DNA of 64,000 nucleotides from an uncultured Clostridia bacterium (GTDB lineage: Bacteria > Bacillota > Clostridia > TANB77 > CAG-508), in the NCBI GenBank assembly GCA_944389125.1, contig CALXLF010000004.1, forward strand, positions 70,234-134,233, written 5' to 3'. Below, one piece after another: positions 1-64,000 of this stretch. Position 1 is the stretch's first letter, and every line of letters begins with the position of its first letter. The notes below the pieces were generated by a model. The model did not search any database and was not told where the DNA came from. It worked only from the letters and a program-made list of their open reading frames with translations. Both the position numbers and the translations under genes were made by a program.

Positions 1-10164: not shown

Positions 10165-11190
10165 CTAGAAACAGATTGACAAGTCATCCTGAAAAATACT
10201 TCTTTTATGATTATTACGGTTAACGATCATTTCTATCTGAGCAGTTTTTCCTTTAGAAAGCATTTCCAAAAACTTATACTGTTCAGGCTCATAAAGTTCT
10301 CCAAAGTATCTTAGGCCATCACTAGCTACTCCCACATTGACATATTTATCTTTAGGATAGCGAGATACTTTAAAGTCTACACCTTCCTTATAATCAGAAA
10401 GCTTTTCAGGGTTAATCCAATTATAAATGTAGTATGCCGGAAATTCTCCATCATCGAGTTTTTCAAAAGCAATTCCATCAGCATCTTCTGTGATAATATA
10501 ACCATCTCCACAGCTATAAACCACAAATTCATCTTCGTATTCAAGACAAGCTAAAATTGTAAAACAGTAATTTTCGAAGATAAATGCTGTATCACTGCAG
10601 AGATATAACATGTTTTCCAGAACTGCATTTACAATTCCTGTAAATGCCTCTTCAGGAATTTCTCCATTCTCGATATGTGCTGCAAGATCATTCATGTCTT
10701 TTCCTACCACATATTTTTTTGTTCTTGCAACATTTTTTGTTTTAACACACTCCATGAATTTTACAACTTCTCGAGAAAAAAGCTGACCAAAAAGTCTTGT
10801 CCCCACTTCAGAATGCTTTCCTGAACCGCATCCGTCAGTAATAACCTTTAAGTTCATAAAACTAAATGCAAAATCCTGATTATTAACATTGCATCTAGTG
10901 TGCTCTACTCCAACTTTACTTACTTTTACAGTTTTCCTAGGAGCAAGCTTTTTCTCATCAGTATTGTCAGTTTCTTTAGATGATGTCTCAGCTTTTTCCG
11001 GAACAGACTGTTTATCAGTTTCCGATGCTGTAGATGCATTCTGAACAGGTTTTGATGATGTTTCTCCTTCTTTGATTTTAGAAGAATTATCATCATTTTT
11101 TGGAGTTTTATCTCCAGATTCAACTGGGATTTCTACTCCTTTTCCTTTCCGAACTCCTGCTCCTAATAAACCAGTATTAAATATATTCAT
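10165..11190 (-). CDS. PP2C-family Ser/Thr phosphatase with a low-complexity S/T/E/K-rich N-terminus (YegK/PphC-like)
   Basis: ITDGCGSGKHSEVG and later GVASDGL motifs typical of bacterial PP2C. A start at MNIFNTG has a gagaggag RBS. Confidence 0.55.
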   Translation of the reverse strand: MNIFNTGLLGAGVRKGKGVEIPVESGDKTPKNDDNSSKIKEGETSSKPVQNASTASETDKQSVPEKAETSSKETDNTDEKKLAPRKTVKVSKVGVEHTRCNVNNQDFAFSFMNLKVITDGCGSGKHSEVGTRLFGQLFSREVVKFMECVKTKNVARTKKYVVGKDMNDLAAHIENGEIPEEAFTGIVNAVLENMLYLCSDTAFIFENYCFTILACLEYEDEFVVYSCGDGYIITEDADGIAFEKLDDGEFPAYYIYNWINPEKLSDYKEGVDFKVSRYPKDKYVNVGVASDGLRYFGELYEPEQYKFLEMLSKGKTAQIEMIVNRNNHKRSIFQDDLSICF

Positions 11191-11213
11191 GACTTTTCTC
11201 CTCTCAATCAAGA

Positions 11214-11244
11214 AGGAGGTCGCAGTGCGGCCTCCTTCTGAATC
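11214..11244. other. GC-rich 13-bp stem-loop (gaaggaggtcgca g tgcggcctccttc) in the vWA-PP2C intercistronic gap; no U-tract
   Basis: Near-perfect inverted repeat, strongly GC-rich relative to the surrounding sequence. Confidence 0.5.
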
Positions 11245-11275
11245 AAAGTTAATAGTTACTTACAGGTTCTAATTA

Positions 11276-11992
11276 TTATACATCAAAGAAGCCAGTGTCT
11301 CCGCCACCAAGACCTGCGCTCGCTCTCTTGGAAGCGGAAATTGCACTCTTGGAAACCATGTTCAAAGCCTCCCGTAGACCATGTTCATCTTTGGAATAGT
11401 CTTTTACATTTTCAGGTTTTACCCCAAGGCTCTGTGCAATTCCTTTGGCATCTTCACCAAAAGCGATGAAAGCCACAGCAACTTCGCGTTTGCGAAGATC
11501 TTCGATTGCTCTCCTCGCATCAGCATCGGAAGCTTTGGAGCAGTTATTCCATCCATCAGACAGAATGACAAGGCAACCACGCGGTGTACCACCGTTGTCA
11601 CGAATCTGATCCATGTAATCAACAATCAGTTTCCGTCCAGCGATGATTGAATCATTAAGAGCAGTCATTCCGGATGTTGTGTAACTACAGTCAAAATCTT
11701 CGGGTTTCACAAATCCGCCGATATCTACGCTGCTTCCGAAAGTAATCTTTGCTGTCAGCATCTCGTCTGCCTGTTTGGAACCTAAAATAGCACTCTGGAA
11801 ATTCTTGAGGCAGTCACTCATAACACCGTTATACTCATATTCATCCATAGAATCGCTTTTGTCAATGTCCACGACACACAGATACGGTGTCGCTGTATCC
11901 AGCTCTTCTACGTCCACATTCTGATTCAAGGCATCCTCATAACCGTCGATTTCAATAGTATCTAAGTTGTAATCATCATTTTTCATTGTCAT
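11276..11992 (-). CDS. von Willebrand factor A (vWA) domain protein with a MIDAS motif (TerY/YegL-like)
   Basis: DxSxS MIDAS (VVDIDKSDSM), then downstream T and D motifs (LSDGWNN). Confidence 0.7.
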   Translation of the reverse strand: MTMKNDDYNLDTIEIDGYEDALNQNVDVEELDTATPYLCVVDIDKSDSMDEYEYNGVMSDCLKNFQSAILGSKQADEMLTAKITFGSSVDIGGFVKPEDFDCSYTTSGMTALNDSIIAGRKLIVDYMDQIRDNGGTPRGCLVILSDGWNNCSKASDADARRAIEDLRKREVAVAFIAFGEDAKGIAQSLGVKPENVKDYSKDEHGLREALNMVSKSAISASKRASAGLGGGDTGFFDV

Positions 11993-11999
11993 TTCCTCC

Positions 12000-12938
12000 T
12001 TAAACTAACTGAATATCTGTTGACTTTGCAAACTTAATACCATAAGTACGTTTGAAATTATCAAACGCATCTCTGGTAAGCTGCTCACACCCAGTGATCG
12101 GAGACGTGCAGTCTTCCAAAATTGTAATTTTGGTAGTAATCTCCGGACGAGTTGCATACTCTTCCGCAATCTGTTTTACACTTTCCATCAAGCAGTGACT
12201 AGCCGCTTCGCCGACAACGTAAATCTCATCGTACTGCTGGAAAGCATTTAAAACACGCGTATTCTTAAGATTTCTCTTAGAATACTCCGGACGAATGATG
12301 CCATACATCTCGGAATAGAAATCTGTTCCTTTGTGAATGATTCGCGGAATAGTCTTCCTTGCTGCCGCATGGAAATACACCATCTTTGCGAATTCATTCT
12401 CCAGGTCAAATCCTTCCGTACCATGAATGCAATGGTACGTCCAGATACAGAGTCTTTTCTTTGCCTGTTTCTCCAGTTCCTGAAGATAAGTCAAAGAATC
12501 CACCGGATTACCGTACACCGGTCTCCAAATACCATTGCTTACGTCATCGTACGTAATTTCCGTATACGGAGCAGGATTTTCACCATCTGCATTTTCCCAC
12601 CACGACGGGAAAAAAATGTGGAACGGATAGTGTGTGTCCATAGAGCACATGATATCCGTAATCCCTTCCATGTTGTTATAGATGAACTTAGTCATTCTTT
12701 CAACATCTCCAAGGGATCCCGGAACTCCAAGTGCTCCGCCTTCCATAAAATCCTTTTGCACATCAATGCAAAGAAGGAGTCTTCTTACAGAATCTCTACC
12801 ATTCGGTGTCAGCTTTTCCTGAAGTGCAAGATCAATGAGTCCAGGCTGTCCATTGAAATCCACCTTTCCGTGTTCTCCGATTTGTGATAAGTTCACAATC
12901 TGATCATAACTTGTCTTTAATGACATAACAAACCCCAC
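12000..12938 (-). CDS. pncA: Nicotinamidase/pyrazinamidase (isochorismatase-fold cysteine hydrolase) with N-terminal and internal extensions (312 aa)
   Basis: LLLCIDVQKDFMEGGALGVPGS matches the PncA IDVQNDF..GGSL motif, and VVGEAASHCLMESV carries the catalytic Cys. It is followed 7 nt later by the vWA gene, so the two are probably co-operonic. Confidence 0.7.
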   Translation of the reverse strand: MGFVMSLKTSYDQIVNLSQIGEHGKVDFNGQPGLIDLALQEKLTPNGRDSVRRLLLCIDVQKDFMEGGALGVPGSLGDVERMTKFIYNNMEGITDIMCSMDTHYPFHIFFPSWWENADGENPAPYTEITYDDVSNGIWRPVYGNPVDSLTYLQELEKQAKKRLCIWTYHCIHGTEGFDLENEFAKMVYFHAAARKTIPRIIHKGTDFYSEMYGIIRPEYSKRNLKNTRVLNAFQQYDEIYVVGEAASHCLMESVKQIAEEYATRPEITTKITILEDCTSPITGCEQLTRDAFDNFKRTYGIKFAKSTDIQLV

Positions 12939-12946
12939 TTTCTTAT

Positions 12947-13075
12947 TAACTTTTCAATTTACAGTTACTCATGTCAATTGACATAAATATTTTCTCATTC
13001 CTCATAAAGTCCTCCTTAAATGCTATGAGTATAATATTTTGAGTAAATATCTAATTATTGACATGTCTTATATTT
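12947..13075 (-). promoter_or_regulatory. Leader of the pncA operon: TTTACA-17-TAAAAT promoter, AAGGAGGA RBS and a 19-codon uORF (MRNEKIFMSIDMSNCKLKS, 12947..13006) containing the perfect palindrome TGTCAATTGACA (12973..12984); about 80% identical to the leader at 14206..14348
   Basis: Direct comparison of the two upstream regions; the uORF stop lies 8-20 nt from the pncA start. Confidence 0.55.
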
Positions 13076-13142
13076 TAACATGATTTTAATAATTTGTAAA
13101 CACTTTATGTATATTTTAGAAATAAAATCTAAGAAAACAAGG

Positions 13143-13180
13143 AAAATGAGTATAGAGTTTTAGCAACTCTATACTCATCT
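13143..13180 (-). terminator. Rho-independent terminator downstream of 13228..14172 (gagtatagagtt..aactctatactc plus a T-run on the minus strand)
   Basis: 12-bp inverted repeat plus U-tract. Confidence 0.65.
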
Positions 13181-13227
13181 TCTATAAAACTATATTAAAT
13201 GTGAATCTATACAATCCCGCAAATACA

Positions 13228-14172
13228 TTAGACAGAATAAACTTTATCTAACTGATTGTAGACATACATTTTAAATGCCTCTTTCCAATTGCGGTAATCT
13301 TCCGGCTCTTTTGGATACTCGCCACCTATATTGGTATTAAGTGCTTCATAAAAAGCTTTTACTTTTGTAATCATATCTGCATTGAATACAAAATCCTTTA
13401 ACTCTTCCTCAGAAGCATCCACTTTCCAATAAAAGCCATCAGGTGCATATACATCAACATCATACATCAGTGCTGGCTGACCATCTTTACCAAAAAACTT
13501 ATCGCTGTATCCAAGGCACTTTGCCTGGTACTTGTTTCCTGTAAGAAGTAGCACTTCTTTTTCTTCTGGTTTTAAATAGTCTTTGCCAAAACGAACCATG
13601 TCAAGAACAACTGCACCTTCATGGAAATGGAACTTGCAGATTGCAAGCTTATTTTTGTTTCCATATCCAAGAGCTACAATCTCTTCCACTGTAGCCTTTG
13701 TTGAACTCTGAAGAGCATCGATATAATCAAACTTTCCCTCAGGAGTCTCGGATATTTCTGTCTGCCTACATGCTCTTACAGTATCATACTTAATCTCTTC
13801 ACCATCATTGGCAAATACAAACAGTAGCACTATCATGTCAGCGATTTTCTGAAGTCCTATCTCAGATATCAGCCCTGGTGTCTGCTTTTTACCTTCACTG
13901 AATCTCATAAACTCAGCATTATCATTTCCCATCAAAGTGTTAATTGTTTCATATGCCTTTCCAGCCTTTACAGTTTCTTCATCAAAATCTTTGTCTGTAA
14001 TGAATTTTCCGTCCGGATTTCCGACATAATATCTTTGAGCAGATATTATATCATCAGAAACTGTTCTTGCAAAAAAAGCAATGTTAGCTCTGCTTATTGA
14101 TTTTTGCAAAGCTTCTTTACCTGCATTAGTGTGTAAAAGATCAATAAGTACTTCTTTGTTAATTTTGCTCAT
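13228..14172 (-). CDS. Hypothetical 314-aa soluble protein, transcribed from a leader nearly identical to that of pncA (probably the same regulon)
   Basis: Intact ORF with an RBS; no recognisable motif; shares the leader, uORF and palindrome with pncA. Confidence 0.5.
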   Translation of the reverse strand: MSKINKEVLIDLLHTNAGKEALQKSISRANIAFFARTVSDDIISAQRYYVGNPDGKFITDKDFDEETVKAGKAYETINTLMGNDNAEFMRFSEGKKQTPGLISEIGLQKIADMIVLLFVFANDGEEIKYDTVRACRQTEISETPEGKFDYIDALQSSTKATVEEIVALGYGNKNKLAICKFHFHEGAVVLDMVRFGKDYLKPEEKEVLLLTGNKYQAKCLGYSDKFFGKDGQPALMYDVDVYAPDGFYWKVDASEEELKDFVFNADMITKVKAFYEALNTNIGGEYPKEPEDYRNWKEAFKMYVYNQLDKVYSV

Positions 14173-14205
14173 ACAAAGCCTCCTAAAATGAATATAGTTT
14201 ACGTG

Positions 14206-14348
14206 TTACTTTGCTGTCAATTGACTTAAAATATTTACCTCAATTCTCATATGGTCCTCCTTTATTGCCACGAGATAATATTTTGCTTGCAAACATTTAT
14301 AAGTTCAAATAACGGTAATTATTATATCATCTTTTGTATTATTGTCAA
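14206..14348 (-). promoter_or_regulatory. Leader of 13228..14172: TTGACA-16-TATAAT promoter (14321..14348), AAGGAGGA RBS and a 14-codon uORF (MRIEVNILSQLTAK, 14206..14250) containing the palindrome GTCAATTGAC (14216..14225)
   Basis: Near-consensus sigma-A boxes; about 75 nt are conserved with the pncA leader. Confidence 0.55.
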
Positions 14349-14498
14349 TTAAATCAAATTTATACAAGAATAATATCTTGGTATTTGTTAACATAATTTC
14401 GTTGACTGATTGCTAGTTTTGTGGTAAAATTAACATGTTTCTATGCTCCCGCAAGAGCATGTTTTAACATTTTTATTATTTAAAGGAGGGTCATAATT

Positions 14499-16064
14499 AT
14501 GACAACTAAAAAAGCAAACAAATCAAACTGGGAGATCCCAACAAAGCCGTTTAAACCCGATTACAATTATAGGAACAACGTTTTAAACATGGATTTCTAT
14601 GAGCTTCGAATGGCCGAAGGATACTTTAAACTTGGACTTCAAAATGTAAAAGGTATTTTTGATATCTTTTTCAGAAAGAATCCGGCGCCCAAAGGCAAAG
14701 TTTCAGGGTATACAATTGCTTGTGGGCAGGAACAGTTGGCAAAATTTCTTCAGAACTACCACTTTGATGAACATGCTCTTAATTACCTTTACTACAAAGA
14801 GTTTGATATTGATTTCATCAAATATCTTTCCACATATAAGTGGAATGGAACAATGCTGGCAATGCCTGAAGGAACTATCTGCTATCCGAATGAGCCTGTA
14901 ATCCGTATTGAGTGCGATGTTGTCGGCGCATTTCTTATTGAGACATATGCACTTCAGACTTTTAACCTTAATTCTCTTATAGCTACAAAAGCTACACATA
15001 TCGTTCGTGCAGCTGACGGCAGAGATGTTATGGAATTTGGAGGACGTAGAGCTCAGGGAGAAGCAGCAAGCCTTTATGGTGCAAGAGCGGCAATTATTGG
15101 AGGTTGTTCTGCTACAGCAAACTGTCTGGCTGAAGCTGTTTTTGGTCCAGATGTTCCGGCAGTTGGAACAATGAGCCATGCATGGGTTGAAAGTTATCCA
15201 AGTGAATTAGATGCTTTTAGAGCATGGGCAGAAGTAAACCCAACAGGAGTGTCACTCCTTGTTGACACATACAATGCTCTTAAGCGTGGTATTCCAAATG
15301 TTATCGCTTTAGATAATGAACTTCAACATACTCATCCAAAAAGCCCTGAATTTTGGGTGAAGAGTATACGCTTGGACAGTGGCGACCTTGCTTATCAGGC
15401 AAAAAAGGCAAGAAAAATGTTGGATAATGCTGGAAAACAGCATATCAAAATCATTGCTTCTAACAGTCTTGATGAAGACTCTATAAGAAGCTTGATTTAT
15501 GAGCAGAAAGCACCCATCGATTCTTTTGGTGTTGGTGAAAAACTCATCACATCTGCGGACTGCCCTGTTCTTGGTGGAGTTTACAAACTTACTTCTTTAA
15601 ACCGTTCTAACATATGGGAAGCTTCTTTGGATGATGAATGGACACCTCGTATGAAGTGTTCTGATTCGCTCGAAAAAGCAATCATCCCTGGAAAAAAGAT
15701 GGTTTACAGAATGTATGATGAAGAAGGAAAAGCCAGCACAGATATCATTGCAATGGATGACGAGGTAATCGAAGTAGGCAAAAAGATTAAAGTTTATACA
15801 ACAGATCTTACTGATGCCACTAAGGAGTATGAAATCACTCCTGAAAACTTTAAGCCTCTTCTTGTTCCGTTCATTGTTAATGGTGAAGTTGTACGCGAAT
15901 TTCCAACAGTCAAAGAAATCCGTGCATATGTGCAGGAGCAGTTTAGCACAGCTTGGGAATCTGAACTTCGTTCTTCCAATCCGCATATTCATTATGTGGA
16001 TATGACGGAAAAAGTAGCCAAAACTCGTCAGGAGCTTTATCACAAGCTTCATGAACTGGTGTAA
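14499..16064 (+). CDS. pncB: Nicotinate phosphoribosyltransferase
   Basis: Full-length NAPRTase-family similarity (521 aa), divergently transcribed from the pncA-side genes. Confidence 0.7.
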   Translation: MTTKKANKSNWEIPTKPFKPDYNYRNNVLNMDFYELRMAEGYFKLGLQNVKGIFDIFFRKNPAPKGKVSGYTIACGQEQLAKFLQNYHFDEHALNYLYYKEFDIDFIKYLSTYKWNGTMLAMPEGTICYPNEPVIRIECDVVGAFLIETYALQTFNLNSLIATKATHIVRAADGRDVMEFGGRRAQGEAASLYGARAAIIGGCSATANCLAEAVFGPDVPAVGTMSHAWVESYPSELDAFRAWAEVNPTGVSLLVDTYNALKRGIPNVIALDNELQHTHPKSPEFWVKSIRLDSGDLAYQAKKARKMLDNAGKQHIKIIASNSLDEDSIRSLIYEQKAPIDSFGVGEKLITSADCPVLGGVYKLTSLNRSNIWEASLDDEWTPRMKCSDSLEKAIIPGKKMVYRMYDEEGKASTDIIAMDDEVIEVGKKIKVYTTDLTDATKEYEITPENFKPLLVPFIVNGEVVREFPTVKEIRAYVQEQFSTAWESELRSSNPHIHYVDMTEKVAKTRQELYHKLHELV

Positions 16065-16134
16065 CTTGTAGTAAAGTAGTAGAAGCCGGGTTAGCTTAAC
16101 AACCTAACCCGACTCCCTAAAAAGGAGGAATCTC

Positions 16135-18081
16135 ATGGACAATTATGGTTTTGTTAAATCTGCAATTGCCACTTTAAATGAAGGCAAACTTGCAGACCCT
16201 GATATTAATGAAAAGCAAATGGAAAAGCTTATTAATAAAGCTGAAATTGCTGGGGCTAAAATCATTGTTTTTCCCGAGTTATCTATGACAGGTTACACCT
16301 GTCAGGATCTGTTCGGATTTCAAAAACTATTGCATGATAGCAATGAAGCAGTAAAGAAGCTCCTAATATTTTCAAAAAAATCAGATCTTTTGATTCTGAT
16401 TGGAGCTCCTGTAACTGTAGACGATGCGCTTTACAATTGTGCAATCGCTATTCAAAATGGTAACATTTTGGGAATTGTTCCAAAACAATACTTACCGAAT
16501 TACGGTGAGTTTTATGAAAAACGCTGGTTTAAAGCATACACAGATTTTTCTAAGACAACCATTTCTTTTCTTGGAAAGGAAGTTCCTTTTGGAAACTTAA
16601 TTTTTACTTCAAGTTTAGGATATAAGCTTGGAGTAGAAATCTGTGAAGATCTTTGGGCTGTTATTCCGCCAAGTTCTTATTTGAGTTTAGCTGGTGCAAA
16701 TATTATTGCAAACCTTTCCTCAAGCAATGAACTTGTTGGAAAAAATGAGTATCGTAAAGAACTTGTAAGTAGCCAAAGCTCAAGGACAATTGCTGGGTAC
16801 TTGTATGTTTCTACCGGATTTGCTGAATCAACAAGCGATCTTGTTTTTGGCGGAAGTGGATATATCTTTGAAAATGGAAAAGAACTTGCTTCTTTAAAAC
16901 GTTATAGCATTGATGATGAAATCGTATATGCTGACATCGACATTGAAGCAATCTCAAATGAAAGAAGATGGAACCAGACATTTTCTGCTTCTCAAAATAA
17001 AGTAGAATTTAATTTTACTGAAATTAAATTTAACCAGACTTTTGAAAACTTAAATGTAGTTGGTTTATCAAGAAAGATTAATCCTCATCCATTTGTTCCA
17101 TCTGTTGATAATAACAGAAGAGCACAGGTCTGCAAAGAAATCTTAAGTATTCAGTCATCTGGTCTTGCCAAAAGACTTGACAGCACCGGTATCTCCAATG
17201 CCGTAATAGGTATTTCTGGAGGATTAGACTCAACTTTAGCTCTCATAGTAACATATGAAGCTTTTAAGAAATTAGGTCTTTCTACTTCAGGAATACTTGG
17301 AATCACAATGCCAGGTTTTGGAACGACAAAAAGGACCCATGGCAACTCTGTAAACATCTGCAAACAGATGAGCATATCTTTCAAAGAAATTGACATCAAA
17401 AAATCTTGTCTTCAGCATTTTGAGGATATTGGTCATGATCCTAAAATTCATGACATCACTTATGAAAATGTTCAAGCAAGAGAGAGAACGCAAATTCTGA
17501 TGGATATTGCCAATAAAAACGGAGGATTAGTCATCGGAACAGGCGATTTATCAGAGCTTGAAATCGGTTGGTGTACCTATAATGGAGACCACATGTCAAT
17601 GTATGGAGTTAACTGCTCTATTCCAAAGACATTGGTAAAATACCTGATTGAATGGTATGCTACTGATATAAGAAGCAAAAATGTCGAATTGTCTAACACT
17701 TTGTTAGATATAATCGATACGCCAATAAGTCCAGAATTACTTCCAACAAATGGAACAGAAGTAACTCAGAAAACTGAAGAAACTGTCGGAAAATATGAGC
17801 TCATCGATTTCTTCATTTACAATATGGAAAGAAAGAGATTTGACGGCGAAAAAATTGTATTCTTGGCTTACAATGCTTTTGATGGAAAATACAGTCAGGA
17901 AGAGATAATGTTTAGATGGAATGATTTTATCAGAAGGCATAGTAGAAACCAGTTTAAGAGGAATTGCTTACCTGATGGACCAAAAGTTGGTACTGTAAGT
18001 ATTTCTCCACGTGGTGATAAGCGTATGCCAGCAGATGTTGATCTTTCAATTTGGCAGGTTTTTCAAAAGTTTGATAAGTAA
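16135..18081 (+). CDS. nadE: Glutamine-dependent NAD+ synthetase (N-terminal CN-hydrolase/nitrilase domain plus C-terminal NAD synthetase domain)
   Basis: N-terminal carbon-nitrogen hydrolase domain (EICEDLW Cys). C-terminal PP-loop GISGGLDSTLAL. 648 aa. Confidence 0.85.
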   Translation: MDNYGFVKSAIATLNEGKLADPDINEKQMEKLINKAEIAGAKIIVFPELSMTGYTCQDLFGFQKLLHDSNEAVKKLLIFSKKSDLLILIGAPVTVDDALYNCAIAIQNGNILGIVPKQYLPNYGEFYEKRWFKAYTDFSKTTISFLGKEVPFGNLIFTSSLGYKLGVEICEDLWAVIPPSSYLSLAGANIIANLSSSNELVGKNEYRKELVSSQSSRTIAGYLYVSTGFAESTSDLVFGGSGYIFENGKELASLKRYSIDDEIVYADIDIEAISNERRWNQTFSASQNKVEFNFTEIKFNQTFENLNVVGLSRKINPHPFVPSVDNNRRAQVCKEILSIQSSGLAKRLDSTGISNAVIGISGGLDSTLALIVTYEAFKKLGLSTSGILGITMPGFGTTKRTHGNSVNICKQMSISFKEIDIKKSCLQHFEDIGHDPKIHDITYENVQARERTQILMDIANKNGGLVIGTGDLSELEIGWCTYNGDHMSMYGVNCSIPKTLVKYLIEWYATDIRSKNVELSNTLLDIIDTPISPELLPTNGTEVTQKTEETVGKYELIDFFIYNMERKRFDGEKIVFLAYNAFDGKYSQEEIMFRWNDFIRRHSRNQFKRNCLPDGPKVGTVSISPRGDKRMPADVDLSIWQVFQKFDK

Positions 18082-18138
18082 CTGTTAATTGTTTGCAAAA
18101 CGATAGTATGGCTAACATATTACCTAGAAAGGAATTTA

Positions 18139-18798
18139 ATGGAAAAATTATACAAAAATGGACTAATCATTGGAAGATTTTCTCCTGTGCATAAAGGACA
18201 CAACAAGCTTATAAATGAGTCACTGAAACGATGTAAAAGGACGCTTGTATTAGTTGGTTCTGCACAGGAATCTGGAACTCTTCGTAATCCACTGAATTTA
18301 AGCTTCAGGACCCAATTAATTAGAAAATGCTACCCTGGACTCACAGATCAAGCGCTCATGATTAGAGGAATTAATGACCTCAAAAATGAGCTCAACAACG
18401 ATTTTTCTTGGGGAGAATATGTTAAAACAAAAGTTATAAATTATATAGGTGATTTCACAGATTTAATAATCTATGGAAATGACCCTGTAAAAAGAACTTG
18501 GTTTAATCCCTCAGAAATTCCTGAAACTTATGAACTCTTTGTTCCAAGAGATGATATCTCAGGAACATATGTAAGAGGCTTAATTGTAATAAATGATGAA
18601 GCGGAATGGAAAAAGGTAACAATACCTTTTATTCACGACATGTATAACGAGATCAGAGATAAGATAATGAGCGTTCCTGTTTATCAGAAAATATATGCTC
18701 AGATCGAATCAGATCCAACCATTGAAAATTTCTTGGAAATTTATAAAAAATTTGAGAAAGAGGATTATTTAAGAAAACTTGCAAAATTAAAAAAATAA
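18139..18798 (+). CDS. nadM: Nicotinamide/nicotinate mononucleotide adenylyltransferase, NadM (archaeal-type) family
   Basis: GRFSPVHKGH (HxGH nucleotidyltransferase motif); LVGSAQ; 219 aa. Confidence 0.6.
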   Translation: MEKLYKNGLIIGRFSPVHKGHNKLINESLKRCKRTLVLVGSAQESGTLRNPLNLSFRTQLIRKCYPGLTDQALMIRGINDLKNELNNDFSWGEYVKTKVINYIGDFTDLIIYGNDPVKRTWFNPSEIPETYELFVPRDDISGTYVRGLIVINDEAEWKKVTIPFIHDMYNEIRDKIMSVPVYQKIYAQIESDPTIENFLEIYKKFEKEDYLRKLAKLKK

Positions 18799-18824
18799 AA
18801 AAACTAAATAGTCCGTAAATTCAA

Positions 18825-18860
18825 GAAATGCTGCCAGATTTTAAAATCTGGCAGCATTTC
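18825..18860. terminator. Bidirectional hairpin terminator (aaatgctgccagatttt / aaaatctggcagcattt)
   Basis: 17-bp inverted repeat between convergent genes. Confidence 0.7.
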
Positions 18861-18861
18861 T

Positions 18862-19452
18862 TTACATATTTTTTATATATTCATAAATTTCATCCCAATT
18901 ATTACATCTATAAATATTCTCATTATTTACATCTCTATTATATGGCCAATCATAACAAATCATTCTTGTAATTTTTGATAAATCTCTTAAATTATATGGA
19001 GAATCATCAATCATTAAATCTATTTTTTTATCTTTAATAGCTTGGGATTTATCTTCTGTAGTAAAAATCAATTCATCATATATAATCTCATTTTTAGAAA
19101 GCCATTCTTTTACAGTATTTCTCATTTTATCTCTTAGTTCAATATTTGTTATATCAGGTCCAGCAGGCCATCTTGCTGTTATTATATATAAATTATTTCC
19201 ATCTTTTTTTAATTTCTTTATATTTTTAGATGCACCTTCTATAGCAGGATTTTCTGAAGCATATAAAAATATATACTTTGACCAAAATTCATCATCAGTT
19301 TTTTGATCCCATCCAAAAGCTTCTTTAGTATCATAAGCTGTATCTTTCACTAATTTTCCTTTTCCTGTTTCTTTGCAAAATTCTAATCCTTTTTCTTTTG
19401 CAAATTCAGCAATATTTGTTAAAACTCCATCTATATCTATTCCTATATTCAT
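18862..19452 (-). CDS. HAD-superfamily 5'(3')-deoxyribonucleotidase (NT5C-like)
   Basis: N-terminal IGIDIDGVL (HAD motif I); about 196 aa. Confidence 0.55.
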   Translation of the reverse strand: MNIGIDIDGVLTNIAEFAKEKGLEFCKETGKGKLVKDTAYDTKEAFGWDQKTDDEFWSKYIFLYASENPAIEGASKNIKKLKKDGNNLYIITARWPAGPDITNIELRDKMRNTVKEWLSKNEIIYDELIFTTEDKSQAIKDKKIDLMIDDSPYNLRDLSKITRMICYDWPYNRDVNNENIYRCNNWDEIYEYIKNM

Positions 19453-19462
19453 AAAACCTCCA

Positions 19463-20041
19463 TTAATTTATATAATTTTTTATTATCTCATATAATTTAT
19501 GTGTTGGTAATCCAACAATAGTTGAATAATTTCCTTCTATTTTATCAATAAAGACTCCAAATTCATCTTGAATTGCATAAGAACCTGCTTTATTCATTGC
19601 TTTTCCTGAATTAACCCATTTATCTATTTCATCATCTGAAATATCACCAAAATATACTTTTGCTTTATCATAAGTTTTAAACTCTTTTTCAATTTCTCCA
19701 TCTTTAATAAGAACACTTAAACCTGTAACAACATAATGAGCTTTATCTCCTTCTAAAAGCTCTTTTATCATTTGTTTAGCTTCTTCTTTACTTTTTGGTT
19801 TTCCAAAAATCTTATTATTTTTAACAACCATTGTATCAGAACCTATTACAATTCTATCCCAGTCTAAAGAATCATAAACATCTTTTGCTTTTAAATATGC
19901 TAATCTTGTTACTTGCTCTTCTGGTGTTAGTCCATCTAATAAAGTTTCATCTGCTTTGCTAACCATTACTTCAAATTTTGGAACAAACATACTTAATAAT
20001 TCTTTTCTTCTAGGTGATCCTGAAGCTAATATAATTCTCAT
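19463..20041 (-). CDS. maf: Maf-family nucleoside triphosphate pyrophosphatase
   Basis: MRIILASGSPRRKELL N-terminus; 192 aa. Confidence 0.85.
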   Translation of the reverse strand: MRIILASGSPRRKELLSMFVPKFEVMVSKADETLLDGLTPEEQVTRLAYLKAKDVYDSLDWDRIVIGSDTMVVKNNKIFGKPKSKEEAKQMIKELLEGDKAHYVVTGLSVLIKDGEIEKEFKTYDKAKVYFGDISDDEIDKWVNSGKAMNKAGSYAIQDEFGVFIDKIEGNYSTIVGLPTHKLYEIIKNYIN

Positions 20042-20061
20042 AATTTTTACCTCTTCTATAA

Positions 20062-20844
20062 CTATTTTTTATTAATTTCTAAAATATCTCTAACAACTTC
20101 TCCTGCTATAATAATACCTGCCACTGAAGGTACAAAGGAAATACTTCCTGGAACTCGTTTTTTAGTTTCTAAACTAGAATCTTCTTCACATATATTTTCT
20201 ATTGAATCCTTTAATTCAATAGGCGTTTCTTTGGAATAAATAACTTTTAATTTCTTTACTCCCCTATTTCTTAATTCTTTCCTCATTACTTTAGCAAGAG
20301 GACAAATTTCAGTTTTATAAATATCTGTTACCTCAAATTTTGTTGGATCTAATTTATTTCCAGTTCCCATACTAGAAATAATAGGAATGTTTAATTTTTG
20401 AGCTCTCAAAATAATCTCAATTTTTGCCGTAACAGTATCGACACAATCTATAACATAACTTACTGTATTATCAAAAATATCCTTGCTTTCAGGCATAAAA
20501 AATTCATTATATATCTCTATTTTAGCATTAGGATTAATTTCTAAAATTCTTTCTTTTGCAACTTCGACTTTGAGTTTTCCAATAGTTTTTGTAGTTGCAA
20601 TAATCTGCCTATTTATATTAGTTAAACTAATTTTATCGTTATCAACTAAAATAAAATTTCCTATTCCTGCTCTTGCTAATCCTTCAACTACATATGATCC
20701 TACTCCACCAATTCCAAATATACAGACTTTAGAATTTTTTAATTTTTCTATTCCTTCTTTTCCAATAAGTAATTCAGTTCTAGAAAACTGATCAAGCATT
20801 AAATCAACTCCTCTTAATTTAAAAACATTTATAAATATCAGCAT
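20062..20844 (-). CDS. tcdA: ThiF/MoeB-family E1-like enzyme, tRNA threonylcarbamoyladenosine dehydratase (TcdA/CsdL)-like
   Basis: IGGVGSYVVEGLARAGIGNFILVDNDKISLTNINRQ. Confidence 0.65.
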   Translation of the reverse strand: MLIFINVFKLRGVDLMLDQFSRTELLIGKEGIEKLKNSKVCIFGIGGVGSYVVEGLARAGIGNFILVDNDKISLTNINRQIIATTKTIGKLKVEVAKERILEINPNAKIEIYNEFFMPESKDIFDNTVSYVIDCVDTVTAKIEIILRAQKLNIPIISSMGTGNKLDPTKFEVTDIYKTEICPLAKVMRKELRNRGVKKLKVIYSKETPIELKDSIENICEEDSSLETKKRVPGSISFVPSVAGIIIAGEVVRDILEINKK

Positions 20845-21024
20845 ATAAACTTATATCATATCAATTTAATTTTTTCAATAGTTATCACGAAATTTTGTTT
20901 TATCTTATTGTAATAAGTTTAAAAAACTAAAGTATCAAATATATTGAAAATATTTTTCTAATATGATATATTAAATTCGAAAATAAAATTGTTACGAAAT
21001 TTACTTAAATGGGAGGATATTGAT

Positions 21025-21369
21025 ATGAAAAAAATAATAAGTAAAATAAAAAAAATATTTTTTTCAATAGGAATACTTTTTTTTGGTTTTCCTTTTAAAA
21101 TATTCGCAGCAAATTCCGAAAACATAGATTTAAATCAATTAATGAAACCTGATACCTCAGCTGCATTATATGCCCCTCCACGCTCTTCTTCAAATAGAAA
21201 AGTAGTGGGATTTTTTATTATTCCAATAATATTATTAATAGGACTTATTATTTCTTTCAAAAAAAGTAAAAATAGTAAAACAAAAAAGAAAATATTATTG
21301 TTAATACTTATTTATTTAGTACTAGTAATATTGCTTTATTTTATATTAAGATTAAATAATATATTATAA
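21025..21369 (+). CDS. Small membrane peptide (signal-like N-terminal TM, Pro/Ser linker with QL..P...Y.PP, TM, KKSK patch, TM); paralog of 22493..22833
   Basis: GGGAGGA RBS before MKKIISK. Hydrophobic segments are present. It is paired with the downstream radical SAM gene (24-nt gap). Confidence 0.5.
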   Translation: MKKIISKIKKIFFSIGILFFGFPFKIFAANSENIDLNQLMKPDTSAALYAPPRSSSNRKVVGFFIIPIILLIGLIISFKKSKNSKTKKKILLLILIYLVLVILLYFILRLNNIL

Positions 21370-21392
21370 AAAGGAGAATAATTTATAAAAAT

Positions 21393-22481
21393 ATGTTCAA
21401 AAAAATTTACAAATTAGGTGAATTAACATTACTTAAAAATTTCAAAGATCAAGAAAGACTAAATCATACATTACTAGACTTATTTTGGGAATGTACGTTA
21501 ACATGTAATGCAAAATGCAAACATTGTGGTAGTAGTGCTGAAAAAAAGAAATATGATGGAGAATTGTCTACTGAAGAAATAAAAAATGCTTTCAAACAAA
21601 TCGCAAATGATATGGATACAAGTAAAATCTTTATAAATGTAACTGGTGGAGAACCTTTAGTTAGAAAAGATTTGTGTGAAGTAATGGAATATGCTACTAA
21701 TGAATTAGGATTTCATTGGGGTATGACATCAAATGGAATTTTATTAAATGATGAAAATATTGAAAAATTAAAAAAAGCAAATATGGAAACAATTTCAATA
21801 AGTATAGATGGGTTAGAAGAAACTCATGATAAATTTAGAGGTGTTCCAGGATCATATAAAACAATTATTAACAATATAAAGAAATTAAAAAGTGCTAATT
21901 TTGTTAAAAAAATTCAAGTTACTACGGTTTTCCATAAAGATAACATAAATCAGATTGACCAATTATATAATGTAATGCTTGGATTAAATTTAGATTCCTG
22001 GAGATTAGTTTCAATGGATCCAATTGGTAGAGCCAATGAAAATGATGATTTATTACTTGATGGAAAGGAAATTAAACATTTACTTGATTTTATAAAATCC
22101 AAGAAAAAAAATAAAAAAATGGAATTAACTTATGGATGTCCTGGATTCTTAGGTTTGGACTACGAAAAAGAAGTTAGACAAAATTATTTTTATTGTAATA
22201 CAGGTATAAATGTAGCTAGTATATTATATAATGGAGATTTATTTGTATGTCCAAATGTACCTAGAAGAAAAGAATTAATACAAGGAAATATTAGAAAAGA
22301 TAACTTTAAAGATGTATGGGATAATAAATATGAAATATTCAGAAATAAAGACAGAACTAAATGCGAAAAATGTATAAACTGTGAAAATTGGGAATACTGC
22401 CTAGGTGGAGCTTTTCATACATGGGATTTTGATAATAATATTCAAAATAAATGCACTTATAATATGATTTATAATAAATAG
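21393..22481 (+). CDS. Radical SAM enzyme with a C-terminal SPASM domain (7 Cys), anSME/peptide-maturase-like
   Basis: CNAKCKHC (Cx3Cx2C) near the N-terminus. The C-terminal region has GCPG..YCNTG..VCPN..KCEKCINCENWEYC. Confidence 0.75.
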   Translation: MFKKIYKLGELTLLKNFKDQERLNHTLLDLFWECTLTCNAKCKHCGSSAEKKKYDGELSTEEIKNAFKQIANDMDTSKIFINVTGGEPLVRKDLCEVMEYATNELGFHWGMTSNGILLNDENIEKLKKANMETISISIDGLEETHDKFRGVPGSYKTIINNIKKLKSANFVKKIQVTTVFHKDNINQIDQLYNVMLGLNLDSWRLVSMDPIGRANENDDLLLDGKEIKHLLDFIKSKKKNKKMELTYGCPGFLGLDYEKEVRQNYFYCNTGINVASILYNGDLFVCPNVPRRKELIQGNIRKDNFKDVWDNKYEIFRNKDRTKCEKCINCENWEYCLGGAFHTWDFDNNIQNKCTYNMIYNK

Positions 22482-22492
22482 GAGAATTTCAA

Positions 22493-22833
22493 ATGAAAAA
22501 AATAATAAGTAAATTAAAAAAGATTGCAATATTAATAGGAATATTTTTTATTACTTTTCCATCAAAAATATTTGCAACACCAGTTAATTTGGAACAATTA
22601 TATGGGCCACCATCTCCAAAAAATTCTTCAGCATCTCCATATTCTCCCCTTTATCAATATGGAAAATAACAAGAAACTTTGTTATTCCAATAGCTTTTAT
22701 AATAGGAATTGTTATTTATTTCAAAAAAAGTAAAAGCAGTAAACTCGTAAAAATATTAATATCTATTATAGCTTTAGAAGTTTTAGTACTTATTTGTTTA
22801 GGATTAAATTACCTTTTTACAAAAAGATACTAA
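22493..22833 (+). pseudogene. Second copy of the small membrane peptide, split by a -1 indel in a C4 homopolymer at 22646..22649 (an ordinary homopolymer-type frameshift, unlike the C-GGN events)
   Basis: Frame 1 gives MKKIISKLKKIAILIGIFFITFPSKIFA...SASPYSP and frame 3 continues LSIWKITRNFVIPIAFIIGIVIYFKKSKSSK...; one extra C would fuse them. Confidence 0.6.
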
Positions 22834-22936
22834 AAAGTACCATATTCACAAATTCTACCAAAAGTAGATTGCTAAAAATCGCTTTAAATGATAAAATTTT
22901 ATAGTAAATTATATTAAGAAAAGAGATTTAAGTTTT

Positions 22937-24427
22937 ATGACTAATGAAGAATTTGGAAAATTAATCAAAAATTTAAGACAAATAAATAAAATGACTCAAA
23001 AAGAGTTAGGTGAAAAATTACATATTACTGATAAAGCCATTTCAAAATGGGAACGTGGAATAAGCCTTCCTGATCTTGAAATGATAAATTCTATTGCAGA
23101 AGTTTTTAAAGTTCCAGTTTCTACTTTAATAGATAATGACATTAATAATAATGTTCAAACCAAAGAAAAAGAAACTCCTTCAAAACATTCTGCTTTAAAA
23201 AATAATGATACACTTATTGCTATAATTTGTGGAATTTTTATTATAGTAATAATTTTAATAATTTTATTTGGAATCAATATAAATAATAAAAATGCAGAAG
23301 TAACATCTGAAGATTTAGCTGAAGTTATCGTTGGAACAGATATTGCAAATCCTGATAGAATTATATATAAAGATTCTAATAACAATTATTATGAGTTTTT
23401 GAATGGAACCGAAAAGTATTCTAATATAAAAGGTCTTCTTCAAAAATCTATTACAAGTTATACAGATTCAGGTGAATATTTAACTGATGAAGAGATAGAT
23501 GAAATTCATAATAATACTTCATTTATTGAATTTGATTATAATACTATAAGTAAAAATTATATTATTCAATTATCTGACAATAGTAATAGAGCAGTTATAA
23601 GATTAGCTGATTCAGGAGGCAAAGTTTGTACAAAAGAAATTTCAAATTTAGATAAAATTAAAAGTACTTTAACCTCTTTAACCTCTGATGAAACTCCATA
23701 CAAATTAGATTATTATGAACTAACCTCTGAAAACTTTTTAGATAATATAAAAATAAATTCATCTTTAAAAGAAATTAGCCAAAATATTTACCAAGTAAAA
23801 ATTGATAATTTAGAAAGTTATGAAGAGTATGCTAAATTATATGATATAAAAATTAATCAAAATATTGATAATGAAACTTTTAATAATTATGACATAATTC
23901 TAACTTTAGCAATTGATTATGATATTTCAGTAAAAGTAAATCTTGGAAATATTAGATATACATATAATGCTTTAAACTCTGAAAACCGAGAATTTATAGC
24001 TCATTTATTAATAGTAAGTAAAATAGTAAATACAGATTGTATATATAATACTATTTCTACAGAATCAAATTATATATATGAAAATCTAGATCCAGAAATT
24101 TTTGTAACAAATTTAGATAACTTCTTTAAAAAATATGATTTAGCTTCATCACAAATTTCAGAAGATCAAGCATTTATAGTCTCACAAAGAGCTTTAACAT
24201 ATGCTTCTGCAAGTCTTCTTTATGATTCAGCTACAACCTTTATTAAAGAAGAGTCTGTACCCCCTAATGATTATTTCTCAAAGAATCTAGCTAAAGGTTT
24301 AGAAAATAATTCTAGAACTATTGATGTTTACGCTGTATATTATGAAGATGAGTATGGAAATGGACTTATAATTTATGTTGATAAAAAATTGGGTATGGTC
24401 ATAGGTGGAGATGAATATGGAATATAA
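22937..24427 (+). CDS. Membrane-anchored XRE-family HTH regulator with a large extracytoplasmic C-terminal domain
   Basis: N-terminal HTH_XRE (TQKELGEKLHITDKAISKWERG), one TM segment, then a 380-aa C-terminal domain. Confidence 0.6.
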   Translation: MTNEEFGKLIKNLRQINKMTQKELGEKLHITDKAISKWERGISLPDLEMINSIAEVFKVPVSTLIDNDINNNVQTKEKETPSKHSALKNNDTLIAIICGIFIIVIILIILFGININNKNAEVTSEDLAEVIVGTDIANPDRIIYKDSNNNYYEFLNGTEKYSNIKGLLQKSITSYTDSGEYLTDEEIDEIHNNTSFIEFDYNTISKNYIIQLSDNSNRAVIRLADSGGKVCTKEISNLDKIKSTLTSLTSDETPYKLDYYELTSENFLDNIKINSSLKEISQNIYQVKIDNLESYEEYAKLYDIKINQNIDNETFNNYDIILTLAIDYDISVKVNLGNIRYTYNALNSENREFIAHLLIVSKIVNTDCIYNTISTESNYIYENLDPEIFVTNLDNFFKKYDLASSQISEDQAFIVSQRALTYASASLLYDSATTFIKEESVPPNDYFSKNLAKGLENNSRTIDVYAVYYEDEYGNGLIIYVDKKLGMVIGGDEYGI

Positions 24428-24474
24428 AAAAATAACCTATTTGAAACTCTAAAATTTCAAATAGGTTATTTTTA

Positions 24475-25515
24475 TTATCTTATTTTAAGATTTGACATTA
24501 ATTCCTTTGCATATTCTAAAGTCATACCTTTAGCAGTTGACATTCTTCCTTCTTTAAGTCTAATAAAATTTGAGTCTGTAATTGAAATACCTCCACAATA
24601 AGATAAACATGTACCTTTTGCTAAATAAGCTTCAAGTTCTTCATCAGAAATATCATTAACACTTAATCTCGCAATATCTGTAACATTTATACTTTGAAGT
24701 ATTTTATCTTTTTCAGCAAGTAAAACTGAATTTCCTGTATATGCATATACATCTTCTGAGCCTCGCATACTACTAATAAGTTTACGTGCATCTTCAATCG
24801 TTTTTGGCTTCCCATACATAACATTATCAAATACTATATTTTGATCAGCTGCAACTATAAGACGTAATCCCCTATCTTTAGTTTTTTCAAAAATAACTTG
24901 AGATTTACGACTAGAAATTTCAGCTAATTGATTTTTAAAAGTTTTAGAAGTATCAGGTGTTTCATCTGCGTCGCTGACCATTATCTCAAAAGGAATACTT
25001 GCATCAATAAGTTGTTGTTTACGTACTTTAGACTTAGAAGCTAAAATTACACGAGGAAAATTCTTTACAATTTCTTTAAATGGCTCTATCAAATCTTCTG
25101 GTTTATCATAAAAAATAATCTTAGTTGCAATATTTGCCATTGTAGTAGAAATATCACTATTTTTCTTAGCAATAACATAAATCGGTTTTCCTGCAGCATA
25201 GCAAAAGCCGCCATTCATACCAAGTCCAACACCTTTTTCACTAAATTCAATTATATTACAATCGCATTGCATCATTGCTGGAAATGCATAATCTCTCATT
25301 AAAGATTTCCCTTCTGGAATATGTGCCTTCCCCCATTTTTCAACATCACGCGCCATTAAAGTAATTTCTATTCCTGCTTTATTTAAAGCATTTTCAATTG
25401 CTTCAACTTTTGCTTTATCTTCTTCACCATCATGAAATTTTAATGCAAAAAATGAATGCAATGTTCCTGCTTTTCTTTCATAAGAAATTTTAGCTTTTTG
25501 TGCTATTTCTGACAT
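24475..25515 (-). CDS. Maf-like pyrophosphatase domain (SKSKVRKQ instead of SGSPRRKE) fused to an N-terminal ~160-aa Rossmann-like (possibly nucleoside 2-deoxyribosyltransferase/LOG-like) domain
   Basis: The C-terminal half aligns with Maf (ILASKSKVRKQQLIDASIPFEIMVSDADE, RLIVAADQNIVFDNVMYGKP). The N-terminal domain assignment is tentative. Confidence 0.5.
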   Translation of the reverse strand: MSEIAQKAKISYERKAGTLHSFFALKFHDGEEDKAKVEAIENALNKAGIEITLMARDVEKWGKAHIPEGKSLMRDYAFPAMMQCDCNIIEFSEKGVGLGMNGGFCYAAGKPIYVIAKKNSDISTTMANIATKIIFYDKPEDLIEPFKEIVKNFPRVILASKSKVRKQQLIDASIPFEIMVSDADETPDTSKTFKNQLAEISSRKSQVIFEKTKDRGLRLIVAADQNIVFDNVMYGKPKTIEDARKLISSMRGSEDVYAYTGNSVLLAEKDKILQSINVTDIARLSVNDISDEELEAYLAKGTCLSYCGGISITDSNFIRLKEGRMSTAKGMTLEYAKELMSNLKIR

Positions 25516-25563
25516 AAATTTACCTCCTTAAAAACATATATTAATTAATCTATCTATTATTGT

Positions 25564-25842
25564 TTACAAAACACTATTTGATTTACTTATAATTTCTCTA
25601 ACAACAGGATCTACTGTGTCTTTATTTGTTTCAATACTAATGTTATCATCTTCTGAGACTTTTAATAATATAATTTTTGATTGATCTGTAACAGCATTGT
25701 TTTCATTTATAATTTTATATGGTGCAACTAAAAGATATTGCTCATTATTTTTTACAGTTTCACCAATAACAATAACTGTATCAATTTTATCATTTTCAAA
25801 CTTTAAAATACTTCCTTTTTTATACTTATCACTTATAGCCAT
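25564..25842 (-). CDS. Hypothetical small protein
   Basis: Intact ORF, last gene of a three-gene minus-strand unit. Confidence 0.35.
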   Translation of the reverse strand: MAISDKYKKGSILKFENDKIDTVIVIGETVKNNEQYLLVAPYKIINENNAVTDQSKIILLKVSEDDNISIETNKDTVDPVVREIISKSNSVL

Positions 25843-25848
25843 AATCTT

Positions 25849-26334
25849 TTACCCTTTCTTTGAAAATATTGATTTTATTTTATTAATAATTTTAGTAATA
25901 ATTGATTCTTTTTCAACTTTTACCAATGCTGTATTATCATTATTATTTACCTGTTCCATAGGTTTAACAATATTAGTCTTTGACTTAGGATTATCAAATA
26001 ATTTATTATATGAATATTTTTCTCTTTTTTCTTCTTCTTCTTTTTTTAGTTTTTCTTCATAATTATTTATATTTTTATTAACTAATTCTCTTTCCTCAGG
26101 AGTTGCAATAGAATAAAAAATATAAACAATACTATCTTTTGTTTTTTGTAAAATATTCTGTTCATTTAAAGTTTTTGTTTTATCATAAACAAATTTATAT
26201 TGTCCATTATAAGACTCAACCAAATTTTTAATTTTATCAGGTATTTTATTATATAAATCAGGCTCTAAATACTTAAAAATTTCTTTAAGTTCCATAAGCA
26301 TTCTATCTTCTTCTTTAGTAACTTGATATACCAT
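25849..26334 (-). CDS. Hypothetical protein
   Basis: Intact ORF, 6-nt spacing to its neighbours. Confidence 0.35.
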   Translation of the reverse strand: MVYQVTKEEDRMLMELKEIFKYLEPDLYNKIPDKIKNLVESYNGQYKFVYDKTKTLNEQNILQKTKDSIVYIFYSIATPEERELVNKNINNYEEKLKKEEEEKREKYSYNKLFDNPKSKTNIVKPMEQVNNNDNTALVKVEKESIITKIINKIKSIFSKKG

Positions 26335-26355
26335 AACTTTTTTCCTCCATATCTA

Positions 26356-27699
26356 TTATTTATCTCCTGGTTCATTATTACCATAAACAGTATGTCCATA
26401 TATAGAAATTTCACCTAGATCTTGATGATTTGCTAATCTTTTAACAATTTCAGCAACAGCAAATATATTCTTTTTAGTCGTTTCTGTATTAACAATTTCA
26501 TCTGCTGATATTGTAAATTCACCTTCACCTACTTGGTGACCTTCTGTTAATTGAAGATCTGTATCATAATCAACTGAAATATAATATGTATCTGATTTTT
26601 CCCATATTTTTACAGGCTTACCAAAAAGTTCAGTATCTATAACATAACTTTTTTCTGTAGTCCCTGCTTCTGGAGATGTTTCTTCGAATAATACTTCTGG
26701 TGTTTCAAGTGTTCCAATACTTGCTGAAATAGATAAAACATCTCTTTGTAAATTTTGCATTGCAATTCCATATTCTGAAACTTCTAATTTTGCAACAGCT
26801 TCTTCATAAGCAGTTCTATCGTCTCCACCATTTCTATTAAAAGCATCAATTGAATCTTGATTATACATTAAAAATAGATCCATATTTCCTTCATATATAC
26901 CTAATTGAGCATCTTTTGCTGCTTGAATTTTTTTAAGTGCTTCTTGCTTTTGAGCATCAGTAGCGTTTTCATCTTGTATAACTTGAGTAGCTTCATTAAT
27001 AATTTGTTGCTGTTCATCAAAACTTTTTGTAATTTCTTCAATTCTCTCTTCTTCACTGACTCTTGACTCATCTGTAGAGTTTTCAAAATACTCACGAATT
27101 CCTTCATATGATCCATTATTTTCAGCTAAATATTCAGCTCTTTGATGTTTTATAAGAATACCAGGATTTTCTATTACAGAAGAAGGAATTTGTACATCTT
27201 GATCTCCTATTCTTATTGATATTATATCTGATGCTTCATTAGTAACTGTATAATCACTAGGTGTAACAGTTTTTTCATTAACTGATATTTTAGTTGTTGC
27301 TATAGCAGATATTAGCAAAGCAGCAGCTAGAGCAGCAGTTCCAATTTTTACAGCTTTTCCTAGCCATGCAGGTGCTTTTTTCTTTTCTTCCTCTTTTTCC
27401 TCATCATCTTTCTTAGCTTCATCAGATGTAGTTTCAATTTCACTTTCTGAATATCCTACTGGTTCTTCTATTTCTGTAGAATCTTCTTTTGCTTTTCCTG
27501 ACTCAATTGGTTTACCCTTTGTTTCTTCAGGTTTACCTTCTGTTTCATGACCTATTTCTTCAACTAAATCTTCCCCATTATCTATAACCATTGCAACAAT
27601 TTGGTCTATTGTTGCACCTTCAGGTATTTTACCATGTATAATAAATTTTGTTCCAACTTTTCTTTTTTTGGCATCATCAATAATATGACCTTTTTTCAT
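26356..27699 (-). CDS. Hypothetical single-pass membrane protein with an acidic N-terminal region and a large extracytoplasmic domain
   Basis: TM segment around aa 110-135; no recognisable motifs. Confidence 0.4.
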   Translation of the reverse strand: MKKGHIIDDAKKRKVGTKFIIHGKIPEGATIDQIVAMVIDNGEDLVEEIGHETEGKPEETKGKPIESGKAKEDSTEIEEPVGYSESEIETTSDEAKKDDEEKEEEKKKAPAWLGKAVKIGTAALAAALLISAIATTKISVNEKTVTPSDYTVTNEASDIISIRIGDQDVQIPSSVIENPGILIKHQRAEYLAENNGSYEGIREYFENSTDESRVSEEERIEEITKSFDEQQQIINEATQVIQDENATDAQKQEALKKIQAAKDAQLGIYEGNMDLFLMYNQDSIDAFNRNGGDDRTAYEEAVAKLEVSEYGIAMQNLQRDVLSISASIGTLETPEVLFEETSPEAGTTEKSYVIDTELFGKPVKIWEKSDTYYISVDYDTDLQLTEGHQVGEGEFTISADEIVNTETTKKNIFAVAEIVKRLANHQDLGEISIYGHTVYGNNEPGDK

Positions 27700-27826
27700 T
27701 TGTTTCCTCCTAATAAAACATTACACAATTATTTTATACTATAAAATTTTTAAAATCAATAAAAATTTTAATAAAAAAAAGACACACAATTTCAAGATTA
27801 AAAATTTGTGCATCTTTTACTAAAAT

Positions 27827-28315
27827 TTAAAACTCTACAACATTAACTATATTTCCATGTTTTTTTATAATATTTATTAAATCATCAGTTTTTATCCAAA
27901 CCGTTGCTGTATTATCATTAGGATGAACTCCTATAATTCCTGGAGAATCTTTAAAATCTTTATCTATATAAATTTGAACTTTTTTCTCGCTATCATTTAA
28001 AATTCCAAAAGGAGTTACAGCTCCAGGAATTAACCCCATAATATTCATCAAATCATTTTCTGAAGCAAAACTTAAACGTCTTGTTCCATATTTTTCTTTA
28101 AATTCTTTTAAATCAACTCTTTTATCACCTTTAACAGTTATAAGATAATAATTTTTCTTTTTATCATCTCTTACAAAAAGATTTTTTGCATCAGCTTCAG
28201 GATAAGGAAGTTCAACAGAAGCAAGTTCTTCCATATTATATACTGCTTTATGTTCAGTTACTTCAAACCAGATATTTTCTTTTTTCATATATTCATAAAT
28301 ATCATTTTTATTCAA
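27827..28315 (-). CDS. YbaK/ProX-family aminoacyl-tRNA deacylase
   Basis: About 160 aa; motifs GLIPGAVTPFG and ITVKGDKRVDL. Confidence 0.6.
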   Translation of the reverse strand: MNKNDIYEYMKKENIWFEVTEHKAVYNMEELASVELPYPEADAKNLFVRDDKKKNYYLITVKGDKRVDLKEFKEKYGTRRLSFASENDLMNIMGLIPGAVTPFGILNDSEKKVQIYIDKDFKDSPGIIGVHPNDNTATVWIKTDDLINIIKKHGNIVNVVEF

Positions 28316-28536
28316 AAAAATCCTCCCTATTTAAGACAGATATAATAAAAAAGAAACTCTTAATTATCTTTTTTAACAAAATGTAAAAATTTTAAATAAG
28401 TATACTATATTTTTTATGAAATGTATAGAGTTAAAATTTAAAAATTTTAATTTATGATTTATAAAAACAAAGCGGGCCAGTCGGAGCTGACCCTTCTTTG
28501 TTCCAGGACGTACACAGCTTGTCCCGGCATGGTAAC

Positions 28537-37756: not shown

Positions 37757-38584
37757 TTACCAATCACTATCCCAATCTGTAGATCCCGAGTCCCATGATG
37801 AACCAGAATCCCAAGATGAACTTGAATCCCAATCACTATCATATGAAGAAGAACTTGATTCTTCATAATATTCTGAATGTTTAAAATTATCAATTCCATA
37901 ACTTGAATCATAATTATTTGATTCATAGTAATCCGAATAATTATCTTTCAGACCACTTGGAGCATATGATTCATACCAACCATCATAATAGTCATATTCA
38001 TACCATGTTCCACTTTGATAATAATAGTAATTATTACCATAATAATAATATCCTCTTTTAGGTGCAATACTTGATACTACTATAGCCATTATAAATATAA
38101 TAAATATACCTACCATAAATACAATTAAGCATCCACTTATATCATGCTTATATGGCATTTTACTATTAATATTTTCCCCATTATTATTTCTTAAATTGTT
38201 TCTTTTTTGATTTACTATCTCTTCTTTAAGTTTTAAATAAATCTCATTTACTGCATAAGCCTCATCTTTTCCTTCATATCTTATGCTACGTGTACCATCA
38301 GACTTATTTTTATAAACTACAAAATTACCAGTTTCTTTATCTTGATAAATACCAAATGCTTTTGGTTTTTTATAATCTACTCCTATAAAAAATCTGGTTA
38401 TGTCTTGTATTGGTAAATTATGTTCTTTATACCATTGCTTTAATTCTGCAATTGTTGTTGGTGTTCCTATTGCTTTTCTTTGTAAATGACTATTTACTGC
38501 TCCACAATTTGGACAATTCTCATCTGTATCACTAATATAAGAACCACAATAATCGCATTTAACTTTCATGTTTAAATCCCCCAT
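37757..38584 (-). CDS. Zn-ribbon (CxxC..CxxC) protein with one TM helix and a Y/N/D/S/W-rich low-complexity extracellular tail
   Basis: N-terminal CDYCGSY..CPNCGA; TM around aa 150-175; tail with repeated SSWDSGS/DWDSDW. Confidence 0.4.
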   Translation of the reverse strand: MGDLNMKVKCDYCGSYISDTDENCPNCGAVNSHLQRKAIGTPTTIAELKQWYKEHNLPIQDITRFFIGVDYKKPKAFGIYQDKETGNFVVYKNKSDGTRSIRYEGKDEAYAVNEIYLKLKEEIVNQKRNNLRNNNGENINSKMPYKHDISGCLIVFMVGIFIIFIMAIVVSSIAPKRGYYYYGNNYYYYQSGTWYEYDYYDGWYESYAPSGLKDNYSDYYESNNYDSSYGIDNFKHSEYYEESSSSSYDSDWDSSSSWDSGSSWDSGSTDWDSDW

Positions 38585-38599
38585 TTTCTTTTGTTTATA

Positions 38600-40039
38600 T
38601 TATTCTTTTTCTAATATTCTTGCTAATTCAACTCCAGAGCAAGATGCCATCATAAGTCCTCTTGTCATACCACATCCGTCACCAATTGCATAAAGTCCAT
38701 TTATACTAGTTTCAAAATTATTATCTAAAACAACTTCATTACTATAAAATTTAATTTCAGGTCCATAAAGTAAATTATCAGGATTTGCAAATCCTTCTAC
38801 TATTTTATCCATATCGCAAATAAAACTTATTATATCTGTCATAGTTCTATATCCAATTGCAAAAGTAATATCTCCTGCAACTGCTGATTTTAAAGTAGGC
38901 CTTACAGTATTTTCATCTAATTCATAATCCCAAGTTCTTTTTCCTCTGAAAATGTCTCCTAATCTTTGAACTACAATATTTCCAGCTCCCAATTCATTTA
39001 AGTTTTTAGCAACATTTCTACCGTAATCAATAGGTTTATCAAAAGGATATGTAAAATGATGTGAAACTAAAATTGCTAAATTTGTATTAGTGCTTTTCTT
39101 ATCTTTATAAGAATGACCATTTACTAAAGCCATATTTCCGTCATATACTTCTTCAGATACAAATCCACTAGGATTTTGACAAAATGTTCTTACTTTATCT
39201 TTAAATGGATGTGGTCTACCTATAAATTTTCCTTCATACATATATGTATTAACTTTTTCCATTACTTTATCTGGAAGCTCATATCTTATTCCAATATCTA
39301 CGACTCCTGGTCTTGTTTCAATATTATGTTTTTCACACATATCTACAAGCCAATTTGCTCCTTTTCTTCCAACTGCTATAACAACTTTGTCTGCATATAT
39401 TTCTTCAAAATCACTAAATTCTTCATCTTCTACAAATCTAGCTGGTTTGATTTTAACTCCTTTTATCTTGTTATTTTCAACTATTAAATCTTGAACAATA
39501 GTCTCAAATTTCATTTCTATTCCATTTTGATTTAAATAATCTTCTAATTTTTTATATAATTCATGAGCTTTTTCTGTTCCTAAATGTCTAATTGGAATAC
39601 TAATTAAATCTATTCCCTGCTTTTTAGCTTTAGCTTTCATTTTGCTAACTTCATCTTTGTACTCTATACCTTCTAATTTCTTATCAGCTCCAAAATCTAA
39701 ATATATTTTGTCTGTATAATCAATTAATCTTTTTGTATTTTCAACTCCTATATATTTATGCAAATTTCCACCAACATAAATATCATCATCTTCTTCATTA
39801 TACAAAGAAAGTTTTCCATCTGAAAAAGCTCCAGCTCCAGAGAATCCGCTAGTTATATTGCAAAATGGCTTGCATTTTACACACTTTCCAATTTGTTCAA
39901 TTGGACAATTTCTTTTCTCTACTTGTTTTCCTTGATCAATAAGTAAAATATTTTTTTTCTTACTTAATTTTAGATACTCATAAGCAAAAAATACACTACT
40001 TGGTCCCATTCCTACAACAATAACATCATATTTTTTCAT
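38600..40039 (-). CDS. FAD-dependent oxidoreductase of the uncharacterised COG2509 family
   Basis: N-terminal dinucleotide-binding motif YDVIVVGMGPSS; length 479 aa. Confidence 0.55.
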   Translation of the reverse strand: MKKYDVIVVGMGPSSVFFAYEYLKLSKKKNILLIDQGKQVEKRNCPIEQIGKCVKCKPFCNITSGFSGAGAFSDGKLSLYNEEDDDIYVGGNLHKYIGVENTKRLIDYTDKIYLDFGADKKLEGIEYKDEVSKMKAKAKKQGIDLISIPIRHLGTEKAHELYKKLEDYLNQNGIEMKFETIVQDLIVENNKIKGVKIKPARFVEDEEFSDFEEIYADKVVIAVGRKGANWLVDMCEKHNIETRPGVVDIGIRYELPDKVMEKVNTYMYEGKFIGRPHPFKDKVRTFCQNPSGFVSEEVYDGNMALVNGHSYKDKKSTNTNLAILVSHHFTYPFDKPIDYGRNVAKNLNELGAGNIVVQRLGDIFRGKRTWDYELDENTVRPTLKSAVAGDITFAIGYRTMTDIISFICDMDKIVEGFANPDNLLYGPEIKFYSNEVVLDNNFETSINGLYAIGDGCGMTRGLMMASCSGVELARILEKE

Positions 40040-40277
40040 AAGCTCGCCTCCTTTTGCGAATATATTTAAGCAATTTGATTATATCATAAATAACAATATT
40101 TACAAGGTAATATATTTACAAAAAAATTATTTTATTCCTTTAATATTTAAATTTGTCATATTATATAATAAGAAAGCTTTCAATTTTTTTATTAAAAAAA
40201 TTTTTCATTAAAATTTGTATATTTTAGAATTTTATATTATACTATTATTGTGATTTTATTTTTGTATATAAAGTGAG

Positions 40278-40973
40278 GTGAATTTTATGTTAGGATATGA
40301 AAGTGAAAATGAGCCTATTATTACTAATACATCAGATTATCTTACAAAAACATTTTTTAGAATGTTTTTAGGATTATTGGCAACTGCATTTGCAGCTGGT
40401 TACACTTATTATTCTGGATTATTAGAGCCAATCATAGAAAGTGGCGCATTTTTAATGCTTTTTATTGTTGAATTTATATTAGTTATAGCTTTTTCAGCTG
40501 GTTTTAGAAAATTCTCGCCAGGTGTTGTAACTGGTTTATTCTTTGCTTATGCTATAGTAAATGGTATAACTTTTTCAACATTATTTGCATACTTTGAACT
40601 AAGCTCAATTGTTTATGCATTTTTAGGTTCTGCCGCTATTTTTGGTATTATGGCTTTAATTGGGAAAAATACTAAAGCTGATCTAACAAGTTTTGGAACT
40701 ATGCTTTCTGTAACTTTATTAGTTGGATGTGTAGTTTCAATAATAAATTTATTTATTGGAAATGGCTTAGTAGATATTGCTTTAGATTGGATTATTTTAT
40801 TTGTTTTCATGGGATTTACAATGTATGATATGAATAAAATAACTCATATATATGAAGAAGGAGTTATGGATGATGAAAAACTATATGTTTATGGAGCTAT
40901 GGAATTATACTTAGACTTCATTAACATATTCTTAAGAATTCTTTCATTATTCGGAAGAGCAAGAAGAGACTAA
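40278..40973 (+). CDS. Bax inhibitor-1/YccA-family membrane protein
   Basis: 7 TM segments, about 230 aa. Confidence 0.55.
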   Translation: MNFMLGYESENEPIITNTSDYLTKTFFRMFLGLLATAFAAGYTYYSGLLEPIIESGAFLMLFIVEFILVIAFSAGFRKFSPGVVTGLFFAYAIVNGITFSTLFAYFELSSIVYAFLGSAAIFGIMALIGKNTKADLTSFGTMLSVTLLVGCVVSIINLFIGNGLVDIALDWIILFVFMGFTMYDMNKITHIYEEGVMDDEKLYVYGAMELYLDFINIFLRILSLFGRARRD

Positions 40974-41045
40974 TTGTATATTAAAATAAATAGGTAAAAA
41001 AATATCCCCTGATGGGGATATTTTTATTTATATTAAAAATACTTT

Positions 41046-41723
41046 TTACATTACATATAATAATATACAGAAGAAATGTAATATGCTAGCTAACAATATA
41101 CATAAATGAAAAATTGAATGCATCCATTTATGTTTTTTACCTAAGCCATAAAGAACAGCTCCTATCGTATATATTACTCCTCCTAATACTAATAAAACAA
41201 ATCCTGTAGTTCCAAGTAATGTAGGTAATACATTTACTTTAAAAACTATGCACCAACCCATTACTAGATAACAAATCATAGAAAATGTTTTATATTTTTT
41301 TAAATCTATTCCATTTAATATAATTCCAATGATTGCCATTGCCCATACAACTCCAAATATTGTCCATCCTAAAGCCAAATTATATTCTCTTAATGTACAT
41401 AGAGCAAATGGTGTATAACATCCTGCAATCATTATAAAAATCGTACAATGATCTAAAACTTGAAAAACTCTTTTAGCAAATAGATTTTTACTAAGACCAT
41501 GATATACACTTGACATCGTAAAAAGTACAATTAGTGAAACTCCATAAATAACACCGCTTACGACTCCATATCCATTATGATGAATTGCTGCAAAAACACT
41601 GCAAAGTACTATTGCTACAATTCCTAGTAACACTCCTACAATATGTGAAGTCATATTAAAAATCTCTTCACCTTTTGTATAAATAGGAAGAATTCTATCT
41701 TTTAATTTTGTTCTTTTTGACAT
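41046..41723 (-). CDS. Hemolysin III / PAQR-family membrane protein
   Basis: 7 TM segments; conserved His positions (MTSHIVG..., HSIFH). Confidence 0.6.
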   Translation of the reverse strand: MSKRTKLKDRILPIYTKGEEIFNMTSHIVGVLLGIVAIVLCSVFAAIHHNGYGVVSGVIYGVSLIVLFTMSSVYHGLSKNLFAKRVFQVLDHCTIFIMIAGCYTPFALCTLREYNLALGWTIFGVVWAMAIIGIILNGIDLKKYKTFSMICYLVMGWCIVFKVNVLPTLLGTTGFVLLVLGGVIYTIGAVLYGLGKKHKWMHSIFHLCILLASILHFFCILLYVM

Positions 41724-41751
41724 AAATTAAATCCCTTCATAATTTAGATTT

Positions 41752-43206
41752 TTAATTTACATATTGACTGTCTTTTACCCAAACAGAAACGCTTCCACCA
41801 TTACAGAAAAAGTTTCCGTTTCCTTCTCCATCAATATATACTTTTTCTTCCGTATTTCCTAAATAATCATAAAACATTGAATTTGCAAATTTTTTTCCAA
41901 CATTCATAGTTATACAACCACCATCTTTATCACTCATAACAACTGCTAAGCCAGAGTCTGAATGTTCAAAATCTCCTTGGCGTACAAAACCTATAACACT
42001 TCTATCATAAAAATAATCTATTTGTTCTCCATAAGCAAAATATTTCCTTAATTTTAATAATTTATCCAAAATTTCATTTTTTGCTGAAACTTCTTTTGCA
42101 GGAATTCCATAATAGTCGCCGTAAAACACACAAGGTAAACCTTCTTGTCTTAGTAAAATTAATGAATATGCTAACGGTTTAAACCAATCTAAAATCCATG
42201 ATTCTAAAGCTTGTCCTGGTTCTGTATCATGATTATCTACAAAAGTTACTGCTTTATCAGGATTATCTTTTACTAATGTTCCTTCAAAGATTTCACTCAT
42301 ATTAAACTCTCCATTACTAATTGAAGCTTTAAAAAAGTTATAATGAAGTGGAACATCAAATAAACTCATTTTATATTCTGTTTTTTCAAGATAATTTTTC
42401 AATGTGTCACTATTAATTGTCCAATATTCTCCTACTGCAAAAATTTCTTTATCACTAATTTCTTGAATTGCATCTAACCACTCTGGGAAAAAATCAGCTC
42501 TAATATGTTTAACTGCATCTAATCTAAATCCATCAACTCCTGTAAACTGAAAATACCATTTTCCCCATCTAATAAGCTCATCTGAAACGTCTTTATTATT
42601 CATATCAATATCTGCACCCATTAGATAGTCAAAATTTCCTTTTTCTTTATCAACTTCTTCATCCCATTTTTTTCCATAGAATTTATATACAGATGCTTTT
42701 TTTGTTTCTTCATCCCAATCAACACCATGGAAATGGGTCCAATCCCATTTAAAACTTGAATATTTATCTCCTCTTCCTGGAAAAGTATATTTAGTCCAAG
42801 CTTTAATTGGTGTTGCAGAGGTCAAGCTAACATTTCTATCATTTGAATCATCTTGAATAGCCAAAACCTCTTCACATTCATCTGCTCCCAGTTTATGATT
42901 TAATACAATATCAGCTAAAACTTTTATATTATTTTCTTTTAAAACTCTTATTGCATTTAAATATTCATCTTTTGTTCCATATTTTGTTGGTATAGATCCC
43001 TTCTGATCAAACTCACCTAAGTCATATAAATCATATACACCATATCCCACATCCTCTTTACCTGCCGCACCTTTATATGCAGGTGGAAGCCATATATAAT
43101 TAATTCCTAAGTTAGCTAAATGGCTAGCATCATCACGCACCTTATTCCAAAGAGTAGAATCAGCTGGCAAATACCATTCAAAATACTGGATTAAGCAGTT
43201 ATTCAC
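41752..43206 (-). CDS. GH13 alpha-amylase (cytoplasmic, Bacillus AmyS-like)
   Basis: QYFEWYLP...NYIWLPPAYKG, GFRLDAVKH and FVDNHD catalytic regions. Confidence 0.8.
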   Translation of the reverse strand: MNNCLIQYFEWYLPADSTLWNKVRDDASHLANLGINYIWLPPAYKGAAGKEDVGYGVYDLYDLGEFDQKGSIPTKYGTKDEYLNAIRVLKENNIKVLADIVLNHKLGADECEEVLAIQDDSNDRNVSLTSATPIKAWTKYTFPGRGDKYSSFKWDWTHFHGVDWDEETKKASVYKFYGKKWDEEVDKEKGNFDYLMGADIDMNNKDVSDELIRWGKWYFQFTGVDGFRLDAVKHIRADFFPEWLDAIQEISDKEIFAVGEYWTINSDTLKNYLEKTEYKMSLFDVPLHYNFFKASISNGEFNMSEIFEGTLVKDNPDKAVTFVDNHDTEPGQALESWILDWFKPLAYSLILLRQEGLPCVFYGDYYGIPAKEVSAKNEILDKLLKLRKYFAYGEQIDYFYDRSVIGFVRQGDFEHSDSGLAVVMSDKDGGCITMNVGKKFANSMFYDYLGNTEEKVYIDGEGNGNFFCNGGSVSVWVKDSQYVN

Positions 43207-43262
43207 TGTTTCTTTCCTCCTAATTTTTTTATTTAATCTTCTGTAATTATTAATATATTTTA

Positions 43263-45546
43263 CTACTGAGTATCTGTAAGTTCTTCTTTTACAACAATTG
43301 TAACTATGGTTCCTTCTTCAACTTCTTTTCCAGATGTAATACTTTGCGAAACAACAACTCCAGTAGTTCCTTCAACTATTACATTTAAATTGCTCTTTTG
43401 TAATGTCGAAGTTGCATCTGAAATAGATTTACCTTTTACATCAGGAACTGTGACTGATGTTCTAACATCATTTTCACTTGTATATAAATATATAGTTGAT
43501 CCATTTTCTAAATAACTGCCAGCTTTTGGCATTTGATCTGTAACTAATGTTGTATTTTCATCTACTCCTGATGGAACAACCACTTCAAATCCATTAGCCT
43601 CTAATTTCGATTTAGCAGATGCTACAGTTTGACCAGTAACACTTGATACATAAGCTCCTGTAGATTCTGAAACTGTTGCTTCTGTATTATCTGTAGCAGT
43701 AGAGTTTGTTGATGTTACACCTAAATATGGTAAAACTTCTGATAAAATTTCTCCAACAACAGGTCCACAAACTGTTCCACCTTGGTGTTCTTGCTCTTCA
43801 GTTAAGCCATATAAAGCTAAGAAACAAACAACTTCAGTATTTTCAATTGGAGATATTCCTATAAATGAAGCAACATATCCTTCTTCTTCTTTTCCAACAG
43901 GTGGTTCTGAAGTTCCACTTTTTCCTCCTATTTCATATCCACTAACTGCTGCGTGTCCACCAGTTCCATCTGTAACTACTGATTTCATCATATCTTTTAC
44001 TTGATTAGATGTTTCTTCTGAAATTACATGTCTTACTTCTGTAGAATCAACAGTTGTAATTGAACCTGTATCAGTATTTTCAATTTGTTTTACTATCTTT
44101 GGCTCAATTAAATTTCCGCCATTTACAACACAAGATACTGCTGTAACCAATTGAAGTGGTGTAATTGAAAATCTCTGTCCAAAAGACATTGTTGCGAGTT
44201 CAATAGGACCTACTTTTGATTCTTCAGTAAATATTGATGATGGTGTGTAAGCTATATCTGAACCTACTTTATCAAATAATCCAAATGCTCTAAAATATTT
44301 ATATAATGTTGATGTACCTATTCTTTGACCTAATTGCATAAATGCAGGGTTACAAGATCCTTCTAATGCTTTTCTTAGTGAAAGTTCTCCATGAGGATTA
44401 TAATATCTCCAGCAAGCTATTGGAGGTTCTCCTTCAACAACTGTATAATATCCTGTGCATAAGAAATCTTTTTCCGTATCTGTTTGAACAACTCCTTCTT
44501 CTAGTCCAATTGCTGAAACTAATATTTTAAAAGTTGAACCTGGTTCATATAAATATGAAACATTTTTATTTGCCCAAAGTTCATAAAAAGCTGCATTTTT
44601 AGCATCTGAATCTAATTTATCCCATGAGTTTGCTAAACCTGTTGCATTAACATCTTGAGGATTATTTAAATCATAATCTGGATAATTTGCCATTGCTAAT
44701 ATTTCACCATTTTGTGGATTCATAATAATAACTCCACCATATTTTGCACTATTTTCCTCAACAGCTTCTTGTAAATATTTTTCTGCAATTCCTTGAACTG
44801 TAGAATCTATTGTTAAATAAATATTACTTCCATTTTCAGATGCAACATATTCTTCCATATCATCTGATATTGCATCACCATTAACATCAGATGTAATTGT
44901 AAGTTGTCCTGAAGTTCCTGTTAAAACTGAATTCCATCTTTCTTCTAGTCCATATAATCCTGTATTATCTGTTCCACAAAATCCTATTAATGTTGATGCT
45001 AAAGTATCATTAGGATAATATCTTTTATAATCTTCATCTATATTGATTCCAGAAGTTATTCCCTCTTCTTTCATCCAATCTTGAAGTTCAGCAATTTTAT
45101 CTGATTCAACTTTTTTTGCTATTACAACAACTGAAGAATCACTCTCTAATTTTGAAAGTGCCTCTTCATGAGTAATACCAAAAATTTCTGAGAACTTTGC
45201 TGCTAAAGTTTCATTATCAACTTCTGTATTATTAGAATATTTTATTTTTCCAGGGTTTACAGAAACAGTATCAACACTAACACTAACAGCTAAAACCTCT
45301 CCGATTTTTATCATAAATAGTTCCTCTATTAGGACTAATAACTTCACTTGTAGTTTGTTGAGCATAAGCTGCTTGTTTATATTCTGTGCCTTTAACAGCA
45401 ACTATATATGTCATTTTTCCAATTACACATGCAAAACCGATTGTAATAACAGTAGCAACTAGAACCATTCTAGCTCTAATACCTTTATTTTCTTTTATTC
45501 TTTGTTCTTTACTCTTTTTAATTTTTTTCTTAGCTATAATGCTCAC
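43263..45546 (-). pseudogene. Class B penicillin-binding protein (PBP2B/SpoVD-like transpeptidase with two C-terminal PASTA domains), interrupted by one extra C near 45301
   Basis: The N-terminal ORF 45283..45546 (TM + ISPNRGTIYDKN) and the main ORF (GEVLAVSV...) join as IYDKN-G-EVLAVSV if the C in AAT-C-GGA is skipped. The transpeptidase S..K and SxN motifs and PASTA repeats are present. Confidence 0.8.
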
Positions 45547-45821
45547 CTCTTATATCTTTAGTTTTTTGATATTATATCATTACTAGATTTTTATATCAAC
45601 CAAAAAAATGAAATTTAATTAAACATTAAAAATTTAAATTTTTATTATAATTTTAATGTTTTATTTTTAATTTAAAATTAAATATTAAAAATTTATAAAT
45701 TTCATAATATTAAAATTGACAAAACTAATTTGAAATAATATAATGTTTAAAGTTATACAAAGGTAAATTTTTAATTTAATTAAAATTTAGATTTTGCTTA
45801 AGGAAGGGGGCTATATTTAAA

Positions 45822-45992
45822 ATGGCTTATAAAATTGATCCAGAAAAATGCATTAGCTGTGGAGCTTGCGCAGGTGCTTGCCCAGTAAGTTGCATAAAAC
45901 AAGGTGATACATGCTATGTAATAGATAAAAGTACTTGCATAGAATGTGGTACATGCGCTGGAGTTTGCCCAGTTGGAGCACCAGAGCAAGAA
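45822..45992 (+). CDS. 2x[4Fe-4S] ferredoxin (56 aa)
   Basis: CxxCxxCxxxCP twice; aggaagggg RBS; TTGACA/TATAAT promoter about 80 nt upstream. Confidence 0.8.
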
Positions 45993-46047
45993 TAATTAAA
46001 TAAGAAAAAAATTTCCCAATCATTTAAGATTGGGATTATTTTTTATT

Positions 46048-46972
46048 TTAATAGTCATCTTCGGTTTTTTCTGTTTTGTCTAGTTTTTCAAGTTCTTCTA
46101 GTTCTTTTAAATCTTCTTCGTTTTCAACGTCTTTTGCTGTAATCTTATCATCACCTTCTACATCTTTTAATACTGTTACATCTTTAGCATCATATTTTTT
46201 AAAGAATGTATCTTCTCCATCTTTAAATTTTATTCTTAATCTTTCTTTTAGAGTTTCAATAGAAACAACCTCTCCAACACCATCTTCTGTTTTAACAGTT
46301 GCACCTACTTTTGGAAGGCTTTTTAATTTATCTAAATAAACATTTTCTTCGAATTTTAAACAACACATAAGTCTACCACAATTTCCTGAAATTTTAGATG
46401 GATTTAAAGAAATATTTTGCTCTTTTGCCATTTTTATAGAAACTGTTTCAAAATTATTTAAGAATTTAGTACAGCAAAGTTCTCTTCCACAGACTCCGGC
46501 ATCCACCCATTCTTCTGACTTCATCTCTAACACCGATTTGACGTAATTCAATTCTAGTTTTAAAAATTGCAGCTAAATCTTTTACAAGCTCTCTAAAATC
46601 AATTCTTCCATCAGCTGTGAAGTAAAAAATAACTTTGCTTCCATCAAATTTGTATTCAACTTCAACTAATTTCATTTTTAATCCATGTTCTTTAACTTTT
46701 TTCTCGAAGATTTCTTTTGCCTCTGGCTCTTTAGATTTGTTTTCTTTGTACATTTTTCTATCTTTATCATTAACAATTCTAATTACTTTTTTAAGTGGTT
46801 CTGTTACTTTATCATCTTCAACTTCTTTAAAAGGGATTACAACTTCTCCAAATTCTTCTCCCATTGCTGTATCTACTATTACATTCATTCCAACATCCAA
46901 TTTAAAGTCTAATGGATCAAAATAATATATTTTACCTGTTTTCTTAAATCTTACTCCTGTAATTTTTCTCAT
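46048..46972 (-). pseudogene. yaaT: PSP1-domain protein RicT/YaaT, interrupted by one extra C near 46497
   Basis: The N-terminal ORF (RFKKTGKIYYFDP...IELRQIGVRDE) and the C-terminal ORF (GVCGRELCC...CGRLMCC) are joined by skipping the C in TGC-C-GGA. Confidence 0.8.
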
Positions 46973-47859
46973 TTAAGTTCCTCCAAATATTATATATCAA
47001 GTTATCTATACTCATGTCTAAATTTGCGTTTGATTTCAATTTATTAATACAATCATTTACCCCATTTATGCATTTTAAATATTGTATATTTTCTTTTGAT
47101 TTTGCATATAAACATACTATAAGATAATCTAATGTTTCATATATTTTTTCTTTATTATACATGAATTTTGAGTCTAAAAAAATAGAAATAATATCCTTTT
47201 TTTCCATATTATCTATAAGTATATCTATTTGTGAATATAATTCTTCATTTTCTTTAAGATTAATCGCCTTTCCTATGCTACCACCGAATGCTCTTAACAT
47301 ATTTTCTGTAATTTTTTCATAGCCTAAATTATTTTTAGCATATTTGATTAAATCTTTATCATCAATATTTGAAAATTTAATTTTCATACATCTTGATTTT
47401 ATAGTATTTAAAATTAAATTTTCATTTGAAGATATTAGAATTATTGTAACAAATTCTGGCGGTTCTTCTAAAGTCTTTAGTAAACAATTTTGCGCTTCTT
47501 TTGTTATTTTTTCACTATCATTAATAATATATACTTTTCGATTTGAAACAATAGGTTTTTCTATTACTTTATTTATAAGATTTCTGATTTGTTCAATTTT
47601 AATAGTTTCACCTGTTTCATTAATTATCTCAAAATCTGGATGATTATTTCCATCAAAACATATACAAGATTTACAATTACAGTTATCATCATTTGGATTT
47701 AAACAAAGAATATATTTGGCAAACTCTTTTGCCACCTTAAGTTTGCCGAATACCTTCTGTTCCAATGAACATATAACTATGTAATATATTATTATTTTCT
47801 ATACTTTTTCTTAAGTAATTTTTAACGTTTTCGTTTCCAATTACATCATCAAATTTCAA
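46944..47859 (-). pseudogene. holB: DNA polymerase III delta-prime subunit, interrupted inside the Walker A motif by one extra C near 47747 (ATT-C-GGC-AAA restores GTEGIGKLKVAKEFA)
   Basis: The upstream short frame gives MKFDDVIGNENVKNYLRKSIENNNILHSYMFIGTEGI. The downstream ORF continues GKLKVAKEFAKYILC...LKTLEEPP. TTG start with a gggaagga RBS. Confidence 0.75.
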
Positions 47860-47874
47860 TTGCTTATCCTTCCC

Positions 47875-48540
47875 TTACTCAACAGTTCCAATTTTATTTA
47901 ATGGCCAAAATCTACAAATTACAACTCCTTCAATTTTATCATAAGGTATACATCCAAAACTTCTACAATCTGTACTTTGAGTTCTATTATCACCCATACA
48001 GAATAAATATCCTTCTGGAACTATAAAATCAGTTAAAATTTCAGATTCTGTTATTACATCTGGTTGTAAATAATCTTCTTCTAATTCTTTACCATTTATA
48101 TATACTTTTCCTTCTTTTATTTGAACATGTTCACCAGGCATTGCAATAACTCTTTTTATATAACTTCTTTTTGTTATTTCTAAAACATTATAGAAAAAGT
48201 TTGACACTATTCCTCTTTCTTCATCAGAATAAATTGCAACAGGATTTGATTGATCAACTGTTGATGAAGAATATGTGTAAGAAGGAGCTTCAAATGTAAT
48301 TATATCTCCTCTTTCTGGCATATTTCCTGTAATTCTAAAAGTTCTTGAAACTATAAGTCTTTGATTCTCTTCAAGAGTTGGATACATAGAAACCTGTTTT
48401 ACCACTGTTGGAGTTGCAATATAATATCTAAACAACAATGTTAAAATAATTGCTATTACTATGCATATTACCCACTCTAATATATTTTTAGTTTTATCGC
48501 TCATTTGGATCTTTGGAGCTTTTGTTTTGTCCTCTTCCAA
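47875..48540 (-). CDS. lepB: Signal peptidase I
   Basis: TM anchor, SMYPTL (Ser box), GDNR and catalytic Lys region. Confidence 0.85.
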   Translation of the reverse strand: MEEDKTKAPKIQMSDKTKNILEWVICIVIAIILTLLFRYYIATPTVVKQVSMYPTLEENQRLIVSRTFRITGNMPERGDIITFEAPSYTYSSSTVDQSNPVAIYSDEERGIVSNFFYNVLEITKRSYIKRVIAMPGEHVQIKEGKVYINGKELEEDYLQPDVITESEILTDFIVPEGYLFCMGDNRTQSTDCRSFGCIPYDKIEGVVICRFWPLNKIGTVE

Positions 48541-48570
48541 TTGTACCTTCTCCTTTTTTCTTTTAGCTTA

Positions 48571-49527
48571 TTATTTTTTAGATTTTCTTGCATCTCTCTC
48601 TTCTTTATCTTTTTTTAAATTTTCTTCCATTTGTGATAAAAATTCCTCTGTAGAACTAGAAGTTTTCTTTGATTTTGTATATCTTTTACTAGATTTATTT
48701 TCTTTTTTAGTCTCTTCTTTTGGTTCATCTTCTATATCATCATTTATAGATGCAGAAAAATCATCAAGACTATCTAATTCATCTATAATTGGATCCACAT
48801 CTTTAGCCTTTTCTTCTTTAGTTTTTTCTTCAGGTTTCTTTATAGGTGGATAATCAAATACCATTGTTTCTTCTATTTTCTTTTTTGGAATTTCTTCTTC
48901 ATCAATTTTATCAATTATACTTGTATCAAATTCTTCTCCATATGCTTCTGAATCATCTGGTTCTTCTTTTGAGTCTTTTGGTTGTGACGATTCTACATCA
49001 GTTTCTGAACTATCAATAGAAGGAGGATCCGCATATAAATCATTATTGTCTTTCATAGCAGAAAATAAAGATTTTTCATCTTCACCATCATATTTTACTG
49101 GTTTTTCTTCTTCATCATTGTTATTATATTCAAATGAATTATCATCTTCATCATATTCTAATGATTCTGATAAATCATTACTATCTATATTATCTTCTTC
49201 ATAAGTAATATTATCTGCCTCATATTTAGGATCTTCCTTTTTGATACTCTTTTCTTTTGACATTTTTTCCTTTTTTGGTGCTTTTGCTTTCTTTGATGTT
49301 TTTTCTCTCTTAACAGGATAATCTCTCTCATCAGTTTCTTTTGAGTCCATTTTATATCCTAAAAATAAAAGTAAAATAACTATTAAAACTGCAACTCCAA
49401 TTGCAATATATTTCGTTATGCTTGTAGTAGTATCTGAAGAAGTTTCTGCTGTAGCAGCAAAACAATTATTACCTAAAAACAATAAACCTGCTACAGATAA
49501 AGTTAAAGTTGTTTTTAATTTTCTCAT
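48571..49527 (-). CDS. Hypothetical protein with a signal peptide, one TM segment and a long acidic low-complexity (D/E/K/S-rich) region
   Basis: Composition only. Confidence 0.35.
   Translation of the reverse strand: MRKLKTTLTLSVAGLLFLGNNCFAATAETSSDTTTSITKYIAIGVAVLIVILLLFLGYKMDSKETDERDYPVKREKTSKKAKAPKKEKMSKEKSIKKEDPKYEADNITYEEDNIDSNDLSESLEYDEDDNSFEYNNNDEEEKPVKYDGEDEKSLFSAMKDNNDLYADPPSIDSSETDVESSQPKDSKEEPDDSEAYGEEFDTSIIDKIDEEEIPKKKIEETMVFDYPPIKKPEEKTKEEKAKDVDPIIDELDSLDDFSASINDDIEDEPKEETKKENKSSKRYTKSKKTSSSTEEFLSQMEENLKKDKEERDARKSKK

Positions 49528-64000: not shown

What the first reader, a model, noticed from the sequence alone, without database searches (positions are those of the whole stretch)
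12947..14348. Duplicated ~80-nt leader with an RBS-led uORF and a perfect TGTCAATTGACA palindrome upstream of pncA and of an unknown gene
The 5' regions of pncA (12947..13075) and of the unannotated 314-aa gene 13228..14172 (14206..14348) are about 80% identical over roughly 75 nt. Each has a sigma-A promoter and then CAAAATATTAT..AAGGAGGAC..ATG, starting a 14- or 19-codon uORF (MRIEVNILSQLTAK / MRNEKIFMSIDMSNCKLKS). Each uORF encodes the palindrome (T)GTCAATTGAC(A) and terminates 8 to 33 nt before the main start codon. A TGTCAAT/ATTGACA half-site also overlaps each promoter. This looks like a shared operator, possibly NiaR- or NrtR-type niacin-responsive control, combined with a leader peptide or attenuation-like element, and it defines a two-operon regulon.
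Basis: seen in the sequence. Interest (0 to 1): 0.6.

Follow-up and report, generated by a model that had tools for sequence, protein, structure and literature searches.

The report
Conserved leader RNA on NAD-turnover genes
The two look-alike leaders are copies of a roughly 90-nt folded RNA, not matched by any Rfam family or paper I could search, that sits in front of genes which consume NAD+ or recycle its breakdown products in uncultured gut Clostridia, so it is a credible new riboswitch-type candidate rather than a DNA operator plus leader peptide.

Summary
Two leaders (window 14204-14298 and 12961-13054, minus strand) are 79% identical over 72 columns. Each follows its own sigma-A promoter.

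Relatives in about 20 Clostridia metagenome genomes keep the element even where the downstream protein is only 45-50% identical. What is conserved is an RNA three-way junction:
- **P1:** a closing stem, UUUGC/GCAAA, which becomes UUACUC/GAGUAA in the pncA copy.
- **P2:** a long hairpin whose loop usually carries AAGGAGG.
- **P3:**

On a hand-curated alignment, 94.8% of cells pair and 14 of 22 pairs show double changes; shifted controls give 41-56%.

The uORF start codon exists only in the window's own clade (11 of 29 copies), and the peptides are not conserved.

The element precedes three gene types: an R-S-E-fold ADP-ribosyltransferase (the "unknown" 314-aa gene), a long nicotinamidase, and a Nudix hydrolase.

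No Rfam family matches, and literature searches found no description.

Most likely it is a cis-regulatory RNA, possibly a riboswitch for an NAD-derived metabolite, acting on translation or mRNA stability, since there is no terminator. The ligand, the output step and the direction of control are all unproven.

The parts
14321..14348 (-). Sigma-A-type promoter of the ADP-ribosyltransferase (orf314) transcript: TTGACA-16-TATAAT, with TG before the -10
   Evidence: 12 of 12 consensus match. A promoter in the same position occurs in every related locus.
14303..14313 (-). 5' box GUUAUUUGAAC, a degenerate copy of the P3 palindrome near the predicted 5' end; candidate alternative partner of P3
   Evidence: RNAduplex with P3: -7.7 kcal/mol, z -2.6. 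In relatives (GUUAUUUGACA) it reaches -10.6 to -11.2 kcal/mol. Across 25 leaders the mean z is -1.75. The pairing itself is inferred.
14204..14298 (-). Leader RNA motif, copy 1 (three-way junction) in the 5' UTR of the ADP-ribosyltransferase gene
   Evidence: Covariance-model hit of 82.7 bits, E 8e-14. Single-sequence minimum-free-energy folding gives P1+P2+P3.
14289..14293 (-). P1 5' strand UUUGC (pairs with 14210-14214)
   Evidence: All five P1 pairs show changes on both sides across the family.
14272..14284 (-). P2 5' strand AAAAUAUUAUCUC
   Evidence: Pairs with 14228-14241. 8 of 13 P2 pairs show double changes.
14256..14262 (-). Shine-Dalgarno-like AAGGAGG in the P2 terminal loop
   Evidence: An SD-like sequence is present in 26 of 29 copies; 12 of these have no start codon after it.
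14206..14250 (-). Clade-specific uORF (14 codons). Its AUGAG is the proximal alternative partner of CUC(G/A)U.
   Evidence: ATG occurs only in the window's clade and the peptide is not conserved. The proximal stem is paired in only 70% of cells.
14228..14241 (-). P2 3' strand GAGGUAAAUAUUUU, with a 1-nt bulge
14216..14226 (-).
   Evidence: The GUC/GAC pairs are essentially invariant (24-25 of 25), with one G.U variant. The outer pair covaries A-U / U-A / C-G.
14210..14214 (-). P1 3' strand GCAAA
13228..14172 (-). 314-aa gene: R-S-E-type ADP-ribosyltransferase fold, which would consume NAD+ and release nicotinamide
   Evidence: AlphaFold2 model with pLDDT 91.9. Foldseek top hits are Vip2, Vis, ExoS, CDTa, C3 and iota toxin (E 5e-5 to 1e-3). 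R133, S156-x-T158 and E204-x-E206 are invariant or nearly so.
13142..13182 (-). Intrinsic terminator ending the ADP-ribosyltransferase transcript
   Evidence: 18-bp stem followed by a T run.
13072..13100 (-). Promoter of the nicotinamidase transcript: TTTACA-17-TAAAAT, with TG
13057..13065 (-). 5' box CAUGUCAAU at about the predicted transcription start; complementary to the P3 3' half plus flank, AUUGACAUG (12979-12971)
   Evidence: Conserved in 7 of 8 pncA-type leaders. RNAduplex -8.1 kcal/mol, z -2.9.
12961..13054 (-). Leader RNA motif, copy 2, in the 5' UTR of the nicotinamidase gene. P1 UUACUC 13046-13041 pairs with GAGUAA 12970-12965; P2 5' strand 13040-13027 pairs with 12998-12985; AAGGAGG 13017-13011; uORF 13005-12946; P3 12984-12971.
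   Evidence: Covariance-model hit of 68.8 bits, E 6e-11. P1 differs from copy 1 on both strands but still pairs.
12000..12926 (-). 308-aa divergent nicotinamidase (long PncA-like amidase)
   Evidence: AlphaFold2 pLDDT 90.4. Foldseek top hits are nicotinamidases: 2wta at 9e-13, yeast Pnc1 at 5e-11. D55, D97, H99, K199 and C245 are invariant. It falls below the Pfam and NCBIfam cut-offs.

Best explanation
The duplicated leader is a conserved, roughly 90-nt structured RNA in the 5' UTR.

**Anatomy.** It is a three-way junction. P1 is a closing stem. P2 is a long hairpin with a 1-nt bulge whose loop usually displays an SD-like AAGGAGG. P3 is a short, almost invariant hairpin, GUC-AAUU-GAC. It starts about 15-25 nt after the start predicted from a sigma-A-type promoter and ends 6-77 nt before the gene's own ribosome-binding site.

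**Proposed role (inferred).** It co-regulates, in cis and after transcription starts, genes that consume NAD+ (an R-S-E ADP-ribosyltransferase) or clear its breakdown products (a nicotinamidase and a Nudix hydrolase). Most likely it is a riboswitch-type sensor of an NAD-derived metabolite: nicotinamide, NAD+/NMN or ADP-ribose.

**Proposed switch (inferred).** The junction fold would compete with an alternative fold in which a conserved 5' box (a copy of half or all of the palindrome) pairs with P3, and in which the CUC strand of P2 can take a second GAG partner.

**Proposed output (inferred).** There is no terminator and no conserved masking of the ribosome-binding site. The output is therefore probably translation efficiency or mRNA stability, through access to the 5' end and to the SD-like loop.

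**Shown:** the structure, its position, its gene associations and the lack of any known family match. **Not shown:** the ligand, the switch and the output.
For: **Conservation.** The element persists where the downstream protein is only 45-50% identical.

**Model hits.** The covariance model finds 27 copies, all in the sense orientation between a promoter and a gene start, and nowhere else in about 1.4 Mb searched.

**Pairing statistics.**
- Model-based alignment: 87.8% of cells paired, 10 of 17 pairs with double changes, shifted controls 34-53%.
- Hand-curated alignment: 94.8% paired, 14 of 22 pairs with double changes, shifted controls 41-56%, 0 of 500 shuffles reaching the observed values.
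- RNAalifold on the hand-curated alignment returns P1+P2+P3.
- Single-sequence folding recovers the junction in at least 16 of 28 copies.

**P1 variants.** UUUGC/GCAAA, UUACUC/GAGUAA, UUGCUC/GGGCAA, UUGUAU/AUACAA, UUGCAU/AUGCAA, UUAC/GUAA.

**Strand specificity.** U.G is the commonest pair at one P2 position, and one P3 has G.U.

**Gene set.** ADP-ribosyltransferase, nicotinamidase, and a Nudix hydrolase in two species.

**Context.** Each copy has its own promoter, and a terminator separates the two units.

**Alternative pairing.** The 5' box is complementary to P3 with a mean z of -1.75; 15 of 25 leaders fall below -1.65.

**No known match.** No Rfam hit and no description found in the searched literature.
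Against: - RNAalifold on the plain MAFFT alignment and on the model-based alignment recovers only P3. P1 and P2 are A/U-rich and weak. Folding z-scores for the two window copies are only -0.8 to -2.1.
- The best pair counts come from alignments fitted to the structure.
- No expression platform was found. There is no terminator. Pairing of the P3/P1 3' strands with the translation start region is strong in a few copies only (the window pncA copy, z -2.8) and absent on average (mean z about 0).
- The near-invariant, self-complementary P3 and the SD-like loop would also suit a protein or the 30S subunit as the binding partner.
- The family is small, about 29 copies in one narrow group of gut Clostridia, so some covariation may reflect few evolutionary events.
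- Some ADP-ribosyltransferase and nicotinamidase homologues lack the element (L007, L009, L013, L016, L182, L199).
- No ligand can be tested here.
Confidence: 0.5

Rival explanations
1. The same structured RNA is an operator for a protein rather than a metabolite sensor. Candidates are a CsrA-like GGA-binding repressor contacting the AAGGA loop and the real ribosome-binding site, the ADP-ribosyltransferase or another cluster protein acting in autoregulation, or a dimeric RNA-binding protein recognising the self-complementary P3.
For: P3 is conserved in sequence, not only in pairing (GUC/GAC in 24-25 of 25 copies). A GGA sits in a hairpin loop, with a second GGA in the gene's Shine-Dalgarno sequence. 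No expression platform was found. Within a genome the two copies resemble each other more than they resemble copies in other clades, as expected if both co-evolve with one trans factor.
Against: No candidate RNA-binding gene is linked to the element. The neighbours are von Willebrand A, PP2C and kinase genes. The loop AAGGAGG is missing in three copies that otherwise fit the model (L005 pncA-type, L111, L190). The motif occurs in front of ADP-ribosyltransferase genes that sit alone, with different neighbours.
Confidence: 0.25
2. The element is a constitutive 5' stabiliser or translation enhancer. A structured 5' end plus an SD-like 'STAB-SD' sequence would bind 30S subunits and block 5'-to-3' decay, with no signal sensing.
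For: A perfect SD-like sequence lies far from the real start and is not followed by a start codon in 12 of 29 copies. The 5' end can be base-paired. There is no terminator or conserved masking of the ribosome-binding site. STAB-SD and 5' stem-loops are established stabilisers in Gram-positive bacteria (my own knowledge: Agaisse and Lereclus 1996; the term occurs in the full text of PMC5737220 and PMC7509114, which I did not read).
Against: A generic stabiliser would not be restricted to three functionally linked gene families, nor need a conserved three-way junction with an invariant P3. The divergent pncB gene uses a different, simple 5' hairpin. Three copies lack the SD-like loop.
Confidence: 0.12
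3. One reading: the palindrome is a DNA operator for a NiaR- or NrtR-type (or other dimeric) repressor, with a second half-site at the promoter, combined with a leader peptide.
For: A self-complementary 10-12-mer is present, plus a related sequence at or near each predicted transcription start. The NAD-related gene context fits. In L012 the 5' box and P3 change together, both to CGUCA, which is compatible with two sites read by one protein.
Against: P1 and P2 covariation is unexplained by a DNA site. Half-site spacing changes by -1 and +3 (GUCAAUGAC, GUCACUUAUUGAC), and one copy is asymmetric but G.U-compatible. The site is about 90 nt downstream of the predicted start. The NiaR type I core is TGT-N4-ACA in a 22-bp site overlapping promoters (PMC2330245), which is not met, and the outer T/A are not conserved. 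The uORF is absent in most of the family.
Confidence: 0.05
4. In the window's own clade the uORF is the working part. Ribosomes translating the 7-20-codon uORF would unwind P2-3', P3 and P1-3' and so set expression of the main gene, as in leader-peptide or uORF-mediated control.
For: A strong Shine-Dalgarno sequence with a 6-nt spacer and ATG is kept in 11 of 12 copies of this clade. The uORF runs through the 3' half of the structure. The SD+AUGAG block mimics the real start region of the ADP-ribosyltransferase gene (AGGAGG...AUGAGC).
Against: The ATG is explained by pairing (CUCAU/AUGAG). Stop positions vary, from 12 to 56 nt before the main start. Peptides diverge after residue 7, and the palindrome is read in different frames in the two window copies. 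L004 has ACG. The other clade has no uORF yet keeps the RNA. There are no regulatory codon runs and no terminator.
Confidence: 0.08

Closest known systems
NAD+-II riboswitch (pnuC motif)
   Same: A cis-acting leader RNA of low-GC Firmicutes on an NAD-salvage-related gene. The family is small (43 unique sequences, PMC7749635). It recognises the nicotinamide moiety, which is one plausible ligand part here. No terminator is evident in either.
   Different: The pnuC motif is P1-P1a plus a pseudoknot that includes the ribosome-binding site and start codon, and it sits on pnuC (PMC7749635). The present RNA is a three-way junction separated from the ribosome-binding site, sits on ADP-ribosyltransferase, nicotinamidase and Nudix genes, and gives no Rfam match even at E up to 10.
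NAD+-I riboswitch (nadA motif)
   Same: A leader RNA linked to NAD metabolism.
   Different: The nadA motif has two tandem bulged stem-loops with an ACANCCCC bulge, upstream of nadA in Acidobacteria (PMC7297122 and PMC6859854 abstracts). The window leaders contain no CCCC at all and give no Rfam hit.
NiaR (YrxA) type I operator
   Same: Found in Firmicutes, linked to niacin and pncA, contains TGT...ACA, and is palindromic.
   Different: It is a DNA site of 22 bp with a TGT-N4-ACA core overlapping promoters (PMC2330245). Here the spacing is N6, the outer bases are not conserved, the site lies at about +90, and the conservation pattern is that of RNA.
STAB-SD / 5' stem-loop mRNA stabilisers of Gram-positive bacteria
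   Same: An SD-like sequence in a 5' UTR not used to start the main gene, and a 5' end that can be base-paired.
   Different: Those are simple elements on individual genes. This one is a conserved three-stem RNA shared by a functional gene set, and some copies lack the SD-like loop.
CsrA-controlled leaders (for example B. subtilis hag)
   Same: A GGA in a hairpin loop plus a GGA in the Shine-Dalgarno sequence, with translational control and no terminator.
   Different: No junction with P1 and P3 is known for CsrA sites, and a link to CsrA was not tested. This comparison rests on my own knowledge.

Membership tests
NiaR type I operator (DNA) | 22-bp imperfect inverted repeat with a TGT-N4-ACA core | tested here: not met
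   The window has TGT-CAATTG-ACA (N6). In most relatives the outer bases are A...U or C...G. Motif definition from PMC2330245.
NiaR type I operator (DNA) | Overlaps the promoter of the regulated gene | tested here: not met
   The palindrome lies about 90 nt downstream of the predicted start. The -35 TTGACA of orf314 is ordinary consensus.
NiaR / NrtR regulon | A NiaR or NrtR regulator gene in the genome | not tested
   Only 64 kb and 10-kb flanks were available, and no such gene was looked for. The RegPrecise NrtR motifs were not available.
NAD+-I riboswitch (nadA motif) | Tandem bulged stem-loops with an ACANCCCC bulge; match to the Rfam model | tested here: not met
   No CCCC in either leader. 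No Rfam hit at E up to 10 or in relatives.
NAD+-II riboswitch (pnuC motif) | P1-P1a plus a pseudoknot embracing the ribosome-binding site; match to the Rfam model; pnuC downstream | tested here: not met
   The RNA is a three-way junction 6-77 nt from the ribosome-binding site. No Rfam hit. The downstream genes are an ADP-ribosyltransferase, a nicotinamidase and a Nudix hydrolase.
Riboswitch (generic) | Conserved secondary structure supported by covariation | tested here: met
   Caveat: RNAalifold fails on alignments not fitted to the structure.
Riboswitch (generic) | Located in the 5' UTR, sense strand, of functionally related genes | tested here: met
   Every copy lies between a promoter and a gene start. 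There are three NAD-turnover gene families.
Riboswitch (generic) | Recognisable expression platform (terminator or masking of the ribosome-binding site) | tested here: inconclusive
   No terminator. Pairing of the 3' strands with the start region is not conserved. An alternative 5' box:P3 pairing is enriched, but its output is unknown.
Riboswitch (generic) | Direct, selective binding of a small molecule | not testable with these tools
   Needs in-line probing, ITC or similar.
Leader-peptide / attenuation element | Conserved uORF with regulatory codons and terminator/antiterminator alternatives | tested here: not met
   ATG in 11 of 29 copies, variable stops, unconserved peptide, and no terminator.
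STAB-SD-type stabiliser | SD-like sequence in the 5' UTR that does not start the main gene | tested here: met
   An SD-like sequence (AAGGAGG or a close variant) occurs in 26 of 29 copies; 12 have no start codon after it. The effect on stability is not testable here.
R-S-E ADP-ribosyltransferases (the 314-aa gene) | ADP-ribosyltransferase fold with conserved Arg, Ser-x-Ser/Thr and Glu-x-Glu | tested here: met
   Fold hits to Vip2, C3, ExoS, iota toxin and CDTa. R133, S156-x-T158 and E204-x-E206 are conserved. No sequence-level Pfam or PDB hit.
Nicotinamidase PncA | Isochorismatase-like fold; Asp-Lys-Cys triad; Asp/His metal site | tested here: met
   Top fold hits are all nicotinamidases. D55, K199, C245, D97 and H99 are invariant. 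Scores are below the Pfam and NCBIfam cut-offs. Activity is not testable here.

The most novel reading that the evidence does not exclude
This is a new riboswitch class, a third one linked to NAD. It would sense a product or substrate of ADP-ribosylation (nicotinamide, ADP-ribose or NAD+ itself). It would switch on an intracellular ADP-ribosyltransferase together with the enzymes that clear nicotinamide and ADP-ribose. Its output would be unconventional: 5'-end and SD-decoy accessibility governing mRNA stability or ribosome loading, rather than a terminator or masking of the ribosome-binding site. A more remote reading, at a few percent, is that the leader is itself a substrate or partner of the ADP-ribosyltransferase, for example as an NAD-capped RNA, given the co-regulated Nudix gene.
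Probability: 0.3. Interest if true: 0.85.

Novelty: new member of a known kind. Interest (0 to 1): 0.62.

Why it matters
Only two riboswitch classes for NAD+ are known. Both control supply: synthesis (nadA) or uptake (pnuC). This RNA sits instead on the consumption and clean-up side, in front of an ADP-ribosyltransferase, a nicotinamidase and a Nudix hydrolase.

If it senses nicotinamide, ADP-ribose or NAD+, it would be the first RNA sensor tied to ADP-ribosylation. It would also give a direct handle on what an uncharacterised intracellular ADP-ribosyltransferase, and its conserved partner cluster (von Willebrand A protein, PP2C phosphatase, kinase), do in abundant but uncultured gut Clostridia.

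The absence of a terminator or masking of the ribosome-binding site could also reveal an unusual output mechanism.

Even if a protein is the ligand, the element defines a compact regulon that assigns a physiological context to three poorly annotated gene families.

Tried and rejected
1. **Known RNA families.** Rfam gathering and E-value scans of the window and of 11 related loci gave nothing relevant.
2. **Expression platform by pairing of the P3/P1 3' strands with the start region.** This looked attractive in both window copies. It is not conserved (mean z about 0 over 28 leaders), so I rejected it as the general mechanism.
3. **Proximal stem (CUCAU/AUGAG, which contains the uORF ATG) as the conserved P2.** Only 70% of cells pair, against about 90% for the distal partner. 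The L193 Nudix copy lost the proximal partner but kept the distal one.
4. **Automatic consensus folding.** RNAalifold on the MAFFT and model-based alignments found only P3. A hand-curated alignment was needed.
5. **Pattern scans with AGTCAATTGACNAGCAA.** The viral scan gave 39 matches, none real. So there is no evidence for a phage origin and little gain in breadth.
6. **Kissing interaction with GUUAAUUAAC.** This sequence lies next to the ribosome-binding site, but it is also present in leaders that lack the motif (L009), so it is probably lineage-specific context.
7. **Defence-system assignment.** PADLOC gave only a weak hit of the ADP-ribosyltransferase to a reverse-transcriptase-associated accessory model (RTas1808, E 1e-7). 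The nicotinamidase, von Willebrand A protein, kinase and Nudix protein gave nothing, and the PP2C protein only a marginal hit (E 0.008).
8. **Literature.** Two full-text searches found no paper linking riboswitch candidates to nicotinamidase or ADP-ribosyltransferase genes.
Full report
**1. The observation**

Both genes lie on the minus strand. The nicotinamidase-like ORF runs 12926-12000. Homologues support the ATG at 12926, not the GTG at 12938. The 314-aa ORF runs 14172-13228.

The two upstream regions align at 57 of 72 columns (79%) between CAAAATATTAT and GTCAATTGACA. Repeat blocks lie 1243-1245 nt apart.

The palindrome is perfect at 12972-12983 and matches 11 of 12 at 14215-14226. Taken alone, the 12-mer is not enriched at 2 mismatches. 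The composite AAGGAGGACNNNATGAG is enriched.

The uORFs exist as described, at 14250-14206 and 13005-12946.

Each leader has its own sigma-A-type promoter: TTGACA-16-TATAAT at 14348-14321 and TTTACA-17-TAAAAT at 13100-13072. A strong terminator at 13182-13142 separates the two transcription units. Neither leader contains a terminator.

**2. The flanking genes**

*The 314-aa protein.* It has no Pfam or PDB sequence match. An AlphaFold2 model built on 21 homologues has pLDDT 91.9. Its best PDB fold matches are all R-S-E ADP-ribosyltransferases: Vip2, Vis, ExoS, CDTa, C3 and iota toxin. The Arg, Ser-x-Thr and Glu-x-Glu positions are invariant or nearly so.

*The 308-aa protein.* It falls below the Pfam and NCBIfam cut-offs. 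Its model has pLDDT 90.4, and its best fold matches are nicotinamidases. The Asp-Lys-Cys triad and the Asp/His metal site are invariant.

*Neighbours.* Divergently transcribed are pncB and nadE. Downstream lie a von Willebrand A protein, a PP2C phosphatase and a kinase-like protein. This whole arrangement recurs in relatives.

**3. Relatives overturn the uORF/operator reading**

A scan of species-representative genomes with the transferase family gave 18 loci, all from uncultured Clostridia or Clostridium genomes assembled from metagenomes.

Reading their upstream regions showed that the leader is conserved even at 45-50% protein identity. It changes in a patterned way:
- UUUGC...GCAAA flanks the element. 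In the window's pncA copy this becomes UUACUC...GAGUAA.
- AUUAUCUC...GAGGUAAU becomes AUUGUCUC...GAGGCAAU or GUUGUCUU...AAGACAAC.
- The palindrome is usually AGUCAAUUGACU.

Second copies sit in front of the nicotinamidase gene in L001, L002, L004, L005, L008, L111 and L178.

P3 varies in ways that fit an RNA hairpin and not a fixed-spacing DNA site:
- The L002 nicotinamidase copy reads GUCAAUUGGC, a G.U pair.
- L011 has a 3-nt loop.
- The Nudix copies read GUCACUUAUUGAC.

**4. The structure**

A covariance model built with a hand-drawn three-helix structure finds 27 copies in about 240 kb of related loci. It finds exactly two in the window, even with filters off.

| Test | Result |
|---|---|
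| Model-based alignment | 87.8% of cells pair; 10 of 17 pairs with double changes; shifted controls 34-53% |
| Single-sequence folding | three-way junction in at least 16 of 28 copies |
| RNAalifold, MAFFT alignment | only P3 found |
| RNAalifold, model-based alignment | only P3 found |
| RNAalifold, hand-curated alignment (25 sequences) | P1+P2+P3, -10.8 kcal/mol |
| Pair counts, hand-curated alignment | 94.8% paired; 14 of 22 pairs with double changes; 0 of 500 shuffles as high; shifted controls 41-56% |

The RNAalifold failures are a real weakness. The helices are short and A/U-rich, and P1 is mis-registered in several rows of those alignments. The hand-curated alignment is fitted to the hypothesis, which inflates its numbers. 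However, the specific P1 and P2 variants can be read directly in the raw sequences.

U.G is the commonest pair at one P2 position. This points to the sense RNA strand as the folded molecule.

**5. Loop, uORF and alternative partners**

The P2 loop carries an SD-like sequence, usually AAGGAGG, in 26 of 29 copies.
- A start codon at the right distance follows it in 14 copies. It is ATG in 11, all from the window's clade.
- Twelve copies have the SD-like sequence but no start codon.
- Three copies have no SD-like sequence.
- Peptides started by ATG are 7-20 residues long and diverge after residue 7.

In the window's clade the ATG is part of a proximal helix, CUCAU/AUGAG, which covaries between the two window copies (CUCGUGG/CCAUAUGAG against CUCAUAG/CUUUAUGAG). 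Across the family this proximal helix pairs in only 70% of cells, against about 90% for the distal partner.

Many copies therefore offer the CUC strand two alternative GAG partners.

**6. A conserved 5' box**

Every copy lies 20-30 nt downstream of a promoter. The 5' boxes differ by type:
- Nicotinamidase-type transcripts appear to begin with (C)AUGUCAAU, the complement of the P3 3' half.
- Transferase-type leaders of the window's clade carry GUUAUUUGRCA, a degenerate copy of the whole palindrome.
- The other clade carries UUGAU.

Complementarity to P3 exceeds shuffled controls, with a mean z of -1.75 and 15 of 25 leaders below -1.65.

This fits an alternative fold that excludes P3 and P1. It is also the only observation that a two-site DNA operator would explain equally well.

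**7. Gene associations**

Besides the transferase (about 17 copies) and the nicotinamidase (8 copies), the element precedes two further genes. One is a second transferase paralogue. The other is a 191-aa Nudix hydrolase in L180/L181. It also precedes that Nudix protein's 87%-identical homologue in a different genomic context, L193-L197.

Some transferase and nicotinamidase homologues lack the element (L007, L009, L013, L016, L182, L199/L200).

**8. Mechanism**

*Shown:*
- a structured RNA, with its position and orientation;
- its own promoter in front of every copy;
- no terminator, and no conserved masking of the ribosome-binding site.

*Inferred:*
- post-transcriptional control in cis;
- a switch between the junction fold and the 5' box:P3 fold;
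- output through translation or mRNA stability, since 5'-end pairing and an SD-like decoy are both known stabilising features in Gram-positive bacteria.

The gene set points to an NAD-derived signal. The transferase would release nicotinamide, the nicotinamidase removes it, and a Nudix enzyme could remove ADP-ribose or NAD(H).

My rough estimates:

| Claim | Probability |
|---|---|
| The RNA structure is real | about 0.9 |
| It acts in cis as a regulator | about 0.8 |
| It senses a metabolite | about 0.4-0.45 |
| Its partner is a protein or the 30S subunit | about 0.35 |

**9. Comparison with known systems**

- NiaR type I operators have a TGT-N4-ACA core within 22 bp at promoters (PMC2330245). 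This is not met.
- NAD+-I has tandem bulged hairpins with an ACANCCCC bulge. This is not met.
- NAD+-II has P1-P1a plus a pseudoknot that includes the ribosome-binding site, and sits on pnuC (PMC7749635). This is not met.
- No Rfam family matches.
- Two full-text literature searches found no description.

I therefore file it as a new member of the known kind 'structured cis-regulatory leader / riboswitch candidate'.

**10. Verdict**

This is a genuine and apparently undescribed RNA motif with an unusual gene association. The ligand, the output step and the direction of control remain open.

Noticed in passing
window 13228-14172 (-): The 'unknown' 314-aa gene has an R-S-E ADP-ribosyltransferase fold with no signal peptide evident by eye. 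About 98 clusters, nearly all unnamed, exist in gut metagenomes. It weakly matches the PADLOC model RTas1808, an accessory gene of defence reverse transcriptases (E 1e-7).
   Followed up: partly
window 8377-11992 (-); also L002, L004, L005, L008, L012, L178, L187, L199: A von Willebrand A protein, a PP2C phosphatase and a kinase-like protein always follow the nicotinamidase-like gene, next to pncB-nadE. The role of this conserved module beside NAD salvage is unknown.
   Followed up: partly
L199/L200 2037-4498: In a more distant lineage the same nicotinamidase/vWA/PP2C/kinase module is preceded by a Prs-like (Pribosyl_synth) gene and a NAMPT-like gene, which recalls the NAD-reconstitution pair described in phages (my own knowledge). 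The leader motif is absent there.
   Followed up: no
window 14443-14460 (+): The divergent pncB leader has its own small 5' hairpin, AUGCUC-CCGCAA-GAGCAU. The stem changes on both sides in L178 and L187, and it is followed by a U-rich stretch.
   Followed up: partly
window 14385-14397 (+): TTGTTAACATAAT, which contains the palindrome TGTTAACA, is conserved just upstream of the pncB -35 hexamer in most of the related loci aligned. It is a possible DNA operator for pncB-nadE.
   Followed up: no
window 37478-37697 (-); 29272-29342 and 29470-29540 (+): A T-box leader (110 bits) and two tRNA genes, which fit a bacterial (Firmicutes-type) chromosome rather than a phage.
   Followed up: no
L005 4975-4984, L009, L011, L017, L180, L004 (pncA copy): A second AAUU-centred palindrome, GUUAAUUAAC, lies directly upstream of the Shine-Dalgarno sequence in many transferase leaders. 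It is also present in a leader that lacks the motif.
   Followed up: partly
window 14170-14289 (-): The P1 5' strand UUUGC is also complementary to codons 2-3 (AGC AAA) of the transferase gene, and P1-3' GCAAAG is complementary to CUUUGU between the Shine-Dalgarno sequence and the AUG. The minimum-free-energy fold of the full leader uses these pairs. GCAAA at that position occurs in only about 7 of 17 relatives.
   Followed up: partly
L180 3033-5218: Two transferase paralogues lie in tandem. The first (295 aa) has a degenerate copy of the leader lacking P3 and P1-3'. The second (405 aa) carries a C-terminal extension of about 100 aa.
   Followed up: no

Follow-up and report, generated by a model that had tools for sequence, protein, structure and literature searches.

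The window analysed here, a stretch of 64,000 nucleotides from an uncultured Clostridia bacterium, contains a radical SAM (rSAM)/SPASM gene lying between two small genes for putative membrane peptides, and raises the question of whether the enzyme acts on these peptides and, if so, on which residue and by which chemistry. The three genes, pepA, the rSAM/SPASM gene and the frameshifted paralog pepB (22493-22834), form a single cassette on the same strand (Table 1), with gaps of 23 nt between the pepA stop and the rSAM start, and of 11 nt between the rSAM stop and the pepB start. The gene order given in the initial annotation (peptide A, rSAM/SPASM, peptide B, membrane HTH protein) was found again with every element in place. 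Promoter-like sites in the region are no more numerous than in shuffled sequences; in DNA so rich in AT, neither the promoter scan nor the terminator scan is informative.

Table 1. Coordinates of the features of the cassette and of the adjoining HTH gene, numbered from the first base of the window.
Feature	Position	Strand	Remarks
Promoter-like site TTGAAA-17-TATATT with TG	20944..20972	+	possible cassette promoter 5' of pepA; weak consensus match
pepA, 114 aa	21025..21369	+	GGAGG ribosome-binding site upstream
pepA motif L48-Y49-A50-P51-P52	21166..21180	+	from alignment; invariant Tyr of the family, Ala replacing the usual Gly
Radical SAM/SPASM enzyme, 362 aa	21393..22481	+	Pfam Radical_SAM 1.3e-27, SPASM 1.1e-08
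CX3CX2C radical SAM cluster motif (C38, C42, C45)	21504..21527	+	invariant in 30 family members
SPASM auxiliary-cluster region: C249, C268-X12-G-X4-C286, C327-X2-C330-X5-C336, H342, C354	22137..22454	+	
pepB 5' part, 58-aa ORF: signal peptide and L36-Y37-G38-P39-P40 (22598-22612)	22493..22669	+	frameshift ends the ORF
C4 homopolymer in pepB	22646..22649	+	C5 would restore the full-length paralog
pepB 3' part, +1 frame: ..PLSIWKITRNFVIPIAF.. TM1, FKKSKSSK loop, TM2, stop	22648..22834	+	profile match E = 1e-15
HTH gene	22937-24427	+	N-terminal HTH_3 domain (1.5e-13), then TM segment

The pepA product is composed of a signal-peptide-like N-terminus (aa 1-28, ending in ..FKIFA), an extracytoplasmic linker of about 33 aa, a first transmembrane helix (TM1), a FKKSKNSKTKKK loop and a second helix (TM2). 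The architecture described earlier as common to both peptides, MKKIISK(I/L)KKI, a hydrophobic stretch to KIFA, linker, TM1, FKKSK.SK and TM2, is correct, and pepB, once repaired to 113 aa, shares 43% identity with pepA over 68 aa (E = 4e-11). The peptides had also been said to contain essentially no Cys, and indeed pepA has none and repaired pepB one. No Pfam or NCBIfam family matched pepA. A search with the single pepA sequence gave only one relative; relatives were found by using a profile of 27 neighbouring peptides, and pepA itself is recovered by the related-peptide profile at E = 8e-27. The proposal of a conserved Tyr/Pro linker site stands for pepA, at Y49, whereas in pepB the Tyr of SPYSP had been wrongly chosen: conservation falls on the Tyr of L-Y-(A/G)-P-P, which is Y49 in pepA and Y37 in pepB, and not on that of an ALYAP/SPYSP pairing.

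The reading frame of pepB stops after 58 aa, and the paralog is carried on in the +1 frame; one C added to the C4 run restores the 113-aa product. The exact 58-aa product was found on 12 contigs; these derive from at least 2 projects and, within them, at least 6 runs or samples, and C4 is present in all the 7 independent loci fetched for it. Because the same frameshift recurs in all of these contigs, it is a real, fixed allele and not a read error. Sequencing error, one of the two origins first suggested for the indel, is thus ruled out; as for the other, phase variation, no sign of it was seen, every contig recovered having C4, with the exact 58-aa product as the query and C5 contigs lying outside its reach.

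The enzyme was compared with protein families by profile. The best family is TIGR04133 (rSAM_w_lipo), at 320.1 bits, below its curated cutoff of 425. Relatives from Clostridia and CPR score between 299 and 351 bits on this model, and members from Bacteroidota and Neomarinimicrobiota between 542 and 612; judged by sequence, the window enzyme belongs in a sister subfamily of TIGR04133. With CX3CX2C, a SPASM domain, 362 aa and no RRE domain, it fits the TIGR04133 layout (about 350-365 aa). The next profile is the heme b synthase AhbD (TIGR04545), with 175 bits against a cutoff of 500, so that TIGR04133 scores about twice as high and the enzyme does not cluster with rSAMs of non-peptide substrates; such clustering is what the initial annotation had named as contrary to its reading. 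Lower scores were obtained with MftC (142 bits), NirJ2 (139.5 against 500), PapB (105.6 against 340) and the SCIFF maturase TIGR03974 (82.7 against 425).

The AlphaFold2 model of the enzyme (pLDDT 78) has SkfB, SuiB and anSME (TM about 0.62 for anSME) as its nearest solved folds, all SPASM enzymes modifying peptides or proteins, which argues for a peptide substrate. By sequence, SkfB (65 bits) and CteB (63 bits) are the best PDB matches; sequence and fold searches alike return distant SPASM enzymes only and do not tell their chemistries apart. The fused long forms of the enzyme that were examined carry no informative domains. The auxiliary-cluster region had been described as having the full 7 Cys. 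Seven Cys are present, plus C324, but the pattern departs in part from the canonical one: compared with CX9-15GX4C...CX2CX5CX3C...C, the CX12GX4C, CX2CX5C and final Cys are found, and the fourth Cys of CX2CX5CX3C is absent. His342, after the missing CX3C position, is invariant in the family, and C249 is 70% conserved.

The association of enzyme and peptide was followed in both directions. A same-strand ORF with a signal peptide or lipobox and a YG adjoins the rSAM relative in about 72 of 83 loci, drawn from related genomes and not to be counted as independent events; several of the loci that lack one are cut off by the end of the contig. Loci with such a partner span Clostridia, Patescibacteria, Bacteroidota and Neomarinimicrobiota, the module being found in CPR at L019, L027 and L028; partners are present in 1 to 3 copies, upstream or downstream of the rSAM gene, and the surrounding genes differ. 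In one Clostridia MAG (L016) they are tiny lipoproteins with VYGPPP. Conversely, all five peptide homologs looked up (P0121, P0292, P0356, P0364 and P0385), picked solely on the length of their contigs, adjoin a rSAM/SPASM gene of 362-366 aa, in five different contexts: P0121 closes a tandem run of three copies just downstream of it, while the other four overlap its stop by 8 nt. Peptide family and rSAM clade are therefore linked both ways, across unrelated neighbourhoods and phyla, and peptides without the enzyme, which would have spoken for ordinary membrane genes, were encountered in none of the five look-ups. Among the cassette loci compared, the pair is not regularly accompanied by a further enzyme, a protease or an exporter, nor by any extra gene that could encode an RRE-like Y protein.

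Within the peptides, conservation is confined to very few positions. In the 27 aligned sequences, from Clostridia and CPR, just two columns are invariant, a Tyr and a Gly, the latter inside TM1; the Tyr is the only invariant extracytoplasmic residue, and is followed by Gly in 26 cases and by Ala in one, the pepA of the window. Among the profile matches, YG is found in 115 of 120, and YA at the same place in the other 5. Shuffles reach on average 4.9 of 27 and 30.7 of 120, and the observed counts were never attained in 2000 trials. In the Bacteroidota partners, the TIGR04134 lipoproteins, the motif reads Y-G-[TVSPM]-P and follows the lipobox Cys by a median of 10 residues. The residue before Tyr varies (K, L, M, E, A, D): one Clostridia clade has Lys there in about 190 of its 209 motifs, the clade of the window has Leu or Met, and Bacteroidota have Glu or Met. 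Downstream of YG, Pro excepted, no other candidate cross-link partner is conserved. The type of anchor changes among partners (TM helices, single TM, lipid), and Y-[G/A]-x-P stays. Within the window, pepA has LYA and pepB LYG (22598-22606), so that the only intact partner of this genome has Y-A, the Y-G copy having lost its anchor to the frameshift.

The closest described counterpart is the TIGR04133/TIGR04134 pair, 'radical SAM-associated putative lipoprotein', two uncharacterised NCBIfam hypothetical equivalogs forming the Bacteroidota version of the module. The window enzyme shares its length, N-terminal helix and rSAM plus SPASM layout, and in both cases an exported partner adjoins it, with Y-G-x-P a few residues past the signal sequence. 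The window partner, unlike the TIGR04134 lipoprotein with its β-sandwich domain, combines a signal peptide and two TM helices within 100-125 aa. A Bacteroidales neighbour of the rSAM gene matches TIGR04134 at 109.8 bits; pepA, repaired pepB and P0121 do not match it even at E = 10. Literature searches, made for both TIGR models as well as for ketoamides in connection with lipoproteins and spliceases in Bacteroides, returned nothing on this enzyme-peptide family.

The pair recurs in Clostridia, CPR and Bacteroidota, so that the rSAM most likely takes the Tyr-Gly peptide as its substrate and rewrites the Tyr before export; the RiPP-like maturase/substrate reading first proposed holds as far as comparative genomics reaches. 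We lean towards a two-component modification, in which the cytoplasmic rSAM/SPASM enzyme would act on the invariant Tyr of x-Y-[G/A]-x-P in pepA and pepB, ahead of their Sec/YidC export, with tyramine splicing as the favoured chemistry. Observed directly are the gene anatomy, the paralogy, the strict co-occurrence and the invariance of the motif; from these are drawn the peptide as substrate, Tyr as site, the timing before export, the splicing and the biological role. The Sec-type signal peptide would stand in for a RiPP leader and signal peptidase for the 'leader protease', and the modified segment, of 30-35 residues, would end up outside the membrane. Its tether would be TM helices with a Lys-rich cytoplasmic loop in Clostridia, a single TM in CPR and a lipid anchor in Bacteroidota. 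Such a model requires that a cytoplasmic Fe-S enzyme reach the Tyr site before membrane insertion. The Lys-rich loop was also considered as a target, and rejected, being absent from the CPR and Bacteroidota partners.

Splicing before export, giving a membrane-tethered α-ketoamide, is favoured because x-Y-G-x-P matches the XYG site of the tyramine spliceases. These enzymes excise tyramine at XYG (MYG, LYG), with a loss of 135.06 Da (PMC11626197; PMC11414181), at tags such as PIRP-L-YG-LPI and AVAA-M-YG-VVFP (PMC10533398); binary spliceases work without an RRE protein, and PlpX is leader-independent (PMC11414181). As in the spliceotide systems (PlpX/PlpY/PlpA, and the binary RhaX, RasX and RcsX with their A precursors), a rSAM/SPASM enzyme lies here beside X-Y-G precursors. 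The splicease motif is often repeated, with a variable X (Met or Leu when characterised), followed by a hydrophobic residue and Pro, and the LYGPPSP, LYGVPSP and KYGVFEP sites of the cassette peptides resemble the published tags. By analogy, the equivalent of tyramine would be excised at X-Y-G, X (Leu here) becoming an α-keto-β-amino acid, an electrophilic ketoamide, and the product might be a surface-tethered warhead, e.g. against proteases.

The differences are also clear. The precursors here carry membrane anchors and signal peptides of the Sec or lipoprotein type, those of spliceases Nif11 or NHLP leaders; the cassette has no exporter or protease gene, and pepA has Y-A. PlpX corresponds to IPR026482. 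TIGR04103 ('nif11-class peptide rSAM maturase 3'), which we take to be the same entry, gives the window enzyme only 119.1 bits against a cutoff of 725, the comparison with spliceases being made by profile and by published motifs. A catalogue of splicease types is reportedly provided by Scott et al. 2022.

More tentatively, gut Clostridia, CPR and Bacteroidota could share one module, a rSAM of the TIGR04133 superfamily with a mini-protein exported by a Sec or lipoprotein signal, that installs tethered α-ketoamide (β-amino acid) warheads at x-Y-[G/A]-x-P ahead of export, with the residue before Tyr setting protease specificity as P1, as an anti-protease surface shield. The modification would then be a post-translational one of membrane proteins, rather than a step towards a diffusible RiPP, with the Sec signal peptide as leader, and might counter proteases of the host or of competitors, again a doubtful extension. 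If the proposed activity is correct, backbone editing by radical SAM enzymes extends beyond secreted natural products, and anaerobes as diverse as the abundant gut Clostridia and Bacteroidota and the minimal CPR would widely decorate their own surface-anchored proteins, using Sec signal peptides as leaders. The Clostridia/CPR subfamily and its partners are at present invisible to annotation, since neither Pfam nor NCBIfam has a model for the peptides and the enzyme falls below the TIGR04133 cutoff. The TIGR04133/TIGR04134 pair, which occurs in the cultured Phocaeicola coprocola DSM 17136 and Labilibaculum manganireducens, gains a testable hypothesis, with the Tyr of Y-G-x-P as site and an expected mass change, and the family may supply compact RRE-free enzymes for protein engineering.

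Other SPASM systems were considered as models. In anSME (AtsB/ChuR)-sulfatase and QhpD-QhpC, an RRE-free SPASM rSAM modifies a residue within a short motif of a signal-peptide protein, in the cytoplasm and before export. The window pair is similar in having a SPASM rSAM without RRE beside a signal-peptide-bearing partner, and anSME is among its nearest folds; there, however, the motif is C/S-x-P-x-R, the products are formylglycine or thioether cross-links, and identity is about 16-20%. The maturases of sactipeptides, ranthipeptides and SCIFF (SkfB, CteB, PapB, SCIFF maturase) share the SPASM peptide-maturase fold, but the window enzyme has no N-terminal RRE domain and scores far below their cutoffs. 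A sactipeptide, SCIFF or other thioether system, already set aside in the initial annotation, is excluded, the partners having 0-1 Cys.

The chemistry could differ from splicing because the enzyme lies outside the PlpX family, its nearest characterised profiles being AhbD/NirJ, of tetrapyrrole chemistry, and MftC. The same pair and the same Tyr might thus undergo cross-linking of the Tyr or closure of a three-residue cyclophane (Y-G-x), a change at Cβ or in the ring, an MftC-type oxidation or conversion into a Tyr-derived redox cofactor, the product being exported as in QhpD/QhpC; we give this perhaps a minor but real chance. It agrees with the ranking of AhbD/NirJ, TIGR04053 and MftC above TIGR04103, with the atypical SPASM region, lacking the CX3C Cys and carrying His342, and with the existence of Y-A variants. 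Against it, X-Y-G followed by a hydrophobic residue and Pro is the documented context of splice sites, the residue before Tyr varies freely, as expected if it becomes a β-residue, and the stretch after YG offers Pro alone as a conserved partner for a cross-link.

A decaying cassette, with pepB a pseudogene, pepA no longer a substrate by virtue of its Y-A, and the rSAM a remnant, appears improbable. The fixed frameshift of pepB and the unique Ala of pepA among the aligned peptides would fit, as would the frameshifted copies in relatives (an upstream copy in L009, the peptide in L030, the rSAM in L029). The rSAM of the window is nonetheless intact, and more than 120 cluster representatives share 78-87% identity with it; Y-A has arisen independently elsewhere, in intact partners beside intact rSAMs, of the P0356 type and as LYASPHA in Bacteroidales; and the 58-aa pepB product, in which the signal peptide and LYGPP are retained, could still be secreted and serve as substrate.

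The membrane XRE/HTH protein, counted earlier as part of the arrangement, is rather unlikely to sense or regulate the cassette. Its gene follows on the same strand after 102 nt, and no terminator was detected in between by a scan uninformative in such AT-rich DNA, but a promoter-like site is present in the gap, and tblastn matches only same-strain loci (L001, L002) and none of about 90 other cassette loci. Not being conserved with the cassette, it is most likely just a neighbour.

Finally, a rSAM with a non-peptide substrate, the small membrane proteins being anchors or unrelated neighbours, is very improbable: AhbD and NirJ2 are indeed the second-best profiles, but an AhbD-like cofactor enzyme was rejected on scores far under the model cutoffs (500 or more) and on an unfitting context, with no tetrapyrrole genes found nearby, only Y-[G/A]-x-P kept while anchors switch, exported Bacteroidota lipoproteins devoid of a cytoplasmic part to anchor an enzyme, and the module present also in CPR bacteria.

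The radical SAM/SPASM gene (rSAM) and the two genes flanking it, pepA and pepB, which code for small, predicted exported and membrane-anchored peptides, make up a tight cassette on one strand; each is preceded by an AGGAG-type ribosome-binding site. Coordinates are reported in the table below. GC content is low in this part of the window (23-24% at 20-24 kb), and no peptide copy beyond pepA and pepB was found in the 64 kb.

Positions of the cassette and of neighbouring features in the window
Feature	Position	Strand	Remarks
Maf paralog	19463-20041		
pepA	21025-21369	same as rSAM and pepB	114 aa
rSAM/SPASM gene	21393-22481	same as pepA and pepB	362 aa; starts 23 nt past pepA
C336-LGGAF-H342	22398-22418		within rSAM
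pepB	from 22493	same as pepA and rSAM	starts 11 nt past the rSAM stop
C4 run	22646-22649		within pepB
pepB +1 frame	22648-22834		continues past the pepB stop
HTH protein	22937-24427		496 aa; N-terminal HTH_3, one TM segment, ~370-aa C-terminal region
Inverted repeat	24428-24473		perfect, 20 bp
Maf paralog (Maf fusion)	24475-25515		346 aa
tRNA gene	29272-29342	+	
tRNA gene	29470-29540	+	
927-aa ORF	34637-37420		
T-box leader	37478-37697	-	110 bits

The rSAM product matches the Pfam models Radical_SAM (1.3e-27) and SPASM (1.1e-08). Its best NCBIfam model is TIGR04133 ('rSAM_w_lipo'), with 320 bits against a cutoff of 425, which is not reached; the next scores (AhbD 175, TIGR04053 160, MftC 142, TIGR04103 119) are all far under their cutoffs. 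When TIGR04133 was scanned directly against the homologs, those from Bacteroidota and Neomarinimicrobiota scored 542-612 bits, as true members, and those from Clostridia, Patescibacteria and Peregrinibacteria 299-351 bits. By this clean split in model scores, the window enzyme belongs to an unmodelled sister subfamily of TIGR04133. A search for relatives returned 2661 matches, the best 120 cluster representatives being all at least 78% identical; at the 50% clustering level, 363 representatives had E < 1e-30.

The cluster motif C38-X3-C42-X2-C45 is invariant across the family, as are C268-X12-G-X4-C286, C327-X2-C330-X5-C336 and C354 in the SPASM region; C249 is conserved in 70% of the sequences, with Glu or Asp in the rest. 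The initial annotation had described a full seven-Cys SPASM region: the number is correct, yet the arrangement is not the usual one. Across the family, CX2CX5CX3C lacks its fourth Cys, and an invariant His (H342) follows. An auxiliary cluster may therefore have an unusual ligand or be left with an open coordination site. No RRE domain was found in the enzyme. The AF2 model (pLDDT 78, pTM 0.81) shows a single helix (residues 2-24) ahead of the core, which sets in near residue 30. The closest solved structures, all distant (TM ~0.62-0.65), are SkfB, SuiB and anSME, which are peptide- or protein-modifying SPASM enzymes.

Several homologous protein clusters carry fused segments (P0127, P0131, P0137, P0149 (~545-665 aa), P0147, P0160 (~850 aa), P0151, P0164), namely a C-terminal extension of ~200 aa without a clear domain (with a weak Prok-JAB match in P0131), zinc-ribbon tails or, in some members, a second, N-terminal rSAM domain. 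In another homolog, P0132, Trp replaces many of the otherwise invariant Gly residues (TWWEP, IWRA, PWSY), a pattern that fits a lineage reading UGA as Gly (Gracilibacteria/Absconditabacteria type) translated with UGA as Trp; if so, the module would be present in recoded CPR bacteria as well.

The genomic context of the enzyme was analyzed by scanning one genome per GTDB species, which returned 80 loci. These fall into uncultured gut Clostridia MAGs at 73-85% identity (one of them a 1.55-Mb chromosome, and with human, ruminant, rabbit and mouse samples among the sources), a second Clostridia clade with Patescibacteria, Peregrinibacteria and Paceibacterota at 44-56%, and Bacteroidota with a few others at 36-43%. 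In nearly all Clostridia and CPR loci, 1-3 small same-strand ORFs abut the rSAM gene, up- or downstream. They encode a Lys-rich N-terminus, a hydrophobic stretch to (K)(I/V)FA, a short linker, a TM helix, a basic cluster and, often, a second TM helix. In Bacteroidota, the adjacent gene encodes a lipoprotein with a lipobox, which in one case matches TIGR04134 (109.8 bits). Cultured carriers of the TIGR04133/TIGR04134 pair include Phocaeicola coprocola DSM 17136 (L058) and Labilibaculum manganireducens (L069), with an E-Y-G-T-P peptide. By a crude automatic count, with a few false calls both ways and several misses at contig ends, an adjacent signal-sequence ORF containing YG is found in 72 of 83 loci. 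The genes flanking the cassette vary between loci. Two rSAM-lipoprotein pairs lie in tandem in a Bacteroidales MAG (L046:2760-5755).

The reciprocal search used a profile built from 27 peptides and led to 209 clusters, among which no Pfam domain or source name was found. The five profile matches looked up (P0121, P0292, P0356, P0364, P0385), picked solely by the length of their contigs, lie in five different neighbourhoods, each directly downstream of a 362-366-aa rSAM/SPASM gene, whose stop is overlapped by the peptide start by 8 nt in four of them. The initial annotation had named peptides found everywhere without the enzyme as a refutation of its RiPP-like substrate/maturase pair; with the enzyme present beside 5/5 peptide homologs looked up, the outcome favours the pairing.

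Just two columns are invariant in the alignment of 27 sequences: a Tyr (pepA Y49, pepB Y37) and a Gly located within the first TM helix. The initial annotation's pairing of ALYAP in pepA with SPYSP in pepB is therefore wrong, as LYAPP of pepA aligns with LYGPP of pepB. The invariant Tyr is followed by Gly in 26/27 sequences, the exception being the window pepA (Ala). Among 120 profile matches, 115 contain YG, in most cases within a KYGVF(D/E)P that occurs twice, and the remaining five have (M/V)YA(V/A)DPGP at the same position. Residue shuffles gave YG in a mean of 4.9/27 and 30.7/120 sequences, and the observed counts were never reached in 2000 trials; as background, the remaining ORFs of the loci contain YG at a frequency of 0.0027 per residue. 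In the window's clade, Tyr is preceded by Leu, Met or Val, and in the 55% clade by Lys. Bacteroidota have Glu, Met, Lys or Leu at this place, and their motif is Y-G-(T/V/S/P/M)-P, occasionally Y-A-S-P, at a median of 10 residues past the lipobox Cys.

In one Clostridia MAG locus (L016:2967-3259 and 1516-1845, rSAM 73% identical), the partners are tiny lipobox lipoproteins (..LLSGC-ESDGPQAVYGPPPSEFTK) ending in ..VYGPPP.., and a 109-aa protein carries LYDVP, LYGPPRQ and LYGPPRK; the anchor type switches even inside Clostridia. The type of anchor (two TM, one TM or lipid) is therefore interchangeable, and what stays constant is an x-Y-[G/A]-x-P motif that is predicted to sit close to the membrane on its outer side.

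The pepB frame stops after 58 codons, and the +1 frame continues with PLSIWKITRNFVIPIAF..YFKKSKSSK..KRY; one C added to the C4 run would restore a 113-aa pepA paralog (BLASTP E = 4e-11, 43% identity). The initial annotation had proposed a sequencing error or phase variation. Seven loci (ERR4096477, ERR4096502, ERR4096574, SRR23918709, SRR23918732 and two ENA assemblies) share the C4 allele with 100% identity across 640 nt, and the exact 58-aa product is encoded on 12 contigs. C4 thus represents a real allele that circulates in a strain rather than an error in the reads. No sign of phase variation was seen in this look-up, which was keyed on the exact 58-aa product and is blind to contigs with an intact allele. 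If made at all, truncated pepB would be a secreted peptide of ~30 residues. The Y-G copy of this genome is thus without its anchor, and the intact copy, pepA, has the rarer Y-A form; the system is conceivably partly decayed in this strain. Among relatives, the peptide N-terminus is out of frame with the remainder in L009 (~3297-3611, upstream copy) and L030 (~3760-4105), and the rSAM gene itself is frameshifted in L029 (4001-5139). Such degenerate copies suggest that partner genes are gained and lost quickly; the frameshifts may reflect either this fast turnover or slippage at A/T-rich runs.

An Fe-S rSAM enzyme without signal peptide must act in the cytoplasm and its partners are exported, so modification before export is the simplest order: the enzyme would modify the Tyr motif ahead of export of the partner. 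Precedents are anSME with sulfatases and QhpD with QhpC. A caveat to this order is that small membrane proteins would have to stay within reach in the cytoplasm until the enzyme has acted on them. The positive-inside rule puts the linker on the outer side of the membrane and the KKSK loop on the inner side. Neither a protease nor an exporter nor a further enzyme was found conserved with the rSAM/peptide pair; signal peptidase and Sec would take the roles of RiPP leader protease and transporter.

As to the chemistry, spliceases are rSAM-SPASM enzymes whose defining site is X-Y-G; a tyramine equivalent is lost (-135.06 Da), and an α-keto-β-amino acid is produced from X (PMC11414181, PMC11626197, PMC9811515). 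Characterised sites are MYG and LYG, and the working splice tags PIRP-L-YG-LPI and AVAA-M-YG-VVFP (PMC10533398) are close to the sites LYGPPSP, LYGVPSP and KYGVFEP of the cassette family. Binary spliceases work without an RRE protein, and PlpX does not depend on a leader (PMC11414181). For RhaX/RhaA, YG is reported to be placed at the SAM cluster. On the points of resemblance, tyramine splicing at x-Y-[G/A] is the favoured activity of the window enzyme, by analogy. As caveats, the enzyme falls outside the PlpX family model, other Tyr chemistries are possible, and pepA carries Y-A, with an Ala that spliceases may or may not tolerate. Were tyramine splicing to occur, residue X would stand at the P1 position of the resulting ketoamide. 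Met- or Leu-derived ketoamide spliceotides inhibit elastase, chymotrypsin and cathepsin B (PMC11626197), which makes a surface-tethered protease shield a coherent, though speculative, role.

The Bacteroidota TIGR04133/TIGR04134 pair has been for years a curated, uncharacterised 'hypothetical equivalog' of NCBIfam. As summarised in PMC10849128 and PMC10533398, a published genome-mining study screened all rSAM-SPASM enzymes for YG-rich neighbours and gave 189 genera, 27 confirmed pairs and 939 predicted systems; it may already cover the TIGR04133 superfamily. That study aside, neither a family model nor a paper in the literature searched covers the Clostridia/CPR rSAM subfamily, its partners combining signal peptide, YG and TM anchor, or Y-[G/A]-x-P as the sole common denominator across anchor types.

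The cassette is surrounded by housekeeping genes (NAD biosynthesis genes, Maf, a TcdA/ThiF-type gene). The XRE/HTH membrane protein, which the initial annotation had linked to the cassette, is a membrane-bound one-component regulator; no family match was found for its C-terminal region. Like the ThiF and Maf neighbours, it accompanies the cassette in same-strain loci only, and so does not belong to the module. One Maf paralog lies on each side of the cassette, the longer one with an extra N-terminal region and a weak nucleoside 2-deoxyribosyltransferase-like match. The inverted repeat between this Maf-fusion gene and the convergent HTH gene looks like a bidirectional terminator. Farther along the window, two tRNA genes are found, as well as a T-box leader upstream of the 927-aa ORF.
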